Shown: one piece after another, positions 1-64,000 of the stretch
Position numbering within the stretch: position 1 is the first letter of the stretch
Layout of the letters: every line of letters begins with the position of its first letter
Sequence record: JN849462.1
Reading direction: 5' to 3' (one strand)
DNA length: 64,000 nt
Program-made: the position numbers and the translations under genes
The notes under the pieces: model-generated
Seen by the model: the letters and a program-made list of their open reading frames with translations, nothing else
Told to the model about the DNA's origin: nothing
Database searches by the model: none

Positions 1-5
1 CGATT

Positions 6-746
6 ATGAACGTTGAACAAACACTACGTGAATTGAATATCACCAACAACCAAGTTTACACACGCATCGTAAATGAAGTAATGAAACCGAACATTCTTTC
101 AATTTATGAACACATGAGATTGAAAATCGGATATAATCAAGAAATTTGGTATGGTGATGCTGATGTGTATGTATCAATCGAGCCTGCATTCGAGAAATAC
201 AGAGAACAGCATGACGTTTTGATCATCAACAACGTTGTATCGTGCTTTGATCGAGCAATTGTCATTGCAATTATCAACAAAGAGACTGGCGACATACCAT
301 TGTGTAAATGTGTCGAGGGTCAAGGTGTGAAACACGAGGGTTGGAATTTCGGTGATCATCGTGATTGGAAGATTGAAGGTCTCGATACGCTTCGCGAACA
401 CAAGTGGAGATTTGGTTACGAGGATTTGCGCGACGACTCGCTTGTATTTCAGCTAGATTCGATTTGGGCTGATATTCGACCAGATAAGCCGTATAACGGC
501 TGGCATCGTTCGTCTTATGGTTGTGGGTTTCATGTTGAGAATCTACTGTACGCAGAACGCGAAATCAGATGGGCATTCAGTTCTGTTGTTGAAGAAGAAG
601 CATATACAATTTGCGAAAAAGATAAAAAAGGGGCGAATGCCCCTTTTTTTATGGTCTGTAGATCATGTGATTTGAACCCATTCGTTCCCATGTACCTAGA
701 TTCATGCGATTTTTCATTTCAACGAAGAATGCGGGGTTTGCTCTAA
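6..746 (+). CDS. hypothetical protein (true 3' end probably near 625)
   Basis: Long ORF, but it reads through the terminator at 624-650 and overlaps the opposite-strand gene; see finding on the A5 run. Confidence 0.6.
   Translation: MNVEQTLRELNITNNQVYTRIVNEVMKPNILSIYEHMRLKIGYNQEIWYGDADVYVSIEPAFEKYREQHDVLIINNVVSCFDRAIVIAIINKETGDIPLCKCVEGQGVKHEGWNFGDHRDWKIEGLDTLREHKWRFGYEDLRDDSLVFQLDSIWADIRPDKPYNGWHRSSYGCGFHVENLLYAEREIRWAFSSVVEEEAYTICEKDKKGANAPFFMVCRSCDLNPFVPMYLDSCDFSFQRRMRGLL
624..650. terminator. bidirectional intrinsic terminator
   Basis: AAAAAA-GGGGC-GAAT-GCCCC-TTTTTTT between convergent genes. Confidence 0.8.
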
Positions 747-1704
747 TGTCATCAAGTGGCAGTGCAACAACACCTTCAGTTTTATGCGCCAATAGCTCTA
801 GTTTATCAAGCAAATCAGACGTTGTACGACCGTCATATTTGAATTGACTGAACCAATAACCAATCTTACTGAATTTCGTATCTCTTGTGTATTTCACATC
901 AAAGCCTTTCAGAGCATACGCTAAGTTACTTTCTTTACCGTGAAACGGCTTGCGATATGCGCTATGTTCAGCACCAGCACGAGCAAGCAATCTCTTCTTA
1001 GCTGCGTCTGGTAGATTGAACCACCCATCAAAGTTTTTCTTGAAGTTCAACATCCATGCTTCTGGCGTAGCTGGTGAGCCTTTGAAGTATGCTTTCGTAT
1101 CAGCAATGGCTTGTGCATAGCGTGCGTTAATCTCATGAGAATAGTTCTGATATTCGTCGTGAGACGCTTCGTGACCGCTTTTAGCGTGACGGATGAACTC
1201 TTTATCAATGTATCCGCGTTTACGCCCTGAGTGTTGATACACGCCCTCTGCGTCGCTTGTCTCGAAGTCTTCAATGTCACCAGAACGATAGTTGTCGTAA
1301 GCGTGTTGCAGTTCATGTAATGCCGTGCTATACAACTGTGGTTTCTGCAATCTGAATTTCGCCATGATTTGACTAACTGCTGTTACTCCAGTTATATCCA
1401 CGACAAGCTTGAGATACCCTGCTTCTGTGATCGAGTCGTCATGTAATTTGCCATTCCAAACACCGAGTTCGGTTGGGTTATTATTGTCTAACTTCAGATA
1501 TGCTAGAATACCTTCAGCTAGTAATGCATCGAACTCACTCTCACCAGTTCTGATATTCAGAGTTTTTGTGTTGACGGATAGTTTATTTGGATCCCATGGT
1601 GCTTTACTTAGAGCGCCTTCTAACTGGCGTTCCAATGTATCGACGATGGTTTTTGACGCTTGTTCTAATGCGCGTTGTGATTGTACGTTTTCAAAAATAA
1701 TCAT
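649..1704 (-). CDS. hypothetical protein with zincin-like HExxH motif, probable late gene
   Basis: 351 aa; TALHELQHAYD then HEINARY; TAAATA upstream on the - strand. Confidence 0.65.
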   Translation of the reverse strand: MIIFENVQSQRALEQASKTIVDTLERQLEGALSKAPWDPNKLSVNTKTLNIRTGESEFDALLAEGILAYLKLDNNNPTELGVWNGKLHDDSITEAGYLKLVVDITGVTAVSQIMAKFRLQKPQLYSTALHELQHAYDNYRSGDIEDFETSDAEGVYQHSGRKRGYIDKEFIRHAKSGHEASHDEYQNYSHEINARYAQAIADTKAYFKGSPATPEAWMLNFKKNFDGWFNLPDAAKKRLLARAGAEHSAYRKPFHGKESNLAYALKGFDVKYTRDTKFSKIGYWFSQFKYDGRTTSDLLDKLELLAHKTEGVVALPLDDIRANPAFFVEMKNRMNLGTWERMGSNHMIYRP

Positions 1705-1722
1705 CTTTTTTCTCGAATTCGG

Positions 1723-1781
1723 TTGACTGTATTACTTATTTAGGTTAATATCTCTCTCATCGAAACGAAAGAGAGAACATT
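1723..1781 (+). promoter_or_regulatory. sigma70-type early promoter with conserved leader and RBS
   Basis: TTGACT-17 nt-TAATAT, ATCGAAACGA, GAGAGAACATTATG. Confidence 0.8.
1737..1742 (-). promoter_or_regulatory. candidate T4-type late promoter core
   Basis: TAAATA on the - strand, 33 nt upstream of the 1704 start. Confidence 0.45.
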
Positions 1782-2474
1782 ATGACTAATGCAGCACGCA
1801 AATATGTATACGACATCTTCCATGATGAGCTTCAAAAGCCGGTTGTGAATCTAGACGTATTTAAAATCAAGGGTTCAGATGGTAAGCCAGTGATTAACTA
1901 TCTATCGAACCCGCACCTACGCAAACAACGCTTTATTATGTTCGTGAATAAACGACATGACAACAAGTACGGACGTTCTCTTTGGTCGCATGATATTCGT
2001 GATTGTGACAAAATCGAAGGTACTTGGTCGAGCGTGGCTAAGGAAATCATCAAACGCAAAGCCGAATACGCAAATTACGTGACTAAGACGTATCTTGATT
2101 ACGACTATGGTGTTGAAGAGCCGACCCTTGCAATCATCGACAAGATGCTGAATAAGCCGAAGCGTTTTCACGTTGCAAAGTACATCAATAATGAACTGTG
2201 TGTCACATCGACGAACAATTCAACTGTGCTAATTGATCGTGATACTGGTGTGAAATTCGTTGCGAAGATGCAAGATTATCGCCATACTAGTGATATAATG
2301 CGACTTGCAACACCTGAAAAAGTGTTTACACCTAACGAAGAAAAAGCACTTTGCAGTGCAATTACACATCTTGTAAATTCTCGCATCAACGATATTCGTG
2401 CTAAGAAACGTGCGAAAGAAGAGAAACGCCGCCAAGCAAAACGTCAACAACTAATCGAAGCATACGGGGCATAA
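1782..2474 (+). CDS. hypothetical protein
   Basis: 230 aa ORF after promoter and RBS. Confidence 0.85.
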   Translation: MTNAARKYVYDIFHDELQKPVVNLDVFKIKGSDGKPVINYLSNPHLRKQRFIMFVNKRHDNKYGRSLWSHDIRDCDKIEGTWSSVAKEIIKRKAEYANYVTKTYLDYDYGVEEPTLAIIDKMLNKPKRFHVAKYINNELCVTSTNNSTVLIDRDTGVKFVAKMQDYRHTSDIMRLATPEKVFTPNEEKALCSAITHLVNSRINDIRAKKRAKEEKRRQAKRQQLIEAYGA

Positions 2475-2476
2475 TC

Positions 2477-2869
2477 ATGGCATACGAAGTAATCAACGGC
2501 AAATTGCGTAAAGTAAAGAAAAACAAGCCACGCGACTATGATAAAGAATGGTCAAAGATGCACGAATCTGCCAAGAAGCAAGTCGAAATCATGGATCGTA
2601 TTCATGAACGTGAGCGCATTGACCGTCTAGGTACTCGTGAGCGTCACGAAGCAATGATTGACCTTGCTAAACGCAATGAGCGTAAAGGTAAGAAAGGCGG
2701 TGACTGTAACGTAACTCAGTGTCAAAAGCCAGGCGCAAGCTCTTACAACACTGCAATGAGAGCGTATTACTGCGAGTCTTGTGCTCACGATATTTGGCAA
2801 GCAGGTCAACGCGACGGTCGTGACTTCATTCGACCAACACCAGATTACACATACAAGTACGAGGGTTAA
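2477..2869 (+). CDS. hypothetical protein, C-terminal Cys cluster
   Basis: CNVTQC...YYCESC. Confidence 0.8.
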   Translation: MAYEVINGKLRKVKKNKPRDYDKEWSKMHESAKKQVEIMDRIHERERIDRLGTRERHEAMIDLAKRNERKGKKGGDCNVTQCQKPGASSYNTAMRAYYCESCAHDIWQAGQRDGRDFIRPTPDYTYKYEG

Positions 2870-2873
2870 TCTC

Positions 2874-3113
2874 ATGGGCGATTTTCTATTGGCAATGTTT
2901 ATCTTCTCGTTCGTAATGGCAAACATCGGTTCGATTTTCATTTGCTTGTATGCGGCATTCAATCGCCAATACAACGTACCGATGATCTTAGTTGCACTGT
3001 ACGGGTTCATGGGTACATTTGTTGTCGGCATCGTGTTCTTTCTGCTGTTCATCTTTGCCAAAATCGAAGAAACGAAATTCTGGCAAAAACTGTCTAAAAT
3101 GAGGGAATTCTAA
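2874..3113 (+). CDS. small membrane protein
   Basis: Two hydrophobic segments; start moved to ATG 2874. Confidence 0.7.
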   Translation: MGDFLLAMFIFSFVMANIGSIFICLYAAFNRQYNVPMILVALYGFMGTFVVGIVFFLLFIFAKIEETKFWQKLSKMREF

Positions 3114-3445
3114 TGCAACAAACTGTATTATTCATCGACTTCCGCAACCCACACACTGCGATTGTCGCCAACACGACATTACGAGACAAAAACTTCGATT
3201 TGTCGGGTATGGGATTGCGTCGAGCTTGTCAGTCGAACTATATTGCACTTGAGAAGCAAGGCAAATGGCGTTTAGTGAAATGTCGTTACATGTTTGGGTT
3301 CGAATCTATGGAATTCAACACGCTCGATGGTGTTGTTGCATTCATCAACGCGATTAACATCGACAACAATCAACCATTGATTCGTGAAGTTGTTGTTGAA
3401 GAAGTCGCACCCGTGTACACTAACATTAAAGTACGAGGTTTATAA
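3113..3445 (+). CDS. hypothetical protein
   Basis: TAATG stop/start coupling. Confidence 0.8.
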   Translation: MQQTVLFIDFRNPHTAIVANTTLRDKNFDLSGMGLRRACQSNYIALEKQGKWRLVKCRYMFGFESMEFNTLDGVVAFINAINIDNNQPLIREVVVEEVAPVYTNIKVRGL

Positions 3446-3726
3446 TGGGATTTGAAACAAAAATTATCTGCTATGCAGCGCACGTAACTGAATTTGAGCC
3501 AGGATGGGGAACTCGACCAGATGGTTACATCATTGCCAAGACTGAAGCTGATGTTCTGGCAAAAGGCGAGCACATGCGAGAGATCGCTAAACAATCCAAA
3601 CACGGCTATGAGTATATCGGTGAAGTCTTTAAGTTCGAACCGACTCAGAAAGCTATTGATGAATTAACCGACCGTGACTATATCTGGACTGGTCGAAACT
3701 TTGATGAATGGGGTACTGTACTATGA
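3445..3726 (+). CDS. hypothetical protein
   Basis: TAATG coupling. Confidence 0.8.
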   Translation: MGFETKIICYAAHVTEFEPGWGTRPDGYIIAKTEADVLAKGEHMREIAKQSKHGYEYIGEVFKFEPTQKAIDELTDRDYIWTGRNFDEWGTVL

Positions 3727-3956
3727 CAATCTTTCTGCTTGTATCATTCTTTCTAGGCGCTTATTTCATGAGCGAACTGCCACCAGAATTGCGATACAAA
3801 ACAACATCGCCTAAGAAACTATGGGCTTCTGCATCACGACTGCAACAAATTGCACTTGTTGTCGGGTTTGTCGGCGTGCTGTTCTTCTACTTGATTCTAG
3901 CTATCCTAATTGGATGGACTAAAGTTAAAGAATCTGACTGGAATCGCAAGGCATGA
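3723..3956 (+). CDS. small membrane protein
   Basis: ATGA overlap; two hydrophobic segments. Confidence 0.7.
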   Translation: MTIFLLVSFFLGAYFMSELPPELRYKTTSPKKLWASASRLQQIALVVGFVGVLFFYLILAILIGWTKVKESDWNRKA

Positions 3957-4119
3957 TAGTTCTTCAGCACGAGACTGACGGGTATATCGTCCAAATTGGA
4001 TGTGACATTTGTTGCACCCCTGACATTGACAAAGCATCCATATTCGAAACTGTTGGTGTCGCACAAGAATTCAAAGATCAATGGGACTTATGGGACTGGG
4101 AAGTTAGAGAGGTCGGCTT

Positions 4120-4308
4120 ATGATGCGTAGGCATGAAATTCAAGAACTAGTTGAGCGTCGCGGGTTTGAATTTCGCGAAGCAATCAATGAATACAGCGAA
4201 TCACGTTGGCAAGTCATCGACAATGGTACAGTGGTCTACGAATCATACAATGAATACTGCATTGAAGCATTCTTGCTTGGCGTAGATTACATCACAGACG
4301 CAATTTAA
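4120..4308 (+). CDS. hypothetical protein
   Basis: RBS GAGG; ends at a terminator. Confidence 0.7.
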   Translation: MMRRHEIQELVERRGFEFREAINEYSESRWQVIDNGTVVYESYNEYCIEAFLLGVDYITDAI

Positions 4309-4328
4309 GCCGCATTTCGCGGCTTTTT
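4307..4328 (+). terminator. intrinsic terminator
   Basis: AAGCCGC-ATTTC-GCGGCTT-TTT. Confidence 0.75.
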
Positions 4329-4337
4329 GAGGTTCAT

Positions 4338-4640
4338 ATGAAGAAACAAATATTAAACATTCAGCGCGACGATGCGAAATTCGAGCTATATCGTCAAGGT
4401 CAAGCTGCACGTCATGCACGTGCTGAAATCATCCGACACGTTGCGAAGAATCATAACCCATTTCTAGTTGGTCAATACACGCTTTACAAAGAGCACGACG
4501 TGAAAATCGTTCGTCAGTTGCTGCGTTATGCTGAGATAGATGCTGATGTGCGAGTTGTCCCTACGATTGGTCGTTTGCCAGACTGTTTGAACGAAATTCA
4601 CGGAATCGGGTTCGAGGTAACGCTAAATAATGATAGTTAA
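4338..4640 (+). CDS. hypothetical protein
   Basis: RBS GAGGT; 100 aa. Confidence 0.8.
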   Translation: MKKQILNIQRDDAKFELYRQGQAARHARAEIIRHVAKNHNPFLVGQYTLYKEHDVKIVRQLLRYAEIDADVRVVPTIGRLPDCLNEIHGIGFEVTLNNDS

Positions 4641-4914
4641 CATTGCTCATCATTCTTTTGATGTGTACATTGGTCGCGGCACACCGTTCGGAAATCCATT
4701 CAGAGCAGGGATCGACGGCACTCGGAGCGAAGTTATTGAGCTTTATCGAGAGTGGTTGCGCATTCAATTACAAGACGACGAATTTAAAAAGCAGTTTATG
4801 CAACTAAAAGGAAAGATTCTCGGCTGTCATTGTAAGCCAAAAGCGTGCCATGGCGATGTAATTCTCGAAGAACTTGATAGATTGAGCAGCCCACTAAACA
4901 ATTTTATAGGTTAA
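4630..4914 (+). CDS. DUF4326-like protein
   Basis: DVYIGRGTPFGNPF...LKGKILGCHCKPKACHGDVI. Confidence 0.8.
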   Translation: MIVNIAHHSFDVYIGRGTPFGNPFRAGIDGTRSEVIELYREWLRIQLQDDEFKKQFMQLKGKILGCHCKPKACHGDVILEELDRLSSPLNNFIG

Positions 4915-4917
4915 TCT

Positions 4918-5211
4918 ATGAGAGAAGCAATTGCATTATTAAGCAACACGAGAATGGGATATACTGACATTAGCGCATTTGGCGATCCAGTATTATATGT
5001 TCATGCGGGACATGAGACGGTATTAAAAGTGCAATACACTGAAGATTGCTACTCATTTTACGACTACAGAAGCAAGTATCTTTATACAGAGCAGTCAATC
5101 GACGACTTAGAGATACATTTGAAATCAATAGATGTCGGGTTAGACGATGATCTACCGTTAAATGGGAACATCGACAAAGACACGATACCAGACGGGGAAT
5201 TTTTAGAATGA
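4918..5211 (+). CDS. hypothetical acidic protein
   Basis: 97 aa ORF, ATGA overlap with the next gene. Confidence 0.7.
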   Translation: MREAIALLSNTRMGYTDISAFGDPVLYVHAGHETVLKVQYTEDCYSFYDYRSKYLYTEQSIDDLEIHLKSIDVGLDDDLPLNGNIDKDTIPDGEFLE

Positions 5212-6127
5212 AGTTTAGTGAATATCAAAGAATAAACGAATCTCTAGATCGCCCTGCTAATTATAAACTGGTTAGAGAACTCCCAAATTTAAACGTGTAT
5301 GCGTTTCAAGTTGGTGGTGTTTATTATGAAATAGACATTCAGAAATCAAACATACGAGAGCCTAACGGGATGCAGTCAATGAAAGCTGAAGTCTCATTCA
5401 AAGCACTCGACGGCAGTGGTTATCAACTAACCAAAAAGACGATAAAACAGCACGAATTGTACTATCAACCGTAGTTGATGCTATCTTCAGCTTCGTACGC
5501 GAATACAATCCTGCTCAAATATTATATTCCGCATTCAACGATGCTGATCCTTCAGATGCTGCTAAACGACTTCGTTTATATCAGATCATGACTAAAGCAA
5601 AACTGCGTGAATTCCCCGAATATGATTTCCGAAACGTTGGGCGTGATTTCATCGTCTACGATGTCAATTACCAAAAACGAGTCGAGGAATTTTCAAGAAG
5701 AGCACGTAGACCAGTGGGATATGAAGAAAGATCAGACCACGTTGAAGTGAATTTATCACATGCCAACGCCTTTGCGTTTATACGAGCGTTTGGGGTAAAT
5801 GATGGCGACTCAAAGAGCGGCGTACTAGGTAAAGGTCGAGCTTTCGTAGGCGCAACAAACGAAATTAAAGCACGTCTAAGAGTAGATCGTGTGGTGTATG
5901 AAATGTCTGATAGAGAAGGATGGCTTGCGGCTCTTCAGCACCCTATTTTTGACTATGGCGAGGGTCCTGAAGTTGATCGAACATATCTAGTCGGGGCATT
6001 TAAAAACTTCTATATCGTGTTGACTAGTCAAACAAGTCTAAAAATATACACCGATGATGCTGCGTTTACAAAATATGTGAATGCTTTCGACGCGCCATGG
6101 TTAAACCCAGAAATAATGGAATCTTAA
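5208..6127 (+). pseudogene. frameshifted gene (ORFs 5208-5474 and 5588-6127 are one ~306 aa reading frame), paralog of 6130-6981
   Basis: The -1 frame from 5435 is open into ATG 5588 and encodes STVVDAIFSFVREYNPAQILYSAFNDADPSDAAKRLRLY, matching the neighbour's ATVIAEIKRLMKDNPVNKISFSAFQDSDSSDAKKRFRLY. Confidence 0.75.
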
Positions 6128-6129
6128 AA

Positions 6130-6981
6130 ATGAAATTTAGCGAATATCAAAACGAGCTAACAGAAGCATTTGATCGACCAGCACCGATCACAGCACGTCG
6201 CGGCAATCAGAGTTTTTTCATGATTGGTGACACTGAGTACATGGTCGGGTTGTATTACGACGACTCGAAAAAATCACTCGGAGTTGACTTCATGCATAAA
6301 CCGGGCGATTCAGCAACGTACTACTACAGCTTAGCCAAAGGCAACTCAAAAGACGCAATGACTGTTTTTGCCACAGTGATTGCAGAAATCAAGCGGCTTA
6401 TGAAAGACAACCCGGTAAATAAAATCAGCTTTAGCGCGTTTCAAGACTCTGATAGCTCAGATGCTAAAAAGCGTTTCCGTTTGTACAAGCGTATGGCAGA
6501 ACGTTTCAGCAAAGAGCTTGGGTTCAGAATGACCACGTATGGCGATTCTTTCACCATGACACGTATAAATCCTGTTGCAGTCAATGTAGAAGAGCCAACT
6601 GGTTATGATACAGCGTGGGGTACTGAAATGCTCGATCTGTATGAAGTCAACGACGCTGCAATTGCCAAAGTCACAGAAGGTGATGGTGAATGGCGTTTGA
6701 ATAACTGGAACAAGCTGATTGTTCGCAACGGTAAAGTAACACTAACATCGGGTCCAATTCGAATGTCAGACGCTTGGTACGATGCGTTTTACGACTTAGA
6801 ATGGTATCACGATGAAGAAGGCGAACAATGGTTCGATGATGAACAGAAGATCGCGATCATCAATGGTAAAGTTTGGGTCATCCACGACATGGAAATTACT
6901 ATTTGGCCAAGTATTGAGAAATTAGAATTGCAAAGTGACTCGGAATTATCAAGCGGGACACGTCAATTGCTTGGATATTAA
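6130..6981 (+). CDS. hypothetical protein, candidate capsid internal protein
   Basis: N-terminus MKFSEYQNELTE; paralog of the 5208 gene; start moved to ATG 6130. Confidence 0.75.
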   Translation: MKFSEYQNELTEAFDRPAPITARRGNQSFFMIGDTEYMVGLYYDDSKKSLGVDFMHKPGDSATYYYSLAKGNSKDAMTVFATVIAEIKRLMKDNPVNKISFSAFQDSDSSDAKKRFRLYKRMAERFSKELGFRMTTYGDSFTMTRINPVAVNVEEPTGYDTAWGTEMLDLYEVNDAAIAKVTEGDGEWRLNNWNKLIVRNGKVTLTSGPIRMSDAWYDAFYDLEWYHDEEGEQWFDDEQKIAIINGKVWVIHDMEITIWPSIEKLELQSDSELSSGTRQLLGY

Positions 6982-6985
6982 TCAG

Positions 6986-7010
6986 AAAGGTAGCTTCGGC
7001 TACCTTTTTT
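6986..7010 (+). terminator. intrinsic terminator, UUCG loop
   Basis: AAAGGTAGC-TTCG-GCTACCTTT-TTT. Confidence 0.9.
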
Positions 7011-7024
7011 CGTTTTCAGAGCAA

Positions 7025-7090
7025 AAAACGGTTGCATGAAATGCTCAAAACCCCTATTATAGCTTCATCGAAACGAAAGAGGAAAACGAA
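7025..7090 (+). promoter_or_regulatory. early promoter cassette
   Basis: A-tract, GTTGCATG, TATTAT, ATCGAAACGA, GAGG RBS. Confidence 0.8.
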
Positions 7091-7390
7091 ATGGATGTAA
7101 CATCAAAACTTGAATTGTCGATGAAAGAGTTCGTTGACGTTCCATACAACGAGCACAAAACTCATTCTCTTGTTGGTCAAGCAAGTGAGCACATTAACTC
7201 GTACTACAACAATCCGGGTGAAATCGTGACTTCAAACGTCATGTACGTTGAAATCAACGGTGGTATTGTGTATGCTGTAACGCACTCTAAGAGTCGCTAC
7301 CAGCTAACCAATGTGTCTCATGATGAGATTGCGCAAATGGTTAAAGCCGCAAGCGAACGCGGGATTAATATTCCGCTTTACAAAAACTAG
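7091..7390 (+). CDS. hypothetical protein
   Basis: First gene after the cassette. Confidence 0.8.
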   Translation: MDVTSKLELSMKEFVDVPYNEHKTHSLVGQASEHINSYYNNPGEIVTSNVMYVEINGGIVYAVTHSKSRYQLTNVSHDEIAQMVKAASERGINIPLYKN

Positions 7391-7451
7391 AAAAATTGCT
7401 TTAATACAAACTGATTCACTACTTTTGATTACTTTTTGAGAGAAATATATT

Positions 7452-7766
7452 ATGACTACTATCGTAAACTTCACTGCTGCAATCGAACTAACTACTAAAG
7501 CTCTTGTTGAAACTAACCGTATCGAGGGTCGTTTCTACAACTCACGCATCGGTCACGAGCAAGGTGAGCAAGCGAAAACTGACGCAGTTCGAGCGTTCAA
7601 AGTAATCGACAACAAAGTATATGCTGAAACTCGCAACTGCGTGTTCCATCTTCGCAATCTGTCTGCTCTTGCACTAGCTGACTTCAACACTATCAACGCA
7701 CCAGTGTACATGAAGAAAGCTGATGCTGAGTTCGACGAAATGGTTAAAGCAGCCCTGTTCTCGTAA
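7452..7766 (+). CDS. hypothetical protein
   Basis: RBS GAGAG, ATTATG start. Confidence 0.8.
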   Translation: MTTIVNFTAAIELTTKALVETNRIEGRFYNSRIGHEQGEQAKTDAVRAFKVIDNKVYAETRNCVFHLRNLSALALADFNTINAPVYMKKADAEFDEMVKAALFS

Positions 7767-8218
7767 TGTACCCGAAGAATAAAAGCTATTATGACTTGAT
7801 GTATCTTGACATCGCCAAGTCATTTGCTAAAAAAAGCACCTGCAAGCAGAAGCAAGTAGGTGCTGTCATCGTCAAGAATGATCGCATTATCTCACACGGT
7901 TACAATGGTACGCCGTCAGGTATGCTTCACTGTAAAGATACCGCTGACTTCGGTGATCTAACCCACCGTCAATGGTCAGAAATTCACGAGATTCATGCTG
8001 AACAAAACGCGATTTGCTACGCTGCACGTGCTGGCATATCTACTGAAGGCGCGACTATGTACGTCACAGCGTCGCCGTGTCATAACTGTGCCAAGCTGAT
8101 AGTCGCGGCTGGCATCAAAATTCTCATTGTAGGTTCGATTTACAGCGGTTCGCAACCCGATTGGTGGCACTGGCTACGTGATCGCGGTGTGAAAGTTATT
8201 ATGTTCGAAGACGAATAA
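7766..8218 (+). CDS. cd: dCMP deaminase
   Basis: STC..KQVGAVIVK, GYNG, HAEQNAI, SPCHNC zinc-deaminase motifs. Confidence 0.92.
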   Translation: MYPKNKSYYDLMYLDIAKSFAKKSTCKQKQVGAVIVKNDRIISHGYNGTPSGMLHCKDTADFGDLTHRQWSEIHEIHAEQNAICYAARAGISTEGATMYVTASPCHNCAKLIVAAGIKILIVGSIYSGSQPDWWHWLRDRGVKVIMFEDE

Positions 8219-8272
8219 TGTTTAATATAAGTAATTCGGACTTATAATAGAGCTTTAACAAGAGAGAAACAT

Positions 8273-9199
8273 ATGAAAAGTACAATGTTTTTGAACAACA
8301 TCACATGCATCGACCATGCATGGGTTGATGATATGGGTGAAATGAATGGTAATAGCTACAATCTATGTGTAGAAATTACCGGTGAAGTTGACGAAACTGA
8401 ACAAGTCGTTATTGATTTCAGTGGTTGTAAGAAAGCAATCAAACATCTTGTGGATGATTCGGAATTCGCCATTGATCATCGTCTAGTCGTCGTTGACGGG
8501 TTTAGTGATGCAGTTCTTTCTCAAGTCGAAGATCGACTACGCATTCAAATCGACACGCCGGTCTTCCATGCAGTGTCTACGGTTGACGACTGGTATCAAG
8601 TCATCAAGCCGAGCGAATTGATTGAAGCCGACTTTAAAATCCCTAGCGATTCTCTGTACATGTCGTATGTTACTGAGTATCTTGAAAATATGCTACTCGA
8701 ACAGCTACGTAAACAAGGCTATCCTGTTACACACGTCGCTGTAGAGCTTTCAGAGTCGTTTGACTTACCATCATGGGCAAACAGTCACGTTGAATTCAAT
8801 TACGCTCACGGACTGCGTTCAAGCACATCATACGGATGTCAGAACATTGCACACGGTCACCGTTCATTCATTGCAGTAGATAAGCACTTGAATAGTAACG
8901 GTCGCAAGGTACTGAAGCGCATTGCTAAAGAAATGAGCGGTTATATTGCTTGGTCAGAAAACATTCGCAAAGAAGATGAAGTGTCTTACACTTCAAAGCG
9001 CGGCAACTTCTACTTGAGACACAGCAATATCAAAGTAATCCCGACTGAAACTACAGTCGAAAATCTAGCCAATTACATTGCAACTACATACGAAGAAGAG
9101 TTTCAACGAATGGGCGTTCAGCGTGTGTGGGTATCTGAGGGTCTATCAAAAGGCTCAGTTGTAGACATCAAAATCAACAAAGAATTGCTCTATAAGTAA
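8273..9199 (+). CDS. queD: QueD-like 6-carboxytetrahydropterin synthase, two T-fold domains
   Basis: C-terminal domain FNYAHGL...CQNIAHGH...PTETTVENLA; degenerate N-terminal repeat IDHA...NGNSY...IDH; next to folE. Confidence 0.8.
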   Translation: MKSTMFLNNITCIDHAWVDDMGEMNGNSYNLCVEITGEVDETEQVVIDFSGCKKAIKHLVDDSEFAIDHRLVVVDGFSDAVLSQVEDRLRIQIDTPVFHAVSTVDDWYQVIKPSELIEADFKIPSDSLYMSYVTEYLENMLLEQLRKQGYPVTHVAVELSESFDLPSWANSHVEFNYAHGLRSSTSYGCQNIAHGHRSFIAVDKHLNSNGRKVLKRIAKEMSGYIAWSENIRKEDEVSYTSKRGNFYLRHSNIKVIPTETTVENLANYIATTYEEEFQRMGVQRVWVSEGLSKGSVVDIKINKELLYK

Positions 9200-9218
9200 T
9201 CAACAAATTAATGTTTAG

Positions 9219-9250
9219 TAGCACGTCTCGGCGTGCTATTATTGTTTTCT
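9219..9250 (+). terminator. hairpin with U-rich tail between queD and folE
   Basis: TAGCACGT-CTCG-GCGTGCTA then TTATTGTTTT. Confidence 0.5.
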
Positions 9251-9267
9251 ATCAATGAGGAAATAGA

Positions 9268-9942
9268 ATGTTAGACAAAAATAAAGTAGATCCAGTACTT
9301 GGACAAAAAGTTGAAGCGCATCTTCGCAAAATCGGGATGCACACGCCGACTGTTGAAAACGGTCTAACTGATGATGAAAAGAAAGCTATTCTTGAAGATC
9401 GTTTCACTGACATCATGCAAGCTCTTGGTCTTGACTTATCAGACGATTCATTAGTTGATACTCCGAAGCGTTGGGCTAAGATGATGGTTAACGAGCTTAT
9501 GAGCGGTCTGTCGCCAGATATGTTCCCGAAATGTACGGCTGTAGACAACAAAATGAACTACGATCAGATGGTTTGTGAAAAAGGTATTACTGTTCTTTCA
9601 CAATGTGAACATCACATCGTAACAATCGACGGCTTTGCCACAGTTGCATACATCCCGAAGAAAAAAGTTCTTGGTCTGTCAAAAATGAATCGCATCGTTG
9701 AGTACTTCGCTCGACGCCCGCAGATTCAAGAGCGTCTGACTGTTCAAATCGCTGAAGCACTGAAATTCATTCTTGAAACTGACGACGTAGCGGTGATGTT
9801 AGACTGCAAACACTATTGCGTCAAAGCACGCGGTGTTGAAGATAACAATTCAAGTACTGTTACAAGTCATCTTTCAGGTGCATTTAGAAATGAACCAGAA
9901 GCACGAGCGGAATTTATGTCTCTTGCTCGTTCACAGGCGTAA
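9268..9942 (+). CDS. folE: GTP cyclohydrolase I
   Basis: TPKR, SQCEHH, GLSKMNRIV, RRPQIQERLT, HYCVKARG, AEFMSL. Confidence 0.96.
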   Translation: MLDKNKVDPVLGQKVEAHLRKIGMHTPTVENGLTDDEKKAILEDRFTDIMQALGLDLSDDSLVDTPKRWAKMMVNELMSGLSPDMFPKCTAVDNKMNYDQMVCEKGITVLSQCEHHIVTIDGFATVAYIPKKKVLGLSKMNRIVEYFARRPQIQERLTVQIAEALKFILETDDVAVMLDCKHYCVKARGVEDNNSSTVTSHLSGAFRNEPEARAEFMSLARSQA

Positions 9943-10615
9943 CGTACCAATCTTTGAACTTAGCCGATGTGTATTTTACGCATCGGTTATACACAGTCAC
10001 ATTAGTGGTATCATTAGCTTCGGCTGCTAATCGAGACGACTCAAACACCCCGTTTGGTGTGTGGAATAGATACTTCGATTGTGGGTTTTGACTCCCGACT
10101 TTAGACTTAGCGAGCTTTCGCTTATGTTCTTCAGTTTTTGTCGTGCCCTTCAGAACACCTTTACTCTTCGCAACATATTCACCGCGAAGGTATCGTTCGT
10201 CGTCAACTCGAATGTATTCAGTTTCACCAGTAGCAATGCATATCGCAGCAAACTTACCTATATGATGCTTTGCAGCATCTTTTCTGGCATCTTTTGTCAT
10301 CGACTCAAACAACCTAGAGTTCATCTTGAACTCGCGTTGCTGTGAGTTGTTCGACATATTAAATGCTGTTAGTGCAAACTTCAGCCGATGTTTCAAGTTA
10401 CCATTGAACATCTTAGCCAATAGCAAATGAGCTATATAATGCTCACGTGCTGTCAATCGCACTAGGTTATTTGATTCATCACTACCACCCGCACATTTAG
10501 GTAAAATGTGATGTTTTTCGCTATAACCGTCTGGTGTGTTTTGAATTCGATTCTCGATTAGAGAAATGTACCATTTTGTGTATTTGTTTAGTATAAGATT
10601 GTCGTGTGTTAACAT
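9914..10615 (-). mobile_element. free-standing HNH homing endonuclease (MobE-like HNH with NUMOD3/IENR1-type C-terminus)
   Basis: EKHHILPKCAGGSDESNNLVRLTAREHYIAHLLL; KTEEHKRKLAKSK; GVFESSRLAAEA; antisense inside the cluster. Confidence 0.88.
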
Positions 10616-10648
10616 TGTACTCTCTTTAAATAAGCATTACTGTGTTAA

Positions 10649-10656
10649 TATTTATA
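10649..10656 (-). promoter_or_regulatory. T4-type late promoter for the HNH gene
   Basis: Perfect TATAAATA on the - strand, then an AGAGAG RBS before ATG 10615. Confidence 0.75.
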
Positions 10657-10676
10657 ATTTTAAGACGAGGTTCACA

Positions 10677-12053
10677 TTGATCATTGAATACGTTATGTCT
10701 GCGACGGGTCATGCCCGTCTCGGTGCAGCACATAAGCTAATGGACGTAGTTGACACGTCCTATTTGCGCGATATTCTAAATGCAGCGCAAGATCTCGACG
10801 GTGTTCACAAAATCAGTATGCTGTACAACGCATATACTGAAAAGAAAGTCGGTCATCAAATCAATGACTTGTTTGGCGATTCTGTCTACAAGGTACACGT
10901 CGATTCGGGTGGTCTACAGATAGTCAACTTGGGTTTAGAGAATACGCCAGAACTTCGTAAAGCAGTTTACGAGAATCAAGCAGAATCTGGCGATATTGGC
11001 ATGTGTTTTGACGAAATCCCGTTGCACAACGAAGCAAAGGGTGGTGGCGCTGCTCGTATCAACACGAAAGACAAGGTCTTCATGTATGATCTAGCGTACA
11101 AGTACGGCGTCAAAACAGGTAAGAACATTCGCGCACAAATCGAAACTTATATCGAGAAGGGTAGCAAATGCAAACCGTATATCATCTTACAAGGCAACTC
11201 AGACGACGACTTTAAAGCATTCAGTGACGGGATTATGTCTCAACTCGAAGGCGTTGAAGATCACATTGCTGGTTGTGCTGCTGCCGATACATGCATTGGT
11301 AATGGCGTACGTGAGTCTATCGACATGATGAGCGTCATTCCGAAACTCAACATCCCAGAGAAAGCAAAGAAATCAGTGCATATGCTGGGAGTTGGCTCAG
11401 TTAAACGTCTATTGCCTGCTGTAGCACTTATCAGAAGTGGTTATTTTGGTGATGACTTTCATATCAGCTATGACTCATCAACGCATACTGGATGTCTGAC
11501 TAACCGAGAATACACAGACAAGCTTGGTCGCCGTCGTAAAATCTCAGGTCACGGAATTATGAAAGATGGTAAGAAATTGCCTTCTCGTGAGCTTGATGAA
11601 ATGCTAGATGAAGTGTGGGGTCGATTCGGTCATACTCTACCGCGTAGCAAAGAAGAGTTCAAGGAATTCGCGACACGTCTGTGGTTGAAAGAACTCGACA
11701 AAGAAACAATGACTGACGAAGATATTGTGTTTGAAGTTGCTTGCAACTTGTGTATAATCTTATCACAAGTCAACAACTTTCAAGCGATTATCTCTGAAAC
11801 GTTTGACTTGAATACGCCAAAAGCTGCTGATTTGTCAGCGTTCTTCGGTGGTTCTATTGAGAAAAAAGAGCCGCAAGAGGGATTCAAGAAGTGGTCAGCG
11901 ATTCGTCGTCTTGATGTTCTTGATAAACTACTTGACGTTAAAACTATCGAAGCATATGATCGCTGGCACAGTAGCTATGTTGATAGACTACCGTCAATGC
12001 GCATTCGTCGCGGCACAACTGCTGAATTCCCAGCTTTCAAAGAACAAGAATAG
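10677..12053 (+). CDS. dpdA: TGT-fold 7-deazaguanine DNA transglycosylase (DpdA-like)
   Basis: VDSGGLQ, CFDEIP, ILQGN, HMLGVG, SYDSS correspond to TGT/DpdA motifs; lies in the queD-folE-queF-queC cluster; probable TTG start at 10677 after GAGGT. Confidence 0.8.
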   Translation: MIIEYVMSATGHARLGAAHKLMDVVDTSYLRDILNAAQDLDGVHKISMLYNAYTEKKVGHQINDLFGDSVYKVHVDSGGLQIVNLGLENTPELRKAVYENQAESGDIGMCFDEIPLHNEAKGGGAARINTKDKVFMYDLAYKYGVKTGKNIRAQIETYIEKGSKCKPYIILQGNSDDDFKAFSDGIMSQLEGVEDHIAGCAAADTCIGNGVRESIDMMSVIPKLNIPEKAKKSVHMLGVGSVKRLLPAVALIRSGYFGDDFHISYDSSTHTGCLTNREYTDKLGRRRKISGHGIMKDGKKLPSRELDEMLDEVWGRFGHTLPRSKEEFKEFATRLWLKELDKETMTDEDIVFEVACNLCIILSQVNNFQAIISETFDLNTPKAADLSAFFGGSIEKKEPQEGFKKWSAIRRLDVLDKLLDVKTIEAYDRWHSSYVDRLPSMRIRRGTTAEFPAFKEQE

Positions 12054-12071
12054 CGCCTTCGGGCGCTCTTT
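12052..12071 (+). terminator. UUCG hairpin, probable terminator
   Basis: AGCGCC-TTCG-GGCGCT-CTTT. Confidence 0.65.
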
Positions 12072-12082
12072 ATGAGGTAAAC

Positions 12083-12991
12083 ATGAGCAATTATGATCAA
12101 GTTTCAGCTATTGCTGCTGAACATTTAGGTAAAAAAGCTGGCGATTACAGCGATTTCGTTGACATCGTAGAAGTTCGCCCTGATTTACTCGTGCCAATCC
12201 CGCGTGAACTGAATCGAACTGACTACGGTATCACAAATGAAGACTTTGCAGGGTTTGATACGTGGCATGGCTTCGAAGTTTCTGCACTGACTGAACAAGG
12301 TCTGCCTGTATCAGGCATGGCTAAAGTAGTGTATCCGAGTGATTCACCGAACATCGTTGAAAGTAAATCAATGAAACTGTACTGGAACAGCTTCAACATG
12401 GCTAAAGTCGCTGCGACTCGTGCTGAAGTGAAAGATGCAATTGAAGCAATCGCGTCGCGTGATCTATCTGAAGTCATCGGTGCGCCTGTTCAAGTAAGTT
12501 TCTTCACTGAAAAACTAACTCAACCGCATGGTATGACTGGCTTTGCTGAACTCGACAAATATGTTTCTGAATCGACTGTGTTTGACTCTGAGAGTGGTGC
12601 TGACGCTGATCTATTGCAAGAGTCGCACATCAAGAAACTGAAAGTGTTCACGCCTAATCTGCGTTCAAACTGTCGCGTTACACATCAACCCGACTTCGGT
12701 GATTTGTACGTATACATGAGCGGCGAAAAGACTCCGACTGTTGATAGTCTGATGCAATACATCGTTTCTTTCCGCAAAGAGAATCATTTCCATGAAGAAT
12801 GCGTTGAAATGATTTACAAAGCGTTGCTTGACAAGTTCGACCCGACTGAACTGATGGTCACAGCGTTATACACACGTCGCGGTGGATGGAATATCTGTCC
12901 AGCACGAGCGACACACGAAGAGCTATTGCCAGAAGCACTTGGTAGTAAATCTGTCTCGCACACTAACGGAAGTTGTTTATTCCGTCAGTAA
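12083..12991 (+). CDS. queF: NADPH-dependent preQ0 reductase, two-domain type
   Basis: VESKSMKLYWNSF QueF motif, CRVTHQPDFG, ENHFHEECVE, YTRRGG. Confidence 0.93.
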   Translation: MSNYDQVSAIAAEHLGKKAGDYSDFVDIVEVRPDLLVPIPRELNRTDYGITNEDFAGFDTWHGFEVSALTEQGLPVSGMAKVVYPSDSPNIVESKSMKLYWNSFNMAKVAATRAEVKDAIEAIASRDLSEVIGAPVQVSFFTEKLTQPHGMTGFAELDKYVSESTVFDSESGADADLLQESHIKKLKVFTPNLRSNCRVTHQPDFGDLYVYMSGEKTPTVDSLMQYIVSFRKENHFHEECVEMIYKALLDKFDPTELMVTALYTRRGGWNICPARATHEELLPEALGSKSVSHTNGSCLFRQ

Positions 12992-13046
12992 TAAGAGCTA
13001 TGATGAGTGTTCAATTGTGAGCACTCATATACTTGAGAGGTTAAAA

Positions 13047-13763
13047 ATGAAAGTAGTATCTGTTCTAAGCGGTGGCTTGGACTCAACAATCCTTACGTAC
13101 AAACTAGTTGACGAATTCGGCAAAGACAATGTGTTTGCATTATCGTTCTACTACGGTCAAAAACAGTCGATTGAGCTAGAAAAAGCTAAATTGACTTGTC
13201 AAAAGCTCGGCATCGAGCATCGTCTAATTGACATTTCATTCTTAGGTGAAGTCGTCGCGCCAGTCTGTGCGAATATCGCTGGTTCAGATGTTGCTATGCC
13301 AACTATTCAAGATGTTCTCGGTGACCCTCAGCCACCAACTGAAGTTCCATATCGTAACATGCTATTGAACACAATCGCGTTCTCATTCGCACAAGCAAAT
13401 GGTTGTTCAGCGGTGTTTACGGGTATTCAAGTGCATGACGCATATGGTTATTGGGACTGCACGCAAGATTTTCTTGACGGTATGAACAAAATTTCAGCAC
13501 TGAATCGTCAACACGAAATCACATTACATGCGCCGTTCGCTCAAATGTCAAAAGCTGATGAAATCGCTATCGGTGTTGAGCTTGGTGTGCCGTTCGAGGA
13601 TAGTCTGACTTGTTACGACCCGAACGAAGCTGGCGAAAGCTGTGGTAAATGTCCGTCGTGTGCTGAACGCATCATGAACTTCGGCAAAGCTGGTATAGTC
13701 GATCCTGCGCCTTACTCAATTGACATCTCGTGGAAGCAAGTATTTGCTAAGGCAGGTCATTAA
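13047..13763 (+). CDS. queC: 7-cyano-7-deazaguanine synthase
   Basis: SGGLDST, YGQKQ..E, VPYRN, YWDC, TCY...CGKCPSC; start moved to ATG 13047 after GAGAGG. Confidence 0.95.
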   Translation: MKVVSVLSGGLDSTILTYKLVDEFGKDNVFALSFYYGQKQSIELEKAKLTCQKLGIEHRLIDISFLGEVVAPVCANIAGSDVAMPTIQDVLGDPQPPTEVPYRNMLLNTIAFSFAQANGCSAVFTGIQVHDAYGYWDCTQDFLDGMNKISALNRQHEITLHAPFAQMSKADEIAIGVELGVPFEDSLTCYDPNEAGESCGKCPSCAERIMNFGKAGIVDPAPYSIDISWKQVFAKAGH

Positions 13764-14371
13764 TGTGTGGATTATTTGCTGCTAGAAGCAAGCAAGAGCT
13801 TATTGAATTGTCAAAAAGCAACATTCATCGTGGTTCGCGTACTCACTCTGTGAGTACGTTTAAGAACGGTCACGTGACGATTCATAAGTTTACAGGCGCG
13901 TTTGACGCGACGAATGTTCCCGATAGTGCAGATTTTTATATTTGTCACGTACAAGCACCGACGGGAACAAGTGCTCAAGCACATCCCGCTATTGTGACAA
14001 TCGAAGAGAATGGCCAATTACACGATTCACACGTGTGGCACAATGGCATTCTTAAAGATCATTACATGAAAAAGCAGTCTCAAGATTGGGATACTGCACA
14101 CATTGCCGAAGCAATTTGCTACGGAAAACTAAACGAACTTGACGGTACATTTGCTTGTTTTCACTTCATAAACGGTCATTTGCGTGTATTTCGCAATGAA
14201 ATCAGCCCGCTGTTCATGAGTGAAGACGGGACATCGTTTAGCAGCACGCGAACGATTCTCACGCCAGAGCATGTTGAGCCGAATAGAGTGTTTAACATCG
14301 ACTTGAAGACGTTTAAAATGTCAATCGTAAACGAGTTCAAGACTCTAGAAAACCCCTATTTCTTTATGTGA
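13763..14371 (+). CDS. class II (Ntn) glutamine amidotransferase, stand-alone
   Basis: N-terminal MCGLF, HRG, CHVQAPT, WHNG, LDGTFA; TAATG-coupled to queC. Confidence 0.85.
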   Translation: MCGLFAARSKQELIELSKSNIHRGSRTHSVSTFKNGHVTIHKFTGAFDATNVPDSADFYICHVQAPTGTSAQAHPAIVTIEENGQLHDSHVWHNGILKDHYMKKQSQDWDTAHIAEAICYGKLNELDGTFACFHFINGHLRVFRNEISPLFMSEDGTSFSSTRTILTPEHVEPNRVFNIDLKTFKMSIVNEFKTLENPYFFM

Positions 14372-14379
14372 GGTAAAAC

Positions 14380-14655
14380 ATGATTGAAGTGAATATCGAC
14401 GACTTGCTTAAAAACGGCAAAGTCACATTTGAATTTGAGAAAGCAGACGGTACTATCAAGACAGTGACTGGTACGCGCAATCTCGATTTCATCCCTGCTG
14501 AGTTTCACCCGAAAGAAAAGCCTTTAGCTGAAGGCGAGACGAAGCCAGAGAAAACAGAAAAGCAAAAAGCAACATGCGGTTATTTCGATCTTGAAGCTAA
14601 CGGCTGGCGCTCATTCAAACGTGCAAATCTTCGCGAAGTAAAATCGTTTGTATAA
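14380..14655 (+). CDS. WYL_2/DUF2693-like small SH3-fold protein
   Basis: VTFEFEKADGTIKTVTGT...YFDLEANGWRSF. Confidence 0.7.
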   Translation: MIEVNIDDLLKNGKVTFEFEKADGTIKTVTGTRNLDFIPAEFHPKEKPLAEGETKPEKTEKQKATCGYFDLEANGWRSFKRANLREVKSFV

Positions 14656-14848
14656 CGACCCGTTTGCTGAACAATTGCGCGTCGGACAGTGGATTCTTCA
14701 CAAGAAGACGGGTAATGTGTATATAGTAACGAGTAAAGGCAAACTCAAGTTCGACGGTAAATGGTATAATTCTGTCACTTACACGAGCGAACTAGGCGAC
14801 GTATATACAAGAACATACGACGACTTCCGCGGGTTTGAACTAGCATAA
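14648..14848 (+). CDS. DUF1653-like small protein
   Basis: HKKTGNVYIV...VTY...VYTR..DDF. Confidence 0.55.
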   Translation: MYNDPFAEQLRVGQWILHKKTGNVYIVTSKGKLKFDGKWYNSVTYTSELGDVYTRTYDDFRGFELA

Positions 14849-14953
14849 GTCCGCACTGAGAGACGGTCGCAGTGCGCTGATAAAACAGCGATCAACAAAT
14901 AGGAGTGATGGGCCCTAACTCATCAATTCATCAACTTTCGTGAGATCTATATA

Positions 14954-15160
14954 ATGGCTACAGATAAAGAATTACTCAATGACGTAAACAACTTCTGGAT
15001 TGGTTGGGATCAACGCGGTCCCGAGAGTCGAGATTACGATGTTGAGCACGGTAATATGCGCAAGAAATGTCGTGAGTTTGAAGAGCGTAAGAAAGCTACA
15101 GACGAACGCATTGCAGCATTTGAAGAAACACGAAACAAATACAAAAGACGAGAGAAATAA
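14954..15160 (+). CDS. hypothetical protein
   Basis: 68 aa, TAATG-coupled to gp31. Confidence 0.7.
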   Translation: MATDKELLNDVNNFWIGWDQRGPESRDYDVEHGNMRKKCREFEERKKATDERIAAFEETRNKYKRREK

Positions 15161-15498
15161 TGACACTTAAAGCATACGCAATGGGCGAACAAATCATCAT
15201 CGACACAAAAGCTGTTAAAGAAGGTGAAGAAATCAAATCCGAAGGCGGCATCGTTCTAGGACGTGCAACACAAGGTGAAGTTCCGCTACACGGTATCGTA
15301 ATTTCTGTCGGTGAAGACGTTGACCAAAACGTCATCAAAGTCGGTGATAAAGTTCTATTACCACAAGGCAATATGAAAAACGTTCCAGATCCACGCATTA
15401 TCGCAGGTATCATGAAGCCAGATGATCAAGACCGCGCACTCTGGGTACACACTCACTACAAAAATATCGCGGCTGTGTATCGCGACGACGAGGAATAA
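15160..15498 (+). CDS. gp31: gp31 GroES-like co-chaperonin for capsid assembly
   Basis: GGIVLG..QGEVP...SVGEDV...KVGD..LP.G...NVPDP...HYK, colinear with T4 gp31. Confidence 0.92.
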   Translation: MTLKAYAMGEQIIIDTKAVKEGEEIKSEGGIVLGRATQGEVPLHGIVISVGEDVDQNVIKVGDKVLLPQGNMKNVPDPRIIAGIMKPDDQDRALWVHTHYKNIAAVYRDDEE

Positions 15499-15499
15499 G

Positions 15500-15889
15500 A
15501 TGAACGACAACTTACGAATGATTGAAGTTTCAGCAACTGGTTACTACAGCAACGCTACAGCGGCACATACTTGTTGGGTGACTGCTGAATTCGTTGAGAA
15601 GTACGAAGACGAAATCAGAAAGTTCGATTTCTACTTCAGCGACCTTGATGGTAAGCATTCTGAAACTCATGCTGACATTGAAATCTACTCCGACCAACGT
15701 GATATGGCATTGGCGTGGAGCGAATCTCAAGGTGAAGATTGGTCAATTACTGAAATCATGTTCGACCAAGATGTGTTTGAAGATGCTGATATTGAAGAAA
15801 TGATCAGCCTGAACGAAGACATGAACAACACAATTGAAGTCAAGACACAAACAGTCATCACAATCGGTACTGAAACTATCGTTGTATAA
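15500..15889 (+). CDS. hypothetical acidic protein
   Basis: RBS GAGGA; start moved to ATG 15500. Confidence 0.8.
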   Translation: MNDNLRMIEVSATGYYSNATAAHTCWVTAEFVEKYEDEIRKFDFYFSDLDGKHSETHADIEIYSDQRDMALAWSESQGEDWSITEIMFDQDVFEDADIEEMISLNEDMNNTIEVKTQTVITIGTETIVV

Positions 15890-15918
15890 TTCAGCGAAAA
15901 GTGAAAGTATAGTTACAC

Positions 15919-15944
15919 AAAAGGGAGCTAATTGCTCCCTTTTT
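15919..15944. terminator. bidirectional terminator
   Basis: AAAAGGGAGC-TAATT-GCTCCCTTTT between convergent genes. Confidence 0.85.
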
Positions 15945-15945
15945 G

Positions 15946-16455
15946 CTATTCATCATCTTCTGCGTAACCATACTTGTTGTTGTCAAAGTCACAACGCGGA
16001 TTATGCAAGAAACTCTTTCTATAAATCTTCTCTAAATCACTCTTCTTAGCGTTGTCTGGGTACTTAATACCTAGACTGTCCAAATGTTCCTTTTGCTCTT
16101 GCAGCTTCAATCGACTGAAGATCTTAGTTTGGTCTTTCGGATGCTGTGGGTGATAATCATTATCTGAGTAATCGGCTTCTAGGTAATCAACGAGATTACG
16201 CAACCACTGAACGTAATTTATTCCACGCCCTTTCAAACCAGAGCGAGTGAACTTGTGAATAACAACACCCTCGTAAGTGTTGCACGCACGGCAAAGAACG
16301 CCACGAATATGACCAGTATTATGGTCATGATCAGTATGCGGTGTGCTCTTCTCTTCACTCAGTTTCGTCCCACATAACACACAACGGTCAAGTTGGCTCA
16401 TGATGAGTTCGTTGCGGCATTCGGTCAGTTCTGATTGTTTTAATTGCTTGCTCAT
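15946..16455 (-). CDS. gp49: recombination endonuclease VII
   Basis: CVLC..DHDH..GHIRGVLCRACN..EG...RSGLKGRGINYVQWL, colinear with T4 gp49. Confidence 0.95.
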   Translation of the reverse strand: MSKQLKQSELTECRNELIMSQLDRCVLCGTKLSEEKSTPHTDHDHNTGHIRGVLCRACNTYEGVVIHKFTRSGLKGRGINYVQWLRNLVDYLEADYSDNDYHPQHPKDQTKIFSRLKLQEQKEHLDSLGIKYPDNAKKSDLEKIYRKSFLHNPRCDFDNNKYGYAEDDE

Positions 16456-16475
16456 GTATTTTTCTCAAAAAGTTA

Positions 16476-16504
16476 TTGACTATACTCTTGTTTATATGTA
16501 CAAT
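16476..16504 (+). promoter_or_regulatory. early promoter with an opposite-strand late-like TATAAACA (16489-16496) in its spacer
   Basis: TTGACT-17 nt-TACAAT. Confidence 0.75.
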
Positions 16505-16534
16505 GAGAAGGCAAATTCGTATAAGGAATATAAC

Positions 16535-16789
16535 ATGGCAGCAAGACTATTAAGACAACGACTTGAAACACTCGCGTTGTGTGAGTTTAGTCAAGTTGAA
16601 GTGCGATACTTCGAAAACGGTAGCGAACGCTACAAAACACCCGAACTGACATTCGATGTAGATGCGAATTCAGCAATCATTGTAATGTCAGACTCAGCCG
16701 GTCGAGTTGAATACTCAGACACTGAGATTGAAAAACAAATCGCGAGTCTTGAAGAACTCGCACATCGTGAACGCTTTTTAGGAATTTAA
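16535..16789 (+). CDS. hypothetical protein
   Basis: RBS AAGGA; start moved to ATG 16535. Confidence 0.75.
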   Translation: MAARLLRQRLETLALCEFSQVEVRYFENGSERYKTPELTFDVDANSAIIVMSDSAGRVEYSDTEIEKQIASLEELAHRERFLGI

Positions 16790-16798
16790 GGTAAATTT

Positions 16799-17806
16799 AT
16801 GAGCTTTGTGAAATACACATCATTAGAAAACAGCTACCGTCAAGCATTCGTAGACAAATGCGACATGCTTGGCGTTCGCGAGTGGGTAGCACTTGAGAAG
16901 ATTCACGGTGCTAACTTCAGTTTCATCGTCGAGTTCAAGCCGAATGAAGCACAAGACGGCGCAGAATTCACTGTAACGCCCGCTAAACGCACTTCTACTA
17001 TCGGTGCTAACGTTATGGGCGATTACGACTTCTACGGCTGTACGAGCGTTGTAGAAGCTCACACAGCGAAGATGGAAGCAATCTCAAACTGGCTGTGGGC
17101 GCGTGGGATCATCAATGTAGGTGAAACAATCATCGTCTACGGTGAACTTGCAGGCAAAGGCGTTCAGAAAGAAGTGAACTACGGTGATAAAGACTTCTGG
17201 GCTTACGACATCTTGCTGCCTGAAACAGGCAAGTTTCTAGATTGGGATGTCGTGCTCGAAGCGTGTGAGTTTGCAAAAGTCAAGACGACTCACGAAATTG
17301 CTCGTGGCACACTCGATGAACTACTTCGAATTGACCCCCTCTTCAGAAGCTTTCACACGCCCGCTGACGTTGACGGTGAAAATGTAGCAGAAGGGTTCGT
17401 TGTTAAGCAATTACGCAATGAGAAACGCTTACACAACGGTTCTCGTGCAATTCTGAAGGTCAAGAACGATAAGTTCAAAGAGAAAAAGAACAAAGCAGGT
17501 AAAACTCCGCGTGCTGCTGTTGTTCTTACTGAAGAGCAAGAGAAACTACACGCTGCGTTTAGCTGCTACTTAACGGAAAACCGTTTACGTAACGTGCTAA
17601 GTAAGCTTGAGACTGTGACACAAAAGCAGTTCGGGATGATCAGCGGTTTATTCATCAAAGACGCCAAAGATGAGTTTGAGCGTGACGAACTCAACGAAAC
17701 GGCAATTGCTCGTGATGATTGGGACGTGATCAAGCGTTCACTGACGAATATCGCCAATGAAATTTTACGCAAGAACTGGCTGGATATTCTAGACGGGAAT
17801 TTCTAA
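16799..17806 (+). CDS. rnlB: RNA ligase 2
   Basis: KYTSLEN, EKIHGANFS (motif I), YGE, EGFV, ILKVKN, YLTENR. Confidence 0.96.
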   Translation: MSFVKYTSLENSYRQAFVDKCDMLGVREWVALEKIHGANFSFIVEFKPNEAQDGAEFTVTPAKRTSTIGANVMGDYDFYGCTSVVEAHTAKMEAISNWLWARGIINVGETIIVYGELAGKGVQKEVNYGDKDFWAYDILLPETGKFLDWDVVLEACEFAKVKTTHEIARGTLDELLRIDPLFRSFHTPADVDGENVAEGFVVKQLRNEKRLHNGSRAILKVKNDKFKEKKNKAGKTPRAAVVLTEEQEKLHAAFSCYLTENRLRNVLSKLETVTQKQFGMISGLFIKDAKDEFERDELNETAIARDDWDVIKRSLTNIANEILRKNWLDILDGNF

Positions 17807-17808
17807 AC

Positions 17809-18003
17809 TTGAAAAAGCGTGCGTGGTTCTTTGTATTTTGCGGAATCGGTGCTATAAGCTACTTCGGTAGCTTATTCTTAGCGTCGCTGCTTATCTCGAA
17901 GTCAATCGAAGCATCTATAATGTTCATCGGAATCGTGTTTCTAGCCCTCTTAAATACAATCAGAGCGGGCATCGAAGAAGATGAAAACAACAAAGCCCCT
18001 TAA
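17809..18003 (+). CDS. small membrane protein
   Basis: Two hydrophobic segments. Confidence 0.6.
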   Translation: MKKRAWFFVFCGIGAISYFGSLFLASLLISKSIEASIMFIGIVFLALLNTIRAGIEEDENNKAP

Positions 18004-18016
18004 TTGGGGCTTTTTT
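17992..18016 (+). terminator. intrinsic terminator (copy 1 of an identical 25-mer)
   Basis: AAAGCCCCTTAATTGGGGCTTTTTT. Confidence 0.88.
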
Positions 18017-18030
18017 ATGGGTGAAAGAAA

Positions 18031-18579
18031 ATGGCATTTATGAAAAAAGAGAAAGACGCAAAAGACATTACCGAAGCAGATATGCAGTACGCAATTGCAG
18101 TACAAAGTGTATGGATTCACAAACGCTACACAGCGATTATTCCAAACTGTTACACCAAATGGGATAATGAAGCTGATCTGTTTGCTATCCGTCCAAGTGG
18201 TCTTTGTGATGAGATTGAAATCAAAGTATCCAAAGCTGATTTTCGAATTGATGAACAAAAATCCGTTAAGGTCATCGACGAAAGTACGCCAAATTTACGT
18301 TGGCATCGTTATGAAGACGTTCCAAAACGCACAGCATTGCAAGATGGTAAAATGTCGAACTACTTCTGGTATGCATTCCCTAAAGGGCTTGTAGACCACT
18401 CTGAAGTCCCAGAATGGGCTGGTATAATCGAAGTGGATGGATTTCTGAACGCCAGAGAAGTAAGAATGCCTAAACGTCTGCATGGCGGTAAGATGACAAT
18501 CGAAGAACAGCTAAAGCAAATCAAGAAACTTGGATATCGCTTCTGGAATCTGGTTAAAAAGAACAAAAAGGAACGGTGA
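18031..18579 (+). CDS. MmcB-like PD-(D/E)XK nuclease-fold protein
   Basis: EADLFAI...EIEIKVSKADFRID...NYFWYAFP...PEWAGII. Confidence 0.75.
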   Translation: MAFMKKEKDAKDITEADMQYAIAVQSVWIHKRYTAIIPNCYTKWDNEADLFAIRPSGLCDEIEIKVSKADFRIDEQKSVKVIDESTPNLRWHRYEDVPKRTALQDGKMSNYFWYAFPKGLVDHSEVPEWAGIIEVDGFLNAREVRMPKRLHGGKMTIEEQLKQIKKLGYRFWNLVKKNKKER

Positions 18580-18601
18580 GGCGGAAAAATTCCGCATCAT
18601 C

Positions 18602-18655
18602 TTAGTAGAATTAGTAGTTTTAGTGAAGTTAGAGATATTAGTAGTATTAGGAGAT
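18602..18655. repeat. 6 x 9-bp tandem repeat (TTAG core)
   Basis: TTAG at 18602, 18611, 18620, 18629, 18638, 18647. Confidence 0.85.
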
Positions 18656-18677
18656 TGAAAATGACTTGAAAAAGTTG

Positions 18678-18706
18678 TTGACAGTCTCCTTTTTTGATCG
18701 TACTAT
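18678..18706 (+). promoter_or_regulatory. early promoter
   Basis: TTGACA-17 nt-TACTAT. Confidence 0.8.
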
Positions 18707-18731
18707 ACAGTCCTTGAAACAAATTATGTGA

Positions 18732-19268
18732 GTGAAGACTATGAGCTTGAGTGAACGTGAAGAAGAGCTAAAAGCATTAGCGATTGACCATGTGTGTGAC
18801 GATGAAGTTGCTGTCACCGTTTCATGCGCTGGTATGAGTAATTACTACACTGTTTGCCCGTCAGAGTTCAAAGACTTTTTGGACAACCATGAGGGAACAT
18901 CTTATGTAGCATTTGAATGGCACAACATCCCAGATGATTTACAAGATGAAGAACTAGACTTCGATGGTCTACTTGCTTGGTTCAATCTAGATGAACATGA
19001 GCGTGAAATCTGCGAAGCATTGTATGATAATAACGTTTGTATGTCATACGAAGATGCAGCCGAGAAAGTTGCTGACTGTTGGGTTTTTGAAGGCACGAGC
19101 GAAGACTATGCAAGACATGTAACGTCTGAATTAATGGGCATTCGCTTAGAAGATATGCCTGTCATTGTAAGCAGCAACATCAACTGGGGTGATGTATTCA
19201 TCGACCTTGACGCAGAAGGTAGTATCTACGAAATTGGTCGCGACAAATACTTAACAGTACACGGTTAA
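18732..19268 (+). CDS. ardA: ArdA-like antirestriction DNA-mimic protein
   Basis: Very acidic; EREICEAL...EDAAEKV...FEGTSEDYA...NINWGDVFIDLDAEG resembles the ArdA C-terminal pattern. Confidence 0.65.
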   Translation: MKTMSLSEREEELKALAIDHVCDDEVAVTVSCAGMSNYYTVCPSEFKDFLDNHEGTSYVAFEWHNIPDDLQDEELDFDGLLAWFNLDEHEREICEALYDNNVCMSYEDAAEKVADCWVFEGTSEDYARHVTSELMGIRLEDMPVIVSSNINWGDVFIDLDAEGSIYEIGRDKYLTVHG

Positions 19269-19270
19269 AA

Positions 19271-19849
19271 ATGAGTAGCACAAAAGGTAACGTTAACAAA
19301 GACGATTACTACGCTACGCCAGACTGGATTGTTGAAGAGTTTCTTGAAAATTTCGAGAGACGGATACACACAACTCATCATTTGAGTATGCCTGCTATGC
19401 ATGTTCTTGACCCATCATGTGGTGGTTGTTCTGAACACAAAGCAGCATATCCAGTAGCTTACAAGAAATTGTATCATGTCGATATTGACACAATGGATAT
19501 TCGTGAAGACAGTCACGCGCAAATTATCGCGAACTATCTCGAAACTGATGTTCAGAAGAATCATTACGACATGATCATGACGAACCCGCCGTTCAGCTTA
19601 TCAGTTGATTTTGCTGAGAAAGCATTGAGTGAAATCAAGAACGGTGGTTATGTCGTCATGCTACAGCGTCTGAACTGGCTAGGTAGTATCAAAAGAAAGC
19701 CTTTCTGGGACACAATGCCCCTGAGAGCAGTGATGGTTCACCATCGTCGACCATCATTCCATGGTACAAAAGGCACAGACTCGATTGAGTACGCGCACTT
19801 TGTATTTCAAAAAGGTTACGCAGGTAAAGCAGAGATTATAGTAATATGA
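19271..19849 (+). CDS. N6-adenine DNA methyltransferase
   Basis: DDYYATP, LDPSCG (motif I-like), MTNPPFS (motif IV). Confidence 0.85.
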   Translation: MSSTKGNVNKDDYYATPDWIVEEFLENFERRIHTTHHLSMPAMHVLDPSCGGCSEHKAAYPVAYKKLYHVDIDTMDIREDSHAQIIANYLETDVQKNHYDMIMTNPPFSLSVDFAEKALSEIKNGGYVVMLQRLNWLGSIKRKPFWDTMPLRAVMVHHRRPSFHGTKGTDSIEYAHFVFQKGYAGKAEIIVI

Positions 19850-20055
19850 TTACTTCAGTTGAAACTTATGAAGGTCTACTAGACACATTCGAAAAACCAC
19901 AACCAATGAAAATTGTGACTGGTGAGATTCACTATTCATTATTTGGCATTCCGTTGCTTCGTCGCAAATGCGAACTATTGCTAGAGACTTACTTGGTTTC
20001 AACTGACTCTATGCTCGGTGATGTTTACATGTGGGACGTGGCAAAACGTTTATGA
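19846..20055 (+). CDS. hypothetical protein
   Basis: ATGA overlaps on both sides. Confidence 0.7.
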   Translation: MITSVETYEGLLDTFEKPQPMKIVTGEIHYSLFGIPLLRRKCELLLETYLVSTDSMLGDVYMWDVAKRL

Positions 20056-20429
20056 GAAAATTATTAAGGGGACTTATGTCCAATTTCAAAGCAAATCTAA
20101 AAAGTCGCAGTACAATTAAGATCAATGGTACTGAGTATCACGGTACAAGTGTGACGATCAAAAACGGCAAAGTCGTCGTTGACGGTCGTTTGCAAGGTGA
20201 CATTGATGATCGCGTGGTGAACGTGTATATTGATGGTGACTGTACGCTTGTTCAGAACGAGAACGGCAATATTGCATGTCGTAACGTACAAGGTGACGTG
20301 TCAACGACTAATGGCGATATTGAATGTGACGATGTTAACGGTTCAGTATCATCAACGAACGGCGACATTAAATGCTGTGATGTTGGCGGTAACGTAAGCA
20401 CAACCAACGGGGATATTATCCGAAAATGA
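20052..20429 (+). CDS. DUF4097-like beta-repeat protein
   Basis: Four ~17-aa repeats ending in NG[ND]I. Confidence 0.7.
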   Translation: MRKLLRGLMSNFKANLKSRSTIKINGTEYHGTSVTIKNGKVVVDGRLQGDIDDRVVNVYIDGDCTLVQNENGNIACRNVQGDVSTTNGDIECDDVNGSVSSTNGDIKCCDVGGNVSTTNGDIIRK

Positions 20430-20698
20430 AAGATCAAACTCGAATCAAAGAAGTAATTGACGGCGCGATTGAGAAAATTGAATCACAATCGACACAAAGT
20501 TTCAGCGTGCAAGAATTTACGCCATGTGATGTTGTCAATTACTTGCAGGAAATCGGCTACGAAGCCCATGATCTTGAGACAAACGGTTGGCAAGTTGACT
20601 TCTGGCAAGATTTCAGCAAAGACGGATGCAAGACACTTACCTTTTCAGGTAGCTGGTACTTTGGTCAAGCAACCTTGAGTGAGGCATACAATGACTAA
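20426..20698 (+). CDS. hypothetical protein
   Basis: ATGA overlap. Confidence 0.75.
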   Translation: MKDQTRIKEVIDGAIEKIESQSTQSFSVQEFTPCDVVNYLQEIGYEAHDLETNGWQVDFWQDFSKDGCKTLTFSGSWYFGQATLSEAYND

Positions 20699-20993
20699 GC
20701 AAACAGATTTCTTTGATCGTGAAATCAAAGATGGTGACTTTGTTCTGCGTGCTAAGAACTCAGGTCGTACATACACCATGAGCGTGCTTCATGTTGTTGA
20801 CTTGCCGGACGGTAAGCGCAAGTATCTTGAACTGAGTCGTTGGGGTGGTAGCGGTATCAGTCGAAATGCCAAATTGCCTTGCGGTAGTTCATCTACTATC
20901 GTTGAAGCGTCACTTGTTGAAAGCAAATACCCTGATGCGTATCGCGCTGCATTACAAGAAGCTGATCTTCTGCGCATGCCAATCCCGCAATAA
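20691..20993 (+). CDS. hypothetical protein
   Basis: RBS GAGG; start at 20691. Confidence 0.75.
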   Translation: MTKQTDFFDREIKDGDFVLRAKNSGRTYTMSVLHVVDLPDGKRKYLELSRWGGSGISRNAKLPCGSSSTIVEASLVESKYPDAYRAALQEADLLRMPIPQ

Positions 20994-21048
20994 TGCTTGA
21001 CACGTGTTGTCAGTCGTGTATAATTCTCTGTAAACATAGGAGAGCAAT

Positions 21049-21186
21049 ATGATTGACAACATGATAAAAGACATGATCGAGTCAGAAATTGATGTTAATG
21101 ACATCGTTGATTGTCTAGTTAACCAGTACGACGTATCTCACGATGAAGCACTTGAAGCGATTCACGAGGTACTTAACGAAATGTGA
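21049..21186 (+). CDS. small acidic protein (below the ORF-track cutoff)
   Basis: 45 aa MIDNMIKDMIESE...; follows a TTGACA/TATAAT promoter and AGGAG RBS. Confidence 0.65.
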   Translation: MIDNMIKDMIESEIDVNDIVDCLVNQYDVSHDEALEAIHEVLNEM

Positions 21187-21193
21187 GAAATAT

Positions 21194-23263
21194 ATGATTA
21201 TCCATACCCCTGATAGCACAGTACAAACATCTGGCAAGATGCGCACTGCTGGATTTAATATGAAAGCAAGCGCAAAAGGCTTTCGTATTATCTCGACTAC
21301 ACTATACAAAGACCCAATTCTAGCTATTGTACGCGAATTGACGTGTAATGGTTGGGATGCGCATCAAATGAACAAAAATCTCGATACTCCGATTCAAGTA
21401 CACTTACCGAATCAGTTCGAGCCGTGGTTTAGTGTGAAAGACTTCGGTTGTGGCATGAGCGACGACGAGATCTTTGGCGTGTACACGACTGTGTTTGATT
21501 CAACGAAAGATGACTCAAACGACGTGATTGGTGCAATGGGTCTAGGTTCAAAAACGCCATTTAGCTACAACAACGGTCAATCGTTCACTGTTAAGTCAAC
21601 GAAGAATGGTCTGAAAGCGGTTTACTCGGCGTATCTAGACAAAGGCGAACCTGCAATCACGTGTATGTCAGAGCCTGCGCCGACTGATGAACCAGACGGT
21701 GTTGAAGTCATCGTGCCAGTACGTAAAGAAGACTTCAATCGCTTTAAAGAAGCTGCAAATCAAGTAATGCCGTACTTTAAAGCACCTGCTGTTGAGACGA
21801 ACATCACGCTTTCTGAGCGTAAATTCACTCACATGGACGGTTATTTCACTGAAAATAAGAAGAATTCATGGCGTTCTGGTGATGTCTATGCAGTAATGGG
21901 CAACGTTTGTTATCCGTTGAGCGAAAGTCACATCAAAGACATTCAGCTTGTGCGTAATTACTTCAAGAACTCTGACCTATTCATTGAGTTTCCGATTGGT
22001 GAGCTAGATGTAAGTGCGTCTCGTGAAGAACTTCACTATGACGATTACACAATTGAAAACATCAACAAGCGTGTGAACTTAATCAACACGAAGTTCCTCG
22101 ATGAAGCACAGAAATGGGTCGATGACCAGAAATTTTCGCACATCGGTGATGCGTACCGCGCTTGTGACAATCGCTTCAATGATGTTGTAATGAAGAAGCT
22201 GACATTTAATGGCGTGTCTGTAATGTCTTACTCGCAAAATATGCTGAAAGATTTTGCGATTCTAGGTAAAGTTGTTCAACTTCGCCCTGAATACAGCAAC
22301 AAAGAAGGTGTTCAGCGTCGTACTAACTTTGCTCGTCCGTATGATCTTGTGAACCCTCGCAATGAATACGCGAAAAGTCCAATTCATATTATTGTCGATG
22401 ATATGAAATCAGGTGGTGTTGCTATCGCGAAAGAATACGTTCGTGAAGAAGGTCAAGTGGTGTTTTATCATCACGACGATAAGCCGTCAACGACTGCTGC
22501 TCTTGCATTCTTCAAAGAACGTCTGCGCGATTGCGAATACAAAGTGTTGAAGACTTCTGAACTGAAAGCTAATTACACGCCACAGAAGAAGACTGTCAAG
22601 AAAAAGCCAGTATCACCGACTATTCGCTTGTATGAAATGCGAATCAACGAAGACGGTGTTCGTACAGTTCAAGCGTCTGACGTGAAGCGCGAAGTGCTGA
22701 AGAACGACGAACTGTATTACGTGAGTTTGTTCCGCGATTACATTGAGAAAACGCCAGAGTGTGGTCATGGTCTAGATTACCATCGTTCTCTTGGAATGAT
22801 CGAAGAGATTATGCGTATCAAAGGTCTTGATGTTGTGTACATTGCACGTCGTCCAGAGTACGTACACATCAAAGACAATAAAAACGCTGTGAATATCTTC
22901 GATATTAAGTTTAACAAGCGTGAGTTGCGTAGTAAAATTGACTGGAAATCATACACAGTTGATAACAATCTGTACGGCTATCGCAGTTCGCTAGAGAACA
23001 CGTGGGCTAACACTGCTGTTCGTGACCATTTCGGTTACTCGCAGTCTCGTAATACGTGCTGCCAGACGATTGATCGTCTATGTGATAACTTCCCTGCTGT
23101 TCGTGAAATTCGCAAAGCAGAGCAAGAAAAGCACTTGGAAAAGTTACAAACTATCCAAACTGCTCCGAAATACAAGTTGCTGTTTGATTTGGTAAGTTCA
23201 AACACCAACACTGAATCAACGCAAAAACTAATTAAACTCTTGAGAGGAAAACGCAATGGTTAA
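21194..23263 (+). CDS. rIIA: rIIA protein
   Basis: GHKL-like N-terminus LYKDPILAIVRELTCNGWDAH, DFGCGM, GLGSKTPFSY, LDVSASREELHY; followed by rIIB. Confidence 0.93.
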   Translation: MIIHTPDSTVQTSGKMRTAGFNMKASAKGFRIISTTLYKDPILAIVRELTCNGWDAHQMNKNLDTPIQVHLPNQFEPWFSVKDFGCGMSDDEIFGVYTTVFDSTKDDSNDVIGAMGLGSKTPFSYNNGQSFTVKSTKNGLKAVYSAYLDKGEPAITCMSEPAPTDEPDGVEVIVPVRKEDFNRFKEAANQVMPYFKAPAVETNITLSERKFTHMDGYFTENKKNSWRSGDVYAVMGNVCYPLSESHIKDIQLVRNYFKNSDLFIEFPIGELDVSASREELHYDDYTIENINKRVNLINTKFLDEAQKWVDDQKFSHIGDAYRACDNRFNDVVMKKLTFNGVSVMSYSQNMLKDFAILGKVVQLRPEYSNKEGVQRRTNFARPYDLVNPRNEYAKSPIHIIVDDMKSGGVAIAKEYVREEGQVVFYHHDDKPSTTAALAFFKERLRDCEYKVLKTSELKANYTPQKKTVKKKPVSPTIRLYEMRINEDGVRTVQASDVKREVLKNDELYYVSLFRDYIEKTPECGHGLDYHRSLGMIEEIMRIKGLDVVYIARRPEYVHIKDNKNAVNIFDIKFNKRELRSKIDWKSYTVDNNLYGYRSSLENTWANTAVRDHFGYSQSRNTCCQTIDRLCDNFPAVREIRKAEQEKHLEKLQTIQTAPKYKLLFDLVSSNTNTESTQKLIKLLRGKRNG

Positions 23264-24293
23264 TTTGCCACTCGAAACAAAACAGTCAATCGTTAAAGCA
23301 TCTGCAAACGGCATGACACAGAAAGACAACGCGGCGAAGCATGGGACTTCGCCAACCACCCTGCGCCGTGTGCTTGCTGAACACCGTGAAGGCAAATTCA
23401 GCTTAAACACTGCCAAGCAAGTAGTTAAGCGCCCAGCTAAAGTGAAATCACTTTCGACCGACTTCAAAGCGAATCTAGACGAGTTGCTAGACGCTACTGG
23501 CACTAAAGAAGAGCCAAAGACGAAAGCGCCTGAGTCTGAAAAGACTCTTGACCAGAAGCTAGACGAAGCGATTGAAGACTTCGCTTACGTGATTACGCCA
23601 GTTAACGTGTCATTCACGTTCAAAGGTCAGGCATTTTCTGCTGACATCACAGCTCCGAACTACAGCAAAATCGTTGCTGCATTGCTAGACAACGACGGCG
23701 AGCTTGCAGTTTCATTGCTTGATGTTGCGAAAGGCATCGAAGAATTCATGCTTGGCAATGTAGTTGTTAAGGGTGGCGTGGTTAAGTACAAAGATCTTGA
23801 CATCGACGGTGGTATGACTGGTCGTATTCTTGAAGCAATGGAAGCTGGTGACAAGTCTCAAGTGACTAAGCTTGTTAAGTTCTTCGAAAATCTCATTGAG
23901 AACCCATCACGTCGCGCTGTTGAAGAGCTTTACGGCTTCTTGGAAGCTGCTGACATCGAACTTACCGATGACGGTCACTTCCTAGCGTACAAAAAGATTC
24001 GCGACAACTACAAAGACATTCACAGTAACACTATGTGCAACAAGCCAGGCACTCGTGTGTGGATGCTACGTCACCAAGTGAACGACGACAAAGATCAAAC
24101 GTGTTCTGCTGGTCTTCATGTATGTTCGAAAGGCTACTTGCCACACTTTGGCAGTTCAGCGGGTACTCGCATCGTGCTTTGTAAAGTGAACCCACGTGAT
24201 GTTGTGTCTGTACCTACTGACTACAACAATACAAAATTAAGATGTAGCGAGTATCTAGTCTTGAAAGAACTAGACAAAAATACTTTGAAATAA
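23256..24293 (+). CDS. rIIB: rIIB protein
   Basis: ENPS, ELYGFL, DGHFLAYK, CSAGLHVC, VNPRDVVSVPTDYN..KLRC. Confidence 0.94.
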   Translation: MVNLPLETKQSIVKASANGMTQKDNAAKHGTSPTTLRRVLAEHREGKFSLNTAKQVVKRPAKVKSLSTDFKANLDELLDATGTKEEPKTKAPESEKTLDQKLDEAIEDFAYVITPVNVSFTFKGQAFSADITAPNYSKIVAALLDNDGELAVSLLDVAKGIEEFMLGNVVVKGGVVKYKDLDIDGGMTGRILEAMEAGDKSQVTKLVKFFENLIENPSRRAVEELYGFLEAADIELTDDGHFLAYKKIRDNYKDIHSNTMCNKPGTRVWMLRHQVNDDKDQTCSAGLHVCSKGYLPHFGSSAGTRIVLCKVNPRDVVSVPTDYNNTKLRCSEYLVLKELDKNTLK

Positions 24294-24300
24294 TGTAAAA

Positions 24301-24373
24301 AAAGGGTTGACTTCGGTCAGCCCTTTCTTGTATTATTCTCATATCGAAACGAAACACCGAAAGAGAGAATAAT
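24301..24373 (+). promoter_or_regulatory. promoter/terminator cassette
   Basis: AAAGGGTTGAC-TTCG-GTCAGCCCTTT, TATTAT, ATCGAAACGA, GAGAG RBS. Confidence 0.85.
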
Positions 24374-24688
24374 ATGAAATCTGACCTACGCACTATCCAA
24401 ACTCTAGTAGAACAAAAAGATGTAGCAATCGTTGTTAAAGAACAGTATCGAAATGCACTTGCATTCGCATACGGCTGCATGACTGGCGTTCAGCGTCAAG
24501 TATACCGAGACTACCACATGAGCGTGCTGGTTGAGAGATTTGACCTTGAATTCTGTGAAGCAAACGAAGTTATCTTACCTTACGGTGAGTTGAAGTCTGC
24601 AATCAAATTCATCAAAGATAGCTTGAGCGCGTCTGACTATGACGAACTGAAAGCACTATTTCAATTCAACATTAAACTGCCAGAGTAA
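24374..24688 (+). CDS. hypothetical protein
   Basis: First gene after the cassette. Confidence 0.8.
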   Translation: MKSDLRTIQTLVEQKDVAIVVKEQYRNALAFAYGCMTGVQRQVYRDYHMSVLVERFDLEFCEANEVILPYGELKSAIKFIKDSLSASDYDELKALFQFNIKLPE

Positions 24689-24693
24689 GAAGC

Positions 24694-25380
24694 ATGAAAC
24701 GATTTAAGAAACACATTAAAAAGTATGACGAGCATGGCGTAGTTCAGTATAATATGCTGATGATATTCGCTTTGATAGTCACAATATCAATGTCAATCGC
24801 ACTTGTTGCGTCAAATATTTTGTTTGCATTTGAGCTTTCAGCTAGTAACGCTAACATCAAAACACCTGGTGATGCATTCTGGACGGTTTGGATGGCTATG
24901 AGCACAATTGGATTTGGTGATCATTATCCCGTAACGACTGGTGGTAGATTTGTTATTGGTTCTATGTTTGTCGTTGGTGCGTCGCTGATTGGTCTTAACA
25001 TCGGTATCGCGAATGCGTGGATTACATCTAAGTTCGACAAAAGCATACAGAATCGCGTGTTGAAGAGTCAAAACGATGCTCTATTGCAGAAATTAGATCG
25101 TCTTGAGACACATCTAGGCATCGATCAAGAGGTGTTGTTTTCGAAAGATGCTCATGGTATAGATACAATGATTGACCAGTATTTTGACAGCAACGACAAA
25201 GCAGAGAGATTTGTTACACTCGGTCAAGATGATAGCGGTCGATATGTCGTGGCAATAAATCAGCAAATCATCGAAACACAAAAGACATCATTGAAATGGC
25301 ACACGTTCATTAAAGAAGATGATGCGACGAAATTCTACAAAGACACAAGTGAACTATTCCACACGGAGCTATTCATATGA
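24694..25380 (+). CDS. 2-TM potassium channel (KcsA-like) with C-terminal extension
   Basis: TM1, pore helix AFWTVWMAMS, filter TIGFGD, TM2 GRFVIG... Confidence 0.9.
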   Translation: MKRFKKHIKKYDEHGVVQYNMLMIFALIVTISMSIALVASNILFAFELSASNANIKTPGDAFWTVWMAMSTIGFGDHYPVTTGGRFVIGSMFVVGASLIGLNIGIANAWITSKFDKSIQNRVLKSQNDALLQKLDRLETHLGIDQEVLFSKDAHGIDTMIDQYFDSNDKAERFVTLGQDDSGRYVVAINQQIIETQKTSLKWHTFIKEDDATKFYKDTSELFHTELFI

Positions 25381-25874
25381 TTCGTAATATCTTATTTGCT
25401 GCTCTTGCAGCTATGACACTCGCAGCATGTGATAACAATTCTGCGACATTAGACACAAATGCTTACTATGCTGAACAAGAACAGCTATTAGTTGAAGCAC
25501 CGACGACTGAAATGTTTGATACACAGCCACCAGTTGTTCAACCTGTACAACAACCTGTACAACAACCGGTGATTATTCAGCAAGACGACGGGTTTGATCT
25601 AGGTGACGCAGCGATTGGTTTTGTTGCTGCTGAATTGATAGATGAAGTTGGTGATGCTTTCGAATCGAAGCATAAGAAGACTTACGTCGCGCCAGTGAAA
25701 CAGCCTGTAATTAAGAAAGTTACACCGTATCAAGCGCCTAAAAAGCCTGTAGTAGTTAAGCCAACTGTAGTCAAACCGAGCATAGTTGAGACGAAACCTG
25801 AGAAAAAAGAGGGTTTTTTCAAGAAAGCAGTCAAAAAGGTTAAAAAAGTTAAGCGTAGTAAACGCGGAAAATAA
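25377..25874 (+). CDS. lipoprotein with QPV repeats and Lys-rich tail
   Basis: Lipobox LAAC; QPVQQPVQQPV. Confidence 0.8.
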   Translation: MIRNILFAALAAMTLAACDNNSATLDTNAYYAEQEQLLVEAPTTEMFDTQPPVVQPVQQPVQQPVIIQQDDGFDLGDAAIGFVAAELIDEVGDAFESKHKKTYVAPVKQPVIKKVTPYQAPKKPVVVKPTVVKPSIVETKPEKKEGFFKKAVKKVKKVKRSKRGK

Positions 25875-25900
25875 AAAAGGGAGCGATTGCTCCCTTTTTT
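25873..25900. terminator. bidirectional terminator
   Basis: AAAAAAGGGAGC-GATT-GCTCCCTTTTTT. Confidence 0.85.
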
Positions 25901-25901
25901 G

Positions 25902-26453
25902 CTATTTGTTTTTCGATAAAACATCGAGAATTCTAGCTAATTCAGATTCGATGTGCTCAAGCTCCATTAGATATTCATCTGATTGCTTGATGTCACTACG
26001 TAGAAGACCTTTTGAAGTCGCAATATCAACGTCGCTATCTAGACTACCACGCAATTTACGTACCAAGAACAACGCACGATTCAAATCACGAGTGAATACG
26101 TTCACTGTCTTGTCGGTGATCTTGTCTTCTGGCATACTCTGATATTTGTTCAGTTTTCTCATGGTTTTCTTCAATTCTTTGAAGTCTTTACGCGCTTGAC
26201 CGCCAGCGAATAACACGCCACCAATCAAACCATTAAGTCCCATTGAGATACCAGCCCATGCCGCTAATGGCAATGCGATAGAAAGCCCTGCTGTACCCGG
26301 TGCTGCTGCAATTGAAGCACTTGCCATACCTACAAAGCCACCCACTGCTGCGCCGATTGCAGCACTATTCTTAGCCCATTGACCGATAGTTGCTTCTTTC
26401 AACTCATCTGAATTCTTGAATTCATCAAATGTCTTTAGTTCCATTCTGTTCAC
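25902..26453 (-). CDS. late gene, candidate internal head protein with Gly/Ala-rich hydrophobic core
   Basis: ELKTFDEFKNSDELKE N-terminus; upstream TATAAACA (26556-26563) and TAAATA (26569-26574) on the - strand. Confidence 0.7.
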   Translation of the reverse strand: MNRMELKTFDEFKNSDELKEATIGQWAKNSAAIGAAVGGFVGMASASIAAAPGTAGLSIALPLAAWAGISMGLNGLIGGVLFAGGQARKDFKELKKTMRKLNKYQSMPEDKITDKTVNVFTRDLNRALFLVRKLRGSLDSDVDIATSKGLLRSDIKQSDEYLMELEHIESELARILDVLSKNK

Positions 26454-26628
26454 CTTGATTCATGCTCATAAAAAACGAGGGAGCGACTATAAGTGGAACC
26501 AATACTCGCAGTGACCAATGCGATACATAGTCACTACCCTCGAAACTGAGAAAAATGTTTATATGTTATATTTAGTGTTAGCTAGACACTCGTATAGCAA
26601 TTATCTCTAAGAAAAGTAGAAAAAAATG

Positions 26629-26657
26629 TTGACTAAAGTGTAAAATATCCTTATCAT
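26629..26657 (+). promoter_or_regulatory. early promoter
   Basis: TTGACT-17 nt-TATCAT. Confidence 0.7.
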
Positions 26658-26705
26658 AGTGTATATTCTAATGAAACGTACAAAAATACAACAAAAGAGG
26701 TTAAC

Positions 26706-27173
26706 ATGACTCCAAAATCAATCATTCGTGCAGCAAATACTCGCGTGTCCGAGCTTCAAATCTTCAGTGGCGAGAACAGTACAGTCGTAGTTGGTGCACC
26801 AGGTAGTGGTAAAAACGCTATGCTGATGGGAATGCTCATGCAACGTGGTGTTGCTGACTGTACAATGATCGTTACAGAAATGCGTGCTGGTGACATGGCA
26901 GAGAAGCTAGGCACAGGTGCTCTTGTGGTCAATGGCGGTCTTGACCTCGAATCTCTTGTTGGTGCAGTTGCATTTGCGTGTACACAACCACGTTCTGACA
27001 TCTTTATCGAACAAGTGTCACCGATTCTCGGTCACAATATTGTTGAGATTCTAGAGTCAATCGCTAAGCCATTCAACAAGCGTATCTACGTCGGTATGCA
27101 AGCTGTACGCAGTCATAGCGGTCTAGGTGATAACTATCAAACACAAATGATGAATACATTGAAACTGGGGTGA
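26706..27173 (+). CDS. small P-loop NTPase-like protein
   Basis: GAPGSGKN Walker A; DIFIEQ possible Walker B. Confidence 0.65.
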   Translation: MTPKSIIRAANTRVSELQIFSGENSTVVVGAPGSGKNAMLMGMLMQRGVADCTMIVTEMRAGDMAEKLGTGALVVNGGLDLESLVGAVAFACTQPRSDIFIEQVSPILGHNIVEILESIAKPFNKRIYVGMQAVRSHSGLGDNYQTQMMNTLKLG

Positions 27174-28216
27174 TTATGAACGTACTATTCACGAGTCTAT
27201 TCGGCTCGAAACTATATGGCACAGACACGCCAGAGTCAGACACTGACTATAAAGCAGTCTATCTACCTGAGTTGCGAACTCTACTTCGTGGTGTTGCAAT
27301 AAAAAACTCAGTGCATTCCACTGGCAAATCGTTCGAGAAGAACGGCGCAGACGATGAAGACTTCGAATACATCCCTGTTCAAGTGTTCATGCGTGACTTT
27401 CTCGGGGGTCAGTCATATGCAATCGAGTTAGCATTCAATGCACTACAGAACCCTGATGACTGTAAGCCAGAGTTCTACAACATGTGTAAAGAAATGACTC
27501 GCAAGTACTTGACATCAAACGTCAAAGCAATGACTGGCTATGCGCTTAACCAAGCACAGAAGTACGGCATCAAAGGTACTCGACTGAACAGCCTTATGCA
27601 ATTTGCACGTGCTGTAGAGACGCACAACGTCGATCCTAAAGCGAAGTTAGGTTCAAGCCCTGAGTTGTGTAAGCAACTATGGGAACTGTGTGCAGAAGAC
27701 GCTCACGTGCGTTTTCAGTGGTATCATGGGCCCAAGACTAAAGACGCAAGCGACTTGAAAGACCCTGCGTTCAGTGTGCTTGAGAAAGTATTCGGTCTTG
27801 AGATCACGTTTGAAGAAGCTGCCGGTCGTCTTGAGAAGATGATGAGCAAATACGGCGCTCGTGCATACCAAGCGCGTGCTGCAAGCGGCTCAGACTGGAA
27901 AGCAATCTCTCATGCTATGCGCGTGATCGATCAAGCAATCGACATACTGACAGTTGGTAAGCTTGAGTTTCCGTTGAAGCACGCTGCGTTCTATCGTGAC
28001 GTGAAACAAGGTAAATACAAGTGGGAATACGTGTCTGAAGTGCTGCAAGAGCGCCTTGAATTGCTCGAAAAAGCAAAAGATACAACGTCACTTCCACATC
28101 ACACGCCTGATTTGGTTGCGAGATTTTACATCTGGTACGATGATTACCTTGATGAGTTTTATTTCCCTTGTGAAATGACTGATGAAGAAGTCAAACAAAT
28201 GCTAGGCGCGTACTAG
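27170..28216 (+). CDS. DNA pol beta-superfamily nucleotidyltransferase (RlaP / T4 NrdC.11-like)
   Basis: FGSKLYGTDTPESDTDYKAVY; DWKAISHAMR. Confidence 0.85.
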   Translation: MIMNVLFTSLFGSKLYGTDTPESDTDYKAVYLPELRTLLRGVAIKNSVHSTGKSFEKNGADDEDFEYIPVQVFMRDFLGGQSYAIELAFNALQNPDDCKPEFYNMCKEMTRKYLTSNVKAMTGYALNQAQKYGIKGTRLNSLMQFARAVETHNVDPKAKLGSSPELCKQLWELCAEDAHVRFQWYHGPKTKDASDLKDPAFSVLEKVFGLEITFEEAAGRLEKMMSKYGARAYQARAASGSDWKAISHAMRVIDQAIDILTVGKLEFPLKHAAFYRDVKQGKYKWEYVSEVLQERLELLEKAKDTTSLPHHTPDLVARFYIWYDDYLDEFYFPCEMTDEEVKQMLGAY

Positions 28217-28217
28217 T

Positions 28218-28225
28218 TATAAATA
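28218..28225 (+). promoter_or_regulatory. T4-type late promoter
   Basis: Perfect TATAAATA, 25 nt before the ATG. Confidence 0.8.
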
Positions 28226-28250
28226 CGTTAAACAAACAAAGAGGTTTAAC

Positions 28251-28502
28251 ATGCAAGGTTTTAACGATTATTTCAAGAAAGGTGAAGTCAAGCTGCAAGA
28301 AACTGAACAAGAGTTTCACGAGCGCGTTGTCAAGCATCGTAAAGTAGATGACAAACGTTATCCAGACTTATCTAAGGCTGGGCTAGAGGGTCCATATACT
28401 GATCTTAATGGTAAAGTGTATTACTATGACCCACGTGAAGGCATGTACTACGATCCAGACACTGACATTTACATCACTGCAAAAGATTTACGTTTACCGT
28501 AA
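28251..28502 (+). CDS. small late protein with OCRE-like Tyr repeats
   Basis: GLEGP...YYYDPREGMYYDPDTDIY. Confidence 0.75.
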   Translation: MQGFNDYFKKGEVKLQETEQEFHERVVKHRKVDDKRYPDLSKAGLEGPYTDLNGKVYYYDPREGMYYDPDTDIYITAKDLRLP

Positions 28503-28514
28503 CACAACGAACAC

Positions 28515-28538
28515 AAAGCGCCTACGGGCGCTTTTTTT
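28515..28538 (+). terminator. intrinsic terminator
   Basis: AAAGCGCC-TACG-GGCGCTTT-TTTT. Confidence 0.85.
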
Positions 28539-28559
28539 ATGCACGGAAGGTTATTAACA

Positions 28560-28934
28560 ATGATGTCACCGAGAGTACTCGTTTGCGGCGGTCGCAAATT
28601 TAATGATCGAAAACTTGTTTATGCTGCGCTCGACAAGCTATACAATAGCAATTATATCGGTCGAATGACTATTATCGAGGGCGGCGCATTAGGCGCGGAT
28701 CGACTTGCGCAAGATTGGGCGAATCAAGCGCACATCGACGTTGACTTAATAACATGCGAAGCTGAATGGGAAAAGTATGGCGACTCTGCGGGCTATCGAC
28801 GCAACAAAGACATGGCTGATCTCAGACCAGACATTTGTTTGGCATTTAAAGGTGGTCGTGGCACTCAGAACATGATAGACATCTGTCGAGAACGTTCAAT
28901 CAAAGTGCATACAATCAATTGGAAATATAGATGA
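28560..28934 (+). CDS. YspA/DUF2493-type SLOG protein
   Basis: RVLVCGGR, IIEGGALGADRLA, AGYRRN, AFKGGRGTQNMI. Confidence 0.85.
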   Translation: MMSPRVLVCGGRKFNDRKLVYAALDKLYNSNYIGRMTIIEGGALGADRLAQDWANQAHIDVDLITCEAEWEKYGDSAGYRRNKDMADLRPDICLAFKGGRGTQNMIDICRERSIKVHTINWKYR

Positions 28935-28945
28935 GGAAAAGATAA

Positions 28946-30211
28946 GTGGGTTTAACTAATTGCCAACAAGGCGCTATGGATGCATTTCTTGAATCAGACG
29001 GTCACATGACTATCTCTGGTCCCGCTGGCTCTGGTAAGACATTCTTGATGAAATCAATTCTCGAAGCTCTTGAGTCGAAAGGGAAGAATGTCACAATGGT
29101 GACACCAACTCACCAAGCAAAGAACGTACTGCATAAAGCAACTGGTCAAGAAGTCTCGACTATTCACAGTTTGCTGAAGATTCACCCAGACACATACGAA
29201 GATCAAAAGCACTTCACACAATCAGGCGAAGTTGAAGGTCTAGACGAAATCGACGTGCTTGTTGTCGAAGAAGCAAGTATGGTTGATGAAGAGCTATTTC
29301 AAATCACTGGTAGAACAATGCCACGCAAGTGTCGCATTCTAGCAGTTGGTGACAAATATCAGCTTCAGCCAGTTAAGCACGACCCTGGTGTTATCTCACC
29401 ATTCTTCACTAAGTTCACCACGTTTGAAATGAATGAAGTCGTGCGACAAGCGAAAGACAATCCGCTGATTCAAGTAGCAACTGAAGTACGAAACGGTCAA
29501 TGGCTACGCACTAACTGGTCGAAAGAACGTCGTCAAGGTGTGCTGCACGTGCCTAACGTGAACAAAATGCTAGACACATACTTGAGCAAAGTGAACAGCC
29601 CTGAAGATCTGCTTGACTATCGCATTCTCGCGTACACAAACGATTGTGTTGATACGTTCAACGGCATCATTCGTGAACACGTGTACAACACGTCAGAGCC
29701 ATTCATTCCCGGTGAATATCTCGTGACTCAAATGCCAGTAATGGTTTCAAACGGAAAATATCCTGTTTGTGTCATTGAAAATGGTGAAGTTGTTAAGATT
29801 CTAGACGTTCGCCAGAAGACTATCGACGGAATGCTACCAAAAGTAGACAATGAAGCGTTTGATGTTGCTGTGCTGACTGTTGAGAAAGAAGATGGCAACG
29901 TGTATGAGTTCACAGTACTGTGGGATGACCTACAGAAAGAGCGTTTTGCTCGTTACTTGTCTGTTGCTGCTGGTACTTACAAGTCAATGCGTGGTAATAC
30001 AAAGCGTTACTGGCGTGCTTTCTGGGGTTTGAAAGAGCAAATGATTGAAACTAAGTCTCTTGGTGCGTCAACTGTTCACAAATCGCAAGGTACAACTGTC
30101 AAAGGCGTGTGCTTGTACACTCAAGACATGGGATACGCTGAGCCAGAGATTCTACAGCAATTGGTCTACGTTGGGTTGACTCGACCTACTGATTGGGCAT
30201 TATACAATTAA
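28946..30211 (+). CDS. dda: Dda SF1B DNA helicase
   Basis: GPAGSGKT, TPTHQAKNVL, STIHSLL, VEEASM, GDKYQLQP, TVHKSQG, YVGLTR. Confidence 0.95.
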   Translation: MGLTNCQQGAMDAFLESDGHMTISGPAGSGKTFLMKSILEALESKGKNVTMVTPTHQAKNVLHKATGQEVSTIHSLLKIHPDTYEDQKHFTQSGEVEGLDEIDVLVVEEASMVDEELFQITGRTMPRKCRILAVGDKYQLQPVKHDPGVISPFFTKFTTFEMNEVVRQAKDNPLIQVATEVRNGQWLRTNWSKERRQGVLHVPNVNKMLDTYLSKVNSPEDLLDYRILAYTNDCVDTFNGIIREHVYNTSEPFIPGEYLVTQMPVMVSNGKYPVCVIENGEVVKILDVRQKTIDGMLPKVDNEAFDVAVLTVEKEDGNVYEFTVLWDDLQKERFARYLSVAAGTYKSMRGNTKRYWRAFWGLKEQMIETKSLGASTVHKSQGTTVKGVCLYTQDMGYAEPEILQQLVYVGLTRPTDWALYN

Positions 30212-30289
30212 TTTCAAAAAGTAGTTGACAGAGCGTGTGAGTGGCTGTAATATGTCACTCAACGCCTAACAAAACAAGAGAACAAAATC

Positions 30290-30619
30290 ATGAAATTTAA
30301 ACTACCAACGTTTACACGACCTAACTGGCTCGACAACACAATCATTCTTGCTGAAGAAGCAAAATCACATCCGCGCATCACTGCTGCTGTTCTTGTTGCT
30401 GTATTAGCAATGGGTTATGTGACTTACACCCGTGTGCCTGCAATTGCATCGTGTACGTGGACTGCTGTTGTTGATCAATCAGTGCCGTGGGACTTGTGGC
30501 GTCATAACATGTGGAACAACAACTGTCAGTACTACAATGGTACACGTTGGATTGCACTTGAAAAAGTCATGGACGTCGGTGCAGGTCACACTGAAGAGCT
30601 TGAGGATCTAGCACAATGA
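30290..30619 (+). CDS. membrane-anchored hypothetical protein
   Basis: One TM segment; follows a TTGACA/TAATAT promoter. Confidence 0.75.
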   Translation: MKFKLPTFTRPNWLDNTIILAEEAKSHPRITAAVLVAVLAMGYVTYTRVPAIASCTWTAVVDQSVPWDLWRHNMWNNNCQYYNGTRWIALEKVMDVGAGHTEELEDLAQ

Positions 30620-30795
30620 TCTTAGCAACGGCTGAAGAAGTGCAAGAATACTTAGACAAAGCGCGTGCATGGTTATGCACGCCGTCTGGTAGAATGTTCA
30701 ATGATTGTAAGTCTGTTGCTCGTACTGCATACGCTGAAGCACTAGCAAATGTAGACGGTAAAACTATCTACAATCTGAGACAAACAGAAAATTAA
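30616..30795 (+). CDS. small hypothetical protein (below cutoff)
   Basis: 59 aa, ATGA overlap, GAGGA RBS. Confidence 0.6.
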   Translation: MILATAEEVQEYLDKARAWLCTPSGRMFNDCKSVARTAYAEALANVDGKTIYNLRQTEN

Positions 30796-30862
30796 CAACA
30801 TATTCATATTATATTAATGAATATTATATAACATTTCGATAAATACAAGTGAGTGAAATATA

Positions 30863-31624
30863 ATGAGTATTGCAACTACATCTGGTCATCGCTTTGGTAT
30901 GCTTGTTGAATCAATTGCAACGGGCTTACGTGGTACTGTAATTGGTATCACACAATGTATCGCGGGGTGCGAACTGCTTGAAGTTCAGTCAAAAGACAAC
31001 AAAGGCATCGCCCGAACACACGTTTTTAGCTCAAAACTGGTTGAAATTATCAATTCTGACCGTGTAGATGAGTACGAAGCTATCTTTGCCGAGACTAATA
31101 CGACTATGCCGATTCGTCTTGGTGATGAAGTAGAAGACACAGTTTCAGAAGCGAAAGGGATCGTAACTGAAATTCAATACTCAGTGAATGCAGCACCGAA
31201 TGTGCTTTTGATCAAGCCATACTCAGAGCATGAAACGAATATTTATGCATCTGCGCGGGTCATTAGCTGTAAGAAAACGGGTCACTCGATTCACGATAAG
31301 ATCATCAACAATCGTTTAAAACGTGAGCGTGATGAGCTTAAAGTGGAGCTGCTGCAAAAAGCTCGATGCATGGCAACTGGCGCGACTGGCTTAGTCACTG
31401 CCATTTTCAATCAAGCTAGTGGAACAGTCTCAGTTGGCATTCAGCCCGTGAGTAAAGAGGGACGACTACTCGATACTCATTATACTGACATTGAATTAGT
31501 CGAAATCATCACTGAAGAAGCAAAGCAAATCGTTCAACCGAAAGAGACAAAGCTGAAGAAAAGTGGCTCACTGCGCTCTCATGAACTGTCTTCGCTGAAA
31601 CGCAGTGGTATGCATACAGTGTAA
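30863..31624 (+). CDS. protein of three tandem SH3/KOW-like repeats
   Basis: ATGLRGTVIGI / VSEAKGIVTEI / ATGATGLVTAI repeats. Confidence 0.7.
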   Translation: MSIATTSGHRFGMLVESIATGLRGTVIGITQCIAGCELLEVQSKDNKGIARTHVFSSKLVEIINSDRVDEYEAIFAETNTTMPIRLGDEVEDTVSEAKGIVTEIQYSVNAAPNVLLIKPYSEHETNIYASARVISCKKTGHSIHDKIINNRLKRERDELKVELLQKARCMATGATGLVTAIFNQASGTVSVGIQPVSKEGRLLDTHYTDIELVEIITEEAKQIVQPKETKLKKSGSLRSHELSSLKRSGMHTV

Positions 31625-31687
31625 GAAAACAAACTCGCGTTACATATGTTGCACGTGTGCAGGTAATTTAGCACAAGGAAGCACATT

Positions 31688-32155
31688 ATGAAAATCGCAT
31701 TGTTATTATTGACTGTGGCTTTACTGCCACAAATAGCGAACGCTCACGTTCATGACGATTGGATGACAGTTCACCGCGTGGATGTTCGCACTCATGAGCT
31801 AATACATACAGCAAGTACGACCTCAACCAATCATCTTGCTGTCCTCACAATTGACTGTGATAAGTCAGTCACGTTATATGAAGCAAGAGACTATTTGATT
31901 GCCTCGAATCCGGATGACGTTTGGTATTCTATCGACGGGAATCCATATGTGCGAATCAAAAACGATCAGCTTAAACATCAAGCGTCTGTTACTACCTTTG
32001 TCGGTAGTATCAAAGCGATTGAGACACTTAAAACAGGCAATGAACTCGAATATGTTGTTAACAACAACGTTCGAGGAGTGAAATATTCGTATCACTTCAG
32101 TCTGAAAGGAATGAATGATGCATACGAAGCATTAGGTGAATTATGTAAGTGGTAA
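31688..32155 (+). CDS. secreted/periplasmic hypothetical protein
   Basis: Signal peptide ending ANA-H. Confidence 0.75.
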   Translation: MKIALLLLTVALLPQIANAHVHDDWMTVHRVDVRTHELIHTASTTSTNHLAVLTIDCDKSVTLYEARDYLIASNPDDVWYSIDGNPYVRIKNDQLKHQASVTTFVGSIKAIETLKTGNELEYVVNNNVRGVKYSYHFSLKGMNDAYEALGELCKW

Positions 32156-32159
32156 CACT

Positions 32160-32678
32160 ATGAAAATTATATTCTTGGATATTGACGGCGTTCTAAACAA
32201 TGCTTTAGAAGCCGATGAGCACAAGGACGTGCTACTTAATGGTGAGTATCAGGGCATTTATTCTCCTCGATGCGTAGACCGCTTAAACGATCTCGTTGAA
32301 ATGACTGACGCACGCATTGTCCTTACCAGTGTGTGGCGTTGTGGTCTGTCAATTGATGAGATCAACACAATGCTTCGAGCCATGGGAGTCAACGCTGAAT
32401 GCATTGGTAAAACCGATATGCTCGATCACAAATACTCATGGGCGTTTCGTGGCAATGAGATTCTTAAATGGATTCATGACAACGAAGAGCGTATTGGTAA
32501 ACGTAGATACGAGTATCGAAGCTATGTCATCTTAGATGATGACACTGATATGCTGTTATGGCAACGTCATAACTATGTAAACTGCGACCCTGAGATTGGC
32601 ATGACTGATCGCGTGGTCGCAAAAGCTGCTGCAATACTGAATAACGCACCTTGTACCGATACTGGTCAAGAGTTTTAA
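32160..32678 (+). CDS. HAD-family phosphatase (Swiss-army-knife RNA-repair-like HAD type)
   Basis: IIFLDIDGVLN, IVLTSVWR, RGNEI, YVILDDD. Confidence 0.85.
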   Translation: MKIIFLDIDGVLNNALEADEHKDVLLNGEYQGIYSPRCVDRLNDLVEMTDARIVLTSVWRCGLSIDEINTMLRAMGVNAECIGKTDMLDHKYSWAFRGNEILKWIHDNEERIGKRRYEYRSYVILDDDTDMLLWQRHNYVNCDPEIGMTDRVVAKAAAILNNAPCTDTGQEF

Positions 32679-32751
32679 AAGTAGTTGACACGCACAATAA
32701 AAGATGTAATAATCTAATCTCAATCAACAATGACAAAATGGGGAGCCCAAC

Positions 32752-33777
32752 ATGTCACACGCAATCTTTATCGGACGTTTTCGTCCATTCCACAACGGTC
32801 ATCTATCTGCAATCACTCAAGCATTCGACGCGCTTGATTTAGATAAGATGACTATCCTAATCGGTAGCTCTAACCGACATCGTTCAGTTAAAAACCCATT
32901 CGTGTTCGAAGAAGTACGCGATATGATGGGTGTTGCATTGCCTGATCACATTCGAAGCAAAGTTCGCTTTGTACCGCTTGGTGATTACGCGAAAGACGAC
33001 GTTTGGCAGTCAAATGTTCGTTCTCGTGCAAGAGGCGCAACTCACATCGTTGGTTACGACAAAGACGAAAGCAGCTACTACCTCAAGTTATTCCCTGAGC
33101 TAAAGCTATTTCAACCTGAACCAGTGAAGATGTATAACAAAGTTATCTCTGCAACTGACTTCAGAGAACTGTACTTCAGTGAGATTCTACTGAATCACCC
33201 TGTAATGTCTGGTCTTATCCCTAAAGAAACGATGATGTTTCTTGATAACTGGAGCAAAACAGAGTTTTTCACTGAAATGAAAGCTGAATACGATAGCTCA
33301 GTGCGCGAAATCGAGAAGTTTAAAGACTATCCTTACCAAGGTCACTTGAATATCGCGTGTGCTGATAACGTTGTTACGTGTGCAGGTCATGTCCTTCTCG
33401 TTGAGCGTAAGTTCAACCCAGGCAAAGGCTGTTTAGCATTACCTGGCGGGCATAAGCATGAGAAAGAAACATTCTTAGATGCTGCGATTCGTGAACTGCA
33501 AGAAGAAACTAATATCAAAGTACCTGAAAAAGTACTGCGTGGCTCGCTTGTGGGTGAAAAGATGTTCGATAATCCAAATCGCTCTTACCCTCACACTCGC
33601 ATCACAATGGTATATCACTTGAAAGTGCAGCCAAACCCAGACAACACTTTCCCGAAAGTGAAACCTGCTGATGATGCTGTATCAGCGAAATGGTATCCAC
33701 TGAGTGAAGTGCGCGACATGCAAGAACGTTTGTATGACGATCACTACCAAATCATTCAGTATTTCACTGGCATCTAA
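32752..33777 (+). CDS. natV: bifunctional NMN adenylyltransferase / Nudix ADP-ribose pyrophosphatase
   Basis: GRFRPFHNGH, KNPF, SAT; Nudix box GGHKHEKETFLDAAIRELQEET; DDA. Confidence 0.94.
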   Translation: MSHAIFIGRFRPFHNGHLSAITQAFDALDLDKMTILIGSSNRHRSVKNPFVFEEVRDMMGVALPDHIRSKVRFVPLGDYAKDDVWQSNVRSRARGATHIVGYDKDESSYYLKLFPELKLFQPEPVKMYNKVISATDFRELYFSEILLNHPVMSGLIPKETMMFLDNWSKTEFFTEMKAEYDSSVREIEKFKDYPYQGHLNIACADNVVTCAGHVLLVERKFNPGKGCLALPGGHKHEKETFLDAAIRELQEETNIKVPEKVLRGSLVGEKMFDNPNRSYPHTRITMVYHLKVQPNPDNTFPKVKPADDAVSAKWYPLSEVRDMQERLYDDHYQIIQYFTGI

Positions 33778-33815
33778 TAACTAATGGGGCAGCAATGCCC
33801 CTTTGAGGAAATATT

Positions 33816-34091
33816 ATGAACATCAATCTGCTTATTCGCAATGAAGTGAAGAACAACACGAGTCGTTACGCTACTGCATACGACATCATGGACGATATGC
33901 TTGAGAAGTTCCCTCAAGCGCGTGCCTCTGCTGCGAAAAACGATGGAACAATGAAGAACAGCACACTGAGACGTGAAATCGCTCGTGCTCTTGATAACTC
34001 AAGCAACTGGAAAGCAATCGGCAAGACCGAGACTGGTCGTAAACTATACGAACGCTTACCTAATGGCAATTCACTAGAGAACTTTGTATGA
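33816..34091 (+). CDS. hypothetical protein
   Basis: GAGGA RBS, ATTATG start. Confidence 0.8.
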   Translation: MNINLLIRNEVKNNTSRYATAYDIMDDMLEKFPQARASAAKNDGTMKNSTLRREIARALDNSSNWKAIGKTETGRKLYERLPNGNSLENFV

Positions 34092-34714
34092 ACGCATATG
34101 ACTTAGTAAGAAAAATGCAAAAGGTTGTTAACTCTTGCGAGACAATTGAACAACTACGTAATGCAAGAAAGTATCTCATGCGCTGTCAAGACTATGCACT
34201 AGATGGTGGCAATGACAATTACATCACTACTATCATGGTAGAAGTTGATGACTTAGATGAACGCATTACCAATAAGATCGTTGAGTTGTCTGATACTCGT
34301 GGCATGAACGCTATCGAAACTGGCATTATCAAAGTCGGCATTGATATTCATGGAGTCATTGACCAATCACCAGAGTTCTTCGCGCTGTTAAGCAAACTAC
34401 CAGTTGAAGTGCATATCATCACTGGCATTAAAGAAGAACTCGACACTGATGTACCAGATGACTTAGAGTACGATCACTGGTTCTCGATCCATCAAGAGTG
34501 TGAAGATCGCGGCGTTGAAATCAAATACGACGAGAAAGGGCGCCCATGGGTTGATGATGAAATCTGGAACAACATGAAAGCTGAATACTGCCAAGAGAAC
34601 AACATCAATATCATGATCGATGACTCACCAACGTATGCTAAAACATTCGAAGGTCTTGATACTTTCTATCTACAACTAACCAATACTGTTCGTGATGAAT
34701 GGAGACGCAAATGA
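34088..34714 (+). CDS. hypothetical protein with C-terminal HAD-like domain
   Basis: GIDIHGVID...HIITG...MIDDSP. Confidence 0.7.
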   Translation: MNAYDLVRKMQKVVNSCETIEQLRNARKYLMRCQDYALDGGNDNYITTIMVEVDDLDERITNKIVELSDTRGMNAIETGIIKVGIDIHGVIDQSPEFFALLSKLPVEVHIITGIKEELDTDVPDDLEYDHWFSIHQECEDRGVEIKYDEKGRPWVDDEIWNNMKAEYCQENNINIMIDDSPTYAKTFEGLDTFYLQLTNTVRDEWRRK

Positions 34715-34896
34715 AATCATTCGGAATTATAGACCGTGAAGGCAGACATCTACTTGAACTCGATGTTGACAATGAACTAAAAGTCATGGCAATCTTCTCT
34801 GAAATTGAAGATGCTCATCGTGTGCTGTACAAATTTGGCTTTGATAAGCAAGGCTTTCGCGTAATCGAACTAAAACCACTTGAGAAGAAAGTATGA
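34711..34896 (+). CDS. hypothetical protein
   Basis: ATGA overlap chain. Confidence 0.7.
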   Translation: MKSFGIIDREGRHLLELDVDNELKVMAIFSEIEDAHRVLYKFGFDKQGFRVIELKPLEKKV

Positions 34897-35102
34897 ATGT
34901 AGCAAATGTAATGTCACAACACGCATCAATCCAATATGCGCTGATTGAATATCTCAATGCACAATACGACGGCGAAGGTCATATCGAATATGCTGAATAC
35001 TTCGAAGACATTCAAGCGTGGGAAGTTCAATACTATGATGGTGAGTTCTTACATGAGCTAACCGTTACTGCACAAGCAATTGAGCAATGGATGAACAAAT
35101 GA
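34893..35102 (+). CDS. small acidic protein, paralog 1 of 3
   Basis: ATGA overlap; similar to the next two ORFs. Confidence 0.7.
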   Translation: MNVANVMSQHASIQYALIEYLNAQYDGEGHIEYAEYFEDIQAWEVQYYDGEFLHELTVTAQAIEQWMNK

Positions 35103-35305
35103 TTGACCAAACAATGTCAGACTACAGTCGCATCATGAATGCAATCGAAGAATATTTGGACTTACGTTCTTATCAATACACTGATGTCATTCAATATGAT
35201 AAAGAACGTAAAGGCTTTGATGTCGCGATTGTTGAAGAAACTGAAAACGGATCCGAATACCTAGATGTATTCGTGCCAAACGAAAGGCTAGAAACATTCC
35301 TATGA
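35099..35305 (+). CDS. small acidic protein, paralog 2 of 3
   Basis: ATGA overlap. Confidence 0.7.
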   Translation: MIDQTMSDYSRIMNAIEEYLDLRSYQYTDVIQYDKERKGFDVAIVEETENGSEYLDVFVPNERLETFL

Positions 35306-35535
35306 ATATAAACGATGTAATGATCTCACACGAGCAAATCATGAAGTCATTGCATCGTGTCATAGAAAGTCGCACTGATAATCGCATTGTCGAAATCACT
35401 TACGATAAAGACAAAATGTATTTCATTGTGACTCTAAGCTCATCCGATGCCGTTGCTGATGAAATCTATCAATGGAACATGAAAGTCACCAACGAAACAA
35501 TAGTCAATCAAATGCACATGGAGAAGTTCAGATGA
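35302..35535 (+). CDS. small protein, paralog 3 of 3
   Basis: ATGA overlap. Confidence 0.7.
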   Translation: MNINDVMISHEQIMKSLHRVIESRTDNRIVEITYDKDKMYFIVTLSSSDAVADEIYQWNMKVTNETIVNQMHMEKFR

Positions 35536-35705
35536 AACTACCAGAATACTTGAGCCACGTTACTGTAAAAGAAAACGTAATCATAATCGACTCAGCGCGA
35601 GATAAAGCGTTGGTCGTCGATTATCTAACCAATATCAAAGCACGATTCCATATCGTCCAAAAGACGATTAGCCGCTGCGAAATCCACGTGAAGAGAACAT
35701 CATGA
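35532..35705 (+). CDS. hypothetical protein
   Basis: ATGA overlap. Confidence 0.6.
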   Translation: MKLPEYLSHVTVKENVIIIDSARDKALVVDYLTNIKARFHIVQKTISRCEIHVKRTS

Positions 35706-36031
35706 AAGAACTACTGAACACACTTAACCAAGTTGAAACTCAAATCGCTAAACAGTTCGGTCTCGACCATCTATGGCACGGACTAGTAGACTGCACTAAT
35801 AGCGTATTCGCTGCCGATAACGAAGATCTACTAAAAGCACGTGAATTCCAATACGCTGATACAGAGAAAGCAATCACAGAAGGCGACTGCTATGGCATTG
35901 AAGTATACGGCACAAGCGTATGGCTATCAACTGATGGCAAATACGTATTGACTGTAGCTGATGACGGCTGTGGCAATCGAGACTTCTATATCTTTGATGC
36001 GTCTAAACACTCAGATTGCGAAATGTACTAA
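35702..36031 (+). CDS. hypothetical protein
   Basis: ATGA overlap, 109 aa. Confidence 0.8.
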   Translation: MKELLNTLNQVETQIAKQFGLDHLWHGLVDCTNSVFAADNEDLLKAREFQYADTEKAITEGDCYGIEVYGTSVWLSTDGKYVLTVADDGCGNRDFYIFDASKHSDCEMY

Positions 36032-36041
36032 AAAGTAATAA

Positions 36042-36107
36042 AAAGGGTTGACAGATGTCAGCCCTTTCGCGTATTATACACATATCAAATCAAGAAAGGA
36101 AAACATT
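36042..36107 (+). promoter_or_regulatory. promoter/terminator cassette
   Basis: AAAGGGTTGAC-AGAT-GTCAGCCCTTT, TATTAT, AAGGA RBS. Confidence 0.8.
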
Positions 36108-36299
36108 ATGTTCATCGTAACTATGCTAGGCGCAGTAATGTTCATCATTCTATTACTCGTGCTCGTAAACGAAATGCGCCCATTCATGACAGAAGAAAAC
36201 AAAACAATGTCATTGACGTTCGGCGTAGCTATCAGCTTAATCAATCTGTTCTTTATTACAAAGTACGCAAGTCTATTCCAATTACTACTAGAGAAATAA
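36108..36299 (+). CDS. small membrane protein
   Basis: Two hydrophobic segments; start at ATTATG 36108. Confidence 0.65.
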   Translation: MFIVTMLGAVMFIILLLVLVNEMRPFMTEENKTMSLTFGVAISLINLFFITKYASLFQLLLEK

Positions 36300-36561
36300 A
36301 TCATGTCACTAACAGCTATGCTTCTGATATTACTATGCTGTGCAATACTAACTGGCATTAGTGTATTCAGCTTCATCAACAAACCAGGAATTTTTAGCTT
36401 ACTGTTCTCATTCGTATTCGGCACAGTATCTTATATCATGCTAATGGCTATCGTATGAACGCAATGCTAATGATGCAAATCTATCTCTAATGATATTCGG
36501 CATCGCGCTACTCGTGCTCGGCAATATCACTATATGGTATATTAAACGTAGAGAGAAAACT

Positions 36562-36786
36562 ATGACACAAACAACTCAAACAATCCGCGCTGTCTGTATC
36601 GACAATCAATCAACTCGTATAGACAAACCAGAACCACCTACTGGCTTGACAGTAGGCAAAGAGTATGTCGTTCACATGTATAACGTAAACGAACATATCA
36701 ACAAACCACCTATGATTCGTATCACTAATGACGACAATAAACGCGCTAGTTATGTCGCTGCACGCTTTAAACTAATCATTCAATAG
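36562..36786 (+). CDS. hypothetical protein
   Basis: GAGAG RBS; LTVGKEY motif. Confidence 0.7.
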   Translation: MTQTTQTIRAVCIDNQSTRIDKPEPPTGLTVGKEYVVHMYNVNEHINKPPMIRITNDDNKRASYVAARFKLIIQ

Positions 36787-36795
36787 GAAATCATT

Positions 36796-37335
36796 ATGAA
36801 ATTAGTCACTACTACTCGTACAAAACATTATGTAAAGAACTTCGACTACATTCGTATGAAATCAGGCGAGAAATGCCGCATCGGTCATGTCGTACGTACG
36901 TTCAGCCCTAAAACAAAAGAACCTATGTTCATCATAGAAGACCAATATTCAGGTCACACAACTCAAATCAAAAACACTATGTGGGACTATGCTATTAGCT
37001 TAAACGATGAATGGCACAAAGTACATTTCCATTGGCACGACCGTGATGTGAACGAATCAAATGTTCTAGTATACTACAAAACAAAAGAAACAGTAGATGA
37101 ACTCAGTGTAGGCGATGTGCTTCAACTACGCACACGTAGATTCAAAAATAAAGATTACCAATACAGTGATGAACTATATGACGCGACAATCGTACTAATG
37201 AATCGCCACCAACTAGTCGTAAGCGTGTCTGGCAAGTTCGTGACGTTCGACACCACAAGCTTCCAATATGATAGCTATACTGCGGATATAGACGGCAAGT
37301 TTGTTTTAGATAGTGGCTGTTCACTGCGTGCGTAA
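36796..37335 (+). CDS. hypothetical protein, paralog of 38171-38776
   Basis: Shared ELSVGD...DATIV..VSGKFVTF segment. Confidence 0.8.
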   Translation: MKLVTTTRTKHYVKNFDYIRMKSGEKCRIGHVVRTFSPKTKEPMFIIEDQYSGHTTQIKNTMWDYAISLNDEWHKVHFHWHDRDVNESNVLVYYKTKETVDELSVGDVLQLRTRRFKNKDYQYSDELYDATIVLMNRHQLVVSVSGKFVTFDTTSFQYDSYTADIDGKFVLDSGCSLRA

Positions 37336-37850
37336 AACCGCTTAGAATCGCGCTCAGAGCGTGTCAGAGCATAGTACAACATTGATTGTTTTTGAAATAA
37401 CGCACCATGCCTCGTTTAAATCAACTTGGTAAGGAAAACCGTGTAAAAAGCCATGTGGTAAGATACGGTAAGTTATTGAAATGCGTTTGGAAATACACGA
37501 TTTTAATCAGTTGAAAGACTATGCTGCAACACGTGTGTAATATAGTGAAAAATCGGTGAACCCTCATCGGCTCCTGTGTAGTAAAATGCAGTCGCGGATG
37601 GTACTCACCTTATGAAAATCTAAATCGCTTCGCATCTTTCTGCTTGACAGCCAATGCCATGTTGTGAGAGAATGAGAAGAGATTTGAACCGCCGACGGAG
37701 GTAATTGTGATTACATTGGCGTTATTTTATATGAGTCGCGACATGCAATACAGTGAGCGACCAAGTGACTTGTATCTCGGTACATGTATTTTAGACTTTG
37801 CATTAATCATTACGTTGTTCTGTGGTGTAATGATGTTCACGGGGAATTGG
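37336..37850. other. non-coding gap, candidate replication origin
   Basis: Largest intergenic gap in the window; G/C skew inverts across it. Confidence 0.55.
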
Positions 37851-37852
37851 TA

Positions 37853-38161
37853 ATGAGACGATTTAAACTTGGTAATCTCTTACGCGGTGGTTTTGCTGGT
37901 GATTTTGAGACGATAGAAGAAGCATGGGAGAAGCTTGGTTCACGCTTTCTACTGTCATTTCCGTGTGATGCATGGTCAAAAGAGCGTGGTGTTTACATCA
38001 ATGAAGACGGCGGTCGGCATGTTTACATGTATGTAAAAGAAGAGAACAAGTATGGTCAGCTTGATTGGGCTATGTGTAAAGCTGATGTGTTTTATATGAA
38101 AGACCGTGTGCCGGTTACTGCTGACGATTATGAATACTGTCGTGATGCTGAATTTTTCTAA
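37853..38161 (+). CDS. hypothetical protein
   Basis: GGGG RBS-like; start moved to ATG 37853. Confidence 0.7.
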   Translation: MRRFKLGNLLRGGFAGDFETIEEAWEKLGSRFLLSFPCDAWSKERGVYINEDGGRHVYMYVKEENKYGQLDWAMCKADVFYMKDRVPVTADDYEYCRDAEFF

Positions 38162-38170
38162 GGGTTAAAG

Positions 38171-38776
38171 ATGAAAAGAGTTGAGTTACACAAGAAAGTG
38201 GTAGACAAGCAAGCTGTTCTTCCAGATCATTCTCATGTGCAAGTTGAGACGTATTACCACACGTACAAGGGTTACATGAATTATCTAACTGGTTTGCGTG
38301 GTGTAGATGGTGATCAGTATCTGCTTGTTACAGATGATGGTCGTTTTGTTCGAGTAGAAGAGAAGCATCTAAACGGTCAAGAGCAGAAACAGCGCAAGAT
38401 CAGTGGTGGTTTAATTGATGTACGAGCGCGTTTGCAACTGCCAGCGAAAGATTGGGATTGGTATGACTGTATCTGGCGTAATGGTAAGATTGTTTACAAG
38501 TACCGCGAGACAGATTTCGTTACTGAAGAACACGAGTTAGTGGTTGGTGAGATAGTAGACATTTACGAGTCTAACGACTTTAATGGTGATTATCCGCATG
38601 ATGCTACAGTGGTGTTATCTAGACCGAAGCAAATGGTACTTGAAGCATATGGTAAACTAGTAGTGTTTACAGTGCCGAAAGAGCCATGTGGTGATAGTTT
38701 AGTCTCTGATTGTGGTGATTATCGTATTGCTGGTAATTACGCCGCGAGTGAATACGACGAAGAACTGCATTCGTAA
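38171..38776 (+). CDS. hypothetical protein, paralog of 36796-37335
   Basis: ELVVGE...DATVV..AYGKLVVF segment. Confidence 0.8.
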   Translation: MKRVELHKKVVDKQAVLPDHSHVQVETYYHTYKGYMNYLTGLRGVDGDQYLLVTDDGRFVRVEEKHLNGQEQKQRKISGGLIDVRARLQLPAKDWDWYDCIWRNGKIVYKYRETDFVTEEHELVVGEIVDIYESNDFNGDYPHDATVVLSRPKQMVLEAYGKLVVFTVPKEPCGDSLVSDCGDYRIAGNYAASEYDEELHS

Positions 38777-38783
38777 TTGAAGA

Positions 38784-38859
38784 AAAGGGTTGACGCTTGT
38801 CAGCCCTTTCTTGTATTATCTCTATATCGAAACGACATCGACTAACTAGAGAGAAAATT
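38784..38859 (+). promoter_or_regulatory. promoter/terminator cassette
   Basis: AAAGGGTTGAC-GCTT-GTCAGCCCTTT, TATTAT, ATCGAAACGA. Confidence 0.85.
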
Positions 38860-39216
38860 ATGTTTAACGCTACTACTGTTCTGAATCAACTAACTGCTTC
38901 AAACCATGGTCATTCACGTCTTGTTGCTATGACTGGTGCTAAGAATATCATGCAATCTGTAGAAAATCGTTTTGTTTCTTTCAAGTTGCCGAAAGCAGTA
39001 CGTGGTATTAACTACGTGAAAATCACTCTGACTGACGCTGATTTGTATGATATTGAGTTTGGTAAGCAATCTAGCAAAGCTTGTCCAGACATGAAAGCAA
39101 TTGGTATTAAAGTGATGATGCCGCATTACGCTCAGAAGAAAGTCGTAAATGGTGTATACAACGACATGCTAAAAGAGATTTTCGAGCAAGAAACTGGTCT
39201 TTATTTGTCACTTTAA
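38860..39216 (+). CDS. hypothetical protein
   Basis: Start at ATTATG 38860. Confidence 0.8.
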   Translation: MFNATTVLNQLTASNHGHSRLVAMTGAKNIMQSVENRFVSFKLPKAVRGINYVKITLTDADLYDIEFGKQSSKACPDMKAIGIKVMMPHYAQKKVVNGVYNDMLKEIFEQETGLYLSL

Positions 39217-39219
39217 GCA

Positions 39220-39292
39220 AAAAGTGGTTGCATGGTGTAGCCACTTACTGTATTATCTCTATATCGAAACGAGATACGAAAGAGAGAACATT
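39220..39292 (+). promoter_or_regulatory. promoter/terminator cassette
   Basis: AAGTGGTTGCAT-GGT-GTAGCCACTT, TATTAT, ATCGAAACGAGATAC. Confidence 0.85.
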
Positions 39293-39466
39293 ATGACTTA
39301 CGCAAACGCTACTAAAATCGACGCAATTGAACTTGTTATGTCAATGACAGAAGACCAGTTCTACGACCTTATTGCAGATTCTAATGCAAATGGCGATTTC
39401 GAGTTTTCTGCAAAAGTCATGAAAGTTCAATCCGACTTACGTCGCGCTGGTAAAATTAACTACTAA
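39293..39466 (+). CDS. small hypothetical protein
   Basis: Start at ATTATG 39293. Confidence 0.7.
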   Translation: MTYANATKIDAIELVMSMTEDQFYDLIADSNANGDFEFSAKVMKVQSDLRRAGKINY

Positions 39467-39490
39467 TTCGCCAAAAAAAGAGAGAAAATT

Positions 39491-39880
39491 ATGCAAAATA
39501 ACAGCGAAATTCGCCGTATAATCAGCGAAAAAGCACTTGAATTACGTCAAAACACTGAGATTTTGAGTGATGACGACTCTTACACGTGTCATATTCTTGA
39601 AGATCACGTTGCTGACACGCTTGGCGAGCATTGTCGCTTAGAAAGTATGCTTCTCATTCATGAGCTAGGTATTGCTTTTTGTAAGCATGTACGCGCTGAG
39701 CCAGAAGCGGTTTTCGGTCGTGAATTGAACCCGACTGTGATTGAATACATCGACGAGATACTTACACACAAGCTTACTGCATTCGTACATAGCATTTCGC
39801 GTGCATTTGGTGATGACGATGGTATTGAGTTTGCAGATGTGCGTAAAGCATGGTTAAAATTCTTGATTAATTCACTATAA
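39491..39880 (+). CDS. hypothetical protein, paralog of 40217-40630
   Basis: AFVHSISRAFG...RKAWLKFL. Confidence 0.8.
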   Translation: MQNNSEIRRIISEKALELRQNTEILSDDDSYTCHILEDHVADTLGEHCRLESMLLIHELGIAFCKHVRAEPEAVFGRELNPTVIEYIDEILTHKLTAFVHSISRAFGDDDGIEFADVRKAWLKFLINSL

Positions 39881-39885
39881 AATGC

Positions 39886-39956
39886 AAAAAGTGGTTGCGT
39901 GCTGTAGCCACTTTCTGTATTATCTCTATATCGAAACGAGATACAGAGAGAACATT
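39886..39956 (+). promoter_or_regulatory. promoter/terminator cassette
   Basis: AAAGTGGTTGC...GTAGCCACTTT, TATTAT, ATCGAAACGAGATAC. Confidence 0.85.
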
Positions 39957-40205
39957 ATGAACTTAATCACACGCAGCAAAATCAATCACGATTCACTTTG
40001 GCTTAAAATCATTGCTTCTGACAAGAGCGAAGTAAAGCTATTCATCGGTCGTACTGGTGTAAAAATCAGTCACAAAACGACTGCTGCTTCAGCTACTGTT
40101 ATTCGTGAAGTTGCGAACAACGTAAACAAAATGTTCAATGAGCTATACAAGAGTGGTTTGCCTTACGGTCAAATCATTGAGAAAATCGAAGCCGCTTACA
40201 AATAA
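39957..40205 (+). CDS. small hypothetical protein
   Basis: Start at ATTATG 39957. Confidence 0.75.
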   Translation: MNLITRSKINHDSLWLKIIASDKSEVKLFIGRTGVKISHKTTAASATVIREVANNVNKMFNELYKSGLPYGQIIEKIEAAYK

Positions 40206-40216
40206 GGGATAAAAAT

Positions 40217-40630
40217 ATGTCTTACAATGTCGTGCCAGTTATTAAGAAAACAGCTTTAGCCATGTCTGAAGACGATTCACTCTTACGTGACACGTTCGCG
40301 TATAGCTGCTGTGTCGTCTGTGATAAGGCAGCACTTGAAATCGACGATGAATTGCCAGAGAGTGATTATGCCGTAATCTGGACAACTTGCAATCGCTTTG
40401 TTGAAAAAGCAGGTGAAGCGTTCTTGCGTCGAGTAATTGCCGATACCAAGTCTGTCCTTGGCTTTGATATACCGCAATTGGTTAAAAACGAGATTCTAGA
40501 AGATCTTGAATACGATATGGTTGGTGCTTTTGTTCATACACTAGCGCGTTCATACGGGCCGTTGAATGAAGAGCATTTTGTACTTGCTCGTAAAGCATGG
40601 CTGCAATTTTTATCAAAATATGAGGGTTAG
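40217..40630 (+). CDS. hypothetical protein, paralog of 39491-39880
   Basis: AFVHTLARSYG...RKAWLQFL. Confidence 0.8.
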   Translation: MSYNVVPVIKKTALAMSEDDSLLRDTFAYSCCVVCDKAALEIDDELPESDYAVIWTTCNRFVEKAGEAFLRRVIADTKSVLGFDIPQLVKNEILEDLEYDMVGAFVHTLARSYGPLNEEHFVLARKAWLQFLSKYEG

Positions 40631-40632
40631 AA

Positions 40633-40983
40633 ATGACTTTAGCTGAATTAGCAGTAGACCATCCGTATTACTGTGCTGACTGTAATTACTACAGTCGCGA
40701 AGCTGGTGCAACTTACGACACAATGAAAGAGTTTTTAGACGAGTTCGAAGACGCTGACGTTGACTACAACCTTGTTTTTCGTTGGGATGTAAAGCCGATT
40801 TTAGACGATGAACACGACAAGCCAACTGGTGAGTTTTACGCTGAAGTCTTTATCATGCAGCAACGCAAAGGTATTTTCGCGCCGTTTTACATTCGTTCTA
40901 TTACGGAAGATGACGTGCCGCGTTTTGTCGAGTACTTGAAGCCGCATAAAGAACGTCTTGAGCAAATCTGGATGCCGCTATGA
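40633..40983 (+). CDS. hypothetical protein
   Basis: HPYYC...DYNLVFRWD. Confidence 0.8.
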   Translation: MTLAELAVDHPYYCADCNYYSREAGATYDTMKEFLDEFEDADVDYNLVFRWDVKPILDDEHDKPTGEFYAEVFIMQQRKGIFAPFYIRSITEDDVPRFVEYLKPHKERLEQIWMPL

Positions 40984-41228
40984 TTCTGAATATCTTAATG
41001 TGGTACTTCGGGATTGCACTTGTGTACTTTCTTTACTGTGAAGCACACGACTGGATTTTGTACTTCAAGAACGGTCGTCGTGCAGACAACAAGTTCCCGA
41101 TTACACACTCTGGCACTCATACGCTTTATTTGTTTATGGGTTTATTATGGTTCCCTTTGATGTTACTCTTGTTAAAGTGTGAACTTGAACAGCGATTTAA
41201 AATGGTGAAACTATGGCTGAAGAAGTAA
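40980..41228 (+). CDS. small membrane protein
   Basis: Two hydrophobic segments. Confidence 0.7.
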   Translation: MILNILMWYFGIALVYFLYCEAHDWILYFKNGRRADNKFPITHSGTHTLYLFMGLLWFPLMLLLLKCELEQRFKMVKLWLKK

Positions 41229-41524
41229 AAGACTATGACCGCGCTGTTGTCGTGATCAACTATAAGAGTGGTAGAGCCGTTGCGTTTTGGGTTTATTCCT
41301 TTACGCATGAAGAAACGATGCGTGGCGCGTCTGTTGAGTGGCATTCAGCGACCAATCCGCTTGATTCAGAAGAGAGTAATGAACTTCGTGAGCGTTTAGC
41401 ACGTCAGAACATTGCATTGTTAGAAGACCCGGTTAAACTCGCTACCGACGTTTCAGACATTGAAAGCGTATGGGTAGCAGAGCGTTATCTAGGTCAAGAT
41501 GGGGAAATTCCAGAAGATGAGTGA
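41213..41524 (+). CDS. hypothetical protein
   Basis: 103 aa ORF in the operon. Confidence 0.7.
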   Translation: MAEEVKDYDRAVVVINYKSGRAVAFWVYSFTHEETMRGASVEWHSATNPLDSEESNELRERLARQNIALLEDPVKLATDVSDIESVWVAERYLGQDGEIPEDE

Positions 41525-41747
41525 TTTCATTGCAGGTATTGTCGGCGTTTTCGTCGTACTTTTCATGGCAATTGTCGGTCTAGTGTGGTCGATTATTGAG
41601 TTTATCATTGGTGTGCTTGTGCTACTAGGGGCAGTAGTAGTGGGTATTATCGCGACTGTACTAGGCGCTGCAATTGCAACGATTGCATGGCCATTTGTAG
41701 AAGCGCGAAAAGCTTACAAAGAACACCGTCGCAAGAAGAATGATTAA
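41517..41747 (+). CDS. membrane protein
   Basis: Long hydrophobic stretch, basic C-terminus. Confidence 0.7.
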   Translation: MSDFIAGIVGVFVVLFMAIVGLVWSIIEFIIGVLVLLGAVVVGIIATVLGAAIATIAWPFVEARKAYKEHRRKKND

Positions 41748-42060
41748 TCTAAGATCATTGCTTGGCAGAGTCAAACAAGAACGTGATGGCCCCGTAATGG
41801 ATGAATGTCGCTGTACTGTATGTCATAAAGACTTTGCAGTTGCAGATTGCATTCATGATTACGGGCATCATGACGGTTGGGAAATGCCGCCTTATACTGA
41901 AATTCAATGTCCCGAATGTGAATGTGGCGGTTGTATTGAAGATTTCTGGTCGAGCGATAAAGCCGTTCTTGAATATGGTGAATATCTTCAAGAGCACGAA
42001 TCGAGTCGATTTGAAGAATACAAGTCGTATTTCCCAGATGTGTATGGAGAGACAAAATGA
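41740..42060 (+). CDS. Zn-ribbon-like hypothetical protein
   Basis: CTVC...CPECECG. Confidence 0.7.
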   Translation: MINLRSLLGRVKQERDGPVMDECRCTVCHKDFAVADCIHDYGHHDGWEMPPYTEIQCPECECGGCIEDFWSSDKAVLEYGEYLQEHESSRFEEYKSYFPDVYGETK

Positions 42061-42491
42061 TTTACCGTTTCTGGAAAACACCCGATAATATCTGTCTCAT
42101 TGAAATGACAGACGACCATGCCAACGAAGGCACACGAGCTTACATGACCGATATGCATGATCTATACAATGAAAATCATGGTCGTTATATGCTTCTTGGT
42201 AACGTTCATTCTTGGGGTACGATTGACTTCACCACTTACGATATCCGTGAGTTACGTTGTCTCGGTTCGATTGAAACTGAAGAACTGACGCTTTCAGCAC
42301 AAGATAAATCGGTCTTGTCTCGAACGGTTGGTAAAGAAGGGTTCGATTACGCCATGTTGCATTACAGCGATTACCAGTCTGTAGAGTATAATGTCGTCGA
42401 GTCAAGAGAGTTTCACGCGCTGAGAAACAACTTGATTAACGCACGAACTGAACTCGAAACGTGGTTACAGCTACAAGGGATAGTAGAATGA
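42057..42491 (+). CDS. hypothetical protein
   Basis: ATGA overlap. Confidence 0.8.
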   Translation: MIYRFWKTPDNICLIEMTDDHANEGTRAYMTDMHDLYNENHGRYMLLGNVHSWGTIDFTTYDIRELRCLGSIETEELTLSAQDKSVLSRTVGKEGFDYAMLHYSDYQSVEYNVVESREFHALRNNLINARTELETWLQLQGIVE

Positions 42492-42673
42492 ACGTAGGTG
42501 ATGTTGTTAAAGTCACTGCTGCGCCAGCTAGTCGTTATCACAACATCGACGGTCAGCCAGTGACTATAATTGCAATTACTGAACATGACAACAAGCCGTT
42601 GTACGTGTTCTTTCATGGCGGTCAGAACGGCACTGGTTATGGTGCAATGCAAGAACACGGGTTTAAACGATGA
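42488..42673 (+). CDS. hypothetical protein
   Basis: ATGA overlap; MNVGDVVKV. Confidence 0.65.
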   Translation: MNVGDVVKVTAAPASRYHNIDGQPVTIIAITEHDNKPLYVFFHGGQNGTGYGAMQEHGFKR

Positions 42674-42821
42674 ATAAAATGTACGCCGTCCGTTCTTCTC
42701 TATACGGGTTGTTATGGAAAGTCGTTATCTTCGCGAACAACTACGACCGCAGAACCGTTTCATATCATTTCACTTACAACGGGGCTTATGAGCTTTGTCG
42801 TAAGCTAAACGAGGGTAGACA

Positions 42822-43289
42822 ATGATACGAGCACAGCAAGTTTCTCTAGACATTGACCAATGGCTTGAATATGCCTTGCAGAAATTCGAAGACGCTAAAT
42901 CTCAATATCTCAAAGCCGTTGCTACAGCGAATGCATTCTCATGGAAGAAAGAAGAACCAGTTCTGGTGAAAACGTTCTTCATGGAATACGGTGGTGATAG
43001 CGATCCCCGTTATCTGCTTGAGTTTTGGTCTGAAGTCAATGCATATATTGACGAGCACACGAGCGACGACTGGCAGTTTTGCTATATAGAAGAAAACGAG
43101 TATGACGCCAACGATGACCCGTATGAAGATTACGAAATGCTATCGACTTCTATTGCAGTATATGCAACGGTCAAAGGCGATGATTACACGCAGTCTGAAG
43201 AGTATCGAGCATTGAAAGATGACGTTGATCGTTGTCTAGAGCATCTATTAGAATGCAAGGAAAATTTCAAGCGGGAGTTTAACAAATGA
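42822..43289 (+). CDS. hypothetical acidic protein
   Basis: GAGGG RBS. Confidence 0.8.
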   Translation: MIRAQQVSLDIDQWLEYALQKFEDAKSQYLKAVATANAFSWKKEEPVLVKTFFMEYGGDSDPRYLLEFWSEVNAYIDEHTSDDWQFCYIEENEYDANDDPYEDYEMLSTSIAVYATVKGDDYTQSEEYRALKDDVDRCLEHLLECKENFKREFNK

Positions 43290-43612
43290 GCCAAATGGAA
43301 TACAATAAAGGTGTATTGCATCCAACTAGCAAGTCGATTGAAGAACTAGCTGAAGAGCTTGTGACAGATTTACCAAGCTATTACGATTCTAAAGTCGAAT
43401 ATCTCTTGGATAATCATGTCGATTATGGGCTAGTTTTGGTTTGTGACAAGCCTTACACTGTCACTTTTGAAGCCGAACGCGAAGACCTATATCATCTTGC
43501 ACGTGCTGACGTTCAAGAAAACGGTGATATTCATTTCGAGACGTATCACTATAACGGTGGTGCTCATTGGACTGAAGTAGTAGAAGATGCATTACGTGAG
43601 GTTAAGCAATGA
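43286..43612 (+). CDS. hypothetical protein
   Basis: ATGA overlap. Confidence 0.8.
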   Translation: MSQMEYNKGVLHPTSKSIEELAEELVTDLPSYYDSKVEYLLDNHVDYGLVLVCDKPYTVTFEAEREDLYHLARADVQENGDIHFETYHYNGGAHWTEVVEDALREVKQ

Positions 43613-43781
43613 TCATTCTTGAGTTCATTTTTACTCTATTAGCCGCATACGCAGGGAACTACATCGGTCGCTATATCTCGGTGAATAATGGCACATACAC
43701 TAAGCCGAATCCGTTTGCGTTTGAAAATCTCAATCACGAAGTCAATTGGGTATTGGCGATTGTACTAATGGTGATTATCTA

Positions 43782-44366
43782 ATGGCAAAACTTTACTACA
43801 ATTATTCCGCTATGAACGCGGGTAAATCTGCACAGTTGTTACAAGCTGCTCATAACTACGAACAGACTGGTTCTACTGTGTGGTATTTTAACTACTATCA
43901 AGACGACCGTTTTGGTGGTGTTGGGAAGATCTCTAGCCGTATTGGCTTAGAGCATGACGCTGTGCTATACAGTGAAGAGTTCGATTTCATTGACTATGCT
44001 TTATTTGAGCGAGTTCCAGCCGCGATTTTCGTCGATGAATGTCAGTTCCTTACTGAGAAACAAGTACTTCAGCTTGCTACGCTGGTGGATCAGTACAACA
44101 TACCAGTGCTTTGTTACGGTATACGCAATGATTACATGGGTAATTTGTTTGCGGGTTCTGCTGCATTGATGTGTCATGCCGATGAGATTCGCGAAATCAA
44201 AGCTATGTGCTCAGTCGAGGGTTGTCATAAGAAAGCAACTCATATCGGCTTGTACATCGGCGGTGAGCGTGTAACACAAGGTGAACAGACATATATTGGT
44301 GATACTGATTACCGTAGTATGTGTCGTAAGCATTTTCTAAGGGATGCAAATGGACAGAGTACTTGA
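43782..44366 (+). CDS. tk: thymidine kinase
   Basis: YSAMNAGKS, ISSRIG, VDECQFL, LCYG.RND..G.LF.GS..L, C..C, YRSMCRKH. Confidence 0.96.
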   Translation: MAKLYYNYSAMNAGKSAQLLQAAHNYEQTGSTVWYFNYYQDDRFGGVGKISSRIGLEHDAVLYSEEFDFIDYALFERVPAAIFVDECQFLTEKQVLQLATLVDQYNIPVLCYGIRNDYMGNLFAGSAALMCHADEIREIKAMCSVEGCHKKATHIGLYIGGERVTQGEQTYIGDTDYRSMCRKHFLRDANGQST

Positions 44367-44652
44367 ATTGGAGTCGCAGATTGCGGCTCTTCAACGGGAA
44401 TTACAAGACGAGCGTAACCGATGTCGTCATACTCGCGTTACATATGAGTTCAAGTCGAATACGGGTAATTACGATCCGCATTCTGATTGCTACTGGAATG
44501 AAGTGCAGTGCATTGACTGCGGTTCTCGTATGCACTTCGACTCAGATGATGACAATGATAATTATCGCCTTGCTGGTGTAATCGGTTCTGAAGGTAAAGT
44601 TGAGAAACACGATTACGAAACATATTTGAAAGTGAAAAAGGAACTAGAATGA
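44350..44652 (+). CDS. hypothetical protein
   Basis: GYD/Cys-containing ORF overlapping the tk end. Confidence 0.7.
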   Translation: MDRVLELESQIAALQRELQDERNRCRHTRVTYEFKSNTGNYDPHSDCYWNEVQCIDCGSRMHFDSDDDNDNYRLAGVIGSEGKVEKHDYETYLKVKKELE

Positions 44653-44999
44653 AGTACGTACGTTATACTGAATTCAATGACCACGAAGGTGAGACATGGC
44701 ATCGTTTTATCCCGATGACAGATCCGTGTTTAGACAAGTTTCTAGATGTCATGAAGCTAGTTGAAGATGACCCCGAAGAAGCGTATTCGATTGAAGTCGA
44801 TGCCAACGGAAAGCTTGTCCAATACGATGAGTCATACGTAAAAGTGCTAGTGGACGAAGCAGCCATGTATATGAGCGGTTACATGAACATGTATGCCGTA
44901 TGTAATATTAACGAAAAGCTATTCGAATGGGTTGCCGATGTCGATAATGACGTTGAAGCCGTTTGCGAAATGCTATACAAAATGGGGTGGGCGAAATGA
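44649..44999 (+). CDS. hypothetical protein
   Basis: ATGA overlap. Confidence 0.8.
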   Translation: MKYVRYTEFNDHEGETWHRFIPMTDPCLDKFLDVMKLVEDDPEEAYSIEVDANGKLVQYDESYVKVLVDEAAMYMSGYMNMYAVCNINEKLFEWVADVDNDVEAVCEMLYKMGWAK

Positions 45000-45319
45000 G
45001 CCAAGCACTATATGACGCAGTAAAAGCGTACAACGACGAACATGGTTATTCAAACGAGCCAGATTCGATGTACGAGACGTTTGTAGAATGCCTAAGCAAA
45101 CGCATTGTACAAGAAGAAACCGAATCTGAGCATCGTTGGTATGATGTTCGTTCTGTGGTACATGCTGTTGACATCGACGGCGTAGAGCGTTACTTCGCTA
45201 CGTTTGATTATCACATTACTGGTGATAACTGTGCCAGTGACATGGATTTAGACATGCCGACGCTTGATGATGTAACAGAAGTTCATCCGCATCAAGTAAC
45301 CATGACTGTTTACAAGTAA
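44996..45319 (+). CDS. hypothetical acidic protein
   Basis: ATGA overlap. Confidence 0.8.
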   Translation: MSQALYDAVKAYNDEHGYSNEPDSMYETFVECLSKRIVQEETESEHRWYDVRSVVHAVDIDGVERYFATFDYHITGDNCASDMDLDMPTLDDVTEVHPHQVTMTVYK

Positions 45320-45321
45320 CG

Positions 45322-45346
45322 AAAGCCCCTTAATTGGGGCTTTTTT
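45322..45346 (+). terminator. intrinsic terminator (copy 2 of an identical 25-mer)
   Basis: AAAGCCCCTTAATTGGGGCTTTTTT. Confidence 0.88.
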
Positions 45347-45387
45347 AGGTCTGAAGAAAAATAAAAGAAAAAAGTTTAAGTTTTTTG

Positions 45388-45481
45388 CAAAAAGTGGTTG
45401 CATGGCGAATGGTAATTTCCTATTATAGCTACATCGAAACGAGATACACAATCTTAAACGACTTAACTAAGAGAGAACATT
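45388..45481 (+). promoter_or_regulatory. early promoter cassette without internal hairpin
   Basis: GTGGTTGCAT, TATTAT, ATCGAAACGAGATAC, GAGAGAACATTATG. Confidence 0.85.
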
Positions 45482-46096
45482 ATGCCAAGCAATCTGAACA
45501 ACATCAAAATCAAAGACATTCGCGAATTCGGTATCAGCACTATCTCATACAAAGATTTCACTATCTTTGCTACTGAAGAAGCTGACGAGATTGTTCTACG
45601 CGCTGCTGTAGAATACGATGAGAACTCAGACGCTCACGTATCAGTTACTGAAGTGTGTGGTGACACATTGAAAGAAGCGAAAGCTTACCTGCAAGCTGAA
45701 TTGAACGACGTTGAGCACACTGCTGGTCAGATTGCTGAAATGGCGATTGCTCTTGACTTCACTGGTCAATACGACGTTCTAGTTGAGAAATTCAACGCGC
45801 CGAAAGCTAAGCCAGTTGCAGTAGTCGCTCCTGTAGCTAAAGTATCTGCTCTAGTAGAAGAGACTAAGCCTGAGCCAAAAGCTGAAGCGCCTAAGAAGAC
45901 TAACGCACGCGGTGCTGCTGCACGTGAGCTAGTCGCTGAGAAAGCAACTGAAGTTACAGGTCTGACTGACATCACTTTCGAACAGCGTGGCAAATACAAA
46001 GACTGGTACATCATGGGTACTGACGCTGAAGGCGAAGCATTTGAGCAACGTCTAGACGTATTCAAGAAGAAACTAGTAGTAATGGGAGCATTGTAA
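45482..46096 (+). CDS. hypothetical protein with Ala/Pro/Lys linker
   Basis: First gene after the cassette. Confidence 0.85.
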   Translation: MPSNLNNIKIKDIREFGISTISYKDFTIFATEEADEIVLRAAVEYDENSDAHVSVTEVCGDTLKEAKAYLQAELNDVEHTAGQIAEMAIALDFTGQYDVLVEKFNAPKAKPVAVVAPVAKVSALVEETKPEPKAEAPKKTNARGAAARELVAEKATEVTGLTDITFEQRGKYKDWYIMGTDAEGEAFEQRLDVFKKKLVVMGAL

Positions 46097-46275
46097 TGGT
46101 TAATCAAGTACGACGTATCAATGGTGATGATTACATTGTCAAGTCTCACCGTGACAACAAGTGTGAAGTACAAAAGCTTTCACATATTGAATTAGTTCTT
46201 GACACGTACGACGTTCACGAGCTAGAATCTTTCGAACTTATTACAACACTATCTGATACTTTTTAAGGACATATT

Positions 46276-46836
46276 ATGAACATCAAAGCAGGTCAAATCG
46301 TAGTTTCAACGGCAACATCACACAAGTCAGTTGGCAAGAATGGCGAGTACGGATTGGTTATGCACGCCAACAACACTCTAGCAATCGTATATTGGCCAAA
46401 CGCAGGTCGTTGTGTCAAACAGTTTTTCAAAAATGCGACTATTGCATATGCGCCGTCTAGAACTACGTTTAATACCAATATCAATCGCGATAAAGCCGAA
46501 GCTGCATACGCACAATACAAAAACGATACTAAACCAGCAAAACGCAAACAAGAAAGTGAAGATAATAGTCAACCGTCATTGAATACGCCGATGGGATATG
46601 CAGTTGCGTTGATGCGCAATGACTTATCAGCACGAGAACTAATTTCGATGCATGATGGTCTTATTTCGTCTGAGCAAATGTATTTGAGACACGTTGAGCG
46701 AGTTACTGGCGAATCAGCCTCGATTCACAGTGCGAAGATACAGTTACAGAAAACACTGCGTGCTCAAGAGCTATCAGAAATCGACGCAGAGATTAAGCGC
46801 CTTGAGCAACTAAAAGCACAACTTGCAAACAAATAA
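46276..46836 (+). CDS. hypothetical protein, C-terminal coiled coil
   Basis: AAGGA RBS. Confidence 0.8.
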   Translation: MNIKAGQIVVSTATSHKSVGKNGEYGLVMHANNTLAIVYWPNAGRCVKQFFKNATIAYAPSRTTFNTNINRDKAEAAYAQYKNDTKPAKRKQESEDNSQPSLNTPMGYAVALMRNDLSARELISMHDGLISSEQMYLRHVERVTGESASIHSAKIQLQKTLRAQELSEIDAEIKRLEQLKAQLANK

Positions 46837-46868
46837 AACTTTATACCCAAACTTGAGAGAAAAACATT

Positions 46869-47426
46869 ATGAACAAATCAGTACAACTAGTAATCGCATT
46901 CGCTGGAACTTACATGCCAACTGCATACGAACTTGGTCAGAACTTCTATGATGAAAGCAAAAGCAAGACATATATTGACTCGGTGCGTCGTCAATGTGCT
47001 AAAGAGCTTGAAGAAGGCGTGAAAGCGGGATTGCTAACTCGTGTTAAAGGTAAGAAGTATGCTGGTTCAACTAAGTTCGCGCATCGTTACACATGTCGTA
47101 AGTACGCTGATAAGATTGGTCTAAAGAACGTACCTTACCGTGACGGTCGTAATGCTCCACCACGCACTGGCATTATTGCACTGATTGAAAAATGCGTTGC
47201 TGAAATGATTATCGACAAAACGTACCGTCACAAGAAGTTCACTTCAAACGAAGTTGGTATCGCTACTGTCATTCAATACATTCGCGAAGGAAAAACACCT
47301 GCTGCACGCAAGATCTTGAGCAGCCACGCGAACACGTATGAAAAGAACGTGAAGTACGTTGTTCGCAATCACCGTGGTGTTCTTGATGACAAAGGGCTTA
47401 ACTTACGCGACTTAGTGAAAGCATAA
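46869..47426 (+). CDS. basic hypothetical protein
   Basis: GAGAG RBS, Lys/Arg-rich. Confidence 0.8.
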   Translation: MNKSVQLVIAFAGTYMPTAYELGQNFYDESKSKTYIDSVRRQCAKELEEGVKAGLLTRVKGKKYAGSTKFAHRYTCRKYADKIGLKNVPYRDGRNAPPRTGIIALIEKCVAEMIIDKTYRHKKFTSNEVGIATVIQYIREGKTPAARKILSSHANTYEKNVKYVVRNHRGVLDDKGLNLRDLVKA

Positions 47427-47472
47427 TGCAACCAATAGATGTAAGAGATAGAATTGAACACGGGGCTACCAA

Positions 47473-48066
47473 ATGCACAAAATGACAGTTCATGTATGTG
47501 ACTACTGCGACTTTCAAAGCATATTACCAAAAGAAGTCGAAGCGCATGAAAAGCGTTGCGCACAGCACGACACGTTTTTAAAAGTCAAAGCGATTCAGCA
47601 AGCACAAGCTCATGCCTATCTCGACACGATTCGATTGCGTGCATGTTCGTTCAAGCACTTGTTTGAAATCATTCAAGACGAAGAAGATATGATCATCGAA
47701 GCGGTTCAAGTGTTGCACTTCTACGGCGAAGAGCGTAAAGCACCGCGTATGATGAACTTCAAATGGAAATACTGTCATTTCTGTCATGAGTACGAGCAGT
47801 TTCGAGAACAGCGTAAGACACACAGCGCGCCAGTTGGTGAGAAAACTTGCCCGATGTGGTCAGAAAACAAAGACGACATCAAGCGCGGTCTTGCTTGTGC
47901 AATTGAATGCAATTGGGAACATCAAGGTAGTCGTAAATCAGTTGACCGCTATCGTAATTATCTTGGTTACATCCCGGGTGTGAATACAGGCTCAGGTGGC
48001 GGTGTTGATAAAGTTCATTACTATCTGACACTTTGGAAAGATGATTTCCCATTAATTCAAAAATAA
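47473..48066 (+). CDS. hypothetical protein, N-terminal C2H/C finger
   Basis: CDYC...HEKRC. Confidence 0.75.
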   Translation: MHKMTVHVCDYCDFQSILPKEVEAHEKRCAQHDTFLKVKAIQQAQAHAYLDTIRLRACSFKHLFEIIQDEEDMIIEAVQVLHFYGEERKAPRMMNFKWKYCHFCHEYEQFREQRKTHSAPVGEKTCPMWSENKDDIKRGLACAIECNWEHQGSRKSVDRYRNYLGYIPGVNTGSGGGVDKVHYYLTLWKDDFPLIQK

Positions 48067-48068
48067 CC

Positions 48069-48142
48069 AAAAAAGGGTTGCTTCGGCAGCCCTTTTCTCG
48101 TATTATAGCTTTATCAAAACGAGATACGAAAGAGAGAACATT
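48069..48142 (+). promoter_or_regulatory. promoter/terminator cassette
   Basis: AAAAGGGTTGC-TTCG-GCAGCCCTTTT, TATTAT, ATCAAAACGAGATAC. Confidence 0.85.
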
Positions 48143-48385
48143 ATGACTTCAGTAATCAACGAAAAATTCCTAGCAGTGATTCACGCAGCACAAGACGCAG
48201 TTGTTGCTGAAAATGCTTCTTTCGATTACGTAGCATCTAACGCTGAGATCGCAACTGACATTTGGCACAATCACATGACTCCATTCGAGCGTCTAGAGTT
48301 TGTTCAGTTGTTCACTAACGAGTCTCTAGTGATTGAACGCCGTTACGACCTTGCGCTTTGGTTAATTGAAAATTCTTTGAAATAA
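48143..48385 (+). CDS. hypothetical protein
   Basis: First gene after the cassette. Confidence 0.8.
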   Translation: MTSVINEKFLAVIHAAQDAVVAENASFDYVASNAEIATDIWHNHMTPFERLEFVQLFTNESLVIERRYDLALWLIENSLK

Positions 48386-48388
48386 TGC

Positions 48389-48443
48389 TTGACGAGTTTC
48401 ACCAAAAAGCCGATAATAGCTACATCAAAACGAGGAGAACATT
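48389..48443 (+). promoter_or_regulatory. early promoter cassette
   Basis: TTGACG, GATAAT, ATCAAAACGA, GGAG RBS. Confidence 0.75.
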
Positions 48444-48734
48444 ATGAACTACACAACTGAAACAATCAAAGCATGTCTTGAACTAGTTGCAACTTTGAAA
48501 TCAGACAAGATCACAAAAGGCAACGTAGAGAAGCTACGCGCTGCATATCGTGCGCAAGCTGACCAAGAAGTGTCTATTGCTATGTCTTCTATCTGTTCTA
48601 TTGCAGAGCGTCATTTAGACCGCAAAGCAGCGAATCGTCCTGCAATGAGCAAGTGTGCTGAGTCTTACTTGAACTTTGATTGGCGTACAATCCCGGGTTG
48701 TGTTGGTTTTTCACGTGAAGTACTAGAGGTGTAA
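48444..48734 (+). CDS. hypothetical protein
   Basis: ATTATG start. Confidence 0.8.
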   Translation: MNYTTETIKACLELVATLKSDKITKGNVEKLRAAYRAQADQEVSIAMSSICSIAERHLDRKAANRPAMSKCAESYLNFDWRTIPGCVGFSREVLEV

Positions 48735-48735
48735 C

Positions 48736-49017
48736 ATGGTTAGTCTTTTAAAAGCAGTTAATAGCGAGTTCACGAGCTATACAGGTCGTGTGCTGCCTGA
48801 TGCGATTGCAAGTAAAGTCGCTCGTACATGTGAGCAAGAATATTGGGCTACGTTTTACATGCACGATTGCACGTCACTAGACACCGCTGACCGTGATGTA
48901 GCTTTCGACCTCATTGCAAATGAGCTTGGTCTAGAAGATGGTTGGCCAATGTACGGATCGTCTGACGAGTACAAAACAAAGTTTCAACAAGAACTTGAGA
49001 AATTGGAGTTAGCATGA
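48736..49017 (+). CDS. hypothetical protein
   Basis: GAGGT RBS. Confidence 0.8.
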   Translation: MVSLLKAVNSEFTSYTGRVLPDAIASKVARTCEQEYWATFYMHDCTSLDTADRDVAFDLIANELGLEDGWPMYGSSDEYKTKFQQELEKLELA

Positions 49018-49298
49018 GTCTAATAGGTAAAATCAAAGAATTTCTGTTCCCGACGATCACGCCGCCAGCAATTGGTGATAAATTTCGTCAAATCGAGAAG
49101 AATTGGGTTGACGTTGATCGCGATTCAACTATAATCGTAATCACTAACGTATCGAAAGATGGTCGATACATCAAATACGAGTTTACACAGATTGAAGGTA
49201 AGCCTGTAGCAGTCACACACGTTGGTAGAACATCATCAAGTGTTTCATATGAGTTCCCGACGCATCAACTTTATAGACTATTCGAGAAAGTAGAATGA
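49014..49298 (+). CDS. hypothetical protein, IGD-type SH3-like paralog
   Basis: AIGDKFRQ...IVITNVSKDGRYIKYEF. Confidence 0.75.
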   Translation: MSLIGKIKEFLFPTITPPAIGDKFRQIEKNWVDVDRDSTIIVITNVSKDGRYIKYEFTQIEGKPVAVTHVGRTSSSVSYEFPTHQLYRLFEKVE

Positions 49299-49711
49299 CA
49301 CGAATCAATTGTATGCCGGTTGAAACGCTCTCAGACAAGCATTTGCTTGCAGAGTACAAAGAGATAACCAGACCGTTTAACAAGGTTGAGAAGCGCATAC
49401 AAGCGCATACAATGGGTGATGTGAGCATTCCTGAGCACTACGTACTTGGTACAGGTCACGAAACGTTCTTTTTTGATAAGTTGCATTATCTTTACGTTCG
49501 TTATCGTGACTTGTGTGAAGAACTATTGCACCGCGGTGTGAATATCAACGTTGAACAGTTCGATGAAATCTGCGAATGGATTGAGAACACGTTTGTTGAC
49601 ACGCCGTATTGGAACTATTGGACACCGCGCCCAGAAGACATGTATTTGAACATGGCGCGACTTGTGAAGCGCAGCAACTTTGATGCTGCAAAAGCTGAAG
49701 CACTAAACTGA
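49295..49711 (+). CDS. denV: endonuclease V (pyrimidine dimer DNA glycosylase)
   Basis: MTRIN...LSDKHLLAEYKEITR...YVLGTGHETFFFDKL, colinear with T4 DenV. Confidence 0.95.
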   Translation: MTRINCMPVETLSDKHLLAEYKEITRPFNKVEKRIQAHTMGDVSIPEHYVLGTGHETFFFDKLHYLYVRYRDLCEELLHRGVNINVEQFDEICEWIENTFVDTPYWNYWTPRPEDMYLNMARLVKRSNFDAAKAEALN

Positions 49712-49721
49712 GGAAATTATT

Positions 49722-50153
49722 ATGACACTAGCACATTTTCCACAAGACGAATTGCCTGAGCGTTTTGATTTTAAAATGCCTGACGAGCCTGAAACTCGAA
49801 AGACGCATTGCAAAGTAACTGAAGAGAAAGACAAGAACATCTTCAAGATCATCATGTTCTGGTTCTTCATGTCGATATTTGCAATCGGTGTAGCAGCGTT
49901 CTTTGGGTTTTTCAGCAAGATAGAAATCGGTGATCGTTATTACCTTCTGCAAGACGTGGGATGGGAACGCTCTCAGAGTGTATTATTCGGTATTGAAATC
50001 ACAGACGTGAATTACGCAGCCGAGCGAGTACGGTACAAGTACATCAACTTAGATGCTGTAGATGAGAAAGAAATGGCGTTTAGTGCTTTGAAACGTTCTT
50101 ACGTACCGGCTGACAGTGTTGAAATCAATCACTCTATGGAGAAAACAAAATGA
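49722..50153 (+). CDS. membrane-anchored SH3-like paralog
   Basis: TM segment then EIGDRYY...IEITDV...VRYKY. Confidence 0.75.
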   Translation: MTLAHFPQDELPERFDFKMPDEPETRKTHCKVTEEKDKNIFKIIMFWFFMSIFAIGVAAFFGFFSKIEIGDRYYLLQDVGWERSQSVLFGIEITDVNYAAERVRYKYINLDAVDEKEMAFSALKRSYVPADSVEINHSMEKTK

Positions 50154-50503
50154 CAGCGACCAAATTCGTAGGCTCAATCGTAGCTGTATGGCTTGGTATT
50201 ATATTTCTCGTAGCCATGAACATCACTGGGTATTCGTTATTCAAACCAGACATTAAAGTTGGTGACGTATATCAGTCTGTCAAAGAAGCAGAATTTGCCA
50301 GTGACCCCGATGAAGTAACGATCATCGAAATCACTGAAATCAGCAAAGACGGCGATGACGTTCGTTACATTTACAAAATGATAGACAACAAGGCGTATGA
50401 AAACGACGATCCATATCATTGGAAAATGAAAAAGCGTTATATCTACCGTTACTATGAGAAACTTGATTATGAAAGCAACGCAAAAACAGATCGAACTATG
50501 TAA
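50150..50503 (+). CDS. membrane-anchored SH3-like paralog
   Basis: TM segment then KVGDVYQ...IEITEISKDGDDVRYIY. Confidence 0.75.
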   Translation: MTATKFVGSIVAVWLGIIFLVAMNITGYSLFKPDIKVGDVYQSVKEAEFASDPDEVTIIEITEISKDGDDVRYIYKMIDNKAYENDDPYHWKMKKRYIYRYYEKLDYESNAKTDRTM

Positions 50504-50693
50504 CTTACTCATTGACAACGGTGCTCCGTTTGAACTAAAACACCCACACGAAGATTCCATCGAAGCTGCTGATCAGTTCATCAAAGCGAATCGTCATTAT
50601 CTACAGCGTGGTATCGTCAAGCACGAGAACTATTATCACAAAGCAGTTGAGAACGGTTTGATGCCTGAAGACATCGGTGTGTGGAATATGTAA
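50469..50693 (+). CDS. hypothetical protein
   Basis: ATTATG start. Confidence 0.65.
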   Translation: MKATQKQIELCNLLIDNGAPFELKHPHEDSIEAADQFIKANRHYLQRGIVKHENYYHKAVENGLMPEDIGVWNM

Positions 50694-50756
50694 AAAGTGG
50701 TTGCAATGCCGAATCAGATGCGTATAATGAACTCATCAACTGAAGAGAGAAACATT
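50694..50756 (+). promoter_or_regulatory. early promoter cassette (degenerate leader)
   Basis: GTGGTTGCA, TATAAT, GAGAGAAACATTATG. Confidence 0.75.
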
Positions 50757-50967
50757 ATGAGCTTTAAAACACGAGTACAAATCTGGCGCGTATCACGAGT
50801 CATTGTGATGTTCACTTATAATCTTTCGGTCGCTATCTCGCGTAGCTTCTAACACACGAGGGATGGTATGCAGTTCACGCTATCCCTAAACGACTTATCA
50901 CCGATGGGATTCGATGAGTTCAACAAAGCCGTCGATAAAGTCAGGGAAGAATCAGAGGAAGAAAATT

Positions 50968-51192
50968 ATGAAAGTAGTATACGAAAATGCGACAAAGCAC
51001 GAGAAAGGTCTGCTTGTTTACTTGCATTTCAATGACGAGACTGAATATCGTGTTGGTAAGAATGGCACTGTTCAGCGTGGTAAGTCGTTTCACGGCAAAG
51101 TAAAGCGCGGTGAAAAGGTCTACGCAAACGAACATGTTGTCGGTCACAAAAGCAACACGCTTGAAGAAGCGAACAAGCGAGTATTCAAATGA
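50968..51192 (+). CDS. hypothetical protein
   Basis: GAGGA RBS; start 50968. Confidence 0.7.
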   Translation: MKVVYENATKHEKGLLVYLHFNDETEYRVGKNGTVQRGKSFHGKVKRGEKVYANEHVVGHKSNTLEEANKRVFK

Positions 51193-51572
51193 ACGATAAC
51201 GAACTAAAAGGCTTACCAACTGACATCGACTTGCTAGAAACAGCAATTCAGTTGCTCAAAGCAAAACCTTATGATCAGCGCCGTTTAGAGCATTTAGCAA
51301 ATGTCATGACTCGCGTTCAGCCTCAAGTGCTCAAGCGAAAAGCTGAACTTGATTGCTGGGCAGTGAAGCCATTCACCAGAATGGACATGAAAAAGCTACA
51401 AATCGTACCAACGAACGGTGTGTTTTACCAAGATCAATTGATTCACACGTACGATAAAGACGCTCAAGCGTTTCACATGCTTGATTATTTCAAAGAGAAC
51501 GACATCAAATCATACGGTGAGTTTCTTGACCATCTTAGCGAATTGGAGAATAAAGTATGCACGCAGGTGTAA
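51189..51572 (+). CDS. hypothetical protein
   Basis: ATGA overlap. Confidence 0.8.
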   Translation: MNDNELKGLPTDIDLLETAIQLLKAKPYDQRRLEHLANVMTRVQPQVLKRKAELDCWAVKPFTRMDMKKLQIVPTNGVFYQDQLIHTYDKDAQAFHMLDYFKENDIKSYGEFLDHLSELENKVCTQV

Positions 51573-52537
51573 TTGGCAAGTTCAACAACTATCATCAAGG
51601 TCATTTCAAATTGATCAAGTTCGCGCTATCGCTTGCAGACAAAGTAACTGTTTTGCTTTGCACTGAAGACAGCGATCCAATTCCAGTTGAAACACGCATG
51701 AAATGGATGCACCAAGATTTCGGTAATCGTATTCGCATTAGTGTAATCTGCCCGAGTGATGAAAATCTCTCGAACAAATCAGAGTCTGATCGCGAAGTAT
51801 CAAAGCAGTGGGCTGCTTTTATCGACGAGCGTTACCCTGAAATTGATGCATTCGTTGGTTCTGAGCAATACATCAATTACTGTGCTGAGTACGGTAACTT
51901 TGACGGAATCATTTACGATGAAGCGCGAGAAATCACACCTTGCTCAAGCACTTCGGTTCGCGAGAACGATTCTCACGAGTTCTACAGCCCGAGCGCACAA
52001 CAAGACCGAGTACGTCGAATTGCATTCATCGGTCCCGAGTCTTGTGGTAAGTCATGGAACGCAGCATCAATCGCAGCCGCTAACGGTTATGAACTTGTAC
52101 TCGAAGCAGCACGCGACATCATGAGCGACAATCACTACACTGAACACGATGTTCTTGAGTTCGCGATTGCACAAACTGCACGAATCGAAGCAACCGGTAA
52201 AGAAAGTGACACTGTAATCGTTGATTCTTCAGCTATTACGTCGGCAGTTTACAGTCAGTTTCAATTCAATCAATCATCGGTTCTTCTGAATGCATTAGCT
52301 GCTTTTGAAAACATTGATGCTTATGTACTCTTCCGACCAAACTGTGAGTTTGTTCAAGATGGTACACGCACACAGACGCAAGAAGACCGCGAACGCTGGT
52401 TTGAACTTGCAAAGTCTATGCTTCTTCGATTGAACAAGCCATTCTTGATTGTTCAGAAAGGCAATGATTGGGAAGAACGTTTACACGAAACGGCAAGTCA
52501 TGTTTCACTACTGAGAGATAAAGTAAAATGGGTATAA
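51557..52537 (+). CDS. nadR: NadR-type NMN adenylyltransferase / ribosylnicotinamide kinase (no HTH)
   Basis: GKFNNYHQGH (HxGH), SSTSVR, then P-loop GPESCGKS, FVQDGTR. Confidence 0.88.
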   Translation: MHAGVIGKFNNYHQGHFKLIKFALSLADKVTVLLCTEDSDPIPVETRMKWMHQDFGNRIRISVICPSDENLSNKSESDREVSKQWAAFIDERYPEIDAFVGSEQYINYCAEYGNFDGIIYDEAREITPCSSTSVRENDSHEFYSPSAQQDRVRRIAFIGPESCGKSWNAASIAAANGYELVLEAARDIMSDNHYTEHDVLEFAIAQTARIEATGKESDTVIVDSSAITSAVYSQFQFNQSSVLLNALAAFENIDAYVLFRPNCEFVQDGTRTQTQEDRERWFELAKSMLLRLNKPFLIVQKGNDWEERLHETASHVSLLRDKVKWV

Positions 52538-52866
52538 TCTGGATTTCAAATATTGCGATTGTCGTCGCGACGTTACTTGTGACATTCATCATCAAGTGTG
52601 TGTTCATGGTCGACATTGGATGGGAACGTTACTTAGACAAACTACAACGCTTTAAGTACCGTCATTTGTTCACTCGTGAAGTTCATGAATATTTCGAAGA
52701 CCACAAACACGACGATATGCCATTCTGGTGTTTTTCGTTCATCATTCTTGATATAGTATGTTTGGGAGTATTGTGGTTAATCGCACACTTTGCGCCAGTT
52801 GTTGCAGTGGTTGTATTACTGCTTGCTCTAATTCGAATCATTGTGATTAAGGTGAAAAAATGTTAG
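52528..52866 (+). CDS. membrane protein
   Basis: Three hydrophobic segments. Confidence 0.75.
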   Translation: MGIIWISNIAIVVATLLVTFIIKCVFMVDIGWERYLDKLQRFKYRHLFTREVHEYFEDHKHDDMPFWCFSFIILDIVCLGVLWLIAHFAPVVAVVVLLLALIRIIVIKVKKC

Positions 52867-53204
52867 TCAAGACGATTTCTTCAATCCTTCTACTGGCGTG
52901 GTTAATCAACTTAGCTATACCAGTAGTTCTATCACTCGGCGGGTCATTGATCAACTTCATGTTCCGCAGTGAAATCCCGTTTGTTAAATGGGCTGAATCA
53001 TACCAAGAGTTCAAATATGGATGGCTATTTGGGCCATACATGGAAGGTGACGATCACGCAATTGCGTTTTTCATGCTTGATTTGATTGTAGGATTCATAG
53101 TAACATTAATCAGCTTGTGGCTGATTGAGCAAAGCATCGTCGTGTGGCTGATTATCGCCATGCCATTCATTGTCCGATTCATTACAGAGTTGATTAAAAA
53201 ATGA
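52860..53204 (+). CDS. membrane protein
   Basis: Three hydrophobic segments, similar layout to the previous ORF. Confidence 0.75.
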   Translation: MLVKTISSILLLAWLINLAIPVVLSLGGSLINFMFRSEIPFVKWAESYQEFKYGWLFGPYMEGDDHAIAFFMLDLIVGFIVTLISLWLIEQSIVVWLIIAMPFIVRFITELIKK

Positions 53205-53467
53205 GTTTAGCAAATTACACCGAGAACGCTCTTCGCGAAGAACTACAACGTCGCGAAGCTGAACGCGAACTACTTGGTAGCATTCAAGTAGTACTTGACA
53301 AGACACCGGATCAAGAAGTTGAAACACGACTAGTCAATTTGGCTAAATCATACCTCGAAGATGAATTGCAAGATCGAGAAATCGACACGCAATATGCATA
53401 TGAAGAGATTATGATGCTCGTATACGGTAAAGACGTGTTTGATAAACTGAATCGTCTTCGTCGCTAA
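53201..53467 (+). CDS. hypothetical protein
   Basis: ATGA overlap. Confidence 0.75.
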   Translation: MSLANYTENALREELQRREAERELLGSIQVVLDKTPDQEVETRLVNLAKSYLEDELQDREIDTQYAYEEIMMLVYGKDVFDKLNRLRR

Positions 53468-53491
53468 CAATTACTTTGAGAGAAATATATC

Positions 53492-54157
53492 ATGTTTGAT
53501 TTACTGTTTAACATTAACCACACTGTGTTTTCAATTGGTGATTATGCAGTGTCTGGTCTAGAACTCTGGGCAACTCTTACTGGTTTGATTTGTGTCATCA
53601 TGGCACGAATGAATATGAAGCACAACTTCACAGTCGGCATTGTGAACTGTATCGGGTTCGCAATTCTGTTCTTCCAGATTCAGTTGTATAGTGACGTGCT
53701 CTTGCAGGGGTTCTTCATTGCAATGTCGATCTTCGGCTTCTATCAATGGAACAAGCAAGGTACAGATGAAGTCAAAATCCGTTACTTGAAGATGCGTAAA
53801 TTCGCAGGTTCGATTATAGCGACGTTGATTGGTACTGCGGCACTCGCGTACTTCATCGACCCGATTATGAACTTCAGTGGTTCACTGCTTGTTACCGATT
53901 ACGTACACGCCCCTGCTGAACTCGCTGTGCAAGATGCATTCACGACTGTAGCAAGTATCATGGCGTTTATGCTCATGATTCAGCGTAAAGTCGAAGCATG
54001 GTGGTACTGGGTTGCAGTAAACGTAGTGTGCATTGTGAACTACAGCACGCAGGGCGTAATTGTAGTTGCTGCTGAATACTGCATTTTCCTAGCAAACGCG
54101 CTTTATGCAATCGTAATCTGGCATAAAGAAGGCATGAAAAACGAGGCACAAGCATGA
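53492..54157 (+). CDS. pnuC: nicotinamide riboside transporter
   Basis: Multi-TM; LELWATLTGLICV, QLYSDVLLQ, GFYQW, DAFTTV.SI.A..LM, EAWWYWVAVN. Confidence 0.92.
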   Translation: MFDLLFNINHTVFSIGDYAVSGLELWATLTGLICVIMARMNMKHNFTVGIVNCIGFAILFFQIQLYSDVLLQGFFIAMSIFGFYQWNKQGTDEVKIRYLKMRKFAGSIIATLIGTAALAYFIDPIMNFSGSLLVTDYVHAPAELAVQDAFTTVASIMAFMLMIQRKVEAWWYWVAVNVVCIVNYSTQGVIVVAAEYCIFLANALYAIVIWHKEGMKNEAQA

Positions 54158-54402
54158 GTACATGGGACGAAGTGAAAGACGCTGTAAACGGCGTCTTCAA
54201 AACAACTGGTGAATTCACAAAACGATTCCCAGATACTGACGTTGTAGCAGTTGTCTTTGATAACGCACTACCGCAAGCACTAGACAAAGCGTTGCAGCTT
54301 GCATTCATTCACAATCTCGACCGTAACAGCGTTGATTGTCAAGTCATGTTAAACGGTTACGAGCAACTAAAAACAAAAGGTTGGATTGGCGATGGTTGTT
54401 AA
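54154..54402 (+). CDS. hypothetical protein
   Basis: ATGA overlap. Confidence 0.7.
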   Translation: MSTWDEVKDAVNGVFKTTGEFTKRFPDTDVVAVVFDNALPQALDKALQLAFIHNLDRNSVDCQVMLNGYEQLKTKGWIGDGC

Positions 54403-54679
54403 AGGGTTACCTGTTTATCTAGTCGGCGCACCGTGCATCATGATTGATGCGCAAACCAAAGCACCGCTCAACGGCACTGAAGGTGATGTCGAAAAGCAAG
54501 TATTGGAAATGCGAAGCTTCTTGAGCAAGCCGAACTGGTGGCTTGAGAAAGTACTTGAAGAACTCGCTGACGGTGCGATTCAAGAAGGCGCAACTGCCCT
54601 GTACTTGTATGACGTTGATCATCACGCAGAAATCCCGGGTACTGGTATCATTTACAGAATTCGCGGGGCGTGGGCATGA
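54386..54679 (+). CDS. hypothetical protein
   Basis: ORF in the operon. Confidence 0.7.
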   Translation: MAMVVKGLPVYLVGAPCIMIDAQTKAPLNGTEGDVEKQVLEMRSFLSKPNWWLEKVLEELADGAIQEGATALYLYDVDHHAEIPGTGIIYRIRGAWA

Positions 54680-55173
54680 CATATCGAAAGTTCAACTTAC
54701 GTGAGAACTTCGAACACTGTACTGAAGAGCAAATGACCGATTTACATTTCGTCTTTGATAAAGTCGAACCTTATTGGCGAGATTGCAAAATGCTAACCGA
54801 AGAGCAACGTTTTCGTTTAGCTCAGTGTCATGCAATGGCGGTTGTTCGAACGTTGAATAACGCGATTATCGACGGCAAGCGTAATCGTATTATGAATCGA
54901 CTACGACAAGAAGAAGCGGATCGACTATACAATGGCGATCAATCAAAGCTATATTTGTACTACCCGCACCACTTAGTTGACGAAGAGTACCCGCTTCGCG
55001 CTGAATGGTGGGTTAGCTATTGTGAACAAGATATTGAAAATATCGAAATCGCGCTTCAGAAAAGTCGATATAGTGAAGGGCGCTTTATGAGCCGTGACCG
55101 TTATCACCTTGAAACGATGATGGAAGTTTTTGATGTAGTACGTGAAAAACTTGAAAGAAGATACTTGATGTAG
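54676..55173 (+). CDS. hypothetical protein
   Basis: ATGA overlap. Confidence 0.8.
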   Translation: MTYRKFNLRENFEHCTEEQMTDLHFVFDKVEPYWRDCKMLTEEQRFRLAQCHAMAVVRTLNNAIIDGKRNRIMNRLRQEEADRLYNGDQSKLYLYYPHHLVDEEYPLRAEWWVSYCEQDIENIEIALQKSRYSEGRFMSRDRYHLETMMEVFDVVREKLERRYLM

Positions 55174-55212
55174 CGATTTGATTCGTGTATACTCTTAAAA
55201 AAGGAGTATCAC

Positions 55213-55407
55213 ATGAACCAAGTACCAGATTTAATCTTCCATCTAATGAACGACAATGAAATTATTACAATGTGTTTCATTGTCGCTCTGACATTAATCA
55301 TAATGCACGCGATTACGTTTAAACAATGCGCTGTGTTATTCGTTTCATCATTTATTCACGGCATCATGACATTCATTGCCTTGTTCTATACGCCTATGGG
55401 AGGCTAA
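55213..55407 (+). CDS. small membrane protein
   Basis: AGGAG RBS; hydrophobic. Confidence 0.7.
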   Translation: MNQVPDLIFHLMNDNEIITMCFIVALTLIIMHAITFKQCAVLFVSSFIHGIMTFIALFYTPMGG

Positions 55408-55408
55408 T

Positions 55409-55678
55409 ATGAGCGCACCTAGTACAGCACACTTCTTTACTGTTCACGAAAACGGTGAACGTGAACACTTAGGTCATATTTTCTGCAACTGTGGTTGGTT
55501 CTTTCACGAAGAACATTTCTTAGCAGATATTGCAGACGACATCGAACGAAGTGAGATTCTAAACGGCACAATGAAGAAAGGCGTCGAATGGGATTACGTA
55601 ATTGCATACGGCATGGCATGGTCGAAAGAAACTGTCATGAGTCATCTACCAGAACTAGCACCAAGACGTGGTGAATAA
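55409..55678 (+). CDS. hypothetical protein
   Basis: GGAGG RBS. Confidence 0.75.
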   Translation: MSAPSTAHFFTVHENGEREHLGHIFCNCGWFFHEEHFLADIADDIERSEILNGTMKKGVEWDYVIAYGMAWSKETVMSHLPELAPRRGE

Positions 55679-55893
55679 TGCTAGATGCAATTCATTACAC
55701 GATCATCAAGTCACCAATCTTGTTCACTGTAATAGAAGCGTTTCTTCTTCTATTCACAGCGGGAGCAATGGAGTGGATACCCGAAACAGACGAATCAGAA
55801 ATTGGAATAGCTGTATGTTTGTTTTTGATCTTTATGTCACTAATGGTATTCATTGCATACATGTGGGTTTTCTACGAACCATCATATTTCTAA
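55678..55893 (+). CDS. small membrane protein
   Basis: TAATG coupling; two TM segments. Confidence 0.7.
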   Translation: MLDAIHYTIIKSPILFTVIEAFLLLFTAGAMEWIPETDESEIGIAVCLFLIFMSLMVFIAYMWVFYEPSYF

Positions 55894-55914
55894 GACGCTT
55901 CGGCGTCTTTTTTT
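55892..55914 (+). terminator. intrinsic terminator, UUCG loop
   Basis: AAGACGC-TTCG-GCGTCTT-TTTTT. Confidence 0.9.
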
Positions 55915-55935
55915 CGGTTTGAAGAAAATAATTGC

Positions 55936-56007
55936 AAAAAACGGTTGCATGAAACAACGAATAGACCTAATATAGCTACATCGAAACGAGATACGAAAGA
56001 GAACATT
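55936..56007 (+). promoter_or_regulatory. early promoter cassette without internal hairpin
   Basis: AAAAAACGGTTGCATGAAA (same as 7025), TAATAT, ATCGAAACGAGATAC. Confidence 0.85.
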
Positions 56008-56370
56008 ATGAAAACTCATCTACGCGACAACGCAGTAACAAGCACAACTCACATCGAACTTGAAATCACAACTGAAGTACTTGGTTGGTTCAATAATGAA
56101 TTCAATCAAGCTGACGGTTGGGTGATTGTTGCTCTTGATGAATTCGAAAAAGGTTTTCTTGAGAATGCATCAATCGATCATTCAAAAGTGTATCGCGTTA
56201 TGAATGATGACCGTACAAGCTTATGTCGCATCAACGTTGAAAAAGAAACATATGCGTTTCTTGACAACGCTGAACTAATGGAAACTGGCATGTATAAGTT
56301 CGAGCGCCCAGCGAAATACCGCTCACTTTACATTGACAGCAAAAACGAACTATTCAATCAAGGGAAATAA
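56008..56370 (+). CDS. hypothetical protein
   Basis: ATTATG start. Confidence 0.8.
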   Translation: MKTHLRDNAVTSTTHIELEITTEVLGWFNNEFNQADGWVIVALDEFEKGFLENASIDHSKVYRVMNDDRTSLCRINVEKETYAFLDNAELMETGMYKFERPAKYRSLYIDSKNELFNQGK

Positions 56371-56371
56371 T

Positions 56372-56602
56372 ATGTTGAAACTAACTGTATTTGATGTTGA
56401 ACAAGTTGTTCAAGTCGGTATGCCAATTCGTGTGCAAAACATTCGCACTGAACGAGTTTTCACAACTCACGTCGGGTTGATTCGCGGCACATGCGTTGCA
56501 GTATTCGAAGATGATGCCATTTATGTATTCTCTTCAGATAGTCGCAAAGACGATACTGAAATGTATCAACTAGCAGACAACGCAACACTTACTTTTCACT
56601 AA
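56372..56602 (+). CDS. hypothetical protein
   Basis: AGGGA RBS. Confidence 0.7.
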   Translation: MLKLTVFDVEQVVQVGMPIRVQNIRTERVFTTHVGLIRGTCVAVFEDDAIYVFSSDSRKDDTEMYQLADNATLTFH

Positions 56603-56613
56603 GAGGACACATC

Positions 56614-56853
56614 ATGTTTGGTATTTTTGATAGCGTAGTAGACAGCGTATCGCGCACAGTAGATGATTTCATCGACGATCCAGTTGGTCAGACTGTGTAT
56701 CATGCAACTTCACCGATTCGTGACGCTGCTGAGATTATCGACGGTCTAACTGAAGGCGAGATCAGAGGCATGGCTGTAGCTCGGCTAGGCGCAGATGTAG
56801 CGGCTGGCATGGCAATTTCTGAAATCATCGAAGTACTTGAGTTAGGAGAATAA
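56614..56853 (+). CDS. small acidic hypothetical protein
   Basis: GAGGA RBS. Confidence 0.75.
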   Translation: MFGIFDSVVDSVSRTVDDFIDDPVGQTVYHATSPIRDAAEIIDGLTEGEIRGMAVARLGADVAAGMAISEIIEVLELGE

Positions 56854-56854
56854 T

Positions 56855-57121
56855 ATGAAACAAAGTATCTGGCTACCGCACGTTTCGTTAACTTACTTTC
56901 ATGCATTCTTAGTATTGGTTAACTTGTGGACTGCTTCGACAATCTACGAATACGCTGTTCCAATGCTAATCGGTCTAATCCCTGGCATAGGTATCGGCAT
57001 GAGCGTCACCCTTGTAGTATATCAATGGGAAAAGAACTCAGAAACGTTTGTTGCAGACGTTAAAAAGCCAATTCAATTACTTCTTACCAAGATTCGCGGT
57101 AAGATTGGTAAGCAATCATGA
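56855..57121 (+). CDS. membrane protein
   Basis: AGGAG RBS; two TM segments. Confidence 0.7.
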   Translation: MKQSIWLPHVSLTYFHAFLVLVNLWTASTIYEYAVPMLIGLIPGIGIGMSVTLVVYQWEKNSETFVADVKKPIQLLLTKIRGKIGKQS

Positions 57122-57271
57122 AAGCAGTATTCACACTATCTCGAATAGTAGCAATCTATGCAGCGGGTGTAATGACGCCTGCTCTATACGCAAGCAATCC
57201 GTGGACAGTTATCGCACCAGCTATGGTAGTTATCGGATTTGGAATTTCACTAATCTCGGATGTAGTATCAA

Positions 57272-58009
57272 ATGAAAAAAACTAAAATCACAGCACAAGT
57301 CGGTATGATGTCTCTTTGTGGTGTATCAGGTTCATTCCCATTCTCACACGGTAATTACTGTAGCAACACACAAGGCTATTACTTTGTCAATCTATGGGCC
57401 GAGAATCTTAAACATCTAGTAGCTAACGATTACTTGCCCGACGGGCAAATCGAAGTGTTACTGTTTAGAGATAATAAGCGCCAGAACTACGTTTATGCCT
57501 ACGTTATTGACGAGCGTGTGCCGAAAGAAGCACTCCATGCGCCATACTTCTGTGGTATTGCGACCTCAGTTGAGATCATGCGCTACCATCATCAAACGCC
57601 AGACGATAAATGTCTATGCTATTCTGAAGACCACAGATTGCTTAGTATGCGTTCGCAAGACATGAAAGGTCGTTCAGTACGGCATTGCCCTGAGTGTGAC
57701 ACTCGCTACACGATTCAGCTACCAAGGCGCAACGATGTCTTTCGTGTTCAGACGTTCTCCGAGGATGGTTGGCACAATTGGAATCTGTTCTATCACAAAG
57801 ACGGTGTTTTCTACACAATTCCCGAAAACGAGCCGGTAGCTGCCGAAGACATCATCAAGGTCGACGCGAAACCTGTCAGTAACTTCGGTACTGGCGAAGA
57901 ACAGCAAGCGGCAATCTCGCTTGAAGAGTTCAACTTCAGCGGCGTTGTTGAGAAAGCTGTCCCGAAAATCGAGAATGGTCAGACTCGATATGAAGTTGTA
58001 CAAAAATAG
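57272..58009 (+). CDS. hypothetical protein
   Basis: 245 aa; internal CPEC. Confidence 0.8.
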   Translation: MKKTKITAQVGMMSLCGVSGSFPFSHGNYCSNTQGYYFVNLWAENLKHLVANDYLPDGQIEVLLFRDNKRQNYVYAYVIDERVPKEALHAPYFCGIATSVEIMRYHHQTPDDKCLCYSEDHRLLSMRSQDMKGRSVRHCPECDTRYTIQLPRRNDVFRVQTFSEDGWHNWNLFYHKDGVFYTIPENEPVAAEDIIKVDAKPVSNFGTGEEQQAAISLEEFNFSGVVEKAVPKIENGQTRYEVVQK

Positions 58010-58400
58010 TACAAAAATCGGCGTTCCTGCGGAGCTGAGTGTCTGGCGACACTGTATCAGCTCCTTGGGTATTGAGGTACTTATGGTATTCACTGAAGAG
58101 CAGCTTGTTCAAATCGAGCACAACTACTCGCATATTGATACTGTCAATCTTGCAGATAGAAAGGGCGTGCCACAAGCGAAGTATGTCATAGAGATACGAC
58201 AAGGCACGTATACTAAATTCAAAACATCTTGGTTAAGTCAAGATTCATGCGAAGAACGAGATATTGACCCAGAGCTAGTCGGCTACTGGATTCTATCTCA
58301 CGAAATCGACCCTTATTGGTACTCAGTTCAAGAATGTTTGAAAGAGTATGAGTGGGAACGAGCACACGAAGTAACAGTCACAACATGGGAAGCAATTTAA
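57990..58400 (+). CDS. hypothetical protein
   Basis: Stop TAATG-coupled to the next gene; start uncertain. Confidence 0.6.
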   Translation: MKLYKNSTKIGVPAELSVWRHCISSLGIEVLMVFTEEQLVQIEHNYSHIDTVNLADRKGVPQAKYVIEIRQGTYTKFKTSWLSQDSCEERDIDPELVGYWILSHEIDPYWYSVQECLKEYEWERAHEVTVTTWEAI

Positions 58401-58774
58401 TGAGCACAAATTCAAGCATTAGTATTACACAAGAAAACGGTCACGTTCGTTCAATCTACTGTCACTGGGATGGTGGTATGTGGACGGGTGGCGTAGCTGA
58501 AACCCTGATCGAGAACTATCGCACCGAAGCTGAAGTCAATGCACTGATCGATCAAGGTGGATGTAGCTCACTTGGCGGTACAATCGAAGATAGCGTTTTC
58601 TACGCACGTGACCGCGGTGAAGAACTCGAAATCTACATCGACAACATCCCAGAGCAAGAATACAACTACATGTTCCGCGACGGAAAGTGGTTTGTATGTT
58701 GCCCTGAAACGAATTGGGAAGATGTCGTTCTAACAAATGAACTTCGTGTTGAACTTGAAAACTGTGAAGAGTAG
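58400..58774 (+). CDS. conserved phage protein (SIYCHWDG type)
   Basis: MST.S.I...VRSIYCHWDG...LIENY...EYNYMF. Confidence 0.75.
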   Translation: MSTNSSISITQENGHVRSIYCHWDGGMWTGGVAETLIENYRTEAEVNALIDQGGCSSLGGTIEDSVFYARDRGEELEIYIDNIPEQEYNYMFRDGKWFVCCPETNWEDVVLTNELRVELENCEE

Positions 58775-58776
58775 TC

Positions 58777-59139
58777 ATGCCAGAATATAAACCCGCAGAA
58801 ACAATCAAAGACCCTTCAGGTCGAGAATATCAGATCGGCGCGTATTATAAAGTGCGCTGCACTGACAATGGGCCGTTCGGTTATGGTGAAACTAAAATCG
58901 TCCCAATGACTGAAAATTTTGATTTTGCATATCACACAGTCGAAGAAGTTCACGGTGTTTTTGGTACAATTCGCAAGCCACCACCGAAACTAATCGAAGG
59001 TAGAGCATATATGTTCTACATGTGCGATTCTAACGAGCGTAGCGTGGGTATATGGGGCGGAATAGACAAAGGCTTTATATGCGGTCCCGTTAATCTTAAA
59101 ATGTCTCAAATCGACGCACAGACGCTCTCAGAGGTATAG
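58777..59139 (+). CDS. hypothetical protein
   Basis: 120 aa ORF in the operon. Confidence 0.75.
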   Translation: MPEYKPAETIKDPSGREYQIGAYYKVRCTDNGPFGYGETKIVPMTENFDFAYHTVEEVHGVFGTIRKPPPKLIEGRAYMFYMCDSNERSVGIWGGIDKGFICGPVNLKMSQIDAQTLSEV

Positions 59140-59319
59140 ATGAAATGTGAAATCTGTGGACACCCCGACGGGTACAGTGACGGTGTTGGTATGATTCTGT
59201 GCAATGACTGCTACAGTGCAGCAAGAAAGCCATTAATCGGTTACACTGAAGACAATCAGCCAGTTATTGTGCCACCGTCACTTGTAGACAAAATCAAAAA
59301 ACTTTTCGAAAAGGGTTGA
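59140..59319 (+). CDS. small Zn-finger-like protein (below cutoff)
   Basis: CEIC...LCNDC; GAGGT RBS. Confidence 0.65.
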   Translation: MKCEICGHPDGYSDGVGMILCNDCYSAARKPLIGYTEDNQPVIVPPSLVDKIKKLFEKG

Positions 59320-59380
59320 CTACGGTCAGCCCTTTCTTGTATTATTCTCATATCGAAACGAAACACGAAAAGAGAACATT
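59310..59380 (+). promoter_or_regulatory. promoter/terminator cassette
   Basis: AAAGGGTTGAC-TACG-GTCAGCCCTTT, TATTAT, ATCGAAACGA; almost identical to 24301. Confidence 0.85.
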
Positions 59381-59671
59381 ATGATTACACTATCTACTAA
59401 CAAAGAACAACTAGCTATCTTCTGCGTACTTGATTCAGCACTTAGTGCTCCAATCATGAACTTCGTTGAAACGAAGACAGTTCTAGACATGACTGTGTAT
59501 CATCTTGTATTATCTCGCGAAGATGTTCTTGCACTAGCAAAAGCAGTTGAAGCAAGTGACTTTGATCACGAAGATGAGTTCGGTCTTATCTTTAACGAAA
59601 CAATGTCAGAACTGCTTTTTGAAATCTACGAAGAAAACGACACAGAATCTGTTCACGGTATCGCACTATAA
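59381..59671 (+). CDS. hypothetical acidic protein
   Basis: ATTATG start. Confidence 0.8.
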   Translation: MITLSTNKEQLAIFCVLDSALSAPIMNFVETKTVLDMTVYHLVLSREDVLALAKAVEASDFDHEDEFGLIFNETMSELLFEIYEENDTESVHGIAL

Positions 59672-59681
59672 GGAGCGCATT

Positions 59682-60134
59682 ATGATTTACCCATTATCAC
59701 CTGTACTTTGGTCTTTTCAAGATGTTGAACGCGAAACAGGTCTTCGCATTTGGGAAGAAATGATCTCTAACGTCGAAGGTACTGGCATTCGTCTGTTTGC
59801 TGCGAAGTACAATCAATTTGTATTCGACGCTGTTCACCCTAAAGTACCGCTGTGCGATCACTTTAACGTACTGCCGCCTCTTGATGCAACAATCAACTTT
59901 CATAGCAATAGCTATACGATTGTTATCATCACTGAAGATTCATTCGATGTGCTCTTCTCAGAGCGTGCAAGCGAACGCACAATCGCAGACGTTGAACGTA
60001 TCATTAATGATGCCGCAGAGAGTTGGAACGAACATCGTCTTTGTACTCACGAGCAGCGTTATACAATCGAGTGGTGCAGTGCTATTCAAGACTACATCAT
60101 TAATACAGTCACGTTTGATCGCAAGTGGAGCTAA
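59682..60134 (+). CDS. hypothetical protein
   Basis: AAGGAG RBS; start 59682. Confidence 0.8.
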   Translation: MIYPLSPVLWSFQDVERETGLRIWEEMISNVEGTGIRLFAAKYNQFVFDAVHPKVPLCDHFNVLPPLDATINFHSNSYTIVIITEDSFDVLFSERASERTIADVERIINDAAESWNEHRLCTHEQRYTIEWCSAIQDYIINTVTFDRKWS

Positions 60135-60136
60135 TC

Positions 60137-60403
60137 ATGGAATACATGTCTTTCATTGCGTTTATTGGTTTTGTTGCATATGCAATATACATTCTAGTAA
60201 GAAAAGAACCTTGCAAGCACGACTGGATTACTATCAAAGACGAGACGACAAAATCTCGCGGTGAAATATACGGCGAAATGACTGGCAAAGTTCCGTCACC
60301 TCGTAACTCGTATCACATGGAAGAGCTTACAAAGCGCAAACGTATCATCATTTTAAGCTGCTGCAAGTGCGGTAAGCTAGACAAAACAGTGGAGCATATC
60401 TAA
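60137..60403 (+). CDS. membrane-anchored protein with Cys motifs
   Basis: N-terminal TM; CKHDW...CCKCG. Confidence 0.7.
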   Translation: MEYMSFIAFIGFVAYAIYILVRKEPCKHDWITIKDETTKSRGEIYGEMTGKVPSPRNSYHMEELTKRKRIIILSCCKCGKLDKTVEHI

Positions 60404-60681
60404 TGCAGTACACACTTGATTTACTCAATGAAAAGCTTGAATCTCTCAAGTCAGAACAATTTGGTTGGGTTGTTGCATTACCTAAAAAACAAGGTGATGA
60501 CATTGCAACTGTTCAGAAAATCATTACTGACATTGCAGTTCAGATTACATCAATCGAGCACGATATTAAACTAATCGAAGCAGCACGCGGTCTAAATGCA
60601 AGAGTAGTTAAGCAAATCGTTGATGAGCATTACCGCGAACATTACAAACTTGACGAAAACGACAACTTCATCGGAGATTAA
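60403..60681 (+). CDS. hypothetical protein
   Basis: TAATG coupling. Confidence 0.75.
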   Translation: MQYTLDLLNEKLESLKSEQFGWVVALPKKQGDDIATVQKIITDIAVQITSIEHDIKLIEAARGLNARVVKQIVDEHYREHYKLDENDNFIGD

Positions 60682-60682
60682 C

Positions 60683-61507
60683 ATGGAAATTGAAATCGAG
60701 CGCAAATGGCTAGTTACTGCTGAACAGTATCGTGAATTCGTAAACTGGATGCATTATCGCGATAACGGCGCCACTTCAATGAACATCTTTCAGCGTTATT
60801 TCAAGAAAGATGAGATCTCATTCGTCGATGGCTCGTTTTACATCAACAGTCGAGTGAAAGAAGGTCGCGGTTATTTGATTAAAGCACCGAAAGACTGTCC
60901 TGATCTAACTGGCGTGAATCTACGCAAGCTAGGTGCGCGTATGCGACTAACCACGTCTGAGATCTTCTTTGACAAGCTTGAATTCACAATCAAGATCCCA
61001 CACGGCGACGGCATTGCCAAGCGTGAAATCAACATCCCGCTTGAGTCTGGTTATGCAGACTTGATCACAGATTCGATTGCGAAAGATGACAAGCTAAATC
61101 GCAATACAACCGAAGTCGTCCCGACGGGATTGATTAAAAAGGTTCGTTGGTCAGGTGAAGTTGACGACGTACATTACGATGCTGACCGTTTCACGAATCG
61201 ACCTTTTTACATCATCGAAGCTGAATTCAAAGATGAAGCTGAAGCTGAAGCATTCGTTACACCGTTTGAGTTCATTCGCGAGGTGACGGAAGACAAGCGA
61301 TTCAGCAACAAGCGAATGGCATGGAATCACGATGCCGCAGACGGGTTGGCTAGTAATATTCGTCTTTATGTCGAGAAGCTTGAGAAAGAAGCGAATGCAT
61401 TGCGAAGTGATACGCTAGTATCAATGCGCGAAAGCGTAACGAACGAAATCATGGCAGAACGTTACGAGAAAATTGCTCGTGATCTAAAACACATTGTAGG
61501 TGCGTAA
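60683..61507 (+). CDS. CYTH (triphosphate tunnel metalloenzyme) domain protein
   Basis: EIERKWLV (ExExK), RMR, TIK, RE.N, KKVR, DAD.F...IIEAEF, EVTEDKRFSN. Confidence 0.85.
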   Translation: MEIEIERKWLVTAEQYREFVNWMHYRDNGATSMNIFQRYFKKDEISFVDGSFYINSRVKEGRGYLIKAPKDCPDLTGVNLRKLGARMRLTTSEIFFDKLEFTIKIPHGDGIAKREINIPLESGYADLITDSIAKDDKLNRNTTEVVPTGLIKKVRWSGEVDDVHYDADRFTNRPFYIIEAEFKDEAEAEAFVTPFEFIREVTEDKRFSNKRMAWNHDAADGLASNIRLYVEKLEKEANALRSDTLVSMRESVTNEIMAERYEKIARDLKHIVGA

Positions 61508-61989
61508 TGAAAGTATATGCAATTCACATTAACAACTTAACAACTGGTATGATGTGCGGGTCACCACTCGCACAAGGTTGTTTCAATCTAATCGTTGACC
61601 GTCTACCGAGAGAAGCAGTGTATGAACGTCACGGTCGCTTTCTGATTAGCAACACAGACGGCGTTTGGCGTCACTTTACAATCGGCGAACAAGGCGGATT
61701 TGCAGGTCGTACGTTCAAACTACGCATGAAGGGTGGTACTGTATTCAAGAACAAAGGTTATCATTATGAAGAATTCAAAGGTAATCTGTGGGATACTGCT
61801 GCTGGATTGCAAAAGTGTATGGAACTTGCTGGCGGTCCCTTGATGAGCGTTTCACTGCGACCACATCACGAAAACGGCTGTTTCATTGGCGGGTATTACT
61901 TCAGTCAAGAAGAAATTCTCTTGAAGTTTAGCCACTTGATTCGTTTCGCACCCGCGACTCAAAACAGCGCGATTACATTCGGTGAGTAA
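61507..61989 (+). CDS. hypothetical protein
   Basis: TAATG coupling. Confidence 0.8.
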   Translation: MKVYAIHINNLTTGMMCGSPLAQGCFNLIVDRLPREAVYERHGRFLISNTDGVWRHFTIGEQGGFAGRTFKLRMKGGTVFKNKGYHYEEFKGNLWDTAAGLQKCMELAGGPLMSVSLRPHHENGCFIGGYYFSQEEILLKFSHLIRFAPATQNSAITFGE

Positions 61990-61991
61990 AA

Positions 61992-62624
61992 ATGAAGATC
62001 AATAAATTTCAAGTAGACGGCAAGCCATTCTTGATGATTGATGACTTTCTACCTAGCGAAGTCGTTGATGAAATCGAGAACACGTTAAAATCAATTAACG
62101 ATTGGGATCATGCCGACAACATCTTTGACTTCAATACGATTGTCAAAGACAAAACCGCGATACTGCAAGGTGATCAATATCGTTTGCGAACTGGTGTGCT
62201 GGATGAACTTGCTGAATCGACGCTTGACCGAATTCTTGAAATACTCGAAACTGAATTCGGATGCAAGTATGACAAGTCAGAACTTCGCAAAATAAACGAA
62301 TGGGAATATGCGTTTCGTTTCAACACGTCATATTATGAAAAAGTAAACGATGAAATGCTGTTCCATTATGATAGCAAAGGCGTAACATTCATGTATATGC
62401 CGTGTGAACAGCATGACGACGGTACGTATTTTTTCTCTGACGGTGATCGTGACAAGCACGTATACACACTGAAACATAAGCGCGGGTCGGTTGCGATATT
62501 CAATGCAAGCGATATTATGCATTGTAGCGCAAAACCGTCACCGTTAGATGAGTATCGCTATACAATCGTTTGGCAGTTTGTGTTCCCACCTCATCTTAAA
62601 CCAATCAGAGAAGTAATCGCATGA
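61992..62624 (+). CDS. 2OG-Fe(II) oxygenase
   Basis: IDDFLP N-terminus, HYD, G.VAIFN...HCS...RYTIV (HxD...H...R). Confidence 0.85.
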   Translation: MKINKFQVDGKPFLMIDDFLPSEVVDEIENTLKSINDWDHADNIFDFNTIVKDKTAILQGDQYRLRTGVLDELAESTLDRILEILETEFGCKYDKSELRKINEWEYAFRFNTSYYEKVNDEMLFHYDSKGVTFMYMPCEQHDDGTYFFSDGDRDKHVYTLKHKRGSVAIFNASDIMHCSAKPSPLDEYRYTIVWQFVFPPHLKPIREVIA

Positions 62625-63151
62625 ACAGTCACAGAGCAGAGATCATTCAATTAAAACGCCGCGTTTCTACGCTAGAAGAAATGGTGAAAACTCTCATGAA
62701 CCGTGACGTTACACCCCGTAACGTTTTTGAAGATGAAGAAGACGAGCACATTTCATTGCATCCCGTCGATGACACGTTCGATATGTTCCGAATCAAGCGT
62801 GAGCTATTGCAAGCAATGTCTCAACAGTCGGTGCGTTATCTCGATATTACGTTCGAGAATTACCCGAACGTAGCGCGACACAAAGTGTATCAGAATCATC
62901 TAATGCAAGATGTCGGTATGTCAGATGCAGATCGCAAGAAACTTGCAAAGACTCGTTACATGATTGCCGATGAAATGTCAGTGGGTGATGAGTTTGAATG
63001 CCCTGGGTGTGGTGAGAAAGTCATCAAGAAATCTTATCAACATCGTTTCTGCGGCGTGAAGAAACAAGGTCAGAGCAATTGCAAAGACTTTATCAACAAT
63101 TGGTTTAACCCTAGTCGATTAGAACGCACACTTGAATGGCTTGAAAAATGA
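62621..63151 (+). CDS. hypothetical protein with C-terminal Zn ribbon
   Basis: CPGC...RFC...NCKD. Confidence 0.75.
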   Translation: MNSHRAEIIQLKRRVSTLEEMVKTLMNRDVTPRNVFEDEEDEHISLHPVDDTFDMFRIKRELLQAMSQQSVRYLDITFENYPNVARHKVYQNHLMQDVGMSDADRKKLAKTRYMIADEMSVGDEFECPGCGEKVIKKSYQHRFCGVKKQGQSNCKDFINNWFNPSRLERTLEWLEK

Positions 63152-63396
63152 AGATAAGAATAGTAAGATTCGAAGACGGTACGGGAAAATCACTGTATCG
63201 CATACAGTTCAAGAATTGGTATTGGCCATTCTGGACATTTTACAAACGCATGAATGAAGCGGGAAGTGAAGGCATTGTTGAGTGTGAGACTATTGAAGGT
63301 GCAATTGAGTGTCTTCAATGCGACGCTCAACGAGAACTATACAAACAACGCGAGTTCAAAGAAGTTGTAGGAATTTATGATGATCAAATCCGTTAA
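63148..63396 (+). CDS. hypothetical protein
   Basis: ATGA overlap. Confidence 0.7.
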   Translation: MKIRIVRFEDGTGKSLYRIQFKNWYWPFWTFYKRMNEAGSEGIVECETIEGAIECLQCDAQRELYKQREFKEVVGIYDDQIR

Positions 63397-63730
63397 AGCT
63401 TTATTCAGTAAACGCAAATGGAATGTGGTAGGTCGTTCTGAAAATCTCGATTTATGGACAGTGACTACTCGCAGACCACAAGTGAAATGTCGATTACTAT
63501 TGAAAGAAGATCAGTACGGGAATCGTGATTATGAACTTGACATGCTCGACGACTCTCCTGTTAATTACAATAGTTCAATTCGCTATTGCATGATTGACCA
63601 AATCATACCGAGAGAATACATTCAAAAGTTCTTGAAAGGTTGGTCAGTAGACAAAATCAACCGCATTTACGGGAAGACTGTCTTTACCATTGAGAAAACG
63701 CCATACGAGTCTTTCAAAGACTGGCGTTAA
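63377..63730 (+). CDS. hypothetical protein
   Basis: Ends at a terminator. Confidence 0.75.
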   Translation: MMIKSVKALFSKRKWNVVGRSENLDLWTVTTRRPQVKCRLLLKEDQYGNRDYELDMLDDSPVNYNSSIRYCMIDQIIPREYIQKFLKGWSVDKINRIYGKTVFTIEKTPYESFKDWR

Positions 63731-63732
63731 TA

Positions 63733-63757
63733 AAAGCCCCTTAATTGGGGCTTTTTT
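63733..63757 (+). terminator. intrinsic terminator (copy 3 of an identical 25-mer)
   Basis: AAAGCCCCTTAATTGGGGCTTTTTT. Confidence 0.88.
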
Positions 63758-63780
63758 AGGTTTGATGAAAATAATTGAAA

Positions 63781-63851
63781 AAAGTTATTGACGAGTGTTT
63801 AGAATTTGCCTAATATGTGTCTATCGAAACGAAACAACGAAAGAGAAAATT
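63781..63851 (+). promoter_or_regulatory. early promoter cassette without internal hairpin
   Basis: TTGACG, TAATAT, ATCGAAACGA, GAGA RBS. Confidence 0.85.
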
Positions 63852-64000
63852 ATGACTACAATCACATTTACGAGCGACACGCACTTCAGTCACGCTTCTG
63901 TTTCTTCAAATGATCTAGTGACTAAGCTGTTCAAAGAGATTCTTCGTCAGAACAACATTAGCTATCGCAAATTGTACCGCGAGAAACGCACGTCAACGCA
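63852..64000 (+). CDS. calcineurin-like metallophosphoesterase, truncated by the window edge
   Basis: MTTITFTSDTHFSH (DxH motif I). Confidence 0.7.
   Translation, partial: MTTITFTSDTHFSHASVSSNDLVTKLFKEILRQNNISYRKLYREKRTST

Follow-up and report, generated by a model that had tools for sequence, protein, structure and literature searches.

The largest G/C-skew flip in the 246-kb genome of Vibrio phage phi-pp2, a KVP40-like, T4-related phage, lies at a short gap between genes at ~w37.3 kb of the window (64,000 nucleotides of record JN849462.1; window coordinate w equals the phi-pp2 record coordinate minus 62000). Its sequence makes this gap a credible candidate for a replication origin of an unusual kind. 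We tentatively propose, at slightly below an even chance, that it is a replication-origin-type control region of the KVP40/ValKK3/nt-1 group, promoter-primed and ancestrally assisted by DnaA.

Extent and polarity of the skew flip

The flip was measured over the whole phi-pp2 genome as the difference in GC skew between 1-kb flanks across a 500-bp gap. It reached 0.439 at record position 99226 (window ~37226); the next-largest value was 0.204 and the genome-wide sd was 0.071. In ValKK3 the flip at this locus was also the genome's largest (0.499, next 0.293), and in both phages it amounted to ~6 sd. The 1-kb window at w37801 had the highest GC skew in the phi-pp2 genome (0.311, next 0.211), and w36051 was the sole strongly negative window among plus-strand genes. 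All 10 genomes and contig L144, which span genus-level divergence, had the same flip. Every examined relative retaining the locus had it, including nt-1 and K566, and a metagenomic contig had its right side. Read 5′ to 3′ on either strand, the change is from C to G, and the polarity on both sides is that of an origin.

The initial annotation had described the flip from G/C counts in five 60-nt lines, with all flanking genes on the plus strand; the counts were exact and the strand assignment was true. It had also described a bias fading within a few kb. This holds on the right, where the bias is gone by ~w39.2 kb. On the left, at third codon positions, it reaches beyond what had been seen, to ~w34.1 kb and faintly to 32.2 kb. 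The asymmetry is local, extending about 3–5 kb leftward and 1.5–2.8 kb rightward.

A cumulative-skew minimum expected at 37.3-37.9 kb was present locally, at w37283 after detrending within the 64-kb window only. At the genome scale there was no minimum at the locus, either in raw skew or at fourfold sites. The raw cumulative skew is lowest at the record start and climbs steadily from there, following gene orientation; at fourfold sites, the cumulative residual skew drops locally over 5 kb but forms no genome-scale V. Therefore, the signature of a "dominant origin" in the bacterial sense, as first suggested, was not seen.

Synonymous sites and dependence on position

The genes and stem-loops on the two sides of the gap are:

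34088..37335, + strand: left domain, 11 consecutive genes with A+C-rich synonymous sites (fourfold composition, per-gene GC3)
36043..36077, + strand: PeSL-like stem-loop, terminator plus early promoter (self-BLAST repeat family)
36796..37335, + strand: pp2_168, left paralog of fam2, 179 aa, reversed skew (BLASTP, PHROG)
37853..38161, + strand: pp2_170, fam3, 102 aa, strongly G+T-skewed (skew +0.32, GC3 +0.24)
38171..38776, + strand: pp2_171, fam2, 201 aa, strongly G+T-skewed (skew +0.28, GC3 +0.31)
38783..38819, + strand: PeSL-like terminator/promoter element closing the strongly skewed block on the right (self-BLAST repeat)
38797..39216, + strand: next gene, fam11, with fading third-position asymmetry (GC3 +0.20, AT3 -0.28, total skew +0.04)

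The flip was equally strong at third and fourfold-degenerate positions. At fourfold sites the left side had A.43 C.20 G.11 T.26, and the right side A.24 C.07 G.22 T.46. When gene classes were compared, the left-domain genes had A.41 C.22 G.10 T.28, and all other classes, on either strand, had A.25-.32 C.09-.11 G.17-.22 T.41-.43. Genome-wide, synonymous composition follows the coding strand, whichever DNA strand that is; thus asymmetry in this phage comes predominantly from transcription or translation. The left domain is the exact complement of the usual coding-strand pattern. Its per-gene GC3 was -0.12 to -0.58, its total GC skew is negative from ~36040, and its A+C pattern was repeated in all relatives.

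Paralogs and non-homologous genes adopt the skew of their own side. The pair pp2_168 and pp2_171 (BLASTP 2e-6) had GC3 values of -0.40 and +0.31, and across the fam2 paralogs GC3 was -0.35/-0.40 for left-side copies and +0.29 to +0.38 for right-side copies. This family, to which pp2_171 belongs, is small and phage-only, with 15 representatives among 1.84 billion proteins, all without annotation; pp2_168 matched phrog_32648/13976, and the AF2 model of pp2_171 had a pLDDT of 50. Members of fam3 were skewed inside the block only, and the copies 2-4 kb downstream in VS2, QD01 and nt-1 were unskewed. The lineage-specific genes fam21 and fam34 were likewise skewed. The signature of each side is common to its gene families across genus-level divergence: at least 14 distinct families (BLASTP clusters) on the left and 5 on the right. 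The skew depends on position rather than on gene ancestry.

Amino-acid composition, raised by the initial annotation as a possible explanation, was rejected because third and fourfold positions were equally strong and paralogs switch skew by side; synonymous sites carry the flip. Codon optimisation was also rejected, since the gp23 pattern fits neither domain. Among right-side third-position substitutions, A>G occurred in 8/53 and T>C in 1/109 (p = 0.001), and this asymmetry is still ongoing. The left domain had no significant asymmetry of complementary rates and a net G gain of 12 vs 2. Therefore, the reversed composition there may not be maintained but relaxing.

Anatomy of the gap

The whole of 37336-37850 had been taken as non-coding. 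Only 371 bases of it (37336-37706) truly are, because a conserved 48-aa ORF occupies the rest. The features of the gap are:

37334..37378, + strand: conserved left gap block, AAAACCGCTTAGAAT ... TCAGAGC repeated twice ... GTACA (alignment)
37376..37416, + strand: AT-rich tract, then GC-rich core motif CGCACCATGCCTCGTT (AT profile, alignment)
37427..37540, + strand: decayed DnaA-box array segment (box-for-box alignment with sister lineages)
37541..37643, + strand: conserved spacer from array to promoter, with the GGTGA...TCACC "hairpin" (conservation)
37644..37673, + strand: sigma-70-type early promoter, TTGACA/18-nt spacer/GAGAAT, upstream TG (promoter scan, conservation)
37707..37853, + strand: conserved 48-aa hydrophobic ORF, GTG start (ORF list, PHROG, substitutions)

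The left block was conserved in 9/9 aligned lineages, including nt-1, and recognisable in K566; its -10-like TAGAAT had no conserved -35. No other non-coding element of the locus is as conserved as the AT-rich tract together with the GC-rich core. The tract (80% AT across 25 nt) is short and unremarkable for a 58% AT genome, and 13-mer-like repeats were absent from it. The core motif (37401-37416) was found in phi-pp2, KVP40, VH1_2019, PVA8, VS2 and QD01, and also in ValKK3, R10Z, K566, L141 and L144. In Vibrio genomes it was absent, with matches at chance level only.

The promoter scored 10/12 with TG in the scan. In 8 lineages it occupies the same place with the same sequence; nt-1 and L144 have variants of it. 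No other promoter in the gap is conserved on either strand; no conserved leftward sigma-70 promoter was found there. The 48-aa ORF has a Shine-Dalgarno sequence, GGAGG, at 37697-37701 and matched phrog_16778 (8e-33). Its between-lineage substitutions were at third positions, and K566 and L144 had homologous ~47-aa ORFs. The pp2_169 of GenBank is just its last 40 codons.

The small motifs cited by the initial annotation were all at the exact positions given: GGTAAG at 37428, 37457 and 37467, the inverted pair AGCATAGT/ACTATGCT at 37368/37518, and GGTGA/TCACC at 37555/37605. Among them, the GGTAAG cluster alone was non-random, being unique in the genome and matched in 1/300 shuffled genomes. The 8-bp inverted pair had been offered as origin evidence, but such pairs were at chance level (4 vs 2.3 expected, a number reached by 26% of shuffles). 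The long hairpin fared no better: it had no covariation support (covariation term +1.08, 1 compensatory pair), its pairs are broken in ValKK3, and it had no Rfam match. Sequence conservation in the spacer containing it was high. The origin reading therefore loses these two motifs and keeps the polarity of the flip and the phased DnaA arrays of sister lineages.

A DnaA-box array in sister lineages

In ValKK3, R10Z, VS2, QD01 and nt-1, 7–8 DnaA boxes sit between the core and the promoter, in one orientation and with ~11-bp phase. They are of the TGTGGATAA type, at offsets 0, 12, 23, 35, 55/56, 78/79, 90/91 and 99/100, and their spacing is identical across the five lineages, including the Mylasvirus nt-1. 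In L144 the array is partly kept. The ValKK3 array is unique in its genome (7 boxes per 150 bp vs a maximum of 2 elsewhere), holds 3/5 of the genome's perfect boxes and coincides with the genome's largest flip.

In phi-pp2, no box within 1 mismatch was found in segment 37427-37540, and no perfect box anywhere in the genome. The flanks of the array are at least 90% conserved, whereas the array segment itself diverged in the box-for-box alignment. The array has decayed in phi-pp2 and KVP40, and the GGTAAG copies are its remnants. Since the box-less phi-pp2, KVP40 relatives and K566 retain the full flip, boxes and flip are separable.

Possible mechanism and rival explanations

If the gap is an origin, host RNA polymerase would start at the conserved early promoter, and the transcript, or the opening made by it, would prime rightward leading-strand synthesis, as at promoter-dependent T4 origins; a leftward fork would be set up afterwards. 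In the ancestral form, kept in the five array-bearing lineages and partly in L144, host DnaA would oligomerise on the phased same-orientation boxes and help to open the duplex. In phi-pp2 and KVP40, nothing but the promoter and the conserved core would be left to drive initiation. With repeated firing, the strand more often single-stranded would be the top one to the right of the gap and the bottom one to the left. G+T-rich synonymous sites on the right and A+C-rich ones on the left would then follow from deamination of C (and A) on the exposed strand. We infer from these patterns that replication may start at the gap, that DnaA may bind there, and that the asymmetry may be replicative rather than transcriptional. 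The lack of a conserved leftward promoter appears to favour this reading, as it counts against divergent transcription explaining the left domain. Against it, the 1.5-5 kb scale resembles that of transcription units or R-loops more than that of replichores, and the right domain, running from a strong promoter to terminator/promoter elements, also fits transcription-associated deamination. Downstream of the promoter, G clusters were at the genome average (5.4 G3+ runs per kb) and not enriched; thus classic R-loop-promoting sequence is absent. In T4, forks started at origins give discontinuous, origin-proximal synthesis, and oriE has evenly spaced direct repeats while also depending on an early-mode promoter (PMC3016281). 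Because T4-type phages replicate mainly via recombination-dependent initiation (PMC3016281), the footprint of an origin should be diluted. The initial annotation had suggested that the local skew signature might decay once replication becomes recombination-dependent.

The main rival, which we regard as rather unlikely, is that the gap is an exceptionally strong immediate-early promoter region and not an origin, ancestrally under a DnaA operator array that would couple early expression to host replication or energy state. Deamination of the non-template strand during very heavy transcription would account for the right domain; an undetected leftward (antisense) transcript or another local process would account for the left. 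Skew shifts in T4 coincide with transcriptional divergence (PMC3016281). Here, a consensus-like conserved promoter lies exactly at the start of the G+T-rich domain, and this domain ends at terminator/promoter stem-loops and is an exaggerated form of the genome's normal coding-strand pattern. The kilobase scale and the survival of the flip after box loss also suit transcription. However, plus-strand genes on the left carry the reversed signature with no conserved leftward sigma-70 promoter in the gap to account for it, and in VH1_2019 and R10Z the skew runs across the terminator/promoter element into fam21. Moreover, typical DnaA operators overlap the promoter or abut it, whereas the 7-8 phased boxes lie 110-230 bp upstream of its -35.

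It is improbable that the flip is a mechanistically meaningless junction of foreign modules, that is, mosaic cassettes of differing ancestry shuffled via the flanking PeSL-type elements and keeping donor composition. The stem-loops at w36043 and w38783 do bracket the strongly skewed block, and the region is plastic: in KVP40 a 55-aa ORF replaces pp2_168 (an indel), and the copy number of fam21, fam34 and fam3 differs among lineages. The net G gain on the left also suggests relaxation from a non-equilibrium composition. But the side-dependent skews of fam2 and fam3 and the signatures shared by the left and right families speak against donor composition, the left composition is a precise complement of the phage's own pattern rather than foreign, and the right-side substitution asymmetry is ongoing. 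A little less probable still is a datA-like decoy, in which the sister-lineage array titrates host DnaA, stops initiation of the host chromosome and is unrelated to the skew. A dense, high-affinity, genome-unique array would serve this role, its dispensability in the KVP40 group and K566 is expected of an accessory host-takeover device, and tandem DnaA boxes are widespread among unrelated viral contigs. Yet a decoy leaves the co-located largest flip, the core, the AT tract and the promoter unaccounted for, and explains nothing in box-less phi-pp2. Least probable by our estimate is a preferred DNA-end, packaging-initiation or break site, with asymmetry from repeated end resection. Several GenBank records are linearised in the gap (PVA8, PVA23 and PC-Liy1 at w37603; R10Z and R11Z at w37632), the TCU_VP02_YC contig ends at ~w37367, and V05 possibly has a junction at ~w37531, a position taken solely from where its BLAST match stops. 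Resection of breaks runs 5′ to 3′; to the right of a break it would bare the bottom strand and to the left the top strand, giving a polarity opposite to the observed one. The sequence is continuous across the record junctions, and two independent Logan assemblies span the gap unbroken. PVA8 came from a plain SOAPdenovo assembly without terminus analysis (PMC10213691), which also counts against a real end.

Comparison with known systems

In the sister phages, the order of AT-rich tract, GC-rich spacer and TGTGGATAA-oriented boxes is that of E. coli oriC read directly, where the DUE-proximal half has 13-mers, then GGATCGCACTGCCC, then the R1 box. The phage spacer and oriC share ATCGCAC. The single orientation and ~11-bp phasing of the boxes resemble R1 with its same-orientation low-affinity array, and the GC-skew sign change has origin polarity. 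Unlike oriC, the phage locus lies in a lytic T4-related phage with its own helicase, loader and primase, and it has no 13-mer repeats, opposite second half-array or adjacent dnaA/gidA-type genes. Its skew is kb-local rather than replichore-wide, and phi-pp2 has lost the boxes.

With T4 oriE the locus shares evenly spaced direct repeats adjoining a host-type early promoter in a T4-related genome; to our knowledge, the oriE repeats have no experimentally established role either. The repeats of the vibriophages are DnaA 9-mers rather than T4 iterons. There is no synteny either: the locus lies between natV/dda and tk among hypothetical early genes, has no repEA/repEB or gene 5 nearby, and is within a co-oriented gene array whereas oriE is at a transcriptional divergence. 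As at T4 oriF and oriG, a promoter transcript could prime leading-strand synthesis along the direction of transcription, and the downstream non-template strand has a signature of single-strand exposure (C depletion, A>G excess). Those origins use MotA-dependent middle promoters, whereas the phage promoter is of the sigma-70 early type and motA is not annotated in phi-pp2. No downstream unwinding element was identified at the phage locus.

Tandem high-affinity DnaA boxes at a mobile or non-oriC locus are also a feature of P1-type origins and of datA/DARS. In P1 oriR and plasmid origins the DnaA boxes are accompanied by iterons for the origin's own Rep protein, and no Rep iterons were evident here; datA and DARS titrate or recycle DnaA and do not initiate. 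The gap promoter differs from T4-type PeSL elements in lying outside any stem-loop, and the gap is ~10 times the length of a PeSL and has unique conserved motifs. The flanking stem-loops at w36043 and w38783 do resemble PeSLs, carrying a -35 and then a -10. At 36043, the stem AAAGGGTTGAC...GTCAGCCCTTT contains the -35 and is followed by a TATTAT -10, and self-BLAST found 7 copies of this family in the phi-pp2 genome.

Position and size of the skew flip

phi-pp2 (JN849462.1, 246,421 bp) is a KVP40-like Schizotequatrovirus of the Straboviridae. Window coordinates (w) equal record coordinates minus 62000. The non-coding gap at which the skew flips lies between natV/dda and tk, with hypothetical early genes as neighbours, in a long early region where nearly every gene is on the + strand. 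The initial annotation regarded this gap as a candidate replication origin; its five base counts and all of its motif positions were exact on recount. To measure the flip, we scanned the whole genome with a 500-bp gap flanked by 1 kb on each side and compared the GC skew of the two flanks. The skew step was 0.439 at record position 99226 (w~37226), and the next largest in the phi-pp2 genome was 0.204 (sd 0.071). The 1-kb window with the highest skew in the genome (0.311, w37801) directly adjoins w36051, the only strongly negative window in + strand gene regions. The flip is real and extreme, and is the greatest local strand asymmetry in the phi-pp2 genome. It has the polarity of an origin and is present at synonymous sites. 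It is the largest local flip both in phi-pp2 and in the relative ValKK3, where it measures +0.499 (0.293 for the next) and coincides with an array of DnaA boxes.

The bias had been described as fading within a few kilobases. The anomaly on the left is longer and can be followed at third codon positions from about w34.1 kb, and faintly from 32.2 kb. At the genome scale, raw cumulative GC skew climbs from 0 to about 160 kb and drops over the minus-strand tail-fibre/tRNA block, with its minimum at the record start; it follows gene orientation. Two isolated minus-strand genes inside the + strand early region, pp2_099 (w649-1704) and pp2_146 (w25902-26444), match local dips of GC and AT skew, which indicates that ordinary skew changes in this genome track gene orientation. 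After the coding-strand effect was removed by taking residuals at fourfold sites, cumulative skew showed its steepest 5-kb drop in the genome at 95-100 kb, without a V shape. A genome-scale origin signature was therefore absent from both the raw and the residual cumulative skew. The cumulative minimum expected at 37.3-37.9 kb appeared only as a detrended minimum inside the window (w37283) and not genome-wide.

The asymmetry at synonymous sites

The flip persisted at third and fourfold sites, so amino-acid composition was ruled out as its cause. The fourfold sites had the following compositions.

Base composition at fourfold sites
Left of the gap: A.43, C.20, G.11, T.26
Right of the gap: A.24, C.07, G.22, T.46
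Background: A.28, C.13, G.18, T.41

Genome-wide, the coding-strand fourfold composition is alike in minus-strand, plus-strand late and plus-strand early genes. The 11 genes of the left domain (w34088-37335) are the exception, and the complement of their fourfold composition is an almost exact copy of the normal coding-strand pattern. A mis-called strand was ruled out here, because the + strand ORFs form a continuous series in which stops and starts overlap, and their protein products are conserved. Codon optimisation by translational selection was also rejected. As the optimal-codon reference we used gp23, the most highly expressed gene, and its pattern (fourfold T.56 and C.07; twofold C/(C+T).87) fits neither domain.

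The skew depends on position. The GC3 skew of fam2 protein-family members is −0.35/−0.40 where they lie left of the gap and +0.29 to +0.38 where they lie right of it, and fam2 in contig L142, outside such a locus, has no unusual skew. Members of fam3 are G-skewed only inside the right block; those of VS2, QD01 and nt-1 that lie 2-4 kb downstream are unskewed. Two lineage-specific families, fam21 (VH1_2019 and R10Z) and fam34 (nt-1), are G-skewed when they lie in the block. Gene ancestry or horizontal transfer as the sole cause is weakened by these opposite-skew paralogs and by the position-dependent skew of fam3, fam21 and fam34; a mosaic of domains of differing ancestry seems to us improbable.

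The asymmetry is of the keto/amino type (G+T 0.576 right of the gap and 0.443 left of it), with equal purine content. It is driven by depletion of C on the right and of G on the left. Deamination of cytosine would leave this pattern if it acted on the top strand to the right of the gap and on the bottom strand to the left. We polarised third-position substitutions in three close clades, in which the numbers are small. On the right side, A>G changes of the top strand (8/53) exceeded T>C changes (1/109; p = 0.001), and the asymmetry is ongoing. On the left side, no significant complementary asymmetry was found at these positions, and G showed a net gain (12 vs 2). The composition of the left domain may thus be relaxing. 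When the counts were split into box-less and box-bearing lineages, the events were too few to tell a difference.

Structure of the gap

The gap had been described as wholly non-coding over w37336-37850. This holds for 371 bp, w37336-37706, and a small ORF follows. The structure was derived from nine aligned lineages together with K566 and the distant contig L144.

Elements of the gap, from left to right
Leftmost: conserved left block, AAAACCGCTTAGAAT followed by two copies of TCAGAGC
5′ of the core: AT-rich tract, 80-88% AT over 25 nt
w37401-37416: GC-rich core motif CGCACCATGCCTCGTT, the most conserved non-coding element
After the core: array segment of ~115 bp, with DnaA boxes in some lineages and diverged in others
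Between array segment and promoter: conserved spacer of ~100 bp
w37644-37673, + strand: conserved sigma-70 promoter of the early type, TTGACA-N18-GAGAAT with an upstream TG
w37707-37853, + strand: 48-aa hydrophobic ORF with a GTG start and a GGAGG Shine-Dalgarno sequence

Even K566 and metagenomic contigs have kept the core motif. In a scan of IMG/VR it was found in KVP40, VH7D and one chance match. It was absent from Vibrio genomes and its bacterial matches were at chance level, so a host origin of the motif was dismissed. The 48-aa ORF is conserved in all relatives, with substitutions at third positions. GenBank covers just its last 40 codons (pp2_169, w37731-37853), and the KVP40 annotation folds the region into an N-terminally extended KVP40.0173. 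Another small ORF (w37407-37514, 35 aa) was dropped; it is unconserved, has frame-breaking indels and lacks a Shine-Dalgarno sequence in relatives.

Two signals proposed earlier did not hold. The inverted pair AGCATAGT/ACTATGCT occurs at chance level, and covariation does not support the GGTGA…TCACC hairpin, the pairing of which is broken in ValKK3. An Rfam search gave no match in the gap (the sole match was sub-threshold and fell on a PeSL-like element), and together with the lack of covariation this led us to dismiss a conserved RNA or hairpin there. No tRNAs were found. Downstream of the promoter, the top strand has 14.6% C vs 19.9% and 0 C3+ runs per kb. G clusters are not enriched there, their density being equal to the genome average.

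DnaA boxes in related phages

In ValKK3, R10Z, VS2, QD01 and nt-1, the ~115-bp segment consists of 7-8 predicted DnaA boxes that read TGTGGATAA on the + strand. They share one orientation and lie at offsets 0, 12, 23, 35, 55/56, 78/79, 90/91 and 99/100. The phasing is about 11 bp, and the spacing is identical across genera. The array is the only one of its kind in the complete ValKK3 genome: it has 7 boxes in 150 bp, a 150-bp stretch elsewhere has 2 at most, and three of the five perfect boxes of that genome belong to it. Contig L144 shares the core motif, the promoter and the small ORF; it has three boxes and a G-rich domain of ~2.8 kb.

In phi-pp2, KVP40, VH1_2019 and PVA8, the segment has diverged beyond recognition between flanks that are both ≥90% identical. 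The phi-pp2 gap has no TTATCCACA-like box at up to one mismatch, and the whole genome lacks a perfect DnaA box. The three GGTAAG copies pointed out initially lie within the diverged segment and form a non-random cluster (1 of 300 shuffled genomes); from their sequence and place, they are best read as putative remnants of decayed boxes. K566 lacks consensus boxes, yet it has kept the gap, core, promoter, ORF and flip. The flip is therefore more widely conserved than the boxes.

A scan of IMG/VR with a tandem double DnaA box returned more than 117 contigs, mostly of unrelated viruses, and only one relative. Unrelated contigs with the double box include L114, L091, L069 and L022, and several of the unrelated contigs have as many as 6-7 boxes in a 150-bp stretch. 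Arrays of such density may be widespread in phage or prophage DNA. That the array serves as a DnaA decoy we consider quite improbable.

Comparison with known origins

In E. coli oriC, read directly from its sequence, AT-rich 13-mers are followed by a GC-rich spacer GGATCGCACTGCCC and by R1 in the form TGTGGATAA. Order and orientation are alike in the phage element: an AT tract, the core with ATCGCAC, and the TGTGGATAA-oriented array. The AT tract lies on the side expected for the oriC orientation, but it is short, lacks 13-mer repeats and is unexceptional for the phi-pp2 genome. As judged from the sequences, the likeness is one of layout only and is not evidence for homology or function. The box cluster of a DnaA-dependent origin (oriC/P1 oriR type) is missing from the phi-pp2 gap, whereas the relatives with 7-8 boxes, and L144 with three, have it.

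T4-type replication is independent of the host initiator and starts first from R-loop origins and then by recombination-dependent initiation. T4-type origins are not known to have any sequence motif in common and are difficult to predict. T4 oriF and oriG use a MotA-dependent middle promoter, whereas the promoter of the phi-pp2 gap is of the early sigma-70 type. No MotA-box geometry was recognised by eye in the aligned gap sequences, and motA is not annotated in phi-pp2. At T4 oriE the repeats are evenly spaced and an early promoter is required; DNA synthesis in T4 is discontinuous and origin-proximal (PMC3016281). Even direct repeats near an early promoter are seen in the sister lineages, as predicted DnaA boxes; in phi-pp2 only the three putative GGTAAG remnants are left. 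The synteny of oriE (repEA/repEB, gene 5 region) is missing, with no repE homolog annotated at the phi-pp2 locus.

Possible replication or transcription at the gap

Two processes would have the right polarity on both sides: bidirectional replication that starts in the gap, and transcription that diverges from it. A replication origin that is primed from the promoter and was ancestrally assisted by DnaA is a plausible reading, though we stop somewhat short of calling it probable. One mechanism would cover both sides, five or six lineages have an oriC-like module, and T4 oriE offers a precedent. Against this, there is no genome-scale signal, the boxes are separable from the flip, and G clusters are not enriched downstream of the promoter. 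The origin proposed initially is partly supported, through the oriC-like module of the relatives and the polarity of the flip; its genome-scale signal was not found, and its DnaA-box part has decayed in phi-pp2.

The gap might instead combine a promoter and a DnaA operator, with transcription-linked deamination as the source of the asymmetry, which we regard as rather unlikely. The right domain does begin at the conserved promoter, the asymmetry is of kilobase scale, and asymmetry in the phi-pp2 genome generally stems from transcription or translation; the left-domain genes, however, run rightward, and no conserved leftward promoter was found in the gap. A break or packaging hotspot is highly improbable, since it predicts the opposite polarity and Logan contigs span the gap.

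A broader form of the origin reading, which is tentative and on present sequences unlikely to hold as a whole, would place a dominant early origin of half-oriC build in Schizotequatrovirus, Mylasvirus and relatives. It would recruit host DnaA and would since have become box-free in the KVP40 lineage, and the mirror-image, kilobase-scale synonymous asymmetry would be the mutational footprint of repeated firing. If true, the T4 family would have its first DnaA-assisted origin, and local synonymous skew alone could locate phage origins. A conserved oriC-like module with host DnaA boxes in a T4-related genome would tie some members to host initiation control, and ValKK3, nt-1 and VS2 (with boxes) versus KVP40, phi-pp2 and K566 (without) provide a natural comparison. 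Even a strong promoter with a DnaA operator would still be a new case in which a lytic phage senses the replication state of its host. It is unusual that synonymous strand asymmetry flips within a co-oriented gene array over a few kilobases and is linked to position rather than ancestry. Origin firing, R-loops and hidden antisense transcription are possible causes; under any of them, it is a footprint for which other phage genomes could be searched.

We searched the literature for KVP40 origins, DnaA boxes in T4-like and lytic phages, and marker frequency. The papers covered (phi-pp2, phi-Grn1/phi-St2 and PVA8; the original KVP40 genome paper fell outside the search) did not report the locus or a DnaA-box array for these phages, those on phi-pp2 and phi-Grn1/phi-St2 being silent on the locus, and no early copy-number, bubble-arc or autonomous-replication data for it were found in this literature. 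The 'DnaA box' origins described for other phages are Ori-Finder predictions without experiments.

Flanking elements, gene content and record ends

The strongly skewed block is flanked by two members of a PeSL-like family with at least seven near-identical intergenic copies genome-wide; the gap itself is not of this type.

Copies of the PeSL-like element
Inside the window: w24292-24350, w36043-36077 (left flank of the block), w38783-38819 (right flank), w59309-59383
Outside the window: record positions 21136, 60325 and 151378

Each has its −35 within a stem-loop, AAAGGGTTGAC-N4-GTCAGCCCTTT, after which come a T-run and a TATTAT −10, and is a predicted combined terminator and early promoter. 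The elements mark the limits of small gene cassettes, and their conservation extends to relatives. The G-skew of VH1_2019 and R10Z runs over such an element into fam21, so the right domain exceeds one terminator-bounded unit.

Directly left of the gap, phi-pp2 and VS2 have a 179-aa fam2 paralog (w36796-37335), and KVP40, VH1_2019, PVA8, ValKK3 and R10Z have instead an unrelated 55-aa ORF (4296-4463 in locus L002). Due to this ~350-bp replacement, KVP40 covers only 83% of the region. The block proteins had no Pfam match and matched only PHROGs families of unknown function; their homologs are confined to this phage group. The AlphaFold model of one of them, the right fam2 copy pp2_171, has a pLDDT of 50.

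Several GenBank records, the work of more than one assembly project, are linearised in the gap: PVA8, PVA23 and PC-Liy1 at w37603, and R10Z and R11Z at w37632. The TCU_VP02_YC contig also ends there (~w37367), and a V05 junction at ~w37531 is possible, as judged only from the end of a BLAST match. The sequence is continuous over the PVA8 and R10Z record junctions, and two Logan assemblies extend over the whole gap. The record ends may reflect a pipeline convention, a dip in coverage or a physical discontinuity. The V07 record (MT135025.1; 349,331 bp) is ~100 kb above its relatives (~244-250 kb), and the name of its fam2 protein is prefixed UNVERIFIED_ORG; it may be concatenated or mis-assembled.

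Elsewhere in the window, w8273-14371 (pp2_117-pp2_123) holds a 7-deazaguanine/queuosine-precursor gene cluster with two QueF-like reductases, folE and queC, which suggests that guanine in the phage DNA is modified. The cluster is split by a minus-strand homing endonuclease gene at w9914-10615.
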